Origin: an uncultured Nitrospiraceae bacterium
GTDB lineage: Bacteria; Nitrospirota; Nitrospiria; Nitrospirales; Nitrospiraceae
Direction of reading: 5' to 3'
NCBI GenBank assembly: GCA_963706325.1
Contig: CAVPLT010000006.1
Location: forward strand, 96,001-160,000
Length of the DNA: 64,000 bases
Positions 1 to 64,000 of this stretch are shown here, one piece after another. The first letter of the stretch is position 1, and each line of letters begins with the position of its first letter. A program made the translations under genes and the position numbers. The notes beneath the pieces were generated by a model. The model made no database searches. It was not told where the DNA came from and saw only the letters and a program-made list of their open reading frames with translations.

Positions 1-876
1 CTCGGCATGTCTTACAGCATCTCCAACGTGCTGGCGGAAGCCGGCCTCGACAACATCATGCGCTGGGTGCCCTTCACGATCGATGAACAAACGCTGCGCA
101 ATCGGATCAAGAACAAGATGGTGCGGCCCACGACCATCCCGCAATCCCTCGACGAACTGCAAATCGAGCAGGCCATCGCGCGCGAGGCCTTGCGGTTGGC
201 GTTGATTCACCATACCTCTCTCGCTACGGGGCTCAAAGGCGTCCAGCAGGAGCGCACCATTTCCGATGTGTTCGAACAGCGCACGTCCGGCAAGACCCTC
301 ATCGACATGTTGAAATTGGATCTGATCGTCGGCAGCGGCGGCATCTTGTCGCATGCGCCGCGCCGCATTCAATCCATGCTGATGATGGTCGACGCCTATG
401 AGCCGCTCGGCGTCACGACGCTGTCGGTCGACAGCATTTTCATGATGCCCCATCTGGGCGTCCTCTCCACCGTCAATGAACAGGCCGCCACCGACGTCTT
501 CGTGCGCGATTGCATGGTCTACCTGGGTACCTGCATCGCCCCGATCGGACAGGGCAGGGACGGAGAGCGCTGTACGGACTATGAAATCGCGCTGCCCGAC
601 GGACGCATCGAGAAAGGGACACTGAACTTCGGCGACCTCAAGCTATTTACTCTGACTCGAGAACAGCAGGCTCAGGTCACGCTTCAACCGATCAAACAGA
701 TTGATCTGGGCAAGGGTCCCGGGCAATCCTTGACCAGGACCGTCCAGGGCGGCGTCGTCGGCCTGATGCTCGACGGGCGGGGTCGTCCGCTGCAAATTCC
801 GAGCGATCAGGCGGCGCGAGCTGCAACCCTCATGCGATGGTACAAGGCGGTCGGATTGTATCCCACTGGGAGATGA
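1..876 (+). CDS. Glutamate mutase L (GlmL/MutL)-family ASKHA-type ATPase, 5'-truncated by the window edge
   Basis: Frame is open from base 1. Contains LIVGSGGILSHAP (ASKHA adenosine-type motif), LGMSYS near the start and C-terminal GGVVGLMLDGRGRP, as I recall for GlmL/MutL-family proteins. Confidence 0.75.
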   Translation, partial: LGMSYSISNVLAEAGLDNIMRWVPFTIDEQTLRNRIKNKMVRPTTIPQSLDELQIEQAIAREALRLALIHHTSLATGLKGVQQERTISDVFEQRTSGKTLIDMLKLDLIVGSGGILSHAPRRIQSMLMMVDAYEPLGVTTLSVDSIFMMPHLGVLSTVNEQAATDVFVRDCMVYLGTCIAPIGQGRDGERCTDYEIALPDGRIEKGTLNFGDLKLFTLTREQQAQVTLQPIKQIDLGKGPGQSLTRTVQGGVVGLMLDGRGRPLQIPSDQAARAATLMRWYKAVGLYPTGR

Positions 877-910
877 TGGGTTGCGGGTGGTAGATGTTCG
901 TCATTTTGGA

Positions 911-1029
911 GGTGACTCAAAACTCTGTGCAGCGAGGCCGCAAGAGGCGAGAGTCCCGGGTCGTATCCTTGGCGGTACGGAAGGAACTTGAGCAACTGAG
1001 AACGAAGCTGCAGGGCGTTTTCAGCAATC
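911..1029 (-). repeat. Structured intergenic repeat (family copy 1)
   Basis: Reverse complement reads GATTGCTGAAAACG..CGTTCTC..CGTACCGCCAAGGATACG..GCTGCACAGAGTTTTGAGTCACC, the same architecture as the copies at 7184-8054. Confidence 0.8.
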
Positions 1030-1037
1030 GGTGATTT

Positions 1038-2165
1038 ATGGCACATTCCTATACGCCCGGCCTCACGGTCGCCGAACGGACCACCGTTCGGCGTAGACGC
1101 ATCTTGCCCTTACCCGGAACGGTCCTGGTGAAGGTGGGGGACATGGTGCATGCGGATACGGTCGTCGCGCGCGCAGAATTACCCGGCAAGGTCATTCCGC
1201 TGAACCTCGCCAACCAGCTGGGCATTTCCCCGGACGAGATCAAGGACTACCTCATCAAGAAAGAACAAGACGCCGTACAAAAAGACGACGTGCTCGCCGA
1301 AAACAAACCCTTCATCAAATGGTTTAAGACTGAAGTCCGCTCGCCGATCACGGGTAGGGTGGAATCGATTTCTACCATTACCGGTCAGATCCTGCTACGG
1401 GAGCCTCCCAGGGTGCTTGAACTTCGCGGCTATATCGACGGCACTATTGCCGAGGTGCAGCCGGAGCAGGGCGTCACCGTTGAGGTTGGTTGTAGCTTGG
1501 TGCAAGGCATTTTCGGCATAGGCGGAGAGGTCAGCGGTGAATTAATCATGGGGGTGACGGCCCCGGACCAACCCTTACTGCCAGAGCAGCTGACACCATC
1601 CATGAAGGGAAAGATTGTGGTTGGAGGGGCTTTTCTGTCTGCCGCGACACTCGCACGCGCCAAAGAGATTGAGGTCGCCGGCTTGGTCGTTGGCGGCATT
1701 CACGACAAAGACCTGCGAACACTCCTCGGGTATGACCTTGGCGTAGCCATTACCGGCGCGGAGCAGGTAGGATTTACCTTGATTCTCACAGAAGGCTTCG
1801 GGACCATCCCGATGGCTCCCAAAACCTTTTCCTTGCTGTCTGCCCATGCTGGACACAAAGCGTCTATTTCAGGCGCCACCCAAATCCGCGCCGGCGTCAT
1901 TCGCCCGGAGATCATCATTCCTCAGACCTCACAGTCCGCCGGCTCCAGACCGGATCCTGTCGAACGCGAGGGGATTCAACTCGGTGATCCGGTGCGAATC
2001 ATTCGCGATCCACTGTTCGGCAAAATCGGAGCCGTGTCCGGCTTGCCACCGGAACTCAGAGCGATCCCGACCGAGAGCGAAGTCCGAGTCCTCGAAGTGC
2101 GTTTTCCCGATGGGACAAAGACCGTGGTCCCCCGCACCAACATCGAAGTGATCGAAGGAGCCTGA
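1038..2165 (+). CDS. Conserved hypothetical protein with barrel-sandwich-hybrid-like repeats and a C-terminal KOW-like motif
   Basis: 375 aa. VLVKVGDMV and EVRSPITGRV resemble biotinyl/lipoyl-type hybrid motifs; LGDPVRIIRDPLFGKIG is KOW-like. Co-oriented in the operon. Confidence 0.7.
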   Translation: MAHSYTPGLTVAERTTVRRRRILPLPGTVLVKVGDMVHADTVVARAELPGKVIPLNLANQLGISPDEIKDYLIKKEQDAVQKDDVLAENKPFIKWFKTEVRSPITGRVESISTITGQILLREPPRVLELRGYIDGTIAEVQPEQGVTVEVGCSLVQGIFGIGGEVSGELIMGVTAPDQPLLPEQLTPSMKGKIVVGGAFLSAATLARAKEIEVAGLVVGGIHDKDLRTLLGYDLGVAITGAEQVGFTLILTEGFGTIPMAPKTFSLLSAHAGHKASISGATQIRAGVIRPEIIIPQTSQSAGSRPDPVEREGIQLGDPVRIIRDPLFGKIGAVSGLPPELRAIPTESEVRVLEVRFPDGTKTVVPRTNIEVIEGA

Positions 2166-2170
2166 GCCGC

Positions 2171-3418
2171 ATGCCCTCTCTTCTGCGCATGGCGCTTGTC
2201 CTCACCGCTCTATTGACACTTGCGCCGCGGCTCCTTTGTGCCCAGGCAATCCTGCCCCCTCCGCAACAGCTACAGGTATTCGATACGCCCAGCGACGGGG
2301 GAGGCAGCCTCACCGCCACCTGGGCTGCTATTCCTTCCGAGAGTGCCACGGACAAATATCAGGTGTTGATGCACGAAGGAGGAGCGCCTCCAGCCCCCAC
2401 GGGATGGAAGGTGGTCGCCGAATTTCCCGCCAACAGTCACTACGTCCGCGAAACGAAGGCCGCTTGGTGGACGAGGCCAGGGACGCCGGGCGATCACGTC
2501 TATCTTATCAAGCACGGCAAGGGCATCGAATTAAAGCCGGGCCAGTCATATGCCGTGACCGTAGCGGCTGTGACCGGTCAGGAGCGGTCTATCGCCCAGC
2601 CGGTCCTAGCATCGACGGAACCGAACTGGATGAATTGGAATCAACTGAACAATCTCATGCTGGCACTCCTGTTCGGCGGGGTAGTGTTTTACGCCATCAA
2701 TCTAGCGAAACGAAAAGACATCTTTCTGCGACGCATTCCCGGCCTCGATGCCGTCGATGAAGCGATCGGTCGCGCCACGGAATTGGGCAAACCGGTGCTC
2801 TACATGACCGGGGCGCACGATATGAACGACCCCGCAACGATTGCTGCCGCGATCATTCTGGGCCGCGTGGCCAAAAAGGCCGCCTCCTACGAAACGGAAT
2901 TGCTGGTCCCGCATCGCGAACCCATCACCATGGCCGTCTGTCAGGAGATTACGAAGCAAGCCTATATGGAAGCGGGCAAGCCGGATCTGTTCAAGGACGA
3001 CGCCAACTTTTTCATTACCAGCGACCAATTCAGTTACACCGCCGCCGTGGACGGGATCATGCTCCGCCGAAAACCGGCGGCGAATTTTTTCATGGGCTCG
3101 TACTTTGCGGAATCGCTTTTACTGACTGAAACCGGCGCGAGCACGGGGGCCATTCAAATCGCGGGAACCGACTCCGACCATCAGCTCCCGTTCTTCGTCA
3201 CCACCTGCGACTACACCCTCATCGGCGAAGAGCTCTATGCCGCCAGCGCCTATCTCTCGAAAGAGCCGATCCAGGTCGGCACCCTGCGCGGACAAGACCT
3301 TGGCAAGGCCTTCATCCTAGGCGTCATCGGCGTAGGGACAGTAGTCGCCACCATCGCCGTCGTCACCGGCGCCGCCTGGCCGCAACTTCTCCTCGACCTC
3401 TTCAAGGATCTGAAATGA
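2171..3418 (+). CDS. Signal peptide + FN3-like domain + TM + DUF6754-like domain protein
   Basis: 415 aa. N-terminal signal peptide; DTPSDGGGSLTATW beta-rich domain; TM near residues 160-178; then LRRIPGLDAVDEAIGRATELGKPV, typical of DUF6754; C-terminal TM. Confidence 0.7.
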   Translation: MPSLLRMALVLTALLTLAPRLLCAQAILPPPQQLQVFDTPSDGGGSLTATWAAIPSESATDKYQVLMHEGGAPPAPTGWKVVAEFPANSHYVRETKAAWWTRPGTPGDHVYLIKHGKGIELKPGQSYAVTVAAVTGQERSIAQPVLASTEPNWMNWNQLNNLMLALLFGGVVFYAINLAKRKDIFLRRIPGLDAVDEAIGRATELGKPVLYMTGAHDMNDPATIAAAIILGRVAKKAASYETELLVPHREPITMAVCQEITKQAYMEAGKPDLFKDDANFFITSDQFSYTAAVDGIMLRRKPAANFFMGSYFAESLLLTETGASTGAIQIAGTDSDHQLPFFVTTCDYTLIGEELYAASAYLSKEPIQVGTLRGQDLGKAFILGVIGVGTVVATIAVVTGAAWPQLLLDLFKDLK

Positions 3419-4065
3419 TTTTTCTTCGCCGGCAGTTGCCGCTGCTCATTACGATGGTGACCGGATTAGTCATGGCCGCGCAATACTACGTGCCCCACCC
3501 GGCTTCAGAGCAACTCCTCACCACCGTCACCAAATGGCTCCAGATCATCGGTGGGTTCGCGCTCGTTCTTGGCATTACCAGCCTGTTCCATGTGCATGCC
3601 GCGAAAATCCGGCGCAAGGAAGCGGGCTGGGGGTACAGCCTGGTGCTCTATGCCGGCATGCTCGGCACCACCGTGGTGGGGCTTTGGAACGGCGGGAAAG
3701 AAAGTATCGAGGGAGCCATGACGTCGTTCGGCTGGGTCTACTCCTATACCCTCGTGCCGCTGCAAGGCACCATGTTCGCCATTCTGGCGTTCTTCATCGC
3801 CTCTGCGGCTTATCGCTCGTTTCGCGCCCGCAGCCGGGAAGCCGCCGTGTTATTGATCGCCGCGGTGATCGTCATGATGGGCCGGGTTCCGCTGGGTGAA
3901 TACCTCCTGCCCATCAGCGGCGACTTATCGAGTTGGATTTTGAATGTGTTGAACGCGTCCGTCCGGCGCGCCATTTTGATCGGAGTCAGCCTGGGGGCCG
4001 TGGCCCTCTCGTTCAAGATCATCTTCGGCGTGGAACGGTCGTACCTGGGCGGCGGCAAGGAATAG
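3415..4065 (+). CDS. Conserved integral membrane protein (about 6 TM)
   Basis: 216 aa, strongly hydrophobic. ATGA overlap with the upstream stop. FFIASAAYRSFRARS motif. Confidence 0.8.
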   Translation: MIFLRRQLPLLITMVTGLVMAAQYYVPHPASEQLLTTVTKWLQIIGGFALVLGITSLFHVHAAKIRRKEAGWGYSLVLYAGMLGTTVVGLWNGGKESIEGAMTSFGWVYSYTLVPLQGTMFAILAFFIASAAYRSFRARSREAAVLLIAAVIVMMGRVPLGEYLLPISGDLSSWILNVLNASVRRAILIGVSLGAVALSFKIIFGVERSYLGGGKE

Positions 4066-4069
4066 TCCG

Positions 4070-4915
4070 ATGAGTTTCGCTGAGCGCATGTTACGGATCG
4101 ACCGGCGGATCATCTTTCTGGTGATCGGGCTTTGCACGCTGTTCCCCCTGTTATTTCCGGTGGGATTGCCCATCCGGATTTCATCTGAGGTTCGGGGCGT
4201 CTACGACTACATCGACAATTTGCCTGAAGGGTCCGTCTTTCTACTGTCCCTGGATTTCGACCCAGCCTCGAAACCTGAGCTTTATCCCCAGGCCATCGCG
4301 ATTTTACGCCATGCTTTCCACAAGAACTTGCGAGTCGTCGCCATGACGCTGTGGGTATCCGGAACTGGGCTGGCCGACCAGATCGTGTCCCAAACCGCCA
4401 AGGAGGCAGGCAAGGAAAACGGCAAGGACTACGTATTCCTGGGCTGGAGCCCAGGCGGCAGCGCCGTTATTTTGAATATGGGGCAAGACTTGTACAATGC
4501 GTTCCCAACCGACTATGGGAACAGGTCCACGAAAGGCCTTCCCGTCCTGGCCGGCGTGCAGAGCCTACGGGATGTGACCTATGCCGTGAGTCTCGGCGCG
4601 GGCAATCCAGGAGTCGAAGCCTGGTACGTCTTCGGCAAGGACAAGTATAAGTTCGAACTTGGCGGCGGCTGTACCGGCGTCATGGCGCCTGGCCTCTATC
4701 CGTTGTTGCGGAGCGGGCAGATCAACGGACTGATCGGCGGCCTGCGCGGGGCGGCAGAGTATGAAACGCTCATTGGCCAGAAGGGCAAGGCCGTCGCCGG
4801 AATGGACGCCCAATCGGCCACCCACCTCGCCATTATCGTGCTCGTGACGATTTGCAATATTTTTTACTTTACGGTGCGGCGGCAACAGCGCCGGCAGGAA
4901 CAGATGGGATCGTAG
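4070..4915 (+). CDS. Conserved membrane-anchored protein (N- and C-terminal TM, central soluble alpha/beta domain)
   Basis: 281 aa. AAGGA RBS. DRRIIF N-terminal TM, GLIGGLRGAAEYE motif, C-terminal TM. Confidence 0.8.
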   Translation: MSFAERMLRIDRRIIFLVIGLCTLFPLLFPVGLPIRISSEVRGVYDYIDNLPEGSVFLLSLDFDPASKPELYPQAIAILRHAFHKNLRVVAMTLWVSGTGLADQIVSQTAKEAGKENGKDYVFLGWSPGGSAVILNMGQDLYNAFPTDYGNRSTKGLPVLAGVQSLRDVTYAVSLGAGNPGVEAWYVFGKDKYKFELGGGCTGVMAPGLYPLLRSGQINGLIGGLRGAAEYETLIGQKGKAVAGMDAQSATHLAIIVLVTICNIFYFTVRRQQRRQEQMGS

Positions 4916-4920
4916 GCGCT

Positions 4921-5676
4921 ATGGATCTTCCGTTTGAAGTCATACTCGGCGGGTGGCTCGCCACAGGATTGACTCTCTTCATCCTGTCGTTCCTGTATGA
5001 GGACAATCCGTTGTTTAAACTCGCCGAGCATCTATACGTCGGCGTCTCGCTAGGCTACACGATCGTCAAAACCTATGACACGGTTGTCATGACCCTGATC
5101 CTGCGTCCCATCCTCGACAAGGGAGAATGGTCGTTGCTGATTCCTGTCGCCATCGGTACCCTGATGTTGACGCGATATGTCCCCAAAGCCGCCTGGCTCT
5201 CGCGTTATGCCTTTTCCTTCATTGTCGGCGTCGGAGCAGGGCTGGCGATTCCCCGGACGATCTCCTCGTTCATTTTGAAACAAATTGAGGATACGGTTCG
5301 TCCGCTGCTGACCATTGTGCCGGGGGAGGGCGTCACCTTCACCTATTCACTGCTGAACCCTGCCAGCAATTTGAATGGAATCATCATCCTGATCGGCGTG
5401 GTGTCGGTTCTCTTCTACTTCTTTTTCTCGGTTGAACATTCCGGCCCAGGGAAAATGGTCGCACGGGCGGGGATCGTGTTTTTGATGATCTCGTTCGGAG
5501 CGGCCTTCGGCTACACCGTCATGGCCCGCATGTCCCTCCTGATCGGCCGGCTCACGGACCTGATTGAATTCTCCGACGCCTCCTACAGCCGTCCCACGCT
5601 CTGGCTCACGCTGCTCACCATCGCCACACTGTTTCTATTGAGCCGACGCGGCGGCGCCCATCCGCCGGAACGCTAG
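4921..5676 (+). CDS. Conserved integral membrane protein (about 7 TM)
   Basis: ATG 5 nt after the upstream stop. SFLYEDNPLFKLAEHLYVG and FGAAFGYTVMARMSLL motifs. Hydrophobic throughout. Confidence 0.8.
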   Translation: MDLPFEVILGGWLATGLTLFILSFLYEDNPLFKLAEHLYVGVSLGYTIVKTYDTVVMTLILRPILDKGEWSLLIPVAIGTLMLTRYVPKAAWLSRYAFSFIVGVGAGLAIPRTISSFILKQIEDTVRPLLTIVPGEGVTFTYSLLNPASNLNGIIILIGVVSVLFYFFFSVEHSGPGKMVARAGIVFLMISFGAAFGYTVMARMSLLIGRLTDLIEFSDASYSRPTLWLTLLTIATLFLLSRRGGAHPPER

Positions 5677-5721
5677 TCCAGCCTAGACCGCTGGCATGAA
5701 ACCCGTTTCCGGCAATGTCTT

Positions 5722-5884
5722 CGGAAGGTTCAAAATTTGGTCCGGCAAGGCCGCAGCGAATGTAGAACTGAGGCGTACCCTTCTTACCTCCCGTTCGCGC
5801 CTGCTGAGACAGGCTCTTTTCCGTGGCGGTACGTTGCGCCCTAATGACGGGTAAACAAAGCGGGGCGGCTTTTTCAATATCCTG
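5722..5884 (-). repeat. Structured intergenic repeat (copy 2, long variant with GAAAAGAGCCTGTC insert)
   Basis: Reverse complement: CAGGATATTGAAAAAGCC..CAACGTACC..GAAAAGAGCCTGTC..GGTACGCCTC..GCTGCGGCCTTG..TTTTGAACCTTCCG. The insert is shared with the copy at 7312-7481. Confidence 0.8.
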
Positions 5885-5891
5885 TTACCAG

Positions 5892-5921
5892 TTGCACAGC
5901 GGAAGTTGGCTTCGTTAGAAT
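5892..5921 (+). promoter_or_regulatory. Candidate sigma70 promoter for the MEMO-family gene
   Basis: TTGCAC-N18-TAGAAT, ending 10 nt before the ATG at 5932. Confidence 0.4.
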
Positions 5922-5931
5922 GCCCCTCATT

Positions 5932-7182
5932 ATGGAATCAACCACGACCATCGCCGCCAAAGATCCCGCGCAGTATCCGCTGCTACGCAACCTTCAATTT
6001 TCACCGATCAAGGAAGGGGAAGAGCAGTACGTCGTGCTCTGGGACCCGACCGGCTTGAGCAAGGAACGACTGGTCCTGCCGTTGAATTATTTTTTCATCG
6101 TGCAGCATCTGGACGGCGAACATACCCTGCAGGACATCGGCGCCATCTATCTGAAACGGTTCGGCGAATTCCTCATGCCGAATAAAGTCGAGCAATTGCT
6201 CGCCGATCTGAATACCAAATTATTCTTGGAGGGGGAGCGGACCGAACAGGCCAAACAACAGGCCCTGGAGACCTATCGCCAAGCCCCTTCTAGGCCTCCT
6301 CAGTTTGCCGGCCGGAGTTATGAAGCCGACGCCGCCAAGCTTCGCGCCCAGATCAAGGGGTTCTTTACCTCGAAGGAAGGACCGGAGATCAAAGCGTCCG
6401 AACATGCGGGCAAACCCATCAAGGGCCTTGTCGCACCGACCTACGAACTCAAGCATGCGGGTCCGATCTATGCCTGGGCTTATAAGGAGCTGCAGGAAGC
6501 TCAGCAACCGGACCTGTACGTCCTTATCGGCACCGCCCATTCCGGGCTGGAACAATTGGTCACTGTGACCGACAAAGACTTCGAAACCCCCCTGGGAATC
6601 GTCAAGGTTGAACGAAGCATCACCGATCAGCTGCGCGAGCAGATTCCTTCCGCCTTCACCGAAGAACTGGCACACCAAAATGAACATGCATTGGAATTTC
6701 AGCTGCCATTCCTGCAGGAGAGCCTCGGCCAAGAGAAGCCCTTCACGATTGTCCCGATCCTTACCTCGTTTTCAGCGGATAGCCTGCGCGATCCGCAAAT
6801 CCGGGCACAGGTCGAGACGTTTCTTCAGACATTGAAAGAGGCGTTGTCCGCGTCCGGCAAACAATATTGCGTCCTCGTTGGAGCGGAACTGGCCCATATC
6901 GGTATGCGCTACGGCGATTCGGCTCCCCCGACCGATTTTTCGTTTCACCGTTGCATGCAAACCGATCTCGAAATGCTCAAACATGTCGAGAACCGCGACC
7001 CGGAAGAATTCGCCAAATTCATTCAAAAAGAAAGCGATCAGCGTCGTATCTCCGGCTTCTCACCGATCTACTCGTTGCTGCGTTTGATTCAGGCCGAAAC
7101 CGGGCAGGTGTTACGTTACGACCGCGGCATTACCGATCAGTACAATTCGACGGTGACATATGCCAGCATGGCCTTCTTCTGA
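5932..7182 (+). CDS. AmmeMemoRadiSam system protein B (MEMO1 family) with N-terminal PqqD-like extension
   Basis: FAGRSYEAD, GTAH, DFETPLG, HQNEHALEFQLPFLQ, LAHIG and VTYASMAF follow the MEMO1/AmrB pattern. N-terminal QHLDGEHTLQDI is winged-helix-like. Alternative start at 5920. Confidence 0.8.
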   Translation: MESTTTIAAKDPAQYPLLRNLQFSPIKEGEEQYVVLWDPTGLSKERLVLPLNYFFIVQHLDGEHTLQDIGAIYLKRFGEFLMPNKVEQLLADLNTKLFLEGERTEQAKQQALETYRQAPSRPPQFAGRSYEADAAKLRAQIKGFFTSKEGPEIKASEHAGKPIKGLVAPTYELKHAGPIYAWAYKELQEAQQPDLYVLIGTAHSGLEQLVTVTDKDFETPLGIVKVERSITDQLREQIPSAFTEELAHQNEHALEFQLPFLQESLGQEKPFTIVPILTSFSADSLRDPQIRAQVETFLQTLKEALSASGKQYCVLVGAELAHIGMRYGDSAPPTDFSFHRCMQTDLEMLKHVENRDPEEFAKFIQKESDQRRISGFSPIYSLLRLIQAETGQVLRYDRGITDQYNSTVTYASMAFF

Positions 7183-7183
7183 A

Positions 7184-7720
7184 CAGAACGGTGAAAACGA
7201 CCGCCACCGTCGTTCTCGCGTCACTCAGCTCGCTCAACGTAGCGCAAGGCTACGCCTCGCTCCTTCGCTAGCTACGGCCTAGGTGGACAGTCGTTTTGAC
7301 CGTTCTGCGGGTAGCCTGCTGAAACAAGTTCCCAACCTCGTTCTTCCCTCGAAACCATCTTCAACGTAGCCCCATGGGAAAAGAGCCTGTCCCGGCAGGC
7401 TCAGGGTCAGTGGGTAAGAATGTCACGCTTCCGGTGGTGTCGTCGGCTGCGGCCTCCTTGGACGCCTGTTTGAGCAGCCTACATATGAAAGCCGGCGTCG
7501 TTCTCGCTTCGTTCAGAGCCTCAACGTACTAATCAGTACGCCTCGGCCCTTCACTCGCTGCGGCCTTGCCAAACGGTCGTTTTGATCGTCCGCAGGCAGG
7601 CTGTTGAAACAGCACCCACCTTCGTTCTCGACTCATCAAAATTCTCAACGTACCTCAAAGGGTACGCCTCCGGTTTTGTCTTCCCTGCGGCCTCGGTAGA
7701 CGGCTTTTTGAGCAGCCTGC
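7184..7720 (+). repeat. Tandem array of four structured repeats (7184-7307, 7312-7481, ~7486-7593, 7596-7720)
   Basis: Each unit runs: terminal stem..TGAAA, CGTTCT(C), TCAACGTA-hairpin-(T)ACG, CT(G/A)CGGCCT, TTTGA..terminal stem. Unit 1 ends CAGAACGGTGAAAACGAC / GTCGTTTTGACCGTTCTG. Confidence 0.9.
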
Positions 7721-7863
7721 GCAAATCACCACAGACATTGCCGGCGTCGTTCGCTCCTCAACAAAACCATCGTTAGTCACTCTCATCTCGTCTCGTCAGA
7801 AGAACCTTCACAAAGTACATTTCACATCTTACGGTTGACCTCTCACGCTCCACCGGACATGTC

Positions 7864-8054
7864 GCAGGAGGATCAAAAAGTCCGCCCAGCGCGGCCGCAG
7901 CGAGGCGCACGGGGCGAGGAATAACGAGCGCCATGTTTGTGCGCGCCCGCGAGCCGGTGAGCGGGCAGTGTCTTAAGCAAAGTGTAGCTTGTTCACTACG
8001 TTGAGGATCGGAGCGATGCGAGAACGAAGCTGGGGGGCTTTTTCACCCTCCTGC
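7864..8054 (-). repeat. Structured repeat, inverted copy with a second type of insert
   Basis: Ends GCAGGAGGATCAAAAAG / CTTTTTCACCCTCCTGC. The insert GAGGCGCACGG.GCGAGGAATAACGAGCGCCA is shared with 38213-38360. Confidence 0.85.
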
Positions 8055-8467
8055 TAATAGGCGGGAACGCCGCCGGCCGGGTCAGTATATCTGGTAGGCG
8101 TAGTGAAGTGATCCCAAGTCGTGACGACACCTGCTTCAAAGTACACACGAAAGTCGGCAGTGACGCAGGCATCTCTTCCGATGGGCGGGTAGAGCCACAC
8201 CTGCACACGTCTGCCTTGATCTTGTATCTCAGTCTTACAGACCGGCGCTCCGAGGGCAAGATACACCTGGTCTTGATTCATGCCTCGGATGATGGTTCCG
8301 CGGTCGATCGTCCGCCGCACGTCCTCTGGGTAGGACGGATACTGGTCTCTCATGAGGCGATGGCGCTCCGTGTCACACCCCGATAAGCTTATGGCTAGCA
8401 GGAGAAGACTATGGAAAAGGACCCGTTGAAGCCACACCAACGAAGCGCTTCCGAGGAGAGGGCTCAT
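8054..8467 (-). CDS. Hypothetical lipoprotein
   Basis: Hydrophobic stretch ending LSGC (lipobox). GMNQDQVYLALGAP resembles BamE/SmpA-like small lipoproteins. Confidence 0.7.
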   Translation of the reverse strand: MSPLLGSASLVWLQRVLFHSLLLLAISLSGCDTERHRLMRDQYPSYPEDVRRTIDRGTIIRGMNQDQVYLALGAPVCKTEIQDQGRRVQVWLYPPIGRDACVTADFRVYFEAGVVTTWDHFTTPTRYTDPAGGVPAY

Positions 8468-8994
8468 AGCACCTGCTCCGGCAATTGCCCGCAGAACAAC
8501 TCGACCGTTTTTTGAAACAGGAAGAGGGCCGTGTCCTGAGGAGAGGCCGCAAGGGCGGCATTGGCAGCCTCTTCAATGTCGGAACGGCAAATCTGAAAAC
8601 GACGAACAACGTAGAGCGCGTCGTCTAAATCAAGTTCAATGCCGCGACGAAGTTTCGCGATCACGTAATCCACCGGCGCCAAAAGGCGGATGCGGAGATT
8701 CGGACGAGATAGGAGGTCTGTGGCGCGGTCTCGATACCCAGGCGGCATCGCCACAATAGACCATCCAGAAATGTTCTGCTTCAGATCCGCCGGCACACCT
8801 TCAGCAGAAAGAAACGCGACAGGCGGATGGAGCGGACCAGTAAGTTCGCCGTCCACATCGTTCGTCTAGCGTTCACGAAATCCATAATATTGCAACGCAA
8901 GGGTGCCGCCGGGGAGCAAGTCGATCGGTTGACCGGTGGTCTGGACGAATTGCTCCAGAAGGAGAATTGGGCGTTCACCGGTGATGGTAGGCAA
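8464..8994 (-). pseudogene. Nucleotidyltransferase (DUF6036/AbiEii-like) interrupted by an in-frame TAG at 8866-8868
   Basis: Minus strand reads ..GGTLALQYYGFRER*TNDVDGEL.. in one frame. Has the GG..A..G..R.T.DVD NTase signature and downstream AKLRRG..DL.DA. Probable TTG start overlaps the upstream gene's 3' end. Confidence 0.75.
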
Positions 8995-9310
8995 ATTGTA
9001 GCGCCTCGGCAAAAGTCCGATAGTCCCGAAAATCGATCGGGCCCGAATCATCGGGAAGCGGCCTACGGTTGAACAAAAATGTAATCAGGCGACGATAGTG
9101 CGCGTACCAGCGGCAGGCATTCAGATAGACCGCCTCAAATTCCCCGTCATCTCGCCATAGCGACCAATCGGGCTGGTCATTCACGATGATTTCCAGCCAG
9201 AGAATGCGGCGTCCACGAGGGGTACCGAGGGCCTCTGCGACAGAGTCAGTATTCAGATAGGCAGGAAGCAACTTAAATGACGTGGACGATCCATTCGACG
9301 GAACAAACAT
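8975..9310 (-). CDS. Hypothetical protein, possible antitoxin partner of the NTase
   Basis: 111 aa ORF overlapping the start of the NTase pseudogene. No recognised motif. Confidence 0.6.
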   Translation of the reverse strand: MFVPSNGSSTSFKLLPAYLNTDSVAEALGTPRGRRILWLEIIVNDQPDWSLWRDDGEFEAVYLNACRWYAHYRRLITFLFNRRPLPDDSGPIDFRDYRTFAEALQFAYHHR

Positions 9311-9366
9311 GTTCTGGAGTCTAGCATAGCGAACAACGAGGGTCAGGACCTATCACCACCCTGCGG

Positions 9367-9888
9367 CTATTCCTTGACCGTCACCTTCATGCGGATCGGC
9401 TCCAGCGGATTGTCGCGCTCGTCGCAAGGCAGCTTCGCGATCATGTCGATGATTTCGATCCCCCGGATGATTTCCCCGAAAATCGAATAACGACGGTCGA
9501 GCCCGCCGTTATCCTGCAGCGAGATGAAAAACTGCGAGCCGTTGTCGTTGAAGTCGCGGGTGCTGTTGCCGTCCCGCGGCATCTTCGCCATGGAGATGGC
9601 GCCGCGCTTATGCGGACGGTCGTTGGGCTCGGGATTGAGAAAGAAGCCTGGGCCACCGGTCCCGTGCGACATCCGGTCGGGTGTCTTGCTCAGCGGATCG
9701 CCGCCCTGGATGATGAAGCCTGGCACGACCCGGTGAAACGTGGTGTCGTCAAAGAAGCCCATCTTCGCCAGGTTGATGAAATTCTCCACATGACGCGGCG
9801 CATCGTCCGGGTAGAACTTTATTCTGATTTCCCCGAACTTGGTGGTAATCGTGGCACGCGGATCTTTTTTCTGAAATTGCATAGTCAT
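9367..9888 (-). CDS. Cyclophilin-type peptidyl-prolyl cis-trans isomerase
   Basis: APRHVENF, FHRVVPGFIIQGGDP, HKRGAISMA and NGSQFFI motifs. Confidence 0.95.
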   Translation of the reverse strand: MTMQFQKKDPRATITTKFGEIRIKFYPDDAPRHVENFINLAKMGFFDDTTFHRVVPGFIIQGGDPLSKTPDRMSHGTGGPGFFLNPEPNDRPHKRGAISMAKMPRDGNSTRDFNDNGSQFFISLQDNGGLDRRYSIFGEIIRGIEIIDMIAKLPCDERDNPLEPIRMKVTVKE

Positions 9889-10081
9889 GGGGCAAATCTA
9901 ACAGGGAGGGGATTCCAACGGCAAGAGGCCAGAACGGCCAACGAGCACGAAGCGAACCGGCGCGCCCCACGAGAACCCTTCACTATGGGGAGGGGAGGAC
10001 AGATCATAGGATTGTCGCTCTCCCGGCAAGAGAGTATCCTTTCGGCGGTCACCGGCCCGAAGGAGAAGTGAGGAGGATTCT

Positions 10082-11611
10082 ATGCCTGAACAAGCGGTTC
10101 TCAATGTCGATCTGGCGGATGTCTGGGAGGAACGCGGCCGGAAAAAGTTCATCCGGACGATAGCCTGGGGCGACGAAGTCACCGTGTTGAAACAACTCAG
10201 CACGCACCTCGAAGTCGGCATCACCGTGTTCCGCCAAAAGCCCGACGGCAGCATCCTTCCCGAGTCCATCACCGGCTATATCGAACCAGCTAAATCTTCC
10301 GGCATCAAAGTCGCCGAGCTGGTCAAGCCCGTCTCAGACAATCGCGTCTTGAAGGTGAATTTCGTCGATGTGCAGCAGGGCGACGGCTCAGTGATCGAAA
10401 CGCCGGACGGGAAAATTATCCTGGTCGACGGGGGTGACAATCAAATGTTCGCGCGGTACCTGGCGGGACGATTTCGCGACACCAGCGCGCAGAGCCCCAA
10501 GGATGTCGAATGCATCGTGGTCACGCATGGGGATGCCGACCATTTCGCCGGCCTCAGCGAGATTCTCAAATCGGAAACGAACAAGGTGAAGCGTAAACGC
10601 CTCTTCATGCAACCCAAGCGGGTCTATCACAACGGAATCGTGAAGCGTCCCAGCAAAATGAACAACAAAACCGTTCCCGACACGAAGCTGCTGGGGCCGA
10701 CCAAGACCGTGGGGGGCCAACTCTACATCACGGGACTGGAGGACGATCTGCTCACCGTCGCGGACAGCGAGATGAACGAGCCGTTCCGCGAATGGAAAGA
10801 CACATTGAACACTTACAACAGCCGCAGCCCGGTCTCATTTCGGCGCCTCCAACTTGGAGATACGCAGGCCTTCGATTTTCTTAACCACGACGATTTACAC
10901 ATCGATGTACTGGGACCAATCACCGCAGAGGTTGATGGAAAACCGGCGCTGCGGTTTCTGGGTGAACCGCCCAAAGGCCCGCGCATCGGCCACGACTCCC
11001 TGAACGACAGCGATGAGGGTTTCACCGGCCATTCCGCCTCCCATACCATCAACGGACACTCCATCGTCCTCCGGCTGAGTTACGGCGGCTTCAGCTTTTT
11101 GTTTTCAGGCGATCTCAACGATGAAGCCAGCCGCTTCCTGGCCCGCGAGCACAACAAGGGCAGCCTTAACCTACGATCCGAAGTGTTCAAGGTACCCCAC
11201 CATGGATCGGCCGATTTCTCCGGCGCGTTCCTTCAGGTCGTGTCGCCCATCGTGAGCGTGGTGTCGAGCGGGGACGAAAGCGCGCGAAAAGAATACATCC
11301 ATCCGCGAGCCACCCTCATGGGAGCCTTGGGCAAATGGTCGCGAGTGCCTGAGCCACTCATTTTTGTGACCGAGTTGGTCGCGTTCTTTAAAACAGAAGG
11401 CCCGTGTCGCCTGCAGGACGACAAGGCCGCCAAAAAGCGTGGGCCGTTCTATGGATTCAGCCGCACCGCCTATGGCCTCGTGAAAACACGCACCGACGGC
11501 ACGCGCCTTTTCGTCTATACGGATAGCGGCAATATCCAGATGAAAGAGGCGTATGCCTATGCCCTCGATACCTCGGGGGTGCCGCAACCAGCCGAGGTGA
11601 TTCGCGCATGA
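10082..11611 (+). CDS. ComEC/Rec2-type metallo-beta-lactamase-fold hydrolase with an extra N-terminal domain
   Basis: Strong GAGGAGG RBS. FVDVQQGD, ILVDGG, THGDADH, FLFSGD, KVPHHGS and HP motifs. Confidence 0.85.
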   Translation: MPEQAVLNVDLADVWEERGRKKFIRTIAWGDEVTVLKQLSTHLEVGITVFRQKPDGSILPESITGYIEPAKSSGIKVAELVKPVSDNRVLKVNFVDVQQGDGSVIETPDGKIILVDGGDNQMFARYLAGRFRDTSAQSPKDVECIVVTHGDADHFAGLSEILKSETNKVKRKRLFMQPKRVYHNGIVKRPSKMNNKTVPDTKLLGPTKTVGGQLYITGLEDDLLTVADSEMNEPFREWKDTLNTYNSRSPVSFRRLQLGDTQAFDFLNHDDLHIDVLGPITAEVDGKPALRFLGEPPKGPRIGHDSLNDSDEGFTGHSASHTINGHSIVLRLSYGGFSFLFSGDLNDEASRFLAREHNKGSLNLRSEVFKVPHHGSADFSGAFLQVVSPIVSVVSSGDESARKEYIHPRATLMGALGKWSRVPEPLIFVTELVAFFKTEGPCRLQDDKAAKKRGPFYGFSRTAYGLVKTRTDGTRLFVYTDSGNIQMKEAYAYALDTSGVPQPAEVIRA

Positions 11612-11644
11612 TCGAGTGGAAACGATTCTTCTGGAGTCGTGACC

Positions 11645-11775
11645 TTACTCCTCCGGCTTCTGACTCGCATCGATCCTCAGCCACATACTCTGCCACTGAA
11701 GGCGATGACGGCCGCCATCAGCAACGCCGCCGTCCAGCCCCACTGGTCGGTCAGCAAGGGAGTGAGACTCGGAGT
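11645..11775 (-). pseudogene. Diverged, frameshifted duplicate of the 3' end of the MFS gene at 12982-14226
   Basis: Translates TPSLTPLLTDQWGWTAALLMAAVIAFSGR(fs)MWLRIDASQKPEE*, versus the MFS end SPSLTPWLADHWGWTASLLFAAFIALCGGLMWMKVDASEAMKK*. Confidence 0.85.
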
Positions 11776-12225
11776 ATGGGCCCGCCTTGCTTTGCGCCAA
11801 TCTCATCACGCCCGACAACCTATTCGCCTGGGTTTTGGAGGGTCCGGTCAACCGCGCAGCCTACTTTCCGGCGCTCACGCCATCGCTGCCGCTTCGAAGA
11901 CCGGCACCGGTCGGTGGACATCCCTGTAAGGTCTCCTTGACAGTGTGACGCAGACTGCCTAGCCTGGTCCCTGACCCTTGCACCTCGCGGCTGTCCAACT
12001 TCGCTTGCCACCGGAAGCAGGGAGACGTCGATGATCCTGGCGTTGTATTTCAGTCAGTGGTCGGGGGAATTTACGAAAGGTGGAAGGTCTAAAACGTTTT
12101 TCGAAAATGGCCCGGCCCCATCCCTTATCTGCTCCGTGCGCGACAAAGATGCGACAAAGACGCCACCCGGTTCCGGCACCCCAACGTTCGCGGACCAATA
12201 CACGTCGGATTGGAGGAATCATCAC

Positions 12226-12699
12226 ATGAGTCACAAGACGAAGGCGCAGAAAGGCTCGGGGCCGGCGATTACCGTCACGCCGGTTGCCGCGGCGATCGGC
12301 GTGGTGCTGCGAGGCGGCGAGGTTCTGCTCATCCGCCGCGCGAATCAGCCGGACGCGGGGAAGTGGGGCTTTCCCGGTGGCAAGATCGAGCCGGGTGAAC
12401 CGGTCCAGGCTGCCGCGGCACGGAAAGTGGCGGAAGAGACCGGCCTCGTCGTGCGCCCGCTGCACGTGTCTACGGCGGTCGACGCGTTCCATCGGAACGC
12501 GAGTGGACAGTTAGTTACCCATTATGTGTTGATCGCCGTGTTATGCGAGTGGGTTTCCGGCGTCCCCCAGGCGGCCGGTGATGCGTTGGAGGCGGAGTGG
12601 TTCCCCATCGAAACGTTGGAATCAGTCGACCTCGTCCAGAGTGTAGACGTCGCACGCATCGCGTCGATGGCCGCGAGGGTTCGGGAGGAATTTCAATGA
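12226..12699 (+). CDS. Nudix hydrolase (ADP-ribose pyrophosphatase/MutT-like), Nudix box RE>RK
   Basis: GGAGG RBS before ATG 12226. KWGFPGGKIEPGE.....AARKVAEETGL and HYVL motifs. Confidence 0.85.
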   Translation: MSHKTKAQKGSGPAITVTPVAAAIGVVLRGGEVLLIRRANQPDAGKWGFPGGKIEPGEPVQAAAARKVAEETGLVVRPLHVSTAVDAFHRNASGQLVTHYVLIAVLCEWVSGVPQAAGDALEAEWFPIETLESVDLVQSVDVARIASMAARVREEFQ

Positions 12700-12854
12700 T
12701 CGCGCTGTTGGTGAAGGATCCTGAATCGGGCAGGCTTCGATGGTTGCGCCCATTCCGCTAATACCCTTGGATCGGCGCTTTGTCCACGGAGTAACTTCCA
12801 AAACCGGTCAGCTGAACCGCTGGGCCCCGGCTTCGTCCTCGAACGTTCTCCTTC

Positions 12855-12944
12855 ATGAGCCCGGCACTGACGGAAGGTAGCGAGACAACGGACCAGAGAA
12901 GACGGGAATCGGTATGGTCGATCGTGCTCGCGGGCGGCGACGGC
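12855..12944 (+). pseudogene. N-terminal fragment of a sugar-phosphate nucleotidyltransferase (mannose-1-P guanylyltransferase-like)
   Basis: VWSIVLAGGDG is the family's N-terminal motif. Similarity stops immediately after it, shortly before the MFS stop. Confidence 0.55.
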
Positions 12945-12981
12945 CACTCGGTCTCAGATCCTTCACGCACCTCACATCCTT

Positions 12982-14226
12982 CTACTTCTTCATGGCCTCG
13001 CTCGCATCGACCTTCATCCACATCAGCCCGCCGCAGAGGGCGATGAATGCGGCGAACAGCAGCGAGGCCGTCCAGCCCCAGTGATCGGCCAGCCAGGGCG
13101 TGAGGCTGGGTGAAATCACGCCACCCACGTTCGCGCCCATGTTCATCACCCCCGACAGAGTGCCGGCATGGGTTTTGGAGAGATCGGTCGTCACGCTCCA
13201 ATAGGCGCCGACGGTGAAATACAACCAGCCGGCACCTAGCGAGAGACAGGCAATGGCCACAACCTGCGAATCGGCCGAGGCGCCGACGGCAATGAGGCCG
13301 CCGGCCAGCACCATGCCGATCATGCCAACGATCGCCCGAGCTTTCGTCAGACCGAGCGTCGAGACCAGGCGATCCGTAGCCCACCCACCGAGCGGGCAGA
13401 AGACGAGAATGGCCACGAAGGGCGCAGCGGCGAGCCAGCCGCCGCGCAACAGATCGATCCCTCGCACGTTCACCAGATAGAGATAAAACCAGGACATGTA
13501 AATGTAGGCAACGTAACCGAGGCAGGCGTAACTCAACACCAGCCAACGCAGTGATGAGGAGCGCGCGAATTGTCGCCACGGAACAACCGAAGGTGGCCGT
13601 AGTGACGCTCGGCTACCTGTCATCGACTGCCCGCGAGAACCGAGCACCCACAAAATCGCCACCGCAAGACCGATCAAGGCGGAAAGGTAGAACACCGTCT
13701 GCCAGTAATAATTCACCATGACCCAGGAGGCGAGGGGAGGGGTGATTGCGGCGCCAACGCCGATGCCGCCGATCGCGATGCCGATACCGAGCCCTCGTTG
13801 AGCCGGCGGAATCCAATCGGCCACGGCCCGATTGAAATTCGGCAGGGCCACGGCTTCACCGACGCCGAGAAGAAAGCGCACGACGATCAGCGCACCGACC
13901 GTCCCGACCATGGTGGCCAGCGGAAGGGTGGCCGCCACCGCCGTCAAGGCGGTGAAGAAGGACCACCAGACCAGCGCGGCAGCTAGCACCACCCGGGCGC
14001 CCCAGCGATCGCCCAGCCATCCGCCGGGAATCTGGCAAAGCGCGTAGCCGAACACGAAGGCGGAAAAGATGTACCCCATGTCCTGATCGGTCAGGCCGTA
14101 GGCCGGCATCATCTGTCGCGCCGTCACGGAAATATTGACCCGATCCATGTAGGTCACTGCGCTGATCGCGAACAACAGGCCGAGAATGCCCCATCGCGGC
14201 CGTCGCACTGCTATCCCAGAGTCCAC
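12982..14226 (-). CDS. MFS transporter, anion:cation symporter (glucarate/galactonate-like) family
   Basis: YMDRVNIS, QIPGGWLGDRWGAR and RFLLGVGEA motifs; about 12 TM. Confidence 0.9.
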   Translation of the reverse strand: MDSGIAVRRPRWGILGLLFAISAVTYMDRVNISVTARQMMPAYGLTDQDMGYIFSAFVFGYALCQIPGGWLGDRWGARVVLAAALVWWSFFTALTAVAATLPLATMVGTVGALIVVRFLLGVGEAVALPNFNRAVADWIPPAQRGLGIGIAIGGIGVGAAITPPLASWVMVNYYWQTVFYLSALIGLAVAILWVLGSRGQSMTGSRASLRPPSVVPWRQFARSSSLRWLVLSYACLGYVAYIYMSWFYLYLVNVRGIDLLRGGWLAAAPFVAILVFCPLGGWATDRLVSTLGLTKARAIVGMIGMVLAGGLIAVGASADSQVVAIACLSLGAGWLYFTVGAYWSVTTDLSKTHAGTLSGVMNMGANVGGVISPSLTPWLADHWGWTASLLFAAFIALCGGLMWMKVDASEAMKK

Positions 14227-14386
14227 AGTCCCCCTGAACCATTCCCTCGCACACCAAAGCTGCGCATTATAGTCCGCTTAGGTGAGCGCCACCAGTCGCC
14301 TCCGAAGGCCGACGGCCGGCTCCTGTATGGATTTCCCTCTGGCTCATCCAGTACACTCAGATTTTTAGCTGGCACATGGAGGTGGA

Positions 14387-17300
14387 GTGAAGGTTCGTCC
14401 GCGCGCAGTCGTGCTGTCTCTGCTCGGCCTCCTCGTCGTGGGTGCGCTCTTGCTTTTGTATTCTCGAGAGCTTTTCGGCGTCGATGTCATTAAGAATTTT
14501 TTCCTGCAACAACTCGAAGCGAGCCTCCGGCGCAAGATCGAGTTCGATCGAATCAAGCTTGTCGTGCTGCCGAGCATTCGGCTTGAACTGACCAACGTCA
14601 GCGTATACGGCCACGACGACCCCACACACGTCGTCTTCAAAGCCAAGGAAATGGACATCGTGTTGCGTCTCCTGCCGCTCCTCAAGCAGCAGGTCGTGGC
14701 AAAACGGCTGTTTCTCGACGAACCGACCGTCACGTTGATACGCAATCACTCCGGCCACTGGAACATTCTCGCCGGACTTCCATCCGCGGCCAAGGACGAA
14801 TCGGCCTACCAGATGTTCAGCCGCCTCCTGCAAATCCGCGAAGCGACCATTCAGAAAGGCCATGTGACCATCACGGACGAAGCGCGGTCCGACGGCGTCC
14901 GAACAGCCATGCTCGAATCAGTTGAGATGGCATTGAAGGTCTATCCGGGAAAAGCCGAGGGCGACCTGCATATCTCCGCCAGCTTACCAGGCAAGGACGC
15001 CCCCTCGGCCTTTTCGTTGACTGGGACCATCGGCTTGAGCGAATCATCTTCGTCCCTGGCGGCGGAGGAGCCTTACTCAGTCAGGCCCGCCTTTCAATTT
15101 GAAGGAGAGATCGAAACCGCGAATCTACGCCTCCGCGAGGCCGCCGATTTCTTCGGACCTCGGCCCGTGCCTGATCAGCTACAAGGCGGCGCGAATTTGA
15201 AGAGCCGCATCCGCGTGGCGCCCGGTGTCGCCGGTTACGACGTGGTCCTGACGGAGATCGCCGCCAACGTCGATCAGCTGGCGGTGACCGGCAAAGCCAA
15301 TCTCGCAGGACTCCTGACGTCCCAACCCACATTCTCCATCACGTTCGCCTCGCCACCCATCGATCTTAAGAAACTCTTCGCGCATATTCCCGCGCAGTGG
15401 ATTCATGCGCAATTGCCGGGAATCATCGAGCAACGGCGGCTGGGAGGAACCGTGGAAATCCTCTCCGCCACGCTGACCGGGGCGACGGAGCCAAGCCCGC
15501 AATTGTCACTCACCGGTAATTTCCGCATCGAGAAGGGCGCCGCCCTGATCGGAAACGATCGTGTGCCGACGCAGGATTTGACCGCCTCCGTCTCAGTGGA
15601 GCCAGGCCGTATCAGGGTCGGTAAGCTGACCGGCACCTACGGGACGTTGCAAATGACGGACGGCAAGGCCGTCGTGTCCTTCCTCGAGGCCGGTCCCTGG
15701 ATGGAACTGGATGTCAGCGGCAACATGACCGCGGCTGATCTGGTCAAATTTCTCACTAAGACTATCCGCGCAGACCGACTCACCTCGCTGCTGGCGCAAT
15801 CCCACGACATCGAGGGGCAGACGCATCCGACTTTCCGGCTGGTGGGACCACTGGACCAGCCGGAGGGCATTACATTCGCAGGCGGGGAGGTTTTGGCCGA
15901 GCAGGTTAGCCTCATGAATCCATCGCTGCCGCAGCGGCTCACCGCCGTGCGAGGCCGCATCGTCTTTTCGCAAAACGGCGGCGCGCAATTTGATCAGGTC
16001 ACGGCCAATTTGGGAGATGCGCAGCTCCAATTCAACGGACAGATCAGCGGCGGCACACCGAATCTTTTTCAAGATTTCGTCATCCGCGCGAAGGGCAACG
16101 CCGCCCAGCTCCGCCAGATGCTGTCCGCGGGCGCGTTCCCGGATGATCTGCTCTCCGGTATCATCAATGCCAAGATACAGCTGTCCGGCCCCTCCAGCGC
16201 CCCGCATTTGCGGGGTGAGATCGGCCTGAATGACGCCAAACTCGTGCTCCCGACGGTGGGGGAAAAGCCCCTGGGCTCGCCGGCCTCCTTGGAGCTCGAT
16301 GCCGATGTCACACGTGGAGTAGGTCTGACCATTTCGCGGTTGGAACTGGTGGTGCCGCCGTTTCGGCTGCCGCTAAAGGGCCGCATTACTCTCGGCGATC
16401 AATTTGCAATCGACGCGTCGCTCGCCTCGGGCGCCGTCTCCATATCGAGTCTGCCAGAATGGATCTACAAGAGCGGTTTCGAAGCCGGCAATCTCGAAGT
16501 CTCAATGGATGTAAAGGGCACCGACGCCGAATGGAAAAATTGGCGTGCAAGCGGGTGGCTAGCACTTACCAACGGCTTGATGACAGTCAAGGGCGTGGAA
16601 GGCCCCGTCGAGGATGTTTATCTCCGGTTGAAGTTTTCTAAAAACATCGCCGACATCAAACAGCTTTCATTTCGGATTAAGGACAACGATGTCAGCATGT
16701 CGGGAGCCCTGAAGAACTGGACCACCAAACCGGTGATCGCGATCAAGCTTGAGTCGGCACAAATGGATCTCGACCTGTTGATTCCGAAAGGGCAACGCTC
16801 ACCGATCCGAGAGTTCCTTGAGATCTTAGCCTCGACCAGTCAAGTCAGCGCGACTGCCACGATCGAGAAGGGACTCTACAAACATTTACGGTTTGGAGGG
16901 CTTTCCGGGCGGTTGGTGATCCAGGATGGCCTGTTGGATCTTGACCGCATCGTCGGCCAGTTAGGAACCGGCCATGTGGCCGGCCGGATGGTCGTCCGGC
17001 TTCCCAAGGGCCAGCCCGCGGAAACTGAAACCTCGGTCAGGATGACCGGCATTCCCCTCGAAGCCCTCTTGCCACTGCTGGGCGCGCGCGACATGCCGCT
17101 CACGGGCGACCTGAAACTCTCCGGTGTGCTGCGCGGTCATGGCCGTAATCCCCATGGAGTCCTACCGACCTTCAATGGAAAGACCGAACTGATGGCGCAG
17201 GAGGGACGCATTCTCAAAAGCGAGAAACGCGCAATCTGGAAGATTCTCTCGATTCTGAATCTTCCGTCGGTGCTGTTGGGTAAAGTGGATTTGGATAAAG

Positions 17301-17797
17301 ACGGGTTGCCATACAATCGAATAACCGCGACCGTGACGATTCAAAACGGACTGGTGAAAACACAGAATTTGATCATCGATAGCCCCGTGCTCAAAATCTC
17401 GTCCGTTGGAACCTATGACATGCCCACTGACCAGCTGGACATGATCTGGGCAGTGAGCCCATTCGGCTCCTATTCACAATTCTTAAAATCGATTCCACTC
17501 TTCGGACGGCTGGTGGCCGGAGATCGCAAGGGCCTGGCGACCGCCATGTTTCAAGTGAAAGGGTCCATCGACGATCCGCAAGTCACCTACATGCCGATGA
17601 AGTCGTTCACCACCGGCTTGACCGGTGTCGCGCAACTTGCGTTCGACCTGCTCAAAAACACGGTCATGCTGCCGATCGATATTCTGACCCCGCAAGAGGA
17701 GAAGGATCCGATGTTCGATCCGTCGCTGGAAATCCAGGCACCCTCTGTATCCATCCCGGTCGAACCGCCGGCCGCACCAGTTTCTCCCGCGCCTTGA
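14387..17797 (+). CDS. AsmA-like / YhdP-type large envelope protein
   Basis: 1136 aa. Single N-terminal TM, beta-rich body and C-terminal FLKSIPLFGRL..FQVKGSIDDPQV (AsmA_2-type end). GGAGG RBS. Confidence 0.8.
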   Translation: MKVRPRAVVLSLLGLLVVGALLLLYSRELFGVDVIKNFFLQQLEASLRRKIEFDRIKLVVLPSIRLELTNVSVYGHDDPTHVVFKAKEMDIVLRLLPLLKQQVVAKRLFLDEPTVTLIRNHSGHWNILAGLPSAAKDESAYQMFSRLLQIREATIQKGHVTITDEARSDGVRTAMLESVEMALKVYPGKAEGDLHISASLPGKDAPSAFSLTGTIGLSESSSSLAAEEPYSVRPAFQFEGEIETANLRLREAADFFGPRPVPDQLQGGANLKSRIRVAPGVAGYDVVLTEIAANVDQLAVTGKANLAGLLTSQPTFSITFASPPIDLKKLFAHIPAQWIHAQLPGIIEQRRLGGTVEILSATLTGATEPSPQLSLTGNFRIEKGAALIGNDRVPTQDLTASVSVEPGRIRVGKLTGTYGTLQMTDGKAVVSFLEAGPWMELDVSGNMTAADLVKFLTKTIRADRLTSLLAQSHDIEGQTHPTFRLVGPLDQPEGITFAGGEVLAEQVSLMNPSLPQRLTAVRGRIVFSQNGGAQFDQVTANLGDAQLQFNGQISGGTPNLFQDFVIRAKGNAAQLRQMLSAGAFPDDLLSGIINAKIQLSGPSSAPHLRGEIGLNDAKLVLPTVGEKPLGSPASLELDADVTRGVGLTISRLELVVPPFRLPLKGRITLGDQFAIDASLASGAVSISSLPEWIYKSGFEAGNLEVSMDVKGTDAEWKNWRASGWLALTNGLMTVKGVEGPVEDVYLRLKFSKNIADIKQLSFRIKDNDVSMSGALKNWTTKPVIAIKLESAQMDLDLLIPKGQRSPIREFLEILASTSQVSATATIEKGLYKHLRFGGLSGRLVIQDGLLDLDRIVGQLGTGHVAGRMVVRLPKGQPAETETSVRMTGIPLEALLPLLGARDMPLTGDLKLSGVLRGHGRNPHGVLPTFNGKTELMAQEGRILKSEKRAIWKILSILNLPSVLLGKVDLDKDGLPYNRITATVTIQNGLVKTQNLIIDSPVLKISSVGTYDMPTDQLDMIWAVSPFGSYSQFLKSIPLFGRLVAGDRKGLATAMFQVKGSIDDPQVTYMPMKSFTTGLTGVAQLAFDLLKNTVMLPIDILTPQEEKDPMFDPSLEIQAPSVSIPVEPPAAPVSPAP

Positions 17798-17828
17798 TTA
17801 CGTATCGACCGCGTGATAAATCTATTCC

Positions 17829-18989
17829 ATGAGCCATCCCAATCTGCAGAGCGCCCATCCAGACCAGACGGCGACGGTCTTCGTCGCGGCCAGTGAAACA
17901 GATTCAAATCTCTATTACGCCACGCGATTCATTGCGCCTGATCCCTTCATTTACCTTGAGGTGAAGGGCGAGCGGCTCATGATCATGAGCGACCTGGAAG
18001 TCGACCGGGCGCGCCATCAGGCGACCGTCGATCGCGTGTTATCCTATTCGGAGCTGGAACGGCGCGCGAAAGCGCTGGGGCTAAAGGATCCCGGCACCAT
18101 CGATGTGATTCATCTGGTCTTACAGGACGCCGGGTTAAAAGAGATCCTGGTGCCTTCCACATTTCCCTTTATCCACGCCAGCCGTTTGCAGGAACTCGGG
18201 TATGCGCTTCGCACCAAACGCGAGCCTTTTTATGAGCGCCGTGTGGTGAAGTCGGACGAGGAAGTTCGGCATATCGAAGCCGCGCAGCGCGCCACCGAAA
18301 CGGCCGTCGCTTCCGCGCACCAGAGCCTGCGTCGCGCCGAAATCCGTGACCACCACCTCTGGCTGGATGGCGAATGCCTCACATCTGAGCGCGTCAAGAA
18401 ATTGATTAACGTCGCACTCATGGAATGCGATTGCGTCGCCCAGCATACCATCGTGGCGGGGGGAGAGCAGGCCTGCGATCCGCACGACGAAGGCAGCGGC
18501 CCGCTGCCGGCCCATCGCAGTATTATTTTCGATGTGTTTCCTCGATCCGCCGGCTCACGCTACTTTGCCGATATGTCCCGCACGGTGGTGCGCGGCAAGC
18601 CCTCTCCGGAGTTGACGCGACTGTATCACGCGGTGAAGGATGCTCAGGAAGAAGCCATGACCAAGATCCGCGACGGGGCTGACGGCGCGGTGATCCATCA
18701 AGGCATCTGTGATCGTTTTGAGAAAGCCGGCTACAAAACCGGCCTAGTGAACGGGCGCATGCAAGGCTATTTTCACGGTACCGGTCATGGCGTCGGATTG
18801 GATATTCATGAGTCCCCCCGCATCAGCCGAACCGGCTCGTTGCTCCAGGAGGGGCATGTGGTCACCGTTGAACCCGGGCTGTACTATCCGGGGCTTGGCG
18901 CCGTCCGTATCGAAGACATGGTGCTCGTCACGAAAGACGGTTGCCGCAATCTCACCAACTTTCCAAAACTCTTCGAACTTGGTGAATGA
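17829..18989 (+). CDS. Xaa-Pro aminopeptidase (M24 family)
   Basis: YFADMSRT, HGTGHGVGLDIHE, TVEPGLY and VRIED motifs. Confidence 0.92.
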   Translation: MSHPNLQSAHPDQTATVFVAASETDSNLYYATRFIAPDPFIYLEVKGERLMIMSDLEVDRARHQATVDRVLSYSELERRAKALGLKDPGTIDVIHLVLQDAGLKEILVPSTFPFIHASRLQELGYALRTKREPFYERRVVKSDEEVRHIEAAQRATETAVASAHQSLRRAEIRDHHLWLDGECLTSERVKKLINVALMECDCVAQHTIVAGGEQACDPHDEGSGPLPAHRSIIFDVFPRSAGSRYFADMSRTVVRGKPSPELTRLYHAVKDAQEEAMTKIRDGADGAVIHQGICDRFEKAGYKTGLVNGRMQGYFHGTGHGVGLDIHESPRISRTGSLLQEGHVVTVEPGLYYPGLGAVRIEDMVLVTKDGCRNLTNFPKLFELGE

Positions 18990-19013
18990 TTTTCAGGGGT
19001 AATACGTCACCCC

Positions 19014-19988
19014 ATGCGCCTCTCCTTTACCATCCAGCGCTTCAATCCCGAAACGGACCGCCATTCTCACCAGGAAGACTATCGTCTGGACATTGGACGA
19101 GGGACGACCGTTCTGGAAGCGCTGATCCGCATCAAGAACGAACTCGACGGCACCCTCTCCTTGCGCTATTCATGCCGCTCCGCCATTTGCGGGTCCTGCG
19201 CCATGAATATCAATGGCACGGAAAAACTGGCCTGTCGCACGTCGATTCGGAAGGAATTGGATCGTCACGGTAGAATTTCGATCGACCCTCTCCAGAATTT
19301 TCCCGTCATCAAGGATTTAGTCGTAGACATGTCCCCATTCTGGGACAAGATTCGCGCTGTCACGCCCTGGGTGACGCCCGTCACGCACCCCACGAAACGG
19401 TATGGTTCATCCGGGCAACTTCGCTTGCTGCCAGATACGTACCAGTTTCACAATGTCGATGCCTGCATCATGTGCGGGGCTTGCGTCGCCGCCTGCACGT
19501 CGCATGAAGTGTCGCGAGAATTCCTGGGTCCCGCGGCGCTTGCGAAAGCAGAGCGCTTCGTCGCAGATCCCCGGGAACCGGCCGGGGCCAAACAGGCCAG
19601 ACTGACGGCCCTTCAAGAGAGCCATGGCATGTGGGATTGCACACGCTGCAACATGTGCGTCCAAGTGTGCCCCAAAGATGTCCAGCCGATGGAGGCGATC
19701 GTTCGGTTGCGCCGTTCCGCGCTCCAGCATGGCCTGACCGAAACCGAAGGGGCTCGTCACATCACCGGCTTCGTCGATCTCGTCAGACATGAAGGGCGCC
19801 TGAATGAAGCGCTGATGCCGCTCAAAGTTCTTGGCATGGATTTGCGGCGCCTCATAAGTGTACTTCCGTTGGGAATACGTATGTGGCTGAAAGGCAAGGT
19901 CCCATCACCTTTCGGCCAAACTATCCCGGGAATCGAACAGGTTCGCGCCATCTTTGCCGCCGCCCGCCGTAGGACTCGCCGCGCCTGA
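19014..19988 (+). CDS. sdhB: Succinate dehydrogenase/fumarate reductase iron-sulfur subunit
   Basis: SCRSAICGSC..LAC [2Fe-2S], CIMCGACVAAC and CTRCNMCVQVCP clusters. Confidence 0.92.
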   Translation: MRLSFTIQRFNPETDRHSHQEDYRLDIGRGTTVLEALIRIKNELDGTLSLRYSCRSAICGSCAMNINGTEKLACRTSIRKELDRHGRISIDPLQNFPVIKDLVVDMSPFWDKIRAVTPWVTPVTHPTKRYGSSGQLRLLPDTYQFHNVDACIMCGACVAACTSHEVSREFLGPAALAKAERFVADPREPAGAKQARLTALQESHGMWDCTRCNMCVQVCPKDVQPMEAIVRLRRSALQHGLTETEGARHITGFVDLVRHEGRLNEALMPLKVLGMDLRRLISVLPLGIRMWLKGKVPSPFGQTIPGIEQVRAIFAAARRRTRRA

Positions 19989-20447
19989 TAGGGATGTCTG
20001 ATACATTCCGATCCCTGCACGATGTCGCGCCGGCCGACTGGTCTTCGATGCCGAGGGGGAGATTCTCTCTCAAGCCTGTTGGCTGCCGCGACAAGGCGCC
20101 CTTCTCACAAGTCTGGCTGATCCGGCCGGCCTCGCCAAACCTGGCGGCAGGTCATCGATATGAAGGACACACATTCCCCGCTTCTCTTCTAATGGCTCGG
20201 ACGACCGGTGAATCTGACAGATACGTAGGGGCGTGGTTCTCCAGCGCTTCGCTCTGCTTACCCGGCACCACTCCGAGTCGTCCGCGTGACTATCTCAATG
20301 TCCGGCTTGTCCCAAGAATCGGAAAGCACCTAGAAGAACATGCTCGATATGGTCTTGACCGTGGATCGCGCGGGAATCGCAAAAAAGGTGGCGGAACTGA
20401 AATCAATCGGCAATATAAGGGCTGAGACTGGACCGACGCCGCCTACT

Positions 20448-20804
20448 ATGGAACAACGCCAACATCCTCGTTTTCCCGTTCGATTCCACAGTTCATTCAG
20501 CTCCGTCAACCTGGTCTCAGGTGACGGGCTCGTAGTCGATTTATCATTGCAGGGCTGCGGCATCCTCAGTTCTGTCGACGTCCTGCCTGGCACGATGCTT
20601 GAGCTCCGCATGTATCTATCCAGTAATGAGGGGCCGCTCGCAATCGGTGAGGCGGTGGTCCGCTGGTGCCGCGACAGTCGAGTCGGTCTCGAATTTCTTA
20701 CGATGCAACCGGGTGAATGGGCGCGCCTTCAGAACGTCGTGAAGGAGCTCGATTGCCAACCAAGCGAACGAACCGGCGAGGACCGGCAGGGCACCGACAC
20801 CTAA
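20448..20804 (+). CDS. PilZ-domain c-di-GMP-binding protein
   Basis: QRQHPRF (RxxxR) and DLSLQGC (DxSxxG) motifs; VVRW..VGLEF. Confidence 0.88.
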   Translation: MEQRQHPRFPVRFHSSFSSVNLVSGDGLVVDLSLQGCGILSSVDVLPGTMLELRMYLSSNEGPLAIGEAVVRWCRDSRVGLEFLTMQPGEWARLQNVVKELDCQPSERTGEDRQGTDT

Positions 20805-20835
20805 ACAACCCTCTGCGTGGTGGGGAGAATTCAGA

Positions 20836-21558
20836 ATGGCTCAGGCGTCTGTCAACACATCCGGCTTGCCTCACACATGGCTTCCTGCGATGCTGATCAG
20901 TTGTGTCGTGTCATTGCTATGCGCCGGAGCGCTCTATTTCATCTTGGCACAACATGATCGCTCATTGGTTGCTCACCGCAATGCCGCCGCCATTGCCGCT
21001 GTGGACCAAAGCGGGCGGGCCATGGCGCGAACCTTCGCCTGGTTCAGTGAGTCGCTCCTCAATGAACATCTGGGTACCGTCCAGCAGGCCCTAGAAGGGC
21101 AGGCTCCGCCGACCGACATCCTCGATGCCGCCGTGATCACAGAGGAGAATCTCATCGTGGCAGCCCGCAATCCTGCCAGCATTGGTCGACAACTCCAGGA
21201 TCCGGGGTGGCCGGCGGCGCGCAAGAGTCAGACAGGATCCGTGTCTGTCGGCCTCGAGAAGGGACGCCAGGCATTGATCGTCGTCGAACCACTGCGCCAG
21301 CAGGATCGCATCATTGGGTGGATTCGACTCGTCTTCCCCGCGCCGCAAGACCTCGCCGTGAGATCGAATGAAGACTTGGCGCGGGACGTCGCTCTCGCCG
21401 TGGTGCCGCTCTTCATTCTCCTCGCGACGCTGCTGATCTTGACCCTTCGCGGAATTATGAGTCAGGTCCGATCGCTCATCGGAGGCATTCTTCTAGAGGC
21501 AATGGATGAGCGGCACGACCGCATGGCACGGGTCGCGGAGCTGTCAGAAGCCAGTTGA
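20836..21558 (+). CDS. Two-TM membrane protein with a periplasmic Cache/PAS-like domain and no cytoplasmic output domain
   Basis: TM near residues 15-38 and 185-205. AAVITEENLIVAA..IG..VVEPL..IIGWIRL is a Cache-like pattern. GGGGAG RBS. Confidence 0.65.
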   Translation: MAQASVNTSGLPHTWLPAMLISCVVSLLCAGALYFILAQHDRSLVAHRNAAAIAAVDQSGRAMARTFAWFSESLLNEHLGTVQQALEGQAPPTDILDAAVITEENLIVAARNPASIGRQLQDPGWPAARKSQTGSVSVGLEKGRQALIVVEPLRQQDRIIGWIRLVFPAPQDLAVRSNEDLARDVALAVVPLFILLATLLILTLRGIMSQVRSLIGGILLEAMDERHDRMARVAELSEAS

Positions 21559-21808
21559 TTGCTTCGCAGCGCCGGTCCCTATCACGTCCGCCGGTAGGCG
21601 TGTCCCGGCAGGATCCATGGGCGATGGCATGAACCCGTCACTGCCACTCACTAAGTACTATTTATCTAGCGCTTCTCCTGAAGTTTGATACTCTCATACC
21701 AAAGCGTCGCAGGCCCAGGAAGTTGCTTTCGCCTGCATTGTCACTCACTTCAATCAGGCCCCACCCTGCGATGATCATGATCGTTCGCATTCAGCCGACA
21801 ATAACTCT

Positions 21809-23935
21809 ATGAGCCAAGCTCGCCCCGTTATCCTGGTCATCGACGACGACCCTGTGGCGCGGCTGTTTGTCCGCAACGCGTTGGAACCAGCCGGTATGGT
21901 GGTGGAAGAAGCCGCCGGGGGGCGCGAAGCGTTGCCATTATTCGACAGCCTGAGCCCCGATCTTCTCGTGCTGGACCTCCTGATGCCCGACATGGATGGA
22001 TATCTGACCTGCTCCCGAATCCGCTCGCTGCCTGGCGGAAAGCGGGTCCCTATTTTAATTCTTACGGGATCGGCTGACGCGAACTCCATCACTCAAGCCT
22101 GTGAACACGGCGCCACAAACTTCATCCAGAAACCGGTCAACGCCACGATTCTCTGCCACCATATCCGATACATGCTCAGGACCAGCAACGTCTTGCAGGC
22201 ACTGCTCCGAAGCGAATCCCGCCTGGAATTAGCCCAACGCATCGCGCGTATCGGCAATTGGGACTGGAACCCCAGAACGAATCGGTTCGCCATGTCGAAT
22301 GAGCTTTGTCGCCTGGTCGGCATCCGTCCGTCTGCGTTTTCCGGGACCTTCGAGGCGTTTCTGCATTTCGTCCATCCCGACGACCGCGTGAAGGTGAACG
22401 AGGCGCTCCAAAAACTGATCAGCCACCGAACCCCCTGCGATATCGACCATCGGATCGTGTTGCCCAACGGAACGGACTTCACCGTTCATCTGCAGGCTGA
22501 GGGAGTGCGCGAAGAGGAAAGCGAGGAGTTGACGATCATCGGCACGACGCAAGATATTACGGAACGGAAACAGGCGGAAAACGCGATCCACCGCCTGGCC
22601 TATTATGACAGTCTGACCGGTCTCGCCAATCGTGTGTTGTTCAAAGATCGATTATCCAATGCGCTCGCCTATGCCGAACGCCATTACCTGCACCTTGCGA
22701 CGCTATTTATCGACCTGGATCGGTTCAAAGTCATCAATGACACGCTGGGACACACCGTGGGAGATCTTTTGCTCACCCATGTTGCGGAACGGCTTAGCGA
22801 ATCTGTTCGCCAGAGCGACTCAGTCAGCCGGCACGGCGACCACGAGCCGTCCCATGCGCTTGCCCGCCTTGGAGGAGATGAATTCACCATTCTTCTGACC
22901 ACGCTCCCTCAGCCGGAGGACGCCGGCCGGGTGGCGCGTCGAATTTTCGATTCCCTGGCCCATCCGTTCATCATCGATGGTCACGAAATTTTTGTCTCGG
23001 CCAGCATTGGCATTTCTATTTATCCATCGGACGGCACGACCGTCGAGGCCCTGCTGAAAAATGCCGACTCGGCGATGTACCACGCGAAGGAGCAGGGCCG
23101 GAATAACTGTCAATTTTATTCCTCGGGCTTGAATGCCGCAGCAGCTACAAGGCTGGACCTCGAAAGTGACCTCCGGCGCGCTCTGGAACGAGAGGAATTC
23201 GTCGTCTATTACCAGCCCAAACTGAACATTCATTCCCGACACATACTGGGCGCGGAAGCCTTGGTGCGATGGAAACATCCGAAACGCGGGCTCGTGCCAC
23301 CCGGGGTCTTCTTGAATGCGGCGATTGATACGGGACTCATCCGCCCAATGGATGAGTGGGTGCTTCGCGAGGCCTGCCGGCAAGTGAAGGCGTGGGAACA
23401 GGCCGGCCTTCCGGCTATAACGGTATCCGCCAATGTCTCCAACTCCTTATTCCACGGACGTACGTTACCGGGAACTGTGGCCGACGCTCTCCGCGACTCC
23501 GGCCTCCATCCCTCGCAGCTCGAGTTGGAATTGACTGAATCCATCGCCATGCGAGACGTCGAGGCCTCCGTGACGATGCTTGAAGGTCTCCGCACGATGG
23601 GCGTGCGCCTCTCCATCGACGACTTCGGGACCGGTTATTCCTCTCTTAGTTACTTGCAGCGATTTCCGCTCAGTCGGCTGAAAATCGATCAGTCGTTCGT
23701 CCGTGATCTGCTCACGAACGAGAACAATGCCAAGATCACCAGAGCCATCATCGCCATGGCGCACAGCCTGAATCTCTCGGTGTTGGCCGAAGGTGTGGAG
23801 ACGGATGCGCAGCTGGCTCGCTTGCGGGAAGAAGGATGTGATGAGGTTCAGGGATATCTGTTCAGCCGCCCTGTATGCGCCTCAGACTTTGAAGCCTTGC
23901 TCAGGATCGATGCCGATGCCCGTAAAGCAGCGTGA
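21809..23935 (+). CDS. Response regulator diguanylate cyclase/phosphodiesterase (REC-PAS-GGDEF-EAL)
   Basis: ILVIDDD..DLLMPDMDG REC; VHPDD PAS; intact RLGGDEF; intact EALVRW and DDFGTGYSS. Confidence 0.95.
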   Translation: MSQARPVILVIDDDPVARLFVRNALEPAGMVVEEAAGGREALPLFDSLSPDLLVLDLLMPDMDGYLTCSRIRSLPGGKRVPILILTGSADANSITQACEHGATNFIQKPVNATILCHHIRYMLRTSNVLQALLRSESRLELAQRIARIGNWDWNPRTNRFAMSNELCRLVGIRPSAFSGTFEAFLHFVHPDDRVKVNEALQKLISHRTPCDIDHRIVLPNGTDFTVHLQAEGVREEESEELTIIGTTQDITERKQAENAIHRLAYYDSLTGLANRVLFKDRLSNALAYAERHYLHLATLFIDLDRFKVINDTLGHTVGDLLLTHVAERLSESVRQSDSVSRHGDHEPSHALARLGGDEFTILLTTLPQPEDAGRVARRIFDSLAHPFIIDGHEIFVSASIGISIYPSDGTTVEALLKNADSAMYHAKEQGRNNCQFYSSGLNAAAATRLDLESDLRRALEREEFVVYYQPKLNIHSRHILGAEALVRWKHPKRGLVPPGVFLNAAIDTGLIRPMDEWVLREACRQVKAWEQAGLPAITVSANVSNSLFHGRTLPGTVADALRDSGLHPSQLELELTESIAMRDVEASVTMLEGLRTMGVRLSIDDFGTGYSSLSYLQRFPLSRLKIDQSFVRDLLTNENNAKITRAIIAMAHSLNLSVLAEGVETDAQLARLREEGCDEVQGYLFSRPVCASDFEALLRIDADARKAA

Positions 23936-25613
23936 TATTGATACGCCGGTTGGGCAACCCCTCCTTGAATGCGATGTCATCGGTTTCGTGAAACAAATCT
24001 GAGTTGAACAACACCGCCCGGTTGGCGCGATATGGAATCTTGATTTCCTGCGCCCTCTGTTCCTTCAACCATTCGTAAATCTTGCCGCGGTTCTTGTCGC
24101 TGTTGTACGTTTTGAAATCCCACTCTCTTGGCGCTTCCTTATCCCAGACTACCAGACCGCCGCCGTCAGGATTCAGATTCGCGTCGTCCGAGGTGATCCA
24201 GAAGTTCACATTGACCGCGGCGGCATCGGCGTGGATATTCAATCCGCGCCTGGCGCTATCGTGCTTGAACGCCCAGGCCTGCGTCAGGCGATGGTCGCCG
24301 AAGATACGCGGCAACCGAGTCCTCAGCTCCTCCGCGATTTGCAGCAGCAGGGGAGAGGCGAACCCATCGCCGAGGAAAGCGCCGATATACCCATTCTCAT
24401 AGTCCTTCTTCCAAATCGTCGAGGTCCAGCAGAAGTGCCGCAACCGCCGTAAGGCCTCATCTGTCAACAGTCCATCAATGTAGGTGACTTCGGGCTGTTT
24501 CGCATAATATCGAGATTCGATCTCCGCGACATCCAGGCCGGGGCTCAAGGCGCCTTCTGCAATGGCCTCGCAGGGCGCGACATACAGCAATCGGTTGAAG
24601 GACGTGGCGATGGGTTGAAGATCGGCAGGCGGCAACGTCATACGATTTGCGGGCGCCGTGATACCTGCGGGCGACGACTCCATGTTCGTCTGCGCGTGAC
24701 GTAATGCCTCATAGTAGGGGCGGCATTCCTGGCCGACCAGACGGGACTCAATCAGGTACTGGACCTGCTCGGCATCATGCTTGAGCCGGGAGCGAAAGAC
24801 TGTGCTGTCCATGACCGGACGCCCATGATCATGTTTGATCCGAGCGGTGTCGGCAAAACAACGCAGGGCACGAGGCATATCCCCATGCCAGATCGCGGCG
24901 ATCCCGAGATTGTAGAGTGCCGTGCCGTAACCGGGGAGTAGCTGAAGCGCCCGCCCGAAGCAACTGATAGCTTCGTCCAGCTTACCTTGATCCATCAAAA
25001 CCAGCCCTAAATTATTCTGGGCCTCGGCATGCGTCGGCTTCAGGACGATGGCCCGCCGGTACGCCTCTGCAGCGGCCTCCAGCCGGCCCTGCGCCTTGAG
25101 GACGACGCCGAGATTGTTGTGCGCTTCCGCATGATTCGGGTTGATCGCGAGCGCCTGCTCATAGGCTGCCTGCGCCTCCGCCGGTCGTCCCATGTCTTGG
25201 TAGGCATTCCCGAGATTGGTGCGGGGTTCGAGGTAGCGTGGATTGATCCGGATGGCCTCGCTGTAAGCTTGGACCGCCTCGGCAGGCAGGCCGGCGCGTT
25301 GCAGCACGACACCGTGGTTGAACTGATAGACCGGATTACGTGGGTCGGCGGCACAGGCCTGAGCCAGCCACCCGATGGCTTCTTTCGCGTTGCCTCGCCG
25401 ATAGATCAAGAGACCCAGACCATGCAGGGCATCCGGTTGCGCCGGTGCGCGATCCAGCATCAGACGATACGCTCGTTCGGCCTCATCGAGCCGACCGGAC
25501 TGATGATGAATCTGCGCCTCGCGCAGGAGCGCCGATGAGGCGGCCGAGCTATCCATGCTCCCGGTTGTGCGAGAATGGATTTTTTCCTCGCGCCGGCGCT
25601 CTTCACGATTCAC
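23901..25613 (-). CDS. TPR-repeat protein with a C-terminal 2OG-Fe(II) oxygenase-like domain
   Basis: Multiple AEAHNNLG-type TPRs. C-terminal IHADAAAVNVNFW..NRAVLFNSDLFHET..RINITLL (HxD...H). GGAGGAG RBS before GTG 25613. Confidence 0.8.
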   Translation of the reverse strand: MNREERRREEKIHSRTTGSMDSSAASSALLREAQIHHQSGRLDEAERAYRLMLDRAPAQPDALHGLGLLIYRRGNAKEAIGWLAQACAADPRNPVYQFNHGVVLQRAGLPAEAVQAYSEAIRINPRYLEPRTNLGNAYQDMGRPAEAQAAYEQALAINPNHAEAHNNLGVVLKAQGRLEAAAEAYRRAIVLKPTHAEAQNNLGLVLMDQGKLDEAISCFGRALQLLPGYGTALYNLGIAAIWHGDMPRALRCFADTARIKHDHGRPVMDSTVFRSRLKHDAEQVQYLIESRLVGQECRPYYEALRHAQTNMESSPAGITAPANRMTLPPADLQPIATSFNRLLYVAPCEAIAEGALSPGLDVAEIESRYYAKQPEVTYIDGLLTDEALRRLRHFCWTSTIWKKDYENGYIGAFLGDGFASPLLLQIAEELRTRLPRIFGDHRLTQAWAFKHDSARRGLNIHADAAAVNVNFWITSDDANLNPDGGGLVVWDKEAPREWDFKTYNSDKNRGKIYEWLKEQRAQEIKIPYRANRAVLFNSDLFHETDDIAFKEGLPNRRINITLLYGHRHRS

Positions 25614-25706
25614 AACAGCTCCTCCAGCCACGGCGTAACCAGCCGGCTGAGAGAGTAGCGTACATGCGGGGCCGGGGTCAAAGATGGGGACAGAGAGGCG
25701 ACAAGC

Positions 25707-27128
25707 CTATGCAGCCTGCGTCGTATTATTCAGATTACGGCGTTGCCCAAGAATATCGAGGGCGGCCACGCGGTAGGCTTCGGCAAAGGTAGGAAAGCTG
25801 AAAATGGTATCGATAAACCGATCGATGGTCGCGCCATCTTGCAACGCCATCTGCCCGAGATGAATCAACTCGGTCGCATCCTCGCCGACAATCTGCACCC
25901 CCAGTAAACGCTCTCCCGAAGGGTCGGCGACGAGCTTGAGGAGTCCGTCGCAGGCGCCTGTGATCTGCCCTTTGGCAATTTCCATAAAACGCGCGCGGCC
26001 TACCAGCGGATTATGATAACGGGCGCCGGCCTGCTCCTCATCGAGCCCGATAGACGCGAGCTCAGGAATGGTATAGATCCCGATCGGTACCTGGTGGCTG
26101 GAATCTCCAACCGGCAGACCAAGCGCGAAACTCACGGCGCGACGACCTTCCTCCATCGCCTGAGACGCCAGGGCCGGAGGCCGGCCCAACATGTCGCCGG
26201 CCGCATAAATGTGCGATACCAGGGTTTGCCCGTATTCGTTGACGGGAAGGTAGCCCTTGGAATCCAAAGACAATCCTGCCGCCTCAAGATTCAAGTCTTC
26301 CACGTTCGGCTGCCGGCCCAAAGCCACTAGCATTTTTTCACTCTTGACCGCCATTCCGTTGTCGAGTCTTGCGACGACGGAGGACACGCCGTCCCACGCC
26401 ACCTCTTTGACGGTGTGCCCGGCATAAAACCGTCCGCCTTGGCGTTCGAGGCTACGCTGAAACACGTCCACAACGTCTTTGTCCAAGAAGGCGAGTGGCC
26501 GTTTGGCCCGGTCGATAACCGTGACTTCAACCCCCAACAAGGCGAACGTCGCGGCGTATTCACAGGCGATGACACCGCCACCTAAGACCGTCAATGACTG
26601 CGGGAGATAAATCATCGAGAGGATCGAATCACTATCGAGCACATGCTCATGATCGATGGGAATCTCAGGAATCGAACGGGGGCGTGAACCTGTCGCCAGC
26701 ACAATGGTATCGGCCAACAGCGTCTGACAGGCGCCGTCCACCGCTTCCAATTGCACCTCATGCGGCGAAAGCAGGCGGGCGCGGCCGTGCCGATAGGTCA
26801 CGCCGTTACGCGCCAGTTGATTGGTCATGTAACACTCGTGCGCCTTCACCACCTCGTCCAGTCGATGCAGCAATACGGACATGGGCAAATCCATGCGCAA
26901 GCGCCCCTCGAACACCTCAGTCGATCGCTTGAGACGTTCGAACTGCACGGCCGTCTCACGGAGCGTCTTGCTAGGTATCGTGCCGCGATACACGCAGTTG
27001 CCGCCGACGCCCTGTTCCTGCTCGATCAAGACCACGCGCTGGCCGGCCTTCGCGCCTTGAATCGCCGCCTTCTGTCCTGCCGGACCGCTGCCTACTACGA
27101 CAATGTCATAGGCGTGGGCGGACTTCAT
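25707..27128 (-). CDS. sthA: Soluble pyridine nucleotide transhydrogenase
   Basis: GSGPAGQKAA FAD site; GGNCVYRGTIPSK (CxxxxT, typical of STH); FSFPTFAEAYRVAA C-terminus. Confidence 0.9.
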   Translation of the reverse strand: MKSAHAYDIVVVGSGPAGQKAAIQGAKAGQRVVLIEQEQGVGGNCVYRGTIPSKTLRETAVQFERLKRSTEVFEGRLRMDLPMSVLLHRLDEVVKAHECYMTNQLARNGVTYRHGRARLLSPHEVQLEAVDGACQTLLADTIVLATGSRPRSIPEIPIDHEHVLDSDSILSMIYLPQSLTVLGGGVIACEYAATFALLGVEVTVIDRAKRPLAFLDKDVVDVFQRSLERQGGRFYAGHTVKEVAWDGVSSVVARLDNGMAVKSEKMLVALGRQPNVEDLNLEAAGLSLDSKGYLPVNEYGQTLVSHIYAAGDMLGRPPALASQAMEEGRRAVSFALGLPVGDSSHQVPIGIYTIPELASIGLDEEQAGARYHNPLVGRARFMEIAKGQITGACDGLLKLVADPSGERLLGVQIVGEDATELIHLGQMALQDGATIDRFIDTIFSFPTFAEAYRVAALDILGQRRNLNNTTQAA

Positions 27129-27994
27129 AACGGCATTGCCTCCACAACTTTTTGAACCTGGTCCTTGAGCGCCAACAACGCCTCAATATCTTTCGGGTAC
27201 AGGTTCAGGTCGGCGAAGACCCCATGATCGCGCACCGCTTCCTCCGTGAAGCCCTCAGGATCGAGAAAATGCCGTGCCAACCGATCGGCCAGACAGGTCG
27301 TCATACATTCTTGTTTCGCCGTTTGGGCATGTTGATAGTCGGCATGAAAACCAATCGATTCCACCACCGGAGGCGGAAGTCCCCAATCTTCAGCCACGAG
27401 GAGGCCCACTTGAGTGTAATAGCCCTCCAACAATTGACGCAGCAGCTCTTGTGACATGGGAATGCCTTTTTCTTTCGCCAGCACGACCAAGGTCTGCAAC
27501 ACGACAGGCTTCCCGATCCCGTGCAGCAGTCCGCAGAGGTAGGCGCTTTCGACGTTGAATCGGCGCATGCGCGCAATTTCTTTTGCATAGGCCCCGCTGG
27601 CGAGCGAATGCTGCCAGAGGCGCTTCACGTCAGCATCCCATCCCGGCACCTTGAATGCGCTCCCTTTGATCGAAGCGGAAAACGCCAATTCTGACATCAA
27701 ATTCATACCCAGCATCGATACGGCATGTTGGAGCGAAACCACCGGATTGCGGGTCATATAAGCCGGGGAGTTTGCGATTCGAATGACATGCGCGGCCAAG
27801 GCTTGATCCTGGTGGATGAGGGCGGCAAGTTTGGCCGCCTCAGCGTTCGGATCGTAGACCATGCCCAAAATCCTGCTGGCCACCTGGGGGAGGAGCGGCA
27901 GCTCAATCGCTCCCTTTTGAATGCGTTCGATCAGTAGCTGCTCCAATGGCCCGGTCGATGTCGCGTCTGTCGCCTGGGAAAGTTCAGCGCTCAT
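27125..27994 (-). CDS. HDOD-domain protein
   Basis: LPLLPQVA, DQALAAHVIRIANS, LWQHS, GLLHGIG and WGLP motifs. Stop overlaps the sthA ATG. Confidence 0.9.
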   Translation of the reverse strand: MSAELSQATDATSTGPLEQLLIERIQKGAIELPLLPQVASRILGMVYDPNAEAAKLAALIHQDQALAAHVIRIANSPAYMTRNPVVSLQHAVSMLGMNLMSELAFSASIKGSAFKVPGWDADVKRLWQHSLASGAYAKEIARMRRFNVESAYLCGLLHGIGKPVVLQTLVVLAKEKGIPMSQELLRQLLEGYYTQVGLLVAEDWGLPPPVVESIGFHADYQHAQTAKQECMTTCLADRLARHFLDPEGFTEEAVRDHGVFADLNLYPKDIEALLALKDQVQKVVEAMPL

Positions 27995-28145
27995 AGGCTC
28001 ACACACATAGAAGGGTGGTTGGATGTCTGCGTTGTAAATCCTTCTCGGCTCATTCGATAGAAAACCTTAACCACCGGTTCGACTGATGAGGCAAAGGACA
28101 ACCACATGGCGATGAAGGTATACTGCCGACTGCGGCAGGGAGAGC

Positions 28146-28625
28146 ATGTCGCGCCCAGGGAAGGGGAGGAAGAGACAGACGCTGACAGTAGTGAGAACCA
28201 TACTTGTACTTTGTGCCATGAACATCCTGCTGACGATGACCGACAGTCCAGTAGTCGCCGGCGACCAGCAGTCCTCGACGACCGACAAGGTTCTGCGGGA
28301 TGCCAAAGAAGCCCTTGAGGCCACCAAACAATACAGGCTCCAGCAGAAAGAGGCCTTCGAGAGGACGGTCCAGATCGAATTGAATGAGTTGCAGCCCAAG
28401 ATCGCGGAGCTCCAAAAGAAGACAAGCGCCGCCTCCGCGGAAGCCCGAAAGGACTTGCAGAAGGCCATTCAGGATCTTGAAAAAAAGAAGGAGGAGGCCC
28501 GGAGAAAGCTCGAAGAAGTCAACGAATCAACCAGCTCGGCTTGGAGCTCGTTGAAAGACGGTATGACCGCCGCGGTGGAAGATCTGAAGAAGCGTTACAA
28601 AGAAGCGGTGTCAAGACTTCCTTAG
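28146..28625 (+). CDS. Hypothetical exported coiled-coil protein
   Basis: Hydrophobic N-terminal stretch followed by a highly charged helical sequence ending AWSSLKDGM..A..DL. Start is uncertain. Confidence 0.7.
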   Translation: MSRPGKGRKRQTLTVVRTILVLCAMNILLTMTDSPVVAGDQQSSTTDKVLRDAKEALEATKQYRLQQKEAFERTVQIELNELQPKIAELQKKTSAASAEARKDLQKAIQDLEKKKEEARRKLEEVNESTSSAWSSLKDGMTAAVEDLKKRYKEAVSRLP

Positions 28626-28840
28626 GCAAGCCGGCTCGCTTCCCATTTTTCTCGATGAACCCATGGAAAATTGTCGAGAGGCTCCATCCGTCCTGAGCAC
28701 ACATCAAGCTACTCCTCAGATGACTGCGTCTCCACTACATAGATTGCCGTCCATCCCGTTCACTCTGCTCAGACTGTTTCATCGAGAGGCAAAATGCGCT
28801 ATGGTGATAGACAGAGGCTGAGTGTGAGGCGACTGAATCG

Positions 28841-29764
28841 ATGCCGCTAAAATTTGCCCTGTACCCCGGATGCGCAGCCAAAGGAGCCACCCCTGAACTC
28901 TATCAATCCACCATGGCCATCATCGGCCGGTTAGGCATCGAGGTCGTCGAACTCGCCGCTTCTTCATGCTGCGGCGCCGGCGTAATCGGCGAAGCCGATC
29001 CGGACCTGGCACTCGCGTTGAACGCCAGGAACTTTGCGCAGGCGGAACGGCTTGGTCTGGATGTCATGACTATCTGCGGCACCTGCCAGGGGGTGATGAG
29101 CGCAGCGAACCGGCGCCTGAAAAATGAACCGGCCACACTTGACCGGATCAATAAGGTTCTCGCGCAGGATGGGATCAATTATCACGGCGGGGTCCAGGTC
29201 AAGCATCTTCTCTGGATTGCGGTTCGGGACCTTGGTCTCACCTGCGTGGCAGACACGGTCCGATCCCCATTCCGCGACTTTCGCATCGCCCCGTTCTATG
29301 GATGTTACATGCTGCGGCCTTCCTGGGAACTGGGGTTTGATGACCCCGAAAATCCCACCTCATTGGAACAGATCATTCGTGCAGTCGGCGGGGAACCGGT
29401 CGCCTACGCGGGCCGGACCAAGTGTTGCGGGTTCCCTATCATCCTTGAAAAGGAGGCCATCGCCGTCGCCATGGCCGGGGCCAATATGAAAGACGCACGG
29501 GACCACGGCGCCGATTTCATGGTAACCCCCTGTCCGCTCTGCCATATGAGTTTGGATATTTACCAGGAACGCGCCGGACAGGCCGTCAAGACCGCTCTGA
29601 ACCTGCCGATTCTCCATCTGCCGCAGTTGCTCGGTCTTGCGATGGGAATTCCGGCGCAGGATTTGGGACTGTCGCGGCACCTCATTTCCGTCGAAAGCGT
29701 CGTCACACGTCTTCAACGAGAGAACCCTCAGAGCAACCTTTTGCCAGCGGAGCCGAAGACATGA
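28841..29764 (+). CDS. CCG-domain HdrB/SdhE-like subunit (probably the type E succinate dehydrogenase anchor)
   Basis: YPGC, SCCGAG, CGTC, FYGC, KCCG and CPLC motifs. Confidence 0.88.
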   Translation: MPLKFALYPGCAAKGATPELYQSTMAIIGRLGIEVVELAASSCCGAGVIGEADPDLALALNARNFAQAERLGLDVMTICGTCQGVMSAANRRLKNEPATLDRINKVLAQDGINYHGGVQVKHLLWIAVRDLGLTCVADTVRSPFRDFRIAPFYGCYMLRPSWELGFDDPENPTSLEQIIRAVGGEPVAYAGRTKCCGFPIILEKEAIAVAMAGANMKDARDHGADFMVTPCPLCHMSLDIYQERAGQAVKTALNLPILHLPQLLGLAMGIPAQDLGLSRHLISVESVVTRLQRENPQSNLLPAEPKT

Positions 29765-30081
29765 AGGTCATTGCCCTCTCGGATTTTCAGCAATTCAGTG
29801 CCGAGAAGATGAGGAAAAATAACCTCTTCCAGACGCCAAGATTTTTCTGCGACATCTACTGCTTTGAACCTGGCCAGGAACAGAAGGGCCATGTTCACGG
29901 CGAACAGGATAAGGTCTACCTGGTGCTGGAAGGGCAGGGCACATTTCAGGTTGGGTCAGAGAAGCAGATCCTAGGGCCAGGGCAGGGTACCATGGCTCCA
30001 GCCGGCGATGAACATGGGGTCAGGAACCACACAGACGGACGGCTCAAGGTGTTGGTATTTGTCACGCCCAATCAAGCCTAA
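29761..30081 (+). CDS. Cupin-domain protein
   Basis: GHVH..DKVYLVLEG..EHGVRN cupin motifs. ATGA overlap with the upstream stop. Confidence 0.88.
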   Translation: MKVIALSDFQQFSAEKMRKNNLFQTPRFFCDIYCFEPGQEQKGHVHGEQDKVYLVLEGQGTFQVGSEKQILGPGQGTMAPAGDEHGVRNHTDGRLKVLVFVTPNQA

Positions 30082-30420
30082 ATCCAACTGACACCCACCG
30101 TCCATGTTGAGACCCCATCACGGTCTTGCCGCCACGAGCTCGCGTGGCCAGAGCAATTGCGGTTTTTCGTCCTGAGCTCCCGCAAGAGTGGTGCTCACGC
30201 AGCTGCGGCATACCCCCTCTTGTTTTTGTCGGAATATCGAACAGCGTTTGCCGACACTCGATCATTCCCATAGGCCAGGATTCGAGGGGTGTGGCCGGCA
30301 ATCGCGTCGGCTCCCCACGTTTGCCCGCTCCACCGCGTAGATCGGATCGTCAAGGTGTGCGCCCATTAAGAGCGCTACCGCCAATAAGGCGAGCGCCATG
30401 TAGAGAATCGCGAGCGCCGT

Positions 30421-30768
30421 TCAATGCTGTGGCGAGGGAAGGCTTGCGGAAATGCAGGACTTCATGATGTCAACGAGGCACTGGGTACCGGGCATCACCG
30501 TCCCTGACGCAGCTACACTCAGTTCTTCCGGCGTGACATCTCCCTGTGCAACATCCACGAGCACGTGGTCAGGCACGCTTTCCAGGTCAACATAGCTGAC
30601 GCCGGGAACCTGCGTGAGCGCCGCGCTAATGGGCAGGCGTTGAGAGGAACAGTCTGGTCCTGACAGGGAAAGCGCCACACGCTCCCCTGAGGGTTCTGCC
30701 GCGGCGGAGTTCACAAGACCTTCCACGGCCAGAAGCATGCAGCACAATCTCATTACAGGATATCGCAT
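30421..30768 (-). CDS. Exported HMA-like (heavy-metal-associated fold) protein
   Basis: Signal peptide ending SAAA. LSLSGPDC..ISAALTQVPGVSYVD..VTPEEL fits a ferredoxin-like HMA pattern with only one Cys of the CxxC. Confidence 0.65.
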   Translation of the reverse strand: MRYPVMRLCCMLLAVEGLVNSAAAEPSGERVALSLSGPDCSSQRLPISAALTQVPGVSYVDLESVPDHVLVDVAQGDVTPEELSVAASGTVMPGTQCLVDIMKSCISASLPSPQH

Positions 30769-30824
30769 CGGCATCTCCCGACAGACAGAACCTGGAGTAA
30801 GGGTATTTGTCACTCTTCCATAGT

Positions 30825-30850
30825 CCGGCCGGCCGCAAGCGGCCGGCCGG
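30825..30850 (-). terminator. GC-rich hairpin just downstream of nirK
   Basis: CCGGCCGGCCGC-AA-GCGGCCGGCCGG, 11 nt after the nirK stop. No U-tract, so it may be a stabilising hairpin. Confidence 0.55.
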
Positions 30851-30861
30851 TCCCATGACTG

Positions 30862-31863
30862 TTATGGTTCCGAAACCCCACTGATTCCCGTTTGCGGCGT
30901 CTTCAATTCCCAAGGCACCATTGGCATCAATGGAGCCGGCTTGGCATCCGGTCCTGCCAGCAACACCGCGATGGCCCCTCGCAGCGCACCCGTCAGTGAA
31001 TGGGTGACGATCGGGTAGGCTCCGGCTGATTCCACGATGACATCGAAGGTCGCCGCGCTACCTGGACCGACCACATAGGTCTGGACGCCCTTCAGGTTAT
31101 TGGCAGGATTGCCGCTCTCATAGACGTTGTCCCAAATCTCCCCGATGGGATGCAATGAAGAAAACTCATTGGGTCCGGCATTGACGAAATAGATGCGCAC
31201 ACGCTCGCCTGGCTTGGCGTCGAGCTTCCCTCCACCCGTTACGAACGGATGGTATTTGAAGATGCCGCCATTGAAAAACATGCCATCGAATTTGCGATCG
31301 AACATGGCCTGTACATCGTCCGGATTCTTGAAATACTCAGATTGCACCAGCACGTATTCACGATCAGCCTTGGGCCAGACTTTGGCATCCTTCGGATCGA
31401 CGATGATCGCGCCGAACATGCCGCGCGCAATGTGTTGGATCATAGGAGGCGCACCGCAGTGATAAAAGAATATGCCGGGCTTCTTAGCGACGAACGTGAA
31501 ACTGATGGTTTCGCCGGCATTGACTGCTCTGTAATTTTTCAAAAAATCGATCTCCGCTGCATGGAAATCCATCGCGTGAGGATTTTTGTTCTTAGCCGGG
31601 TTGTCCAGGGTGAAATTGATGGTATCCCCTTCCGTCACCCGTACGACCGGACCGGGAACCTGCCCGTTAAACGTCCAGGCGGCATACCGCTCGCCGTTAC
31701 CCTCGATGATCACGTCCGTCTCCACCGCCGTCATTTTCACATCGTGAATCTTGGCCTGAACGGGCAATGCCATGGTGGCCATCATCCCGAGTGCTATTCC
31801 GAGCACCGATACCGTCTTACAACGGCCATGTCCGTGATTGTGCTGCCTTGCCTGATCTTGCAT
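30862..31863 (-). CDS. nirK: Copper-containing nitrite reductase
   Basis: Signal peptide; HAMDFH, YHCG..HIARGM, SLHPIGEIWD and VTHS copper/catalytic motifs. Confidence 0.9.
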   Translation of the reverse strand: MQDQARQHNHGHGRCKTVSVLGIALGMMATMALPVQAKIHDVKMTAVETDVIIEGNGERYAAWTFNGQVPGPVVRVTEGDTINFTLDNPAKNKNPHAMDFHAAEIDFLKNYRAVNAGETISFTFVAKKPGIFFYHCGAPPMIQHIARGMFGAIIVDPKDAKVWPKADREYVLVQSEYFKNPDDVQAMFDRKFDGMFFNGGIFKYHPFVTGGGKLDAKPGERVRIYFVNAGPNEFSSLHPIGEIWDNVYESGNPANNLKGVQTYVVGPGSAATFDVIVESAGAYPIVTHSLTGALRGAIAVLLAGPDAKPAPLMPMVPWELKTPQTGISGVSEP

Positions 31864-31979
31864 TCCTGCCTCCTATAATTCGATTGACTCACTCTTCACC
31901 TCTAGCTAGGTCTTCGGATGTCGTATTCGCGACGTTCGAAGTCTCTGCACATGCTGCACCATACGCAGAGCCACGGCAA

Positions 31980-32005
31980 TAAAACATGACAATTGTCATG
32001 TTTTA
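31980..32005. promoter_or_regulatory. Perfect 26 bp palindrome, Crp/Fnr-type operator candidate upstream of nirK
   Basis: TAAAACATGACAATTGTCATGTTTTA, with core ATGAC-N4-GTCAT. Confidence 0.75.
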
Positions 32006-32033
32006 CGAAATAGTCTCTCTGTCGTGAAAATAA

Positions 32034-32762
32034 TTACGTGGAAGCGAGTTGCTTGAGTCTGGGGAGGTCGCGAATGACGAGGCGGGCGGCGGTGCCGGAA
32101 ACCAGGCGATCTTTTTTGAAACGCGCCATGATCCGAATGGCGGTTTCCGTCGTTACCCCCACCATATTGGCCATATCCTGACGCGTGAGCCGAACAGACA
32201 ACCGAATGCCGTTTGAGTCCTGTACGCCGCTACGCTCGGCCAAGCCCACCAATAGGGAGGCCAGTCGTTGGTCCGCGCTGTCTAATGCAAGGACCTTGGC
32301 TTTTTCTTGTGCCTCGTTGAGGCGGTTGCCAAGATACCGAATCACTTCCATCGCCGCATCGGGATTTGCCCTCAGCATCTTGAAATAGGCCTCTTTTTTC
32401 ATCCGCAGGACACTGACGTCGCCCATCGGCTGCGCCGTTCCCGGATGAGAGGCGCCATCAAAAGCCGAGGCATCACAGCAAAAGAGATCGCCCGGCATGA
32501 GTACCTTCAGCGTGCATTCCTTCCCGTCGAGGGAAGATTTGACACACTTGACGGACCCTTCCTTGACGATATGGAAGTATTCGGTGGGGTCGCCTTCGCG
32601 GAAAATGTACTGGCCCTTCCCATATCGGGTTTCCGTCATTTCGCCCAGGACCTGTTGCCGATCCTGGGCGCTGAGGATTTTGAGGAGGGGAATCTGATTC
32701 AGTCCCGAAGGAAACTCGGCGTCGGGCTGATCAGCGGAGGATGGCTTTGACGGCTTCGACAA
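32034..32762 (-). CDS. Crp/Fnr-family transcriptional regulator
   Basis: IFREGDP..G.VK cNMP-binding-like domain; LTRQDMANMVGVTTETAIR HTH. Confidence 0.92.
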   Translation of the reverse strand: MSKPSKPSSADQPDAEFPSGLNQIPLLKILSAQDRQQVLGEMTETRYGKGQYIFREGDPTEYFHIVKEGSVKCVKSSLDGKECTLKVLMPGDLFCCDASAFDGASHPGTAQPMGDVSVLRMKKEAYFKMLRANPDAAMEVIRYLGNRLNEAQEKAKVLALDSADQRLASLLVGLAERSGVQDSNGIRLSVRLTRQDMANMVGVTTETAIRIMARFKKDRLVSGTAARLVIRDLPRLKQLAST

Positions 32763-34605
32763 TGGAGCGTACTCCGATTCCGAAATGATCGACGAGTTCC
32801 TCCGGTTTGCCGCTGCGCGGAATCTCGCGTACGGCGAGCTTTTTGACTCGCACGTCCTCTAGCGCCAGCGCACTCAGAACCGTGTCGCCGATTCCGCCAT
32901 GGGCGTAGTGATCCTCGACCGTCAAAAAGCGACCACCCGTCGCGCGGGCACAGGTGATGAGCGTCTCACGGTCGACCGGCACGATGCTGTAGAGGTCGAG
33001 CACGCGCGTAGCGATCCCGCTGGCCTTTAACTGGTCGTGCGCCTTCAGCGCTTCAAACAGGGTGACGCCTGCCGCGACGATCGTGAGCTTGTCGTCGGCG
33101 CTCTGACGAACAACCTTCGACCCGCCGATGCGGAAGGTTTCGTCGGGACCATATATCACTGCCGTCTTCGGACGGCCGGCGCGAAGATAGACCATTCCCT
33201 TGTGGGCCGCGGCTGTTTCGACCAGCTTGTACATCGAGAGGGCATCCGAGGGGTAGAGCACCGTTACCCCCGGTTGCGCCGACATCATGGCTAGATCTTC
33301 CAGCCCCATTTGTGACGGACCGTCCTCCCCGATGCTGACCCCGACGTGCGTGCCGACCAATTTGATATTCGACTGGCTGATGGCCGCCATACGAATGAAG
33401 TCGTAGGCGCGCGTGAAGAAGGCGGCAAACGTGGCGACAAACGGAATTTTTCCACAGGCCGCGATGCCGGCCGCGGCGCCCAGCATATTTTGTTCGGCAA
33501 TAAAGTTTTCGAGGAAGCGGTCGGGAAAGCGCTTGCCGAACTTTTCACTGTAGGTGGAATTCTTCACGTCGGCATCAAGGGCAACCACGAGTGGATTTGC
33601 CTCGCCGAGCGCCAGCAACGCGGCCCCGAAGGCTTCGCGAGTAGCCGCGGAGTCACCCAGCTTATAGGGTGGAGGAGCCATCGTACCCTGTGACGTGGCG
33701 GGAGCCTGCCCTGTGGTCGGCAGCATAATGTGCGGCTGAGCCGATGTAGGCTTGAGCTGGCGCGTCAATTCATCAAGGGCCTTTTGAGTCTCTTCCCCCT
33801 TCTTCAAGGGCTTCCCGTGCCAGTCCGGAAGATTTTCGATGAATGAAATGCCGTGCCCCTTAAAGGTTTTCGCCAGCAAAATCGTCGGCCGGCCTTGGGT
33901 TCGTCCCGCCTCTTGGAACGCCGCCACGAGCGCGCCGACATCATGCCCATCCACCACGATGGCATGCCAACCGAATCCAGCCCAACGGGCGCGGTAGGCC
34001 TCCATATCATGTTGGAGCATGGTGGGGCCGCTCTGGCCCAGTCGATTGACGTCAATGATGGCGCAGAGGTTATCCAAACCAGCCTGGCGGGCCACGTCAG
34101 CCGCCTCCCATACCGAGCCTTCCGCGGATTCGCCGTCGCCCATCAAGACATAGGTTCGATAGTCCGTCTTATCGATTGACTTCGCATTGAAGGCGAGACC
34201 GACCCCGGCGGGTAACCCTTGTCCCAGCGACCCGGTCGCCATGTCGACGAACGAAAGGCGTGGGGTCGGATGTCCTTCAAGATCGGAGGATAGCGTACGA
34301 AGTTTGAGCAGTTCCGACTTGGGAAACAGTCCCGCCTCCGCCCAGGCGGCATACAGTAAGGGCGCCGCGTGACCTTTTGAGAGCACAAATCGATCGCTGT
34401 TGCGCAACTTCGGATTCTTTGGGTCATACCGCATCACCGAGAAAAACAAGACCGCCACGATGTCCGCAGCTGAGCAGCAACTGGACGGGTGACCACTCCC
34501 TGCCTCGGTCGTCGCCTTCACACTATCGATGCGGAGGTGCGTAGCCTTATTGGACAGAAGGGTCAGGAGCTCAGGTGCCGGTACGGTGGCGGTCGAGGAA
34601 GTCAT
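32731..34605 (-). CDS. tkt: Transketolase
   Basis: GSGHPSS, DRFVLSKGHAAP, LEGHP, GSLGQG, GDGESAEG and IGEDGPSQM motifs. Confidence 0.95.
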   Translation of the reverse strand: MTSSTATVPAPELLTLLSNKATHLRIDSVKATTEAGSGHPSSCCSAADIVAVLFFSVMRYDPKNPKLRNSDRFVLSKGHAAPLLYAAWAEAGLFPKSELLKLRTLSSDLEGHPTPRLSFVDMATGSLGQGLPAGVGLAFNAKSIDKTDYRTYVLMGDGESAEGSVWEAADVARQAGLDNLCAIIDVNRLGQSGPTMLQHDMEAYRARWAGFGWHAIVVDGHDVGALVAAFQEAGRTQGRPTILLAKTFKGHGISFIENLPDWHGKPLKKGEETQKALDELTRQLKPTSAQPHIMLPTTGQAPATSQGTMAPPPYKLGDSAATREAFGAALLALGEANPLVVALDADVKNSTYSEKFGKRFPDRFLENFIAEQNMLGAAAGIAACGKIPFVATFAAFFTRAYDFIRMAAISQSNIKLVGTHVGVSIGEDGPSQMGLEDLAMMSAQPGVTVLYPSDALSMYKLVETAAAHKGMVYLRAGRPKTAVIYGPDETFRIGGSKVVRQSADDKLTIVAAGVTLFEALKAHDQLKASGIATRVLDLYSIVPVDRETLITCARATGGRFLTVEDHYAHGGIGDTVLSALALEDVRVKKLAVREIPRSGKPEELVDHFGIGVRSIVEAVKAILR

Positions 34606-34747
34606 GCGAGATCCTTTCAAGGTCGGAACTGATGGGTGAACGACGAGCAGAACGGAACGGCTCTTACTCGTATGAAGCTAACAAAAGGTCTGCGGGGAGT
34701 CAATGAAGGGCTCCACCGGATTCGCCCGCTTGAGCTTTCTGCGATTC

Positions 34748-34776
34748 TTGACAGGGTGGGGGCAACTCGTTAAGAT
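34748..34776 (+). promoter_or_regulatory. sigma70 promoter of the pyr operon
   Basis: TTGACA-N17-TAAGAT. Confidence 0.75.
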
Positions 34777-34782
34777 CCACTC

Positions 34783-35479
<697 letters not shown>

Positions 35480-35493
35480 TCGGAGACATTGCC

Positions 35494-36414
35494 GTGGGGC
35501 TCAAGCGGAAAGACCTGCTCAGTTTGACCGTGCTCTCGGCGGCCGACATCACCTTGATCCTGGACACGGCGGACTCGTTCAAGGAAGTCTCAGGACGAGA
35601 GATCAAGAAGGTGCCGGCTTTGCGGGGCAAGACCGTCGTGAACCTCTTCTTCGAGCCTAGCACGAGAACCAGGACCTCGTTTGAATTGGCCGCCAAACGA
35701 CTGAGCGCTGATGTCATCAATTTTTCCCCCTCTTCCAGCAGTATCGTGAAGGGCGAAACGTTGTTGGACACCGCTCGCAACATCGAAGCCATGCAGGCAG
35801 ACATTATCGTCTTGCGGCATCCTTCGGCCGGCGCAGCCGAAACCCTTGCGCGCGGCGTGAAATCATCCGTGATCAATGCCGGCGACGGATGGCATGAACA
35901 CCCCACACAGGCCTTGCTGGACCTGTATACGATTCGCGGCCGGGGGATGGGATTCGCGGGCCTTCGCGTCGCGATTGTCGGCGATGTGGCCCATAGCCGC
36001 GTGGCCCGTTCGAACATCTTTGCCTTGACAAAGCTCGGAGCGGAGGTGCGGGTGGTGGGGCCTCCGACCATGATTCCCTTGCACATCGACCAGCTCGGCG
36101 TGCGGGTGTACCACAACCTGGACGAGGCCCTTCGAGGGGTTCAGGTGATCATGATGTTGCGGCTCCAACTGGAGCGGCAAGGCCGGGCGCTGTTTCCCAC
36201 GATCCGTGAATATGCGCGGCAGTACGGATTGACGAGTGACCGTGTAAAACTTGCGGAACCAGGTGCCATCGTCATGCATCCCGGTCCGATCAATCGAGGC
36301 GTCGAAATAGCTCCGGATGTGGCGGACAGTATTTCATCCGTCATTCTGGATCAGGTGGCGAACGGAGTGGCGGTGCGAATGGGGATCCTTTATTTGATGT
36401 CAGGCGCTGGCTAG
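35494..36414 (+). CDS. pyrB: Aspartate carbamoyltransferase catalytic subunit
   Basis: [20 protein letters not shown] and MHPGP motifs. Confidence 0.97.
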
Positions 36415-36532
36415 CGATGAAATGATAGATGGGGTAAGAGATTGGGAATGACGATGAACCATGAGTCCGGGCGCCGCGCATGTTCCGCGAGTGTGTTGAG
36501 CCTGACGTTTTTGCTGTGGGTCTGCGCGGGTC

Positions 36533-36841
36533 ATGTGGGACCTTCAACAATTGGCAAAAACTCCTGATGAACTCCAGGCATTGCACCAATTCAAAGCCGA
36601 GCATCCGGATGTGAACAGCGAGGATGATTTGAGCATGGCCCTGGAAGCGTATCGCGCCGCCAAACTGAGAAAGCGGGCGTTGGCGATTCGATTTCGTCAT
36701 CGATACCCCAACACGACTGCCGAAGAGGTGAACATCCTCGTCGACGACCAGGTGGCGAGGGAAGGTCCCTATCCGGCAGCGGCGCCGATGGACTGCATGA
36801 ATACAGGCGCGGCCTCCTTGACAACCACGAGCTGCAATTGA
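36533..36841 (+). CDS. Hypothetical protein within the pyr operon, possibly with a frameshifted N-terminus
   Basis: 102 aa ORF fills the pyrB-pyrC gap. A signal-peptide-like stretch (SVLSLTFLLWVCAG) lies just upstream in another frame. Confidence 0.5.
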   Translation: MWDLQQLAKTPDELQALHQFKAEHPDVNSEDDLSMALEAYRAAKLRKRALAIRFRHRYPNTTAEEVNILVDDQVAREGPYPAAAPMDCMNTGAASLTTTSCN

Positions 36842-36857
36842 CAGGAGAAAAACCTAA

Positions 36858-38159
36858 TTGCGTGACAGAACGATTCTGATCAAGGGCGGACATGTGATCG
36901 ATCCCGGGCGGTTCAACGGCATCGCGGACGTCTTGATCGAGGACGGGAAAATTTCAGCGGTGGCGCCGACGCTCACTGCGCCAGCCGGCGCGCCGGTGAT
37001 TCAAGCGGCCGGCCTGCTGGTACTCCCAGGCTTCGTCGATCTCCACGTCCATTTTCGCGAGCCCGGATTTGAATATAAAGAGACGATTCAGTCCGGGACC
37101 GCTGCGGCCGTTGCGGGTGGTTTTACCTCCGTCTGCGCTATGCCCAATACCAACCCGGTGAACGACAATCAGTCGATCACCGAATTTATGCTTGATCGAG
37201 CGCGAGCCGCCGGCAACGCCCATTTGTATCCGATCGGCGCCATCACCAAGGGATCGGAAGGCAAAGAGCTGGCGGAAATTGGAGACCTGCGCCGCGCCGG
37301 TTGTGTCGCGATTTCCGACGACGGGAAACCGGTGATGAATAGTCTCGTGATGCGGCGGGCCATGGAATATGCCCGGGCCTTCGATGTGCCGGTCGTCGAT
37401 CATTGCGAGGATTTGCACCTCTCAGAGGGCGGTTGCATGAATGAAGGGTTGCTTTCGACTGAGCTCGGATTGCCTGGGATTCCCTCAGCGGCGGAGGATG
37501 TGATGGTGGCGCGTAATGTGTCGCTCGCCGAGCTCACGGGAGCCAGGCTGCATCTGGCTCACATCAGCACCGCTGGTTCGGTGCGCATGGTGCGGGAGGC
37601 GAAATCACGCGGTCTTAAGGTCACGGCTGAAGCCTGCCCTCATCATTTCACCCTTACCGAGGAGCTCACACGCGGATACAACACCCATGCGAAAATGAAT
37701 CCTCCACTGAGGACCTGGCAAGACGTGCAGGCCATCAAGGAAGGACTCCGTGACGGGACCATCGACGTCATCGCGACCGACCATGCCCCGCATGCGACAC
37801 AAGAAAAACAGCAAGAGTTTACCGAGGCGCCGTTCGGGATTGTCGGGTTGGAAACTGCGTTGTCGCTGACACTCGCCCTGGTCGAGGAAGGTGTGCTCAC
37901 GATCGAATCGGCCGTAGAGAAACTCGCGACGGCACCGGCCAAGGCCTTCAGCCTCGATGCCGGCACCTTGGCAGTGGGCGCTCCGGCCGACGTGGTCATT
38001 GTCGATGAACACAAACAATGGGAAGTGGACCCCTCACGGTTTCGCTCCAAAAGCCGCAATACGCCCTTCGCCGGATGGAAGCTGAAGGGGCGGGTCACGA
38101 CGACGATCGTGGCTGGTCGAGTAGTCTTCGAACTTGAGCAGCCCGGACGACAGGCGTAG
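36858..38159 (+). CDS. pyrC: Dihydroorotase
   Basis: DLHVHFREPG, MPNT, HCED, KMNPPLR and ATDHAPH motifs. Confidence 0.95.
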   Translation: MRDRTILIKGGHVIDPGRFNGIADVLIEDGKISAVAPTLTAPAGAPVIQAAGLLVLPGFVDLHVHFREPGFEYKETIQSGTAAAVAGGFTSVCAMPNTNPVNDNQSITEFMLDRARAAGNAHLYPIGAITKGSEGKELAEIGDLRRAGCVAISDDGKPVMNSLVMRRAMEYARAFDVPVVDHCEDLHLSEGGCMNEGLLSTELGLPGIPSAAEDVMVARNVSLAELTGARLHLAHISTAGSVRMVREAKSRGLKVTAEACPHHFTLTEELTRGYNTHAKMNPPLRTWQDVQAIKEGLRDGTIDVIATDHAPHATQEKQQEFTEAPFGIVGLETALSLTLALVEEGVLTIESAVEKLATAPAKAFSLDAGTLAVGAPADVVIVDEHKQWEVDPSRFRSKSRNTPFAGWKLKGRVTTTIVAGRVVFELEQPGRQA

Positions 38160-38212
38160 CAAAGGCCACTGAAACAGAGATATGTAAGTTCGAGATGACA
38201 GGCAGTGTGCCC

Positions 38213-38360
38213 GCAGGAGGTTCAAAAAGGCCGTCCAGCGAGGCCGCAGCGAGGCGCACGGCGCGAGGAATAACGAGCGCCACGTTTGTGAACGCCGCCG
38301 AGATGATGAGGCGGCAGTGTCTTGCGAAAACAACGCGGGCGGACTTTTTCAACATTCTGT
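38213..38360 (-). repeat. Structured intergenic repeat (variant shared with 7864-8054)
   Basis: GCAGGAGGTTCAAAAAG..GGCCGCAGCGAGGCGCACGGCGCGAGGAATAACGAGCGCCA..CTTTTTCAACATTCTGT. Confidence 0.85.
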
Positions 38361-38374
38361 TAGGGGCGAGGATT

Positions 38375-38878
38375 GTGCGACAAGGACTGATCGCCTGCAT
38401 CACCTGTGAGTTGCTCGCCCTAGCCATCTGGATCGGCGGCCTCGTGGTGCTGATCGCAGCCGTCATTCCGGCGGTGTTCAATACGTTCGGCGGGCAGGAT
38501 ACGGGCGGCTTCTTCCTGACAAGAGCCTTTGACGGATATAATCGGTTGGTGCTCGGGGCGGCGACGGTGTTGACCCTAGGAGTTCTATGGCGGGCTTGGC
38601 TCGTCCAGCAAGGTCTGGTGGATGGTGAAATTTCCAGAACGGAATGGCTGCTGCTTGGAGGAATGCTTCTCGCGGCTGGGGTGATCACGTTTGTGCTGCA
38701 TCCCCAGGCCGCAGCCCTGCAAGCCCTAGCTTTCGCCTCCAAGGGTGAGGAAGCGAGAAAAGCGGCCTTCGAAGCGTTCTTTCAGATGCACAAACCGATG
38801 CGGATTCTGTACATCGTCAATGTGGGACTCGGCATCGCATTGCTGACCGTGCGCGTGCGATTATGGATTCCTCGTTAA
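38375..38878 (+). CDS. DUF4149/TMEM205-like membrane protein
   Basis: WIGG..P.VF..AG..F..Y pattern, four TMs and F..MH near the C-terminus. Confidence 0.7.
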   Translation: MRQGLIACITCELLALAIWIGGLVVLIAAVIPAVFNTFGGQDTGGFFLTRAFDGYNRLVLGAATVLTLGVLWRAWLVQQGLVDGEISRTEWLLLGGMLLAAGVITFVLHPQAAALQALAFASKGEEARKAAFEAFFQMHKPMRILYIVNVGLGIALLTVRVRLWIPR

Positions 38879-38887
38879 GGAGTGAAG

Positions 38888-40072
38888 GTGAAGAAAGCGA
38901 TTCTAGCACTCGCCGATGGAACATGGTTCGAGGGGCGGGCCTTGGGAGCGGAAGGCGAGACCGGCGGCGAAGTCGTGTTCAACACGGCCATGACCGGATA
39001 TCAGGAAGTCCTGACCGATCCTTCCTATCGGGGACAGATCGTAACCATGACCTCTCCGCACATCGGAAACTATGGCGTGAACCCCGAAGACATCGAATCA
39101 GGTCGCATCTGGGCGGAAGGATTTGTGGTTAAGGAATCCAGCCGGGCGGCGAGCAATTGGCGCAGTAGGGGGACGCTGCAAGAATATTTGCAGACGGCCA
39201 ACATTGTCGCAATCGAAGGAATCGATACCCGAGCGCTCACTACGCACCTGCGAGAAAAAGGCGCGCAATCGGGCGTGATCTCGCACATAGAGATGGATCC
39301 TCACCGTGTAGCGGAAAAGGCTCGGCAAATGCCAAGCATCATTGGTCGAGATCTAGCCGCTACTGTAACGTGCGAACGGCGCTATTCCTGGACCACCGGA
39401 ACCGGTGACTGGGCACCCAAGCTAGAGATGGTTACCGCCGCGACCCAGTCCACACCGCGGTCTACCTGGCGCGTCGTGGCCTACGATTTTGGAATCAAAC
39501 AGAATATTTTGCGGCGACTGGTGGATGTCGGGTGTGACGTAACCGTCGTGCCAGCCTCCACCCCCGCCAAGGATGTCTTGGCCCTCAACCCCCATGGGGT
39601 GTTCCTTTCAAACGGTCCCGGCGATCCGGAAGCCGTGCGCTACGGCATGACCGCCCTTCGAGAGTTAATCGGCCGTTTACCGATTTTCGGCATTTGCCTG
39701 GGGCATCAGTTGCTCGGCCTGGCATTAGGCTTCTCCACCTATAAATTGAAGTTCGGTCATCATGGCGCGAATCACCCAGTCATAGATCTTCGAACGGGAA
39801 AAGTTGAAATCACCTCTCAGAACCATAACTTCGGCGTGCAGTTTCCGACCGATCGGTCACAGGGTGGACAGGAACTATCGATCGCAGACACGCCGTTCGG
39901 TCGGGTGCAGTTGACTCATGTCAGCCTCAATGATGGATCCGTCGAAGGAATGGTGTGTCTGGACCGCCCGGTTTTTTCCGTGCAATATCACCCGGAAGCG
40001 TCGCCGGGCCCTCACGATTCCGCCTATCTCTTTCAGCAATTTGTCGACTTAATGGAGAGACACCATGCTTAG
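38888..40072 (+). CDS. carA: Carbamoyl-phosphate synthase small subunit
   Basis: [22 protein letters not shown] and QYHPE motifs. Confidence 0.97.
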
Positions 40073-41033
40073 CCTTTGGCACCTTTGGAGCGGTATCGCT
40101 GTATTGGCCCTCGCCCTGATGCAGGCAGCCTGTGTAACAATTAACCTGCCGCCGGGACCAGGCACTCTTGAAGAACATAAGGTCAGTGGAACCGGCAAGG
40201 ACAAGGTCCTGCTGATGGATATTTCCGGTGTGATCAGTTCGGACAACAAGGACGGCTTTTATACCACGCCGGGAATGCTGGCGACCGTCAAAGAGGAATT
40301 GGAGCGCGCGGGAAAGGATGAGCGAGTCAAGGCGATTGTACTCCGAATCAACAGTCCGGGCGGCACCGTTACCGCATCCGACATCATTTACCACGAACTG
40401 AAAACATTCAAGACGACCCGAAAGATTCCGGTGGTCGCCGCCATCATGGATGTCGGTGCCTCAGGCGGCTATTACATCGCGGCTGCAGCCGACGCGGTGC
40501 TGGCTCATCCCTCGTCCGTGACAGGCAGTATCGGCGTCATCATGCTGACCGTCAATGCCAGGGGACTGTTGGAAAAGGTCGGTGTCGAGACCAATGCCGT
40601 GACCTCTGGGCCACGCAAAGACATGGGGTCACCATTCCGAACGATGCTGCCGGAGGAGCGCGCAATTTTCCAAAGTGTGATCGATGGGTTTTATCAGCGC
40701 TTTCTTCAGATCGTGCAGGATGGACGACCCAACTTGTCCGGCGACACGATTAAAAAACTCGCTGATGGCCGCATCTATTCCGGCGAGCAGGCAAAAGCGT
40801 CGGGGTTGATCGACGAGATCGGGTATCTGGAAGACGCTGTGGAACTGGCCAAGAAGAAGGCCGGTTTGACGGACGCGCGTGTCGTCACCTACCGCCGACC
40901 CGGCGAATACCAAAATAACATCTACTCGCGTCTCGTCGCGCCGGCGCCGAGTCTGGCCAATCTGGCGACCATTGACTTATTGTCGATGGTCAGAGGCGGG
41001 TCGCCCCAATTTATGTATCTGTGGATGCCCTGA
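40065..41033 (+). CDS. sppA: Signal peptide peptidase SppA (S49)
   Basis: RINSPGG, ASGGYY, TGSIGV and ADGRIYSG motifs. Confidence 0.92.
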
Positions 41034-41083
41034 GGCAATGCGTTGCATCCTGCGCGCGGTGCTGGTTGAATGGAGGGCAGGCC

Positions 41084-42064
41084 ATGCATCCACCATCGAA
41101 TCATTCCATGGAGACCATTCTCAGCAGCCCGCTCGGTCGGCGGGCCGTCCTCGCGCTGGGGGCGCGCGCGGCCTATGTCCTCACGACTACGTTGGGGCTT
41201 GGAGCGGCCACGGGATTGCTGCAGTCGCTTGCAGGCTGCCAGCGGGCTCCGGGCACGGCCAGAGAACAGTTCATTTATTTTTCGGAAGAGAAAGAAATGG
41301 CGATGGGCCTCTCGGCCTTTCGGGAAGTACTGCGGCAGGCCCCATTGAGCGACAATCCTGAGCTCAATGAAATGGTTCATCGGGTAGGGGATCGTATTGC
41401 CAAGGCGGCGAACAAGCCTGAATATCAGTGGGAGTTCGCCGTGATCCAGGATGATCGTACGATCAATGCATTTGCGCTTCCTGGCGGCAAGGTCGCCGTG
41501 TTTACCGGCATATTAAAAGTGACCAAGAACGAGGATGGGCTTGCGACGGTGATGGGCCACGAGGTCGCGCATGCCCTGCAACGCCATGGAGCGGAACGGA
41601 TGAGTCGCGGCATTCTCGAACAGATCGGACAGCTTGCCGCGCTCGGAGCGGGCGCGGCCACGGGACGTCCCGATGCGGCGATGGCAGCGATGACCGCGTA
41701 TGGCGTCGGCGTGTCGTTGCCGTTCGACCGCCGGCAGGAGTCTGAAGCGGACCAAATCGGGCTTCGCTTAATGGCGCAGGCAGGATATGACCCCCGCGAG
41801 GCTGTCGCTTTTTGGGAACGGATGAGCGGCTGTCCACGGGCAATGATCAACAAGCTGTGCTTTCGCTCGCAGCAAGCGATTCCTGAATTTCTCTCGACCC
41901 ATCCATCCGATGTGACTCGTATCAATCAAATCGAAGCCTGGATCCCGGAGGCGTTAAAGTACTACCACCCGTCGGGAACGACTCCGGCATTCCCCATCGG
42001 TCCCATTCAGCCCTACCGGCCGCCGGTCGGGCCAATGCCTGAGGCGCCCCCGCCGACTGGATAA
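41084..42064 (+). CDS. M48-family zinc metallopeptidase (Oma1-like), probable Tat lipoprotein
   Basis: GRRAVL..LAGC leader; NAFALPGG, HEVAH, ESEAD and LSTHP motifs. Confidence 0.9.
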   Translation: MHPPSNHSMETILSSPLGRRAVLALGARAAYVLTTTLGLGAATGLLQSLAGCQRAPGTAREQFIYFSEEKEMAMGLSAFREVLRQAPLSDNPELNEMVHRVGDRIAKAANKPEYQWEFAVIQDDRTINAFALPGGKVAVFTGILKVTKNEDGLATVMGHEVAHALQRHGAERMSRGILEQIGQLAALGAGAATGRPDAAMAAMTAYGVGVSLPFDRRQESEADQIGLRLMAQAGYDPREAVAFWERMSGCPRAMINKLCFRSQQAIPEFLSTHPSDVTRINQIEAWIPEALKYYHPSGTTPAFPIGPIQPYRPPVGPMPEAPPPTG

Positions 42065-42085
42065 CTTTTTCTCTAGAGGTCAATT

Positions 42086-45000
42086 GTGCCACGACGGACA
42101 GACATCCGCTCCATTCTTTTGATCGGTTCAGGCCCTATCGTCATCGGCCAGGCGTGCGAGTTCGACTACTCGGGCACGCAGGCTTGCAAAGCGCTGAAGG
42201 AAGAGGGCTATCGCGTCATCCTGATCAACAGCAATCCCGCCACAATTATGACCGATCCGGATTTTGCAGACCGTACCTACATCGAACCGATCACGCTGGA
42301 TGTCGTCGAAAAAGTGATCGAGTGCGAGCGCCCGGATGCGCTCTTGCCGACCATGGGCGGACAAACGGCCTTGAATACGGCGATCGGCTTGGCCAAACGG
42401 GGCGTGCTGGAGAAGTACGGTGTCACACTGATCGGCGCATCGATCGACGCCATCCACAAGGCTGAAGATCGTGATGCCTTTCGGCAGGCCATGTGGAAAA
42501 TTGGCCTGCGGGTACCCGACAGTGGCGTAGCGACTTCTCTGCTGGAAGCCGAGGAACAAGTCAAACGAGTTCAGTTTCCGGCGATCGTCCGGCCGTCGTT
42601 TACCATGGGTGGGACCGGCGGTAACATCGCGTACAACATTGAGGAATTTCGCACGCAGGTGGAATGGGGACTATCCATGAGCCCGGTCCGCCAAGTGCTG
42701 ATCGAGCAGTCGGTCATCGGCTGGAAAGAGTTCGAGCTCGAAGTCATGCGCGACCTGAACGACAACGTGGTCATCATCTGCCCGATTGAGAATTTGGATC
42801 CGATGGGGGTCCACACCGGCGACAGCATTACCGTGGCGCCGGCGCTCACGTTGACCGACAAAGAGTATCAGATGATGCGAGACGCGGCTGTGCGTATCAT
42901 CCGCGAAATCGGCGTCGATACAGGCGGGGCCAACATTCAGTTCGGCATGAATCCCGTCAATGGCGAGATGGTCGTGATTGAAATGAATCCGCGAGTGTCT
43001 CGAAGTTCGGCCCTCGCGTCGAAAGCCACGGGGTTCCCTATCGCAAAAATTGCGGCTAAGTTGGCCGTCGGTTATACGCTCGACGAAATCACCAACGACA
43101 TTACCGGGGTCACGAAAGCCTCATTCGAGCCGACCATCGATTATGTCGTCGTCAAGATTCCTCGCTTCGCCTTTCAGAAATTTCCCGGCGCCGACCCCAC
43201 GCTGACCACACAAATGAAATCCGTCGGCGAAGTGATGGCGATTGGACGGACGTTCAAGGAATCGCTCCAGAAGGCGATCCGTTCCATGGAAGTCGATCAA
43301 TTCGGGTTCAGCTCAAAGATGGGCCTCGACCTAGGAATACCTCCCGGTCTGATTCGGGAAGAAGCGATCGAACAGGTTCGGAAAGCCGTGCGTACACCGC
43401 TTCCGGACCGGCTCTGGCGACTCGCCGACGGCATGCGCCTCGGGATGACCAACCAGGAACTCTTTGCCCTGACGAAAATCGACCCTTGGTTCCTGGAGCA
43501 GATCCGTGAACTCATGGATTTTGAGCAACGGATCGTCGCAGAACGAGGGAAGATGGGCCCCTCTGGGCTTCACGCGGAGCTTTTGCTGGAGGCGAAAGCC
43601 CTAGGATTTTCAGATGCGCGCCTGGCGCAGCTCCTGGGCGTGGAGCAAGATCACGTCCGCAGGTGGAGATTGGCGCTGAGCCAGGGACCTCACCCTCGCG
43701 GCGTCACCTATAAACGGGTTGACACCTGCGCGGCGGAGTTTGAAGCCCATACGCCCTATCTCTACTCGACGTATGAGCGAGAGTGCGAGGCCCGGCCCAC
43801 GAATGGGAAAAAAGTTGTCATTCTCGGCGGGGGTCCGAACCGGATCGGGCAGGGGATCGAATTCGACTACTGTTGTGTGCACGCCGCCATGGCGTTGCGT
43901 GAAGAACAGATCGAAACGATCATGGTCAATTGCAATCCCGAGACGGTCAGTACGGATTACGACACCTCCGACCGTCTTTACTTCGAGCCGCTGACGGAAG
44001 AAGACGTGCTCAACATCGTGCAGCGGGAGCAGCCCATGGGCGTGGTACTGCAATTCGGAGGACAGACCCCGTTAAAGTTGGCGCTCTCCTTGTCTCGAGC
44101 CGGCGTGACGATTCTCGGCACCAGTCCGGATGCGATCGACCGCGCAGAAGATCGAGCCCGTTTCCGCGAACTGCTCGATAAGCTCGGTTTGCGCCAGGCG
44201 GAAAGCGGCATGGCTCGTTCTCCGGAAGAAGCGGTGCGTATCGCCGCCGACATTACCTATCCGGTCATGGTGCGGCCGTCGTATGTCCTCGGCGGACGGT
44301 CCATGCAAATCGTGTATGATGAAACCGGGCTGCTCGCCTACATGAACACCGCCCTCAAACCCACGGACAAACATCCCCTTCTCATCGATAGATATTTGCG
44401 CGATGCGATTGAAATCGATGCCGACGCCATCTCGGACGGTACCACCGTGGTGGTGGCCGGAATCATGGAGCACATCGAAGAAGCGGGTGTCCACTCCGGC
44501 GATTCGGCTTGCTCGCTTCCTCCCTACACGCTGGATGCAGCAACCATCGAAGAGATTCGGCGCCAAATGACCGCATTGGCGCTGGAACTCGGCGTCATTG
44601 GCCTCATGAATGCCCAATTTGCCGTGCAGGATCGGACCATCTACGTCCTGGAGGTCAACCCACGCGGGTCGCGAACCGTTCCGTTCGTCAGCAAAGCGAT
44701 CGGGGTCCCCCTCGCAAAGCTGGCGATGAAGGTGATGGTGGGAAAAACGCTTCAACAATTGAATTTCACCACGGCTCCTGCGCCGGGACACCTTTCGGTC
44801 AAAGAAGCGGTCTTCCCCTTCACGAAATTCGCCGGGGTAGATGTGCTATTGGGCCCTGAGATGAAATCGACCGGAGAGGTGATGGGGATCGACAGCGATT
44901 TCGGATGGGCCTTCGTCAAGGCCCAGGCCGGGGCCGGCGCCATTCTGCCGACCTCCGGCACTGCCTTTATCAGCGTCAAAAGTGAAGACCGCGCAGGAGC

Positions 45001-45355
45001 CTACGATGTCGCTCGGCGGCTCGTGGCGCTGGGGTTCCGTATCACCGCGACATCCGGCACGGCGGTCCATCTGAGTGAGCTGGGGATGTGCGTGGACATT
45101 GTGAATAAGGTGCAGGAAGGACGTCCGCACATCGTCGATCATATCAAGAATGGCGAGATCGCCTTGGTCGTCAATACTGTGCGAACTGCCTCGGCTCAGA
45201 CCGACTCGCTGTCCATACGCCGTGAGGCCTTACATAAAGGTGTCCCCTATTACACCACCATGCGAGGGGCTCTGGCCGCAGTGATGGGAATTGAAGCCTT
45301 GCTGAAAAAGGGACTTGCCATTCGAGCCTTGCAGGAGTATCACCGACGGAACTGA
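42086..45355 (+). CDS. carB: Carbamoyl-phosphate synthase large subunit
   Basis: [17 protein letters not shown], duplicated ATP-grasp domains and C-terminal MGS domain. Confidence 0.98.
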
Positions 45356-45446
45356 GCGACGGTGACTAGTGAGCCCAGAGCGTCCGTCGAACAGCTAGTG
45401 CGCACAATGGTGGACACCAAGTTCCATGGTCATCTTGGGGGGAGGC

Positions 45447-45923
45447 ATGCCGACACCGATCACGCGAAAAGGGTATGAAGCGTTGAAAGCCGAGTTGGAT
45501 CGATTGCATAAGGTCGAGCGTCCACGGGTCATTGAGGCCATTGCCGAAGCCCGTGCGCACGGCGATCTGAGTGAGAATGCCGAATACGATGCAGCCAAAG
45601 AACGCCAAGGCTTCATTGAAGCGAGACTGGGAGAGTTGAAAGGCAAGCTGGCCGACGCCCGCATCATCGACATCGCGGGACGGGTCAGCGAGACCGTGGT
45701 CTTTGGCGCCACCGTGGTGCTGATTGAGCAGGAAGCGCAGGAGAAAAAACAATATACTCTGGTCGGACAGGACGAGGCCGATCTGAAACTCTCCCGCATC
45801 TCCGTCCAATCGCCGGTTGGCCGTGCACTTATCGGCAAGCGAGTGGGCGACATGGTCGCGGTGACGACACCCGCCAAAGTCGTCGAGTATGAACTGATTG
45901 AAATTCGCTTCGAAGAACTGTAG
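45447..45923 (+). CDS. greA: Transcription elongation factor GreA
   Basis: [13 protein letters not shown] and [13 protein letters not shown] motifs; GGAGG RBS. Confidence 0.97.
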
Positions 45924-45964
45924 ATGCCGATGTTCCCTGCCTATATCTGTGTCCTCACATCCCC

Positions 45965-46765
45965 ATGCCATTAGCCATTCCCCTTATCACGTTGCTGACG
46001 GATTTCGGCGAACGCGACTATTTCGTGGCGAGCATGAAAGGCGTCATCCTCAATATCAATCCGCAGGCCCAAATCGTAGACCTGTCTCACCATGTTACGG
46101 CGCATGATGTGGCGGACGCCGCATACTTGCTGAAATCCTCTTATCGATATTTTCCTGACGGCACCATTCATGTAGCCGTCGTTGACCCCGGTGTGGGCAG
46201 CCAAAGACGACCGTTACTCGTCAGCTCAACCCGCTATTTATTCATCGGGCCGGACAATGGCCTCTTCACCCATGTGTGCCAAGAGGAGAGCGGCATCGAG
46301 GTGCGTCAGATCGAAAACCGCCAGTATCGATTGGATTCCGACGGGGCGACGTTTGAGGGCCGCGACCTCTTTGCTCCGGCGGCAGCCTGGTTGAGCAAAG
46401 GCCAACCCATTGGCTCCTTTGGCCGGCTCGTGCCGAATTATGAGCGTTTGTCGATTCCCGATCCCGCATGGGACAAGCATGTGATGGCGGGACAGATTGT
46501 GTACATCGATCGCTTCGGCAACCTTATTTCCAATCTTACCGCGTACCACGTCAAGGAAGTCCGCGGACTCGCCAAACGCTCCGAGCCGTACGTTCGTATC
46601 GGCGGACTCACCATCGAAGGCTTGGTGCGAACCTACAACGAGGGCGCACCCGACCAGCCTCAGGCACTGATTAATAGCAATGGCTATGTCGAAGTGTTCC
46701 TGAAAGAAGGTCGCGCCGTTGAACGCTTGATGGCCGCTCGCGGAACGCGCGTTGAACTCTGTTAG
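45965..46765 (+). CDS. DUF62 SAM hydroxide adenosyltransferase / SAM-dependent halogenase family protein (TFEGRD variant)
   Basis: LLTDFG, VVDPGVGSQRR, GPDNG, TFEGRD and IDRFGN motifs. Confidence 0.9.
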   Translation: MPLAIPLITLLTDFGERDYFVASMKGVILNINPQAQIVDLSHHVTAHDVADAAYLLKSSYRYFPDGTIHVAVVDPGVGSQRRPLLVSSTRYLFIGPDNGLFTHVCQEESGIEVRQIENRQYRLDSDGATFEGRDLFAPAAAWLSKGQPIGSFGRLVPNYERLSIPDPAWDKHVMAGQIVYIDRFGNLISNLTAYHVKEVRGLAKRSEPYVRIGGLTIEGLVRTYNEGAPDQPQALINSNGYVEVFLKEGRAVERLMAARGTRVELC

Positions 46766-46915
46766 TTGGGCGCTGGCTTCACATGGGTGAGCGACCAGCA
46801 GACATTCATAAACCAAGTGCACCCACCGCGATTGACAGGCCGAAGATGTCGATGTTTTAATGACATTGGTATCGAATCGAATCGTGCAGGACGAACCATC
46901 TTTCCGTTCCGGAAC

Positions 46916-47260
46916 ATGTTAATTTCCCGACAGCGCCACACACAAATCTTACAGGCCACAGTTTTTTTGGCTGCCCTTCTGTTGTGTTTCCTGCCCTCCC
47001 TTGAAGAGATCACCTTCGGTCAGGACCTGTCTCCCGTAGCGCTTCCCGCGGATATGTTCGCGGACGAGGAAGAACGTGACTCTGGCGACCCTCTCCACCA
47101 CTCTGTTTCATCTCACAATGAAGTACTATTCCAGCAACTGATGTCGTCGCTTCAACGGGTTGCTCTTACTAGCCCTAGCAGAGAGAGCACCGCCGCACAG
47201 GGTCATTCCCGCGTCACACTGTATCGCCTCACCCCGAGGCCTCCGCCTTCTGCACGATAA
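46916..47260 (+). CDS. Small hypothetical protein with an N-terminal TM/signal and C-terminal RPPP
   Basis: 114 aa; hydrophobic N-terminus, His-containing middle, ends RLTPRPPPSAR. TTGACA-based promoter-like site near 46832. Confidence 0.55.
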   Translation: MLISRQRHTQILQATVFLAALLLCFLPSLEEITFGQDLSPVALPADMFADEEERDSGDPLHHSVSSHNEVLFQQLMSSLQRVALTSPSRESTAAQGHSRVTLYRLTPRPPPSAR

Positions 47261-47386
47261 CGCCACCTACAGAGGGGTGAACCATAGGAGCCAGACTGCT
47301 GCGAGGAGCCTGAAACCAGCGGCCTCTCTGCAGGCTTCACTTTCGATGCTTAAAGACCGATACGAAACGAGAGGGAATCGAGTGCC

Positions 47387-48538
47387 ATGAAACAACCCCT
47401 GCGCCGGCTGCCGGCCATCATCCTGGGCCTAGGCTTCGCTCTTGGAGCCTGTACACGCCCCGATCCCCCCGCGCCGATCAAAACCGTTCCAGCCCCGGTG
47501 GCTGCGAACCGCTCTGCAGAAATCGAAACGATGCTCATCGAAGCGCCCCCCTCCCTTCCGACATTGGTCCTATCGGCACGGATCACCTATGCCGAGAACG
47601 GGTACTCCAAGATTTCTTCTCCCCTCCAAGGTCCGGTACTGGATGTCCGTGTCAAGCTCGGCCAGGCGGTCAAGGCCGGTGATGTCTTGATGGTGATCGA
47701 TGCGGCCGATATCGCTCGAGCCTATGCCGCCTACGTCGAGGAGATTTCTGAGTTAGGTCTTGCCGAACGCAACTACGAGCTGACAAAGGATTTGTACGAT
47801 GCGCAAGCCATGTCCCGCAAAGATCTCGAGCATGCGGAAAATGATCTGAATCGTGAACGGGCCGAATTCAAACAGGCGAAAGGCCAGCTGCTGTCACTCC
47901 GCGTACCGGCTGCCGAGCTCAGCAAACCACTGGCACAACAACAGATTACCTCGCGATTTGAACTGCGAAGTCCCTTGACGGGAACGGTGGTCGAACGCAC
48001 CGTGACGCCAGGACAAATCGTCGGGCCTGCCACGGATACTCCGTTGTTTACCGTGGCCAATCTCGAACGACTCCAAGTCGTCGCGGACGTGTACGAACAC
48101 GACCTGTCAGGCATCCAGATCGGAGCGGTTGCGACGATGACGGTGGAAGCCTATCCGGGAGTTGAATTTCCAGCGACCATTGCGGTAATTGGCGATGTGG
48201 TCGATCCGGCGACGCGCACAATCAAAATTCGCGCCTCCGTTGCCAATTCAGACCGGCGTCTCAAGCCGGAAATGTTTGCCCGATTGACCCTTGCAGGTCA
48301 CCGCATGCCGCAGAAGATTGTCATCCCCAAACAGGCGGTCATCGAACGATCCGGCAGACATTGGATCGTGGTGCAGCTTCAGAAGGGACGTTTTGAGGAG
48401 CGTCTGGTGACTATCGACGGCATGGCGGGCAATCACGTGACGATTCGAGAGGGTCTCACCACCGGAGAACGAATCATTCTCACACCTGGAATGCTTAACC
48501 GGATCGCAGCTGGCGAACCGTCAGCCGGTGGAGCGTAA
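47387..48538 (+). CDS. RND efflux periplasmic adaptor (CzcB/CusB-like) lipoprotein
   Basis: LGAC lipobox; VKLGQAVKAGD, LRSPLTG, VDPATRT and LKPEMF motifs. Confidence 0.9.
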   Translation: MKQPLRRLPAIILGLGFALGACTRPDPPAPIKTVPAPVAANRSAEIETMLIEAPPSLPTLVLSARITYAENGYSKISSPLQGPVLDVRVKLGQAVKAGDVLMVIDAADIARAYAAYVEEISELGLAERNYELTKDLYDAQAMSRKDLEHAENDLNRERAEFKQAKGQLLSLRVPAAELSKPLAQQQITSRFELRSPLTGTVVERTVTPGQIVGPATDTPLFTVANLERLQVVADVYEHDLSGIQIGAVATMTVEAYPGVEFPATIAVIGDVVDPATRTIKIRASVANSDRRLKPEMFARLTLAGHRMPQKIVIPKQAVIERSGRHWIVVQLQKGRFEERLVTIDGMAGNHVTIREGLTTGERIILTPGMLNRIAAGEPSAGGA

Positions 48539-48562
48539 ACGCAACCGGCAACCGCTTCCAGG

Positions 48563-49789
48563 CTACAACGCCGCCACCAGAATCCGCACCAATCCGGAGA
48601 GATCTTCGCTGTCTAACCCGGCCACCGCGCGATTGGTGGTGTTGGTATAGGCGGCCTCCAGCGAAATCGTGGTCGGATGCTTGTAGATGGGATCCAAGTG
48701 AACCGCAAACATCCCCCGGCCCACGATACTTTCAGTTTCAATCAATCCGTCGGTGGACGTTGTGCTGGTATACCCTCCTGTTGCGCTCACTAACAATCGC
48801 TGGCTTTGTTTGTACAGCAACGAGACCGACGCCATCGGTGTCTGAATCTTTGCACCGGACCAACTCTGGTTTTCCGTCCGATAACTCACCGTTGGGGCGA
48901 TCGTCAGGGTATTGATGGGACGAAACGCGGCAGTCAATACCTGAGCCAGCGCCGTCGCTTCGGCTCCGCCCCTCGTGATATCGTTCGTCAGGATAAGGCT
49001 CGACGAGAGGCGTGCGTTCCACGTCAGCCCGGCATAGGCCAACGCTGCCTCCATACTGTTGCTCTGACTCCGCTGTGGAAGGGTTCCCGAGGGGTCGAAG
49101 GTGCTCGCCATGGTGCTGCGAGAATAGGTCAGGCTGAGTTCAGGCCAATCGGGCTTGACCAGCGCGAGCCCGATACGATTGAAGCTTTGTTCAATGCGCG
49201 AACGGGCAGGATCGAGATCCACATTGTTCCAGGTTTGGCCGGACGAACTTCGAAGCTTGGCGATACCAACTCCCCACTCGCCCCACATCTCACGCACCGT
49301 TTGATCCGGGGAATTAAAAAAGGCTTTTCCCGCCGACCGATATTTGATGCCATAGCGAAATGGCCCGTTATTCCCCGTCAACGCCATTCGCACCATGCGC
49401 CTGGACCCGTCGTCACGTTGGTCGATGCGTGAAGACATGCCCGCATCATTCGTCGCATTGTTGGCGACTTCTCCTTCGGCTGTCAGCTGTCCTTTAAGCC
49501 AACTGGAGGCCGCACCGACACCCTTTGTCTGGGGCCGATCCGAATCAGGGACAAGGTCTTTCAGGCGCGTCGAGGTCGATGGGGGAGCGAAGGACGTCGC
49601 TTGAAAAGATGTATGCAGAACCGGAGTCGCGATTGAAAAGGGGATGGCCGAGGGGCCGGATTCGCGAGCCTGGTCGGTAAACTGAATGCGTTGGAGGAGG
49701 AGGTCAGCTTGTTGCGCGTCTTCCGCCTGGGCCGCGAGCGGGGCGACAAGGATCGCAAGCAAGATCCAATTCACTCGACGGTACGTCAT
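48563..49789 (-). CDS. Hypothetical exported protein, probable outer-membrane beta-barrel
   Basis: Signal peptide ending AQA; alternating beta-strand pattern in the C-terminal two-thirds. Confidence 0.65.
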   Translation of the reverse strand: MTYRRVNWILLAILVAPLAAQAEDAQQADLLLQRIQFTDQARESGPSAIPFSIATPVLHTSFQATSFAPPSTSTRLKDLVPDSDRPQTKGVGAASSWLKGQLTAEGEVANNATNDAGMSSRIDQRDDGSRRMVRMALTGNNGPFRYGIKYRSAGKAFFNSPDQTVREMWGEWGVGIAKLRSSSGQTWNNVDLDPARSRIEQSFNRIGLALVKPDWPELSLTYSRSTMASTFDPSGTLPQRSQSNSMEAALAYAGLTWNARLSSSLILTNDITRGGAEATALAQVLTAAFRPINTLTIAPTVSYRTENQSWSGAKIQTPMASVSLLYKQSQRLLVSATGGYTSTTSTDGLIETESIVGRGMFAVHLDPIYKHPTTISLEAAYTNTTNRAVAGLDSEDLSGLVRILVAAL

Positions 49790-49964
49790 GAATCAAAGTC
49801 CGTCGAGATCCTGTCGTCACACAGCATGAAATCAAGTGTAGCACTCGATAATCAACCTCTCGGTCGTTGATGGGCATGCACAAAAAGTGGTTGTGGGGTG
49901 TTCGAACGTGAACGCGGAAGGGAGTCTTTCCTCGAAGCGAAATCAGCAGCATTGACGAGCAGAT

Positions 49965-51347
49965 TTAGGACGAGGTGGAGCTGCCTTCAGTACTCTCGAC
50001 GATGGCCTTGTGCAAAATTGCCACCATCTTCGTTAACTCTCGGGCGCTGGTGGAGAGGGGAGGTACCAGGGCGATAATGTTGCCGAGAGGTCTCAGCAGC
50101 AGGCCATCCGCCCGGCACGCTTGGGCGACGAGATGGCCGATACGTCGTTCGAGCGGGTAGGGATGACGCGTCGTCCGGTCCTGCACGAGTTCAATGCCGA
50201 CCATAAGCCCACATTGCCGAATGTCACCCACATGAATCAGCGCGGCCAGTGGGCGCAGCAGTCGGGCGAGCAGTTTGATCTGTCTTCGGACCTGGGCGAG
50301 AGTCTTCTCCCGCCGGAAGATCTCGATGTTCGCAAGCGCCACGGCACAGCCGAGCGGATTACCCGTGTAACTATGCCCATGAAAGAAGGTTTTCCAGTCT
50401 TTATATCGACCCAAGAAGGCGCGATAGATCTCTTCGGTCGCCAACGTGGCCGCAAGGGGCATATATCCCCCGGTTAACCCCTTGCTGATCGCCATGAGAT
50501 CCGGAGTCACGCCCTCATGTTGGCACGCGAACATTTTTCCGGTACGGCCGAACCCGGTCGCCACTTCATCGGCAATCAGCAGGACGTTGTACTGGGTGCA
50601 GAGATCGCGGACTCGCCTGAGGTATCCGGGCGGTGCCGTGAGCATCCCTGCGGCAGCTTGGACCAGCGGCTCAATGATGACACCGGCCAGTTCCTGATGG
50701 CGTGTTCTCAACATCGCTTCGAGCGGATCGATGCAGGCTAAGCGGCAGGACGGGTATGTGAGGCTGAGCGGACATCGATAACAGTAGGGCGGGTCCACCT
50801 CATAGGTAGGAAACAAGAGCTCCTTGAACCTCGCGTGAAACAGCTCAATGTTCCCCACGCTCACGGCGCCGACCGTGTCCCCGTGATAGGCCAGTTTTAA
50901 ATGGAGAAAAGAATTCTTCGAGCCGACTGCCGGCTGGCGTTGCTGCCAGTATTGCACTGCCATCTTCAGCGCGACTTCAACGGCCGTCGAGCCATTGTCC
51001 GAATAGAATACTCGCCGCAAGCCCTTAGGCGCGAGACGAATGAGTTCACGGGCCAATTGGATCGCCGGCGGATTGGAGAGCCCGAGCAACGTCGAATGGG
51101 CGATGTTCTGAAGTTGCGACGTGAGCGCGCGGTCGAGTCGCGGATGCCGATGACCGTGCAAATTGACCCAGATGGAAGAGGTACCGTCGAGGTACGTACG
51201 TCCCTCCGTATCGACGAGGTAGGAGCCCTTGCCCTTCTCGATGATGACGGGCATCTCCTGTTCCCACTCCTGCATCTGGGTAAACGGATGCCAGAGGTAT
51301 GCATGGTCCCATGCTGCAAGCCGGGCTGTCTTGGAAGACGTCATCAT
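49965..51347 (-). CDS. bioA: Adenosylmethionine-8-amino-7-oxononanoate aminotransferase
   Basis: WHPFTQM, AYHGDT, IADEVATGFGRTG, SKGLTGG and FFHGHSYTGN motifs. Confidence 0.96.
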   Translation of the reverse strand: MMTSSKTARLAAWDHAYLWHPFTQMQEWEQEMPVIIEKGKGSYLVDTEGRTYLDGTSSIWVNLHGHRHPRLDRALTSQLQNIAHSTLLGLSNPPAIQLARELIRLAPKGLRRVFYSDNGSTAVEVALKMAVQYWQQRQPAVGSKNSFLHLKLAYHGDTVGAVSVGNIELFHARFKELLFPTYEVDPPYCYRCPLSLTYPSCRLACIDPLEAMLRTRHQELAGVIIEPLVQAAAGMLTAPPGYLRRVRDLCTQYNVLLIADEVATGFGRTGKMFACQHEGVTPDLMAISKGLTGGYMPLAATLATEEIYRAFLGRYKDWKTFFHGHSYTGNPLGCAVALANIEIFRREKTLAQVRRQIKLLARLLRPLAALIHVGDIRQCGLMVGIELVQDRTTRHPYPLERRIGHLVAQACRADGLLLRPLGNIIALVPPLSTSARELTKMVAILHKAIVESTEGSSTSS

Positions 51348-51421
51348 GAACGTGCGCGCGGAGTGAAAATGATCGTGCGGCAGGAACGTTCGGCGCGCGT
51401 GAAACGCTGCGTCGCGCGCGG

Positions 51422-51472
51422 ATTATACCGGCGGGCGATTTCTTTGACAACCTTGGAAACGGTCACTATAAT
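51422..51472. promoter_or_regulatory. Overlapping divergent sigma70 promoters for lepA (+) and bioA (-)
   Basis: Plus: TTGACA(51444)-N17-TATAAT(51467). Minus: TTGTCA(51450-51445)-N17-TATAAT(51427-51422). Confidence 0.75.
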
Positions 51473-51490
51473 GAACCGATTTTGGGGAAC

Positions 51491-53302
51491 ATGAGCCAGG
51501 ATTTGCAAAGTCTCATCCGAAACTTCTCGATCATCGCCCATATCGATCACGGCAAATCGACCCTCGCTGACCGGCTCCTCGACGCAACTGGCGCAGTCAC
51601 TGCCAGAGAAGCAAAGGAGCAAATCCTTGATGCGATGGACCTGGAGCGTGAGCGTGGTATCACGATTAAAGCTCACGCCGTGGCCATTCGTTATAAGGCT
51701 CGTGATGGGAAGACGTATTTGCTGCATCTGATCGATACGCCCGGCCACGTCGACTTTACCTATGAGGTATCGCGCAGCCTGGCGGCTTGCGAAGGCTCGC
51801 TGCTCCTCGTCGATGCGACGCAGGGCGTGCAAGCGCAGACCATTGCCAACGTGAACTTGGCGATGGGCAATCATCACACGATTATTCCCGTCATCAATAA
51901 AATCGACCTTGCCAGCGCCGACGTCGAAGGCACAAAACAGCAAATTTCCGAAGTGCTCACGCTGGACGCCAGCGATGCCATGTTGGTGAGCGCGAAGGAA
52001 GGACGCGGGGTGCCGGAAGTGCTCGAGGCGATTGTCACACGCATCCCCCCTCCGTCGGGTGATCCGGCTCTGCCCCTTAAAGCATTGATTTTCGATTCCT
52101 GGTTCGACAATTACCAAGGTGTCATCGTGCTGACTCGCATCGTCGACGGGTTCGTGCGGCCGGGGATGAAAATCAAGGTGATGTCCAATGACCGGTTGTT
52201 CGAAGTCACGGAGGTCGGACAATTCACACCGAAGCGGACCAAGGGAACACAGCTGCTCACAGGAGAGGTCGGGTATCTTTGCGCCAATATGAAGGAAGTC
52301 GCCGACGTGAAAATTGGTGATACGCTAACCGACGCGCTGAAACCGACCGGACAGGCGTTTCCAGGTTATAAAGAAGTGAAGCCGCTGGTCTTTTGTGGCC
52401 TCTATTCGACGGACACGGCGCGTTATGAAGATCTCCGGGATGCATTACTGAAGTTGCGGCTGAACGATTCGTCATTTGTCTATGAACCGGAAACCTCCTT
52501 GGCGCTCGGGTTTGGATTTCGCTGCGGCTTCCTTGGTCTGCTGCACATGGAAATCATCCAGGAGCGGCTCGAACGCGAATACGAACTGACGCTGATCACA
52601 ACCGCTCCGACCGTCATCTACCGCGTCCTCACCACGAAGGGGGATGTGCTGGAGGTAAACAATCCGGCCGATCTTCCGGAGCCCAGTTCCATTGCCTCAT
52701 TTGAAGAGCCGTTTATTTTGGCCACGCTCATTGCTCCGGAGCGCTACCTCGGCACCCTCTTGCAATTGTGCCAGGAGCGCCGCGGCCTTCAACGCAGCAT
52801 TCATTATTTGGACCCTACGCGCGTCATGATCAGTTATGAGCTGCCGCTGAATGAAGTCATTCTGGATTTTTATGACAAACTAAAATCGAAGACGCAAGGC
52901 TATGCATCGCTGGATTACGAACTGCTCGGGTATCGCGAATCCGACTTGGTCCGCCTCGACATTGTACTCAACGGCGAGCCAGTTGATGCGTTGTCGTTCA
53001 TCACCCATAAGGATCGTTCGTACCAGCGAGGCCGGCAGGTTGCTGAAAAAATGAAAGAGCTGATCCCCAAGCAAATGTTTGAGATCGCCATTCAGGCTGC
53101 CATCGGCAACAAAATCGTCGCTCGAGAGACCATCGGCGCCATAAAGAAGAATGTCACGGCCAAGTGTTACGGGGGTGATATTTCCCGCAAGCGTAAACTC
53201 TGGGATAAACAGAAGGAAGGCAAAAAACGCATGAAAGCGGTCGGAAGAGTTGAAGTGCCGCAAGAGGCATTTTTAGCGATCCTCAAGGTGAGCGAGGAAT
53301 GA
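51491..53302 (+). CDS. lepA: Elongation factor 4
   Basis: [31 protein letters not shown] and [10 protein letters not shown] motifs. Confidence 0.98.
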
Positions 53303-54090
53303 GCGTCGAACCCAATTCACCGCCACCCAACGAGGCCTCTACACCGACCGACGCAGGGGTGACACCCGCCCCATCCGAACCCGCTCCGGGCCTGGCTGTG
53401 CCTGGCGCTGCTGCGCGCGCGATTCAGCCGGTCCACAAATCAATCGTACGAGAGTATGCAGAGGCGATCGTGATCGCCATGTTGCTGGCTTTTGCCATCC
53501 GCGTCTTCGTCGTGCAAGCATTCAAAATTCCTTCCGGATCCATGATTCCCACACTGCTGGTGGGTGACCACATTTTAGTGAGCAAACTGTCGTACGGCCT
53601 GCAATGGCCTACCGACTGTCAGATCAAGCCAGGATTTCCGCCGATCACCTGTTACTCCTCGCGAACCGTGCTTCCATTCGGCACCATTCAGCGCGGCGAT
53701 ATCATCGTTTTTCGGTTTCCTGAGGATGAGGACAAGGATTTCATCAAACGAGTCGTCGGACTTCCCGGTGATACCATTCAGATTCGAAACAAGATTGTGC
53801 ATGTGAACGGCACGCCATTCGAAGACCATGCCTTCACGCAGCACACGGATCCTCCGATTCATGATGGCCACATCAGTCCGCGCGATAATTTTGGCCCGGT
53901 CACGGTTCCCGACGATGCCTATTTTGTGATGGGAGACAATCGGGACCACAGTCTCGATAGTCGTTTCTGGGGCTATGTGCGCACCGAAAAGGTTCGCGGC
54001 AAAGCCTTTCGCATTTATTGGTCGTGGAGCGGTCAAGGATCATGGACCGAATGGGTACGATGGGAAAGGTTAGGAAAAGCCATCAAGTAG
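53299..54090 (+). CDS. lepB: Signal peptidase I
   Basis: [17 protein letters not shown] and [12 protein letters not shown] motifs. Confidence 0.97.
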
Positions 54091-55124
54091 CGCGATCCGG
54101 GAACACCGGATCGTCCAGCACGCAGACAGGTGAGGGGGCGCCGGATGACGCGGCGATCCTTCGCGCCTATGTCCAGCGTTTCTCCCGCGCCAGCGTGTTG
54201 GTCATCGGAGATCTCATCCTCGATCACTATGTATGGGGACGCGTGAACCGGATCTCTCCGGAAGCGCCGGTTCCAGTGGTGCATGTGGAGTCTGAATCGC
54301 TTAAGCTGGGGGGCGCCGCGAATGTGTTCAACAACATTCTCGCCCTTGGGGGACAGGCCGACATATGCGGCGTCATCGGAGCTGATGAAAGCGGCCGGCT
54401 GCTTCTGAAGGAGTTGGGCGGACGACGGCAAGGTCGGGGCGGGGTCGTCATCGACCACAGCCGGCCGACGACACGCAAATCTCGCGTGGTTGCGCACAAT
54501 CAACAAATCGTTCGGTACGACGTCGAGCGACGGACTGAACTGACCACGCTGCTGCAGCGCCGCATTCTCCGGTATGTGGAGTCCAGAATAAAGGAACTGT
54601 CCTGCTTGGTGGTGTCGGACTATGCCAAGGGCGTCGTCACAGCTTCGCTGATGACCGAGTTGACTCGATTGGCCGGACAGCGCAAGATTCCCATCGTGGT
54701 GGATCCCAAGGTCGAACATTTCAGCTATTACCGAGGTGTGACGGTCGTCACCCCTAATCATTTAGAAGCCACTCAAGCCGCCGGTGTGCATGGCGACGAC
54801 GACCAAGCGGTTAACAAGGCCGGTACGATCCTTCGGCAGCGATTGGGATGCCAGACCGTACTGGTGACCAGAGGCGAACGAGGCATGAGCGTCTACCAAG
54901 GGCATGGCGACCACTGGCATATTCCGACACGAGCTCGACAGGTGTTTGACGTGACAGGGGCGGGCGATACCGTCGTTGGTACGCTGGCACTGGCTCTCTC
55001 CACCGGCGCCACCATGCGGGAGGCTGCGGTACTCGCTAATCAAGCGGCAGGTGTGGTGGTCGGGATGATCGGAACCGCCACGGTGACGGCAGCACAATTG
55101 ACTGATTCTCTGGGACAGGGCTGA
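54060..55124 (+). CDS. rfaE1: D-glycero-D-manno-heptose-7-phosphate kinase (HldE kinase domain)
   Basis: RISPEAPVPV, SDYAKG, VDPK and DVTGAGDT motifs. Start is uncertain. Confidence 0.93.
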   Translation: MGKVRKSHQVARSGNTGSSSTQTGEGAPDDAAILRAYVQRFSRASVLVIGDLILDHYVWGRVNRISPEAPVPVVHVESESLKLGGAANVFNNILALGGQADICGVIGADESGRLLLKELGGRRQGRGGVVIDHSRPTTRKSRVVAHNQQIVRYDVERRTELTTLLQRRILRYVESRIKELSCLVVSDYAKGVVTASLMTELTRLAGQRKIPIVVDPKVEHFSYYRGVTVVTPNHLEATQAAGVHGDDDQAVNKAGTILRQRLGCQTVLVTRGERGMSVYQGHGDHWHIPTRARQVFDVTGAGDTVVGTLALALSTGATMREAAVLANQAAGVVVGMIGTATVTAAQLTDSLGQG

Positions 55125-55125
55125 C

Positions 55126-55899
55126 GTGACCCGGTCGGTCACGGTCGTGATTCCCGCTCGGTACGGATCCTCTCGATTTCCTGGGAAACCATTGGTAGAC
55201 CTGCTGGGTAAGCCGATGATTCAGCACGTCTATGAGCAGGCGAAGGCCTGTCGCGTGGTGAACGACGTCTTGGTGGCCACCGATGACGAACGCATCAAAG
55301 CGGCTGTTGAGCGGTTCGGAGGACGAGTCGTCATGATGACGGAGTCCTATCGTACCGGAACCGACCGGGTGGCGGGGATTGCGAACGCCCAGGCCGGTGA
55401 TTGCTTCGTCGATCTGCAAGGAGACGAAATTTTGCTCCACCCCGATCTCATCACGGATTTGGTGGAACCGTTTCTGGCCAGCGATGCGTCCATGGGCACG
55501 TTAAAACGACGGATCGAATCGGACCACGATCTGCAAAATTCTGGAGTGGTGAAGGTCACGACCGATCGTGACGGCTATGCCCTCTACTTTTCCAGAGCGC
55601 CGATTCCCCTGGTTCGGGATGACCCGCGGCGGACTGCTGTGGCGGGACTGCATTTCATTCACCTGGGCCTCTACATCTATACGCGCGAGACATTGATGCG
55701 ACTTGCGGCATTGCCCACGGGGATGCTCGAAGAGGCGGAAAAGCTGGAACAATTGCGCGCGCTGGAACACGGCATTCGAATTCGCGTCTGGGAAACCACC
55801 CATTCTTCATTACGCATCGACAGCCCGGAAGACGTGCCCAACGCATTGGAACAGCTTCGCAACAATGATACTGGACGCTGCAGTACTCACGCGTCATGA
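55126..55899 (+). CDS. kdsB: 3-deoxy-manno-octulosonate cytidylyltransferase
   Basis: [24 protein letters not shown] and [10 protein letters not shown] motifs. Confidence 0.96.
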
Positions 55900-55930
55900 C
55901 AAGTGGTCGCATTCACAAGAAGGTGCAACG

Positions 55931-57532
55931 ATGAGCAAATTCATATTTGTGACCGGGGGTGTCGTCTCGTCGCTCGGAAAAGGGCTGGCCTCCGCGGCTA
56001 TCGGCAATCTGCTGGAAAGCCGCGGGTTGAAGATCACGTTTCTCAAGCTCGACCCATACATCAACGTCGACCCTGGGACGATGAATCCGTACCAGCATGG
56101 GGAAGTCTATGTCACGGAAGACGGGGCGGAGACCGATCTGGACCTCGGCCACTACGAACGCTATACCTCAATGACGCTCACCCGGGAGAACAATTACACC
56201 ACAGGGCGCATCTACCATTCCGTGATTACGAAGGAGCGGCGCGGAGATTACTTGGGTGGAACCGTGCAGGTGGTGCCGCATGTCACGGACGAAATCAAGC
56301 AATGCATCATGCGCATCTCGCAGGGCATAGATGTCACGATCGTCGAAATAGGAGGCACCGTCGGCGACATCGAGAGCCTGCCCTTCCTCGAGGCCATCCG
56401 GCAGATCCCGTACGACGTGGGACGAGACAACGTGCTCTATGTCCATCTCACGCTCGTCCCATACATCGGAGCTGCCGGAGAATTGAAAACGAAGCCGACG
56501 CAACATTCGGTGAACAAGCTTCGAGAAATCGGCATTCAGCCGAACATCCTCTTATGCCGGACTGATCGATATTTGCCTCCGGAACTCAAGGCGAAGATTG
56601 CGATGTTCTGCAACGTCGAAAAAGATGCCGTTATTACGGCCAAAGATGTTGAAACCATCTATGAGGTGCCGATCGTATTCCGCAAGGAGGGATTGGATGA
56701 ACTGATCGTCCGTTTGCTGAAGTTGGAAACGGGTCCGCCGAATCTTCGCGAATGGGATGCCATGGTGCAGAAGATCAAACATCCTAAACATGAGGTGTCC
56801 ATAGCGCTGGTGGGCAAATATGCCGGCTTGAAAGAATGCTACAAAAGTCTGGCGGAAGCGCTGGTGCACGGCGGCATCGATCATGAAACCCGCGTGAATA
56901 TCACCTGGATTGAGTCCGAAGAAGTCGAGCGCCAAGGCACCGAGCGCATTCTGCGTGAGATGGATGGGATCTTGATCCCAGGCGGATTCGGCGCACGTGG
57001 CATTGAGGGCAAGGTCATCACAATTCAGTACGCACGCGAGCATCAAATCCCATTTCTCGGCCTCTGCCTGGGCATGCAATGCGCCACGATCGAATTCGCG
57101 CGAAATGTTGCCGGACTGAAGGACGCGAACAGTGCCGAGTTCGACGAGCGCACCCCGCACCCGGTGATTCACTTGATGTCTGACCAGCAGTCCATCAGCG
57201 ACAAAGGCGGCACCATGCGGCTTGGCTCCTACACCTGCAAACTCGGCGAGGGAACGTTGGCGCAGAAAATGTATGGACTCAGTGACGTGCGAGAGCGACA
57301 TCGCCATCGATACGAATTCAACAATGCCTATCGTGACCGCCTGACAGCCAAGGGGTTGGTGTTGAGTGGACTGTCACCAGATGGACGGCTGGTGGAAATC
57401 GTCGAGTTGCAGAATCATCCCTGGTTCTTGGCAACGCAATTTCATCCGGAGTACAACTCGCGGCCGCATCATCCACACCCCTTGTTCACGGGGTTTGTGG
57501 GAGCGGCGTTACGCCGAAAGTGCGGCCATTAA
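55931..57532 (+). CDS. pyrG: CTP synthase
   Basis: [31 protein letters not shown] and QFHPE motifs. Confidence 0.98.
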
Positions 57533-57535
57533 AGT

Positions 57536-57658
57536 GAGATGCTGAAACCGGCTTCCAGTTGCGTTCTCGGTCGCATGCTTCCTTGTGACGTACCGCAAGG
57601 GTACGCCTCAGTCCACACGCTTCCTGCGGCCTTGCTGGAAGACCGGTTTGAGCATCTC
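57536..57658 (+). repeat. Structured intergenic repeat copy between pyrG and kdsA
   Basis: GAGATGCTGAAACCGG..CGTTCTC..CGTACC-GCAAG-GGTACGCCTC..CTGCGGCCTTG..CCGGTTTGAGCATCTC. Confidence 0.88.
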
Positions 57659-57678
57659 CTTTGAGAGTCGGTCAATTT

Positions 57679-58512
57679 ATGAGCCACGATGTTCAGATTG
57701 GGAGTTTCACCGTCGGAGCGGGGAATCGACCGTTTTTAATCGCCGGACCTTGCGTGATCGAGAGCGAACAGCTCGCCATGGACACAGCAGGCCGGATCGC
57801 CGAAATCACCAAGTCCCTGGGCATGCCCTACGTCTTCAAATCGTCCTATGATAAGGCCAATCGCACGTCCATCACCTCCTATCGTGGACCGGGTCTTGAA
57901 AAGGGTCTCGCTGTGCTGGCCAAGGTCAAGCAACAGATTGGCGTGCCGACTCTCACCGACGTGCATTCGGAAGAACAGGCGGCAGAGGCAGGCAAGGTCG
58001 TGGATATTCTTCAAATTCCGGCCTTTCTCTGCCGCCAAACTGACCTTTTGATCGCCGCGGCCAAGACAGGAAAAGTCGTCAACATCAAGAAGGGGCAGTT
58101 TTTATCACCGTTGGAAATGGCGAACGCCGTCAAAAAAGTCGAGGAATGCGGAAACCGGCGCATTGTGCTGACTGAACGTGGTTCTTCTTTCGGTTATAAC
58201 AATTTGGTCGTCGACATGCGCGCCTTTCCGATCATGCGACGGTTCGGGTATCCGGTGGTGTTCGACGCGACCCACAGCGTGCAACTTCCCGGTGGAGCTG
58301 GCACACAATCCAGCGGCCAGCGTGAGTTCGTCGAACCCTTGGCCTGTGCAGCAGCGGGCGCCGGTTGCGACGGGTTCTTCATGGAAGTGCATCCCGACCC
58401 CGACTCGGCCTTGTCCGACGGACCCAATATGGTTCCTCTTCACGCACTTCAATCACTTCTCGAACGGGTACTACGTATATGCGACGCAGCCGGGCCACAA
58501 CCAGCTCAATAA
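57679..58512 (+). CDS. kdsA: KDO-8-phosphate synthase
   Basis: IAGPCVIES, KANRTS, QIPAFLCRQTDL and DATHSVQ motifs. Confidence 0.97.
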   Translation: MSHDVQIGSFTVGAGNRPFLIAGPCVIESEQLAMDTAGRIAEITKSLGMPYVFKSSYDKANRTSITSYRGPGLEKGLAVLAKVKQQIGVPTLTDVHSEEQAAEAGKVVDILQIPAFLCRQTDLLIAAAKTGKVVNIKKGQFLSPLEMANAVKKVEECGNRRIVLTERGSSFGYNNLVVDMRAFPIMRRFGYPVVFDATHSVQLPGGAGTQSSGQREFVEPLACAAAGAGCDGFFMEVHPDPDSALSDGPNMVPLHALQSLLERVLRICDAAGPQPAQ

Positions 58513-59516
58513 ACGACACTAGACCCTCAAGAGTCCTCCGTCGAATCCCGCTGGACGCCAGCGTGCAAGAGGGGAAACGCGTCCTGGAAATCGAGGCGCG
58601 GGCCGTGCAAGACTTAATCGCTCGTCTCGATGAACGCTTCGCCAGCGCAGTCACATTCTTGCATGACTGCCGAGGGAAGGTCGTCATTTCGGGCATGGGA
58701 AAATCTGGCTTGATCGGGCAAAAGATTGCGGCGACATTAGCCAGCACCGGCACGCCTTCGTTCTTTCTGCATCCGGCTGAAGGCGTCCATGGTGATTTGG
58801 GCATGTTGGCCAAACAGGATGCGCTGATTGCGATTTCCAATAGCGGCGAAACGCAGGAGGTCTTGCAACTGCTGCCCTTTGTCAAACGACTCAACGTGCC
58901 TGTGGTAGCGCTGACCGGCGTTAGCACATCGACATTGGCCAAGAACAGCGATGTGACCCTGGATATTTCCGTCCGTGAAGAAGCCTGCCCATTGGGCTTG
59001 GCGCCGACTGCGAGTACCACCGCCACCCTCGCCATGGGAGATGCCCTAGCGGTCGCGCTGCTTCAAAAGCGGGGATTTAAACAGGACGATTTCGCACAGT
59101 TCCATCCGGGTGGCACCTTGGGGCGTCGCCTTCTCGTGAAAGTGCGAGATCTGATGCAGCAAGGAGACCATCTACCTCAAGTACGGCAGAATGCCTCCGG
59201 CACGGACACCATTTTGGAAATGACGTCTAAGAAACTCGGAATGACCACGGTGGTGAATGCGAAGGGCGCCCTCTACGGAATCGTCACCGACGGAGACTTA
59301 CGCCGCTTCATACAAAAAGGCGGCGATTTCAGCAAGGTGACCGCGCGTGACTTGGCCAGCCGGCGTCCAAAAACTATCGGGCCAGACGAACTGGCCACGA
59401 CGGCTGTGGCGCTCATGGAGCGGTTTTCCATTACGGCGCTGGTGGTCCTGGACGCACCACATCACTTGGCCGGCGTCATCCACTTGCATGACCTCTTAAA
59501 AAACGGCATTGTATAA
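58479..59516 (+). CDS. kdsD: Arabinose-5-phosphate isomerase (KpsF/GutQ, SIS+CBS)
   Basis: GMGKSG, HGDLG, APTAST and FHPGG motifs, plus a CBS pair. Start is uncertain. Confidence 0.94.
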   Translation: MRRSRATTSSINDTRPSRVLRRIPLDASVQEGKRVLEIEARAVQDLIARLDERFASAVTFLHDCRGKVVISGMGKSGLIGQKIAATLASTGTPSFFLHPAEGVHGDLGMLAKQDALIAISNSGETQEVLQLLPFVKRLNVPVVALTGVSTSTLAKNSDVTLDISVREEACPLGLAPTASTTATLAMGDALAVALLQKRGFKQDDFAQFHPGGTLGRRLLVKVRDLMQQGDHLPQVRQNASGTDTILEMTSKKLGMTTVVNAKGALYGIVTDGDLRRFIQKGGDFSKVTARDLASRRPKTIGPDELATTAVALMERFSITALVVLDAPHHLAGVIHLHDLLKNGIV

Positions 59517-59548
59517 GCGAACAACTGGCAACGAGCGCTGAGAGGACG

Positions 59549-60163
59549 ATGGCAGAGAACTGGAAAGAAGCCGGGCTGGTGCTGATGCGGTCGGCAGGAC
59601 AGGAAAGTAATATTAACCTGCCCAATGTCCTGACGCTTGTCAGGATTCTCTTGATCCCGGTGTTCATCATGTTGCTGATTGATCCCACGCCGGATCGCGC
59701 CTTGGCCGCCGCCATCGTGTTTGTCGTCGCGGCCGTGACCGATCTGCTTGACGGGTACGTGGCCAGGAAAACTGGCCAGATCACCAAGCTGGGTCGATTG
59801 CTGGATCCCATTGCCGACAAATTGCTGGTGCTTTCCGCACTGATCTTATTAGTGCAAGTCGATCGTGTCAGCGCGTTGATCGCCATCCTGATCATTGCGC
59901 GAGAAGTGGCGGTGACAGGTATCCGAGCGATTGCGGCAACGGAAGGACTGATCATGTCCGCCGAAGTCACCGGAAAGTATAAAATGGCCTTGCAGGTCAT
60001 CGCGATCGTACTCTTGGTTCTTGAAGGAACCGTGCTGGAAGCCATCGGCAATCTCCATCTCGCGGGCATCGTGACCCTGTACCTGTCTCTCATCCTGGGC
60101 TATGTGTCCGGCGCGCAGTACGTCTGGAGTTTCTGGCGCCAGGTCGGGGTCAAAGGACTGTAG
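59549..60163 (+). CDS. pgsA: CDP-diacylglycerol--glycerol-3-phosphate 3-phosphatidyltransferase
   Basis: NLPNVLT and DLLDGYVAR..G..LDPIADK motifs. Confidence 0.95.
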   Translation: MAENWKEAGLVLMRSAGQESNINLPNVLTLVRILLIPVFIMLLIDPTPDRALAAAIVFVVAAVTDLLDGYVARKTGQITKLGRLLDPIADKLLVLSALILLVQVDRVSALIAILIIAREVAVTGIRAIAATEGLIMSAEVTGKYKMALQVIAIVLLVLEGTVLEAIGNLHLAGIVTLYLSLILGYVSGAQYVWSFWRQVGVKGL

Positions 60164-60209
60164 CCGAATTGCGCTATCGGCGTGCGTATCCGACATCGCT
60201 GGATAATTG

Positions 60210-60812
60210 ATGGACAGTCCCTGGCTCATCGGTCTCCTGACTCTTCTCGGTTATCTCATCGGATCGATCCCGTTCGGCGTGGTTGTGTCCCAGCTGCTCG
60301 GTGTGGCCGATCCACGTTCTGCAGGCAGCCGTAATGTGGGATTCACGAATGTCTTGCGCGTGAGCGGGAAAAAGGCCGGAGTTCTGACGCTGGTCGGCGA
60401 CATCGGAAAAGGCTGGTTCGTCGCCTGGGTAGGGACGTTATTGTTGCACCAAGAATCCGCCATTCTCTTCGTAGCCATGGCATCGATCGTTGGGCATCTC
60501 TATTCAATATTCCTTAAGTTTAAAGGGGGGAAAGGCGTGGCGACATCGATTGGTGCCGTACTAGGGGTTGCCCCTTGGATCGGGCTTGCGCTCCTGGGAA
60601 TTTGGGTGGGAGCGGTTCTGCTGTGGAAATATTCATCCGGTGGTGCGCTCGTCGCTTTTGGAGTCTTTCCCATCATGGCGCTGGTATTTCATCGGTCTTG
60701 GCTGTTCGTGGGATTTGCCTGTGTCGTGGGGCTGTTGATCTGGGGCAGGCACAAAGAGAACCTGATTCGCTTATGGAGTGGGACGGAATCTCGAATCGGA
60801 CACACGAGTTGA
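60210..60812 (+). CDS. plsY: Glycerol-3-phosphate acyltransferase
   Basis: YLIGSIPFG, GSRNVG, FKGGKGVAT and HKENL motifs. Confidence 0.95.
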   Translation: MDSPWLIGLLTLLGYLIGSIPFGVVVSQLLGVADPRSAGSRNVGFTNVLRVSGKKAGVLTLVGDIGKGWFVAWVGTLLLHQESAILFVAMASIVGHLYSIFLKFKGGKGVATSIGAVLGVAPWIGLALLGIWVGAVLLWKYSSGGALVAFGVFPIMALVFHRSWLFVGFACVVGLLIWGRHKENLIRLWSGTESRIGHTS

Positions 60813-60840
60813 CATAATATATCTTATCAGACACCTAAAA

Positions 60841-61479
60841 ATGCTCTCATTTGAGCTCCTGGCCAGATTTCGCAAAGAACTTTCCTTCACCGGCAGCGTC
60901 CTCTATGAGACCATTGTCGCCATCGCAGAACGCGTCAACCGCAAGGTGCAAGTACTACGGCTTCATGGTCAGGCCCTCACGGTTCTGAATCAGATTCACG
61001 TTGTTCATCGAGACATCGGCCGGCGTGTCGTTGAGCTAGCCGCTAAACCCGTGAGAGGCGCTGATCCTGAACCGTGTTCCAATCGACTCCCGCTCGAAGA
61101 TGCCATTCGCATTGCCGCAGACCGTATCAAGGGACAGCGAGCGACGTTGCAGCACATCGAGAGCCATATTCGAGACCTGAAAATTGAGTTAGCTCAAGAA
61201 GAGTTACTGACGATACAACGCGACCTGGGATTGCGTGACGCCGCCCTGGAGCGTGTCATCGTAGCCCAAGGCGCACCAATCATCGGCCATCCGATAGGCG
61301 ACTTTGATTTGCCTGCCACGACTCGTATCGTGGCGGTCCTCCGAGGCCCATTCCTCCTCCCCCTCTCCGACTCCATGACATTGCGTCCGGACGACATTGT
61401 GATCCTTGCAGGACTGCGCCGCGACCTGACCCATTGGCTTCCTCATTTTCAAAGGGCCGTTGCATCCAAAACGGCCTGA
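60841..61479 (+). CDS. Hypothetical protein with a C-terminal TrkA-C (RCK_C)-like domain
   Basis: Coiled-coil N-terminus; PIIGHPIGD..IVAVLRG..P..LRPDD RCK_C pattern. Confidence 0.7.
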   Translation: MLSFELLARFRKELSFTGSVLYETIVAIAERVNRKVQVLRLHGQALTVLNQIHVVHRDIGRRVVELAAKPVRGADPEPCSNRLPLEDAIRIAADRIKGQRATLQHIESHIRDLKIELAQEELLTIQRDLGLRDAALERVIVAQGAPIIGHPIGDFDLPATTRIVAVLRGPFLLPLSDSMTLRPDDIVILAGLRRDLTHWLPHFQRAVASKTA

Positions 61480-61556
61480 GTCGATCCTTTCGCCACCGTT
61501 CTAGAATCTGCTATTCTGTACTCGGCAAACCGTATAGGCGCTGGAGCGTGGCGATC

Positions 61557-62978
61557 ATGAAGACTCAGGCCTCCTTTTCAGCTGCGCTCATTCTCGGATT
61601 CGGATTTTCCGTATGGCTAGCCGGAAGCCTAGTTCCTTGCTTCGCGGGCACCCTGGCCGACGGAACCACGCGCAAAGAATCTTCCGGGCTGCGGCTCTTG
61701 GAAGAACTCCAAACGGTCATTACGGATTTGGCTGAAGAAGCGAAACCCTCCGTCGTCAGTATCTTTCCTCTCCAAGCACAAGGGCGCACGCGCGATACGT
61801 CTGGCGAACGGTTGCCAAACTCCTCCGGGTCGGGATCCGGAGTCATCATCGATCCCGAAGGCCACATTATTACGAATAACCATGTCGTCGGCGATGCCGC
61901 AGAAGTCGAAGTCCGTTTCTCTGACAAATCCAAACTGTTCGCCCAAGTCATTGGGAAAGACCCGGATACGGATTTAGCCGTATTGAAAGTCACGGCTGAT
62001 CATCCCCTTCCCGCTGCCCGCTTCGGAGACTCCTCCGGAGTAAAAGTCGGGCAATGGGTACTGGCCGTCGGGAATCCCTTCGGCCTTGATCGGACCGTGA
62101 CGCTAGGGGTCGTCAGCGGAATCGGACGGGAAAACATCAATTTGTCACGCTACGAAAATTTTATTCAGACCGACGCCTCGATTAATCCGGGCAACTCCGG
62201 CGGGCCGCTCTTCAATTTGCGCGGCGACATCATCGGCATCAATACGGCGATCATCAACTTCGCGCAGGGTATCGGCTTTGCGATTCCTTCCAACATGGCC
62301 AAGCAGGTCATGAAGCAACTCATCGCGAAAGGCAAAGTCGTGCGAGCCTGGCTAGGCGTAGGCCTTCAACCCGTGACTCAAGATCTAGCCAAAAAATTCG
62401 GCGTGGATGAAAACGAAGGAGTGCTCGTCAATGAAGTCTTCGAAAGGGATCCTGCCGCATTGGCTGGGGTCAAGCCAGGCGACGTCATCACCAAGGTCGA
62501 CGGGGCATTGGTAGACACGCCCAATAAGCTCTCACGATTAGTGGCCGCGCTCGAGCCGGGAGCCACGGCCAACGTTGAAGTGGTGCGGGACGGTAAGCGG
62601 ATCGTACTCAAGGTGGCATTAAGCGAGCGCAGGGATACGGTCGTTACCGCCTCGCTGCCTCAGACTCGAACAGACCTGAAGTTGGGCATTGATGTGCAGG
62701 ATTTGACTGCGGGGTTGGCCGAGAAGTTTCGTCTCAAAGAAACCCGGGGGGTGCTGATCTCCAAGGTGGAGACGGGCAGTCTGGCCCAAGCGGAAGGGTT
62801 GCGCGAAGGCGATCTGGTCAAGGAAGTCAACCGTGTCGACACGGGTACGGTCGGAGAATTTTCCGCCGCCGTGTCCAAGGTCAAGCGCGGCGATACGATT
62901 CTTCTGCGGGTGCTCCGTGAAGGTCGGGCCTTTTATGTTGTGCTCAAGCCGGCCGATCCCTCACCTACCCCGCCATAG
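61557..62978 (+). CDS. HtrA/DegP (Do-family) serine protease with two PDZ domains
   Basis: GSGVII, TNNHVV, TDLAVLK and INPGNSGG motifs; two PDZ domains. Confidence 0.95.
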   Translation: MKTQASFSAALILGFGFSVWLAGSLVPCFAGTLADGTTRKESSGLRLLEELQTVITDLAEEAKPSVVSIFPLQAQGRTRDTSGERLPNSSGSGSGVIIDPEGHIITNNHVVGDAAEVEVRFSDKSKLFAQVIGKDPDTDLAVLKVTADHPLPAARFGDSSGVKVGQWVLAVGNPFGLDRTVTLGVVSGIGRENINLSRYENFIQTDASINPGNSGGPLFNLRGDIIGINTAIINFAQGIGFAIPSNMAKQVMKQLIAKGKVVRAWLGVGLQPVTQDLAKKFGVDENEGVLVNEVFERDPAALAGVKPGDVITKVDGALVDTPNKLSRLVAALEPGATANVEVVRDGKRIVLKVALSERRDTVVTASLPQTRTDLKLGIDVQDLTAGLAEKFRLKETRGVLISKVETGSLAQAEGLREGDLVKEVNRVDTGTVGEFSAAVSKVKRGDTILLRVLREGRAFYVVLKPADPSPTPP

Positions 62979-63002
62979 CCGGCTTCGCGCCTTGTGCTGT
63001 GG

Positions 63003-64000
63003 TCAATGCACGCCGACGGCATGCCGTCCGGCCTTGTGCTCGTCAATGATGCGGCCCACCAGCTCTTTCGGTACCTCTTCATAGTGGGCATGTTCCATCA
63101 GGTAACTACCTCGGCCGGCGGTCAGAGAGTTGAGAGCGGGGGCATAGGTGAGCATCTCCGCTTGAGGCACCAGGGCCTTGATGGTCTCCATATGACCGTT
63201 TGCTTCGACCATCACAATGCGTCCGCGGCGCGCGTTCAGATCTCCCAAGACCGCTCCGACACAATCTGCCGGAACCTCTACTTCCACGCTCATCAGCGGT
63301 TCAAGCAGAATTGGATGAGCCGCTTCAATCGCCTTTTTTACTCCCATGGACCCGGCTATTTTAAAGGCCATCTCCGATGAATCGACGACATGGTAGGACC
63401 CGTCATACACGGTGACTCGAAGGTCCACGACGGGATACCCCGCAAGTGGCCCTTCACGCAGCGCCTCAATGACGCCCTTTTCTACAGCCGGCACAAAGTT
63501 GCGCGGAATAGCTCCGCCGACAATCTTATTTTCGAACTCGAACCCCTTGCCGCGTGGTAACGGACCGATTTCCAACCAACAATCCCCATACTGGCCATGC
63601 CCGCCCGTCTGTTTTTTATACTTACCTTGTGCCTGCGAGACACTGCGAACCGACTCACGATAGGATACTTTCGGCGCGTGCAACGTCACATCCGCACCGT
63701 ACTTGCGATGGAGCTTCTCCAGGGCGACGTCGATGTGCAGCTGGCCCAAACCGCTCAGCACCATCTCCTTTGTCTCCATATGGCGAACAAACTCCAAACT
63801 TGGATCTTCCTCAATGAGTTTGTGAAGGCCCAAACTCACCTTCTCAATATCCGCATTGGATCTCGGTTCAATGGCGAAGGACACCACGGGCCTGGTGAAC
63901 TGAATGCCGGGGTACTGAATCGGCGCTCGTTCCTCACACAACGTATCACCTGTGAGACTGTCCTTCAGCTTGGCGATTGCCACAATTTCACCTGCCCTAG
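63003..64000 (-). CDS. fusA: Elongation factor G, C-terminal part (5' end beyond the window)
   Basis: GLGQLHI, KKQTGGHGQYG, DGSYHVVDSSEMAF and LLEP motifs. Confidence 0.93.
   Translation of the reverse strand, partial: RAGEIVAIAKLKDSLTGDTLCEERAPIQYPGIQFTRPVVSFAIEPRSNADIEKVSLGLHKLIEEDPSLEFVRHMETKEMVLSGLGQLHIDVALEKLHRKYGADVTLHAPKVSYRESVRSVSQAQGKYKKQTGGHGQYGDCWLEIGPLPRGKGFEFENKIVGGAIPRNFVPAVEKGVIEALREGPLAGYPVVDLRVTVYDGSYHVVDSSEMAFKIAGSMGVKKAIEAAHPILLEPLMSVEVEVPADCVGAVLGDLNARRGRIVMVEANGHMETIKALVPQAEMLTYAPALNSLTAGRGSYLMEHAHYEEVPKELVGRIIDEHKAGRHAVGVH

Follow-up and report, generated by a model that had tools for sequence, protein, structure and literature searches.

A seven-gene operon of Nitrospiraceae that pairs a GlmL-family ASKHA ATPase with DUF6754 membrane proteins, possibly a switchable membrane transport complex

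The helper protein GlmL/MutL of the B12-dependent glutamate (methylaspartate) mutase is an ASKHA-fold protein of the Pfam family PF13941. A different use of ATP is made by the ABC and ECF importers, in which one shared ATPase module serves one or several membrane modules, sometimes encoded at unlinked sites; to our knowledge, the known ATP-driven transporters all use ATPase folds other than ASKHA. DUF6754 (PF20539) is a family that Pfam merely catalogues, and it was unnamed in the literature searched. The alpha subunit of glycerol/diol dehydratase reactivase combines an Hsp70-like ATPase with a swivelling domain and acts by transient ATP-driven subunit exchange (PMC7674605). Here we analyzed an operon of an uncultured Nitrospiraceae bacterium, a Nitrospira, that shares features with each of these. 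The window, the whole stretch of 64,000 nucleotides analyzed, corresponds to C6:96001-160000 (contig 6 of genome G000). The operon comprises seven genes, with g0 and the start of g1 lying upstream of the window and the rest inside:

Predicted sigma-70-type promoter, C6:94591-94619, upstream of the window: TTGACT-17-TATAAT, 11/12 matches
g0, C6:94658-95032, upstream of the window: 124-aa soluble protein of no known family, ATGA overlap with the g1 start
g1 start, C6:95029: about 970 nt before the window
g1, 3' part, 1..876, + strand: 5' open in the window; 615-aa long-form GlmL/MutL-family ASKHA ATPase with about 120 extra C-terminal residues
g2, 1038..2165, + strand: 375-aa soluble partner with an N-terminal HxYxPGL peptide, barrel-sandwich arm, swivelling β/β/α domain and KOW domain
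g3, 2171..3418, + strand: 415 aa; signal peptide, external FN3 domain, TM helix, cytoplasmic Rossmann-like DUF6754 domain, TM helix
g4, 3415..4065, + strand: 216-aa six-TM membrane protein of no known family
g5, 4070..4915, + strand: 281 aa; TM, predicted periplasmic 215-aa domain, TM; no known family
g6, 4921..5676, + strand: 251-aa polytopic membrane protein of no known family

The coordinates confirmed what an earlier note on this DNA had described, six co-oriented reading frames, the last five tightly packed (gaps of 5, −4, 4 and 5 nt between g2 and g6, the overlap being the ATGA at 3415-3418), with the 5' part cut off by the window edge. Its six in-window genes stood, and g0, which overlaps the g1 start, was added as a seventh gene; g0 was found in 64 of the 94 loci scanned. 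A near-consensus sigma-70 site (≥10/12) was present at 36/39 Nitrospirota loci compared with 0/41 controls. Repeats were looked for in the intergenic stretches of the operon and none were seen.

The ATPase and its soluble partner

The g1 protein matched PF13941 over residues 19-494 with 425.6 bits (cut-off 27) and is 27% identical to GlmL of E. coli O157. In contrast to GlmL/MutL, it carries the additional C-terminal residues, lacks a glmS/glmE context and stayed below the NCBIfam cut-offs (NF040745, 229.9 against 475; NF040744, the ornithine-cluster Or-4 family, 203.5 against 600; TIGR01319, 156.9 against 204.05). The motif D23CGSTTTK was kept in all 69 sequences covering this position (10 of the 79 aligned sequences do not cover it), and D301xGGxTTD and G435SGG were present in 79/79. 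We take these to be the phosphate-1, phosphate-2 and adenosine motifs of the ASKHA nucleotide-binding site; they are intact, and judging from them g1 would hydrolyse ATP. The family match and the invariant motifs agree with the previous assignment of g1 as a soluble GlmL/MutL-like ASKHA protein.

For g2, hydropathy revealed no membrane anchor, Pfam yielded a sub-threshold barrel-sandwich match, and Foldseek with the predicted model (pLDDT 85.3) returned no match at E≤0.001. Fold comparison of the model gave the swivel domain of PTS enzyme I (Z 9.2; residues 152-295, rmsd 2.7, 106 aligned), RraA (8.7), Spt5 KOW (8.7), NqrA (7.9) and HlyD (7.3). The barrel-sandwich (lipoyl-like) architecture and KOW-like end proposed from sequence were thus recovered in the predicted structure, together with a swivelling β/β/α domain that had been missed. 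The amino-terminal HxYxPGL peptide is invariant, and the only lysine conserved at ≥80%, K74, lies ahead of the hybrid motif and not at the hairpin tip, the attachment position expected of a lipoyl/biotinyl carrier, as judged from sequence. A phosphocarrier of the PTS enzyme I type would need a conserved histidine in its swivel domain, which g2 lacks (H3 is the sole histidine at ≥80%; H222 occurs in 58/91 sequences).

The likeness to dehydratase reactivase resides in the combination of ATPase and swivelling domain, split here over g1 and g2 and joined in natural fusions of g2 to g1-like ATPases in 6 genomes. In contrast to the reactivase, g2 adds the barrel-sandwich and KOW domains and the partner genes encode membrane proteins; the reactivase itself was absent among the 50 fold matches listed for g2.

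The membrane proteins

The g3 protein is a full member of DUF6754 (385.8 bits, cut-off 27), with a topology inferred from hydropathy and charges. Its predicted model (pLDDT 92.1) contains an FN3 domain (Z 11.4; sub-threshold fn3 in the Pfam search) and a DUF6754 domain with six alternating strands, in line with the earlier description of an FN3-like domain joined through a TM helix to DUF6754. Residues 189-363 of the DUF6754 part matched Sir2A (Z 10.1, rmsd 4.0) and phosphoglycerate kinase (Z 10.0), in a match list filled by FN3 domains. The DUF6754 domain is the best-kept part of the membrane module, with a median of 63%, compared to 27% for FN3, the least conserved part.

Searches of g4, g5 and g6 against Pfam gave no match over cut-off, and profile searches assigned no family over cut-off to g0, g2 or g4-g6. 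When solved structures were searched by sequence with g1, g2, g3 and g5, none matched at E≤0.001, and the g3 and g5 profiles gave no relative beyond a weak FN3 match. Apart from DUF6754, these searches tied the membrane proteins to no described family or complex, a result that would have counted against the earlier note. The membrane nature of the three further proteins held up, whereas the single anchor suggested for g5 was replaced by two hydrophobic segments; g5 has 2048 relatives at E≤0.001. In g6, four segments were found at a strict hydropathy threshold, and its probable orthologue in N. moscoviensis is predicted to have seven helices; residues Q121, T199, R203 and R210 are invariant polar positions. 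At one locus (L041, 1 genome) a g5-like domain is inserted into an outer loop of g4 between TM3 and TM4. As only one cysteine is conserved across g2-g6, Fe-S and haem motifs are absent from these proteins. A relation of g3 and g5 as inverted paralogues was not supported, the profile score of 19 falling within block-shuffled controls (16.5 ± 2.7, maximum 22.7), and homology of g4 and g6 or internal repeats found no support.

Conservation and co-occurrence

All 14 loci fetched from the same family contained the seven genes in identical order, so that the arrangement is not due to chance. Synteny holds across phyla, a point on which the earlier note had staked its proposal: g4-g5-g6 directly follow g3 in 67/67 loci with room. 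The membrane block is repeated in tandem at 7/44 non-Nitrospirota loci, one of which repeats g3 only; in six of the seven loci the copies are 27-72% identical, and g2 is mostly single-copy, an arrangement that can be read as one energiser serving several membrane modules.

Among 151 Nitrospirota genomes, 23 carried both g2 and g3 and 128 neither. In Planctomycetota (n=201) the two were often unlinked, in some genomes 250-530 kb apart, with 53 genomes carrying both, 143 neither and 5 discordant. For 23 of the 24 genomes without g2 in the fetched locus, g2 was found elsewhere in the genome. This co-retention of unlinked genes strongly supports a functional coupling of the ATPase module and the membrane module, in line with the original suggestion that the ATPase may power or regulate a membrane complex.

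Of 23 genomes sampled from this family, 22 carry the system, as do anammox bacteria, and species-representative genomes contain at least 622 matching stretches. Searches of 127 other Nitrospirota and of a 99%-complete genome from its own genus did not detect it, indicating that it is dispensable in close kin, and no DUF6754 loci from viral contigs or plasmids were found. Across phyla, no neighbouring family recurs widely except generic ABC ATPases, a secreted-protein family (8 loci) and an extra 2-TM gene; no regulator, envelope/outer-membrane or metabolic/catabolic family is recurrent beside the operon. A MEMO gene lies 3' of the operon in 27/36 Nitrospirota loci and 0/44 others and is lineage-specific, not core.

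Possible functions of the complex

Published proteomes of N. moscoviensis, whose counterparts (NITMOv2_3297-3303) are probable orthologues, provided expression data. Four of these occurred at similar levels, which stayed steady in mineral medium whether or not nitrite was present. The probable g1 and g2 match in abundance, at ranks 638 and 635. Membrane samples contained 0-2 peptides of g1/g2, 2-6 of g3 and 2-4 of g5, compared to 30-94 of AtpD, which suggests that the ATPase is not stably attached to the membrane complex; the near-absence of g1/g2 is also what a lack of any physical contact would give. In the N. marina supplement, where the annotation differs, only the DNA-repair MutL was found.

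We tentatively favour a membrane complex for transport whose switch is a chaperone-like ATPase that docks transiently. Here g3-g6 would form a four-subunit inner-membrane complex, most likely a small-solute transporter, and g1 and g2, aided by g0, a cytoplasmic ATPase-partner pair. The pair would bind the cytoplasmic DUF6754 domain for short periods only, spending ATP on switching or resetting the complex in the manner of B12-enzyme reactivases, not as a fixed ABC-type motor. While physical coupling and function are what we infer, the steps differ in strength: it is highly probable that g1 binds g2 and very probable that g3-g6 assemble together, and the pair is likely to act on the membrane complex; whether its contact is the DUF6754 domain is evenly balanced, and there is about an even chance that the complex moves a solute. 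As the ATPase is apparently not stably attached and FN3 is the least conserved part, regulating or resetting fits better than the fixed motor also conceivable under the earlier proposal. The g1-g2 fusions, the g5 domain within g4, the well-kept DUF6754 domain, the synteny and tandem copies of the membrane block, the co-occurrence of g2 and g3, the reactivase-like make-up and the N. moscoviensis peptide counts all count in support of this two-part machine. Against it, the searches turned up neither a substrate for transport nor a binding-protein fold nor any conserved catabolic neighbour, steady expression with a consensus housekeeping-type predicted promoter does not look like substrate-induced uptake, and close kin can do without the system. 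As in ABC and ECF importers, a single ATPase module accompanies one membrane module or more, in some cases at unlinked sites; unlike there, the ATPase is ASKHA-fold and not P-loop ABC, g3-g6 have no family match to ABC/ECF permeases or binding proteins, and the ATPase is nearly absent from membrane samples.

Three other readings start from the same proteins. It is unlikely that the system serves transmembrane signalling, with the variable external domains of g3 and the periplasmic domain of g5 sensing a cue that DUF6754 relays to a g1/g2 switch with KOW as output domain. The receptor-like layout of g3 (forms reach 781 aa), the loose g1/g2 association and the steady expression agree with this, but two polytopic subunits with invariant polar residues exceed the needs of a receptor, no regulator recurs nearby and the g2 swivel domain lacks a conserved histidine. 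Envelope biogenesis or export, with the complex acting on a lipid, polymer or protein as a flippase or secretion device or serving as an envelope scaffold, would cast g1 as an actin-fold adaptor like those of the PilM, FtsA and EpsL type. The housekeeping-like predicted promoter, the presence in single copy, a g1 that stays 64-94% identical between phyla and the likeness of the g2 arm to membrane-fusion proteins such as HlyD speak for it; the patchy distribution with loss in close kin, the lack of recurrent outer-membrane or envelope neighbours and the missing anchor of g2 leave it improbable. A membrane-bound enzyme with g1 as ATP-dependent catalytic subunit (hydantoinase/oxoprolinase- or kinase-like), DUF6754 binding a nucleotide cofactor and a metabolite modified during or after uptake, seems quite improbable. 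Although g1 exceeds the Pfam Hydantoinase_A cut-off (28.5 bits, cut-off 22.9), the match spans 47 residues of the shared ATP motif only; the predicted DUF6754 model resembles the Sir2 NAD-binding fold, yet a Z near 10 was reached with two Rossmann folds that are unrelated to each other, and this may reflect a common arrangement. An invariant aspartate of the g2 swivel domain aligns with RraA, whereas Fe-S and haem motifs and metabolic neighbours are lacking.

That g1 is an ordinary reactivating factor of a B12-dependent mutase encoded elsewhere, its place beside membrane genes being incidental, is already largely refuted and highly improbable, despite its PF13941 membership, its identity to true GlmL and, as judged by eye, weak matches of several heterotrophic carriers on methylmalonyl-CoA mutase-like genes. 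The upstream flank contains no glutamate mutase gene, and profile searches of the 96%-complete genome revealed no GlmE (the positive control matched in E. coli O157), methylmalonyl-CoA mutase or EutB (positive controls matched); GlmE exceeded the cut-off in 0/50 carrier genomes. The absence of a glutamate mutase, noted before for the downstream side, thus extends to flank, genome and carriers. PF09043 (B12 aminomutase) and PF02286 (dehydratase large subunit) had no match in the genome, nor in the control genomes, and the genome's 11 B12-binding matches fall within open frames of 309-1229 aa. GlmL and GlmE occur without g2 on the chromosome of E. coli O157, which thus lacks g2, the fixed partner of g1.

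The transport complex with a docking ATPase could belong to a new class, whether of primary membrane transporters or of switchable membrane machines, possibly run by an actin/Hsp70-fold ATPase via reactivase-like binding, hydrolysis and release, with subunits unrelated to known permeases and with carriers spread over many phyla, nitrite oxidisers and anammox bacteria included; GlmL would then be one offshoot of a wider family. An ASKHA-run membrane machine, if true, would be a new kind. No description of the seven-gene system was found, and within the literature searched the claim of an undescribed system stands. The database label 'methylaspartate mutase' mislabels a widespread system whose carriers, the Nitrospira family and anammox bacteria among them, include key organisms of the nitrogen cycle. 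Cultured strains, an operon that is compact and present once, and published proteomes in which the proteins are seen to be made set Nitrospira apart from most carriers, so that the system is purifiable now.

Operon boundaries and distribution

The six open reading frames g1–g6, encoding a GlmL/MutL-family ASKHA ATPase (g1), its soluble 375-aa partner (g2), an FN3–TM–DUF6754 protein (g3) and three membrane proteins without a known family (g4–g6), were rechecked in the window (1..5676, +), reproducing the coordinates and spacings of the earlier note. As it had stated, the 5' end is cut off there: upstream sequence completed g1 to 615 aa, and inspection of this flank added g0, a 124-aa gene whose stop overlaps the g1 start. 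A promoter-like site (TTGACT-17-TATAAT) lies 38 nt 5' of g0, and such sites scoring at least 10/12 precede g0 in 36/39 Nitrospirota loci versus 0/41 control stretches preceding the MEMO gene. This recurrence indicates that the operon most likely begins at g0 and comprises seven genes. Profile searches beyond g0 identified a DUF4124 gene, two unknowns, a Rieske ferredoxin and an Mrp/ApbC ATPase, the latter four being present in just 5/14 family loci. The flanking genes are:

L001:1925-3969 (C6:91925-93969; the genome's own locus), Mrp/ApbC ATPase, Rieske ferredoxin and two small unknown genes
Window 5920-7182, after the operon, MEMO/AmmeMemoRadiSam protein B whose N-terminal part is PqqD-like

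The 126-aa upstream unknown has extra copies on contigs C3 and C7, with the C7 copy split in two. The MEMO gene follows the operon in 27/36 Nitrospirota loci and 0/44 others (best 80 of at least 622).

All seven genes occur in the same order in 14/14 family loci, bearing out the expected synteny. A scan of species-representative genomes yielded at least 622 confirmed stretches, the best 80 of which were used (36 Nitrospirota, 44 others). Among the matches listed, carriers outside Nitrospirota include Planctomycetota with the anammox Brocadiales, Latescibacterota, WOR-3, Poribacteria, Binatia, Methylomirabilis and Edwardsbacteria; g3 is followed by g4-g5-g6 in 67/67 loci with room, and g0-g1-g2 stand ahead of g3 in 27/28 Nitrospirota and 23/37 other loci with room. 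Where g2 was missing from the fetched locus (24 genomes), it was encoded elsewhere in 23/24. In an even sample, g2 and g3 mark the same 23/151 Nitrospirota genomes, namely 22/23 family genomes besides our own and 0/127 outside the family. A second even sample, 201 Planctomycetota genomes (the Scalindua phylum), comprises 53 with both, 3 with g3 alone, 2 with g2 alone and 143 with neither. The counts of both samples derive from related genomes and hence are not independent observations. The stronger point is that g2 and g3 are retained together even where they lie 250–530 kb apart on one contig. The evidence supports two modules needing each other. A 99%-complete genome of the same genus (230 contigs) has neither g2 nor g3, reflecting loss or an assembly gap; in locus L112, g1 and g4–g6 lie in pieces within one assembly, probably through sequencing frameshifts.

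Within the searched literature, which left most subscription journals and bioRxiv supplements outside, no paper names DUF6754 and none describes the seven-gene system. As this combination of genes corresponds to none of the systems described, we regard it as new in make-up, with a putative function.

The ATPase pair g1/g2

The g1 protein is a full PF13941 member with all three ASKHA motifs invariant. This membership would fit a mutase helper, as GlmL is described as a chaperone reactivating glutamate mutase (PMC4682846). However, g1 stays under the NCBIfam cut-offs for GlmL, Or-4 and GlmL family, shares 27% identity with E. coli O157 GlmL and extends ~120 residues further at its C-terminus. 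In a 34-sequence tree with one true GlmL as outgroup, the 28 stand-alone long-form sequences form one clade (support 0.865), and g2 was not found on the E. coli chromosome bearing true GlmL. The earlier note had seen no mutase subunit downstream, which extends to the genome: glutamate mutase E, methylmalonyl-CoA mutase and EutB were not found in the 96%-complete assembly, while positive controls matched. B12 aminomutase and dehydratase gave no match either, in a search where no control genome matched. Among the genomes of 50 of the 80 carrier loci (44 non-Nitrospirota, 6 Nitrospirota), 0/50 had GlmE over the cut-off; six showed weak matches, by eye five methylmalonyl-CoA mutase-like and one ABC ATPase-like. 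A role of g1 as a mutase helper appears very improbable.

The barrel-sandwich and KOW domains claimed for g2 were seen in its predicted model (pLDDT 85.3), together with a swivelling domain resembling PTS enzyme I (Z 9.2) and RraA (Z 8.7). This domain has no conserved His, making a phosphocarrier role unlikely. In make-up, g1/g2 resemble glycerol dehydratase reactivase alpha, an ATPase plus swivelling domain working by ATP-driven subunit exchange (PMC7674605), although this reactivase was not among the g2 fold matches listed. Divergent g1–g2 fusion paralogues (854–990 aa) occur in six genomes (loci L139–L144) that also carry ordinary g2. They repeat the barrel-sandwich part, lack the invariant N-terminal HxYxP peptide of g2 and gave no KOW match, two of the six running to a contig end. 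This peptide, of low confidence in the model of g2 alone, may serve as the tail by which g2 docks onto g1. Several Planctomycetota contain ~840–990-aa frames resembling the fusions.

Membrane proteins, expression and candidate functions

The proposed FN3 domain of g3 was recovered in the predicted model (pLDDT 92.1; FN3 Z 11.4), alongside a six-stranded alpha/beta domain with Sir2A and phosphoglycerate kinase as best rows (Z ~10, rmsd 3.5–4.0). Hydropathy and charge predict the FN3 and g5 domains outside and DUF6754 inside, with which locus L041 (1255-2598) agrees: its g4 bears a g5-like domain in the outer loop between TM3 and TM4 and is followed by a normal g5. Median identities to the window proteins, among the matches listed, were 74% for the g1 core, 60–69% for the g2 domains, 63% for DUF6754, 45–46% for g4–g6 and 27% for FN3. 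Variations in gene content are:

L053:11064-13078 and L088:11408-13182, g5 alone duplicated in tandem
L102:9671-11971, g3 alone duplicated in tandem
L104:5562-6008, L101:1499-1939, L157:3112-3573 and 12 more loci, extra two-TM gene

This ~145-aa gene precedes g0 in 15 non-Nitrospirota loci among the matches listed and is likely an accessory eighth component; two copies tested matched no Pfam family, and it was not found in our genome.

In N. moscoviensis, NITMOv2_3303-3297 are probable orthologues of g0–g6, matched by order, length and predicted helices rather than by alignment, and further by the position of the MEMO gene at 3296 and by RefSeq calling 3302 a 'methylaspartate mutase'. In published data, all seven are transcribed (mean 52–269), and their levels do not differ significantly between three time points (PMC6606698). 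The mineral-medium proteome table (2,247 rows, apparently sorted by abundance) places 3301, 3300, 3302 and 3298 at rows 454, 534, 685 and 764 (iBAQ 0.7–2.5e8), with log2 changes of 0.07–0.38 upon nitrite depletion that were not rated significant; 3299 and 3297 have no entry in that table (PMC9381531). These data indicate steady production of the system in an autotroph supplied with no organic substrate. In a second proteome 3301 ranks at 635 and 3302 at 638; its five membrane columns give small unique-peptide counts for probable g3 (2/4/6/6/4), g5 (2/3/4/4/4), g2 (0/2/0/0/2), g1 (0/0/0/2/1) and g6 (0/0/1/0/0), zero for probable g0, g4 and MEMO, and 30/78/94/55/89 for AtpD, MEMO and AtpD being analyst-chosen comparisons (PMC8407350). 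Together, the ranks and few membrane peptides point to g1:g2 near 1:1, at most loosely membrane-attached.

We tentatively propose a membrane transport complex on which the ATPase pair g1/g2 would dock transiently, switching it like a reactivase. Transport is favoured by the ~15–17 membrane helices with invariant polar residues, the tethered periplasmic domain and the diverged tandem membrane modules with one ATPase module in common, and disfavoured by the lack of any substrate clue found, the housekeeping-like expression and the loss in kin. A signalling role for the same parts seems unlikely, envelope or export work equally so, and a membrane-bound enzyme is more doubtful still.

Other reading frames beyond the operon are:

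Window 10082-11611, 509-aa ORF with an HGDADH motif and relatives in 4 Nitrospira loci, which by eye we take to be a ComEC/Rec2-like metallo-beta-lactamase-fold protein
Window 8464-9310 (-), small ORFs, by eye a nucleotidyltransferase-like/partner pair
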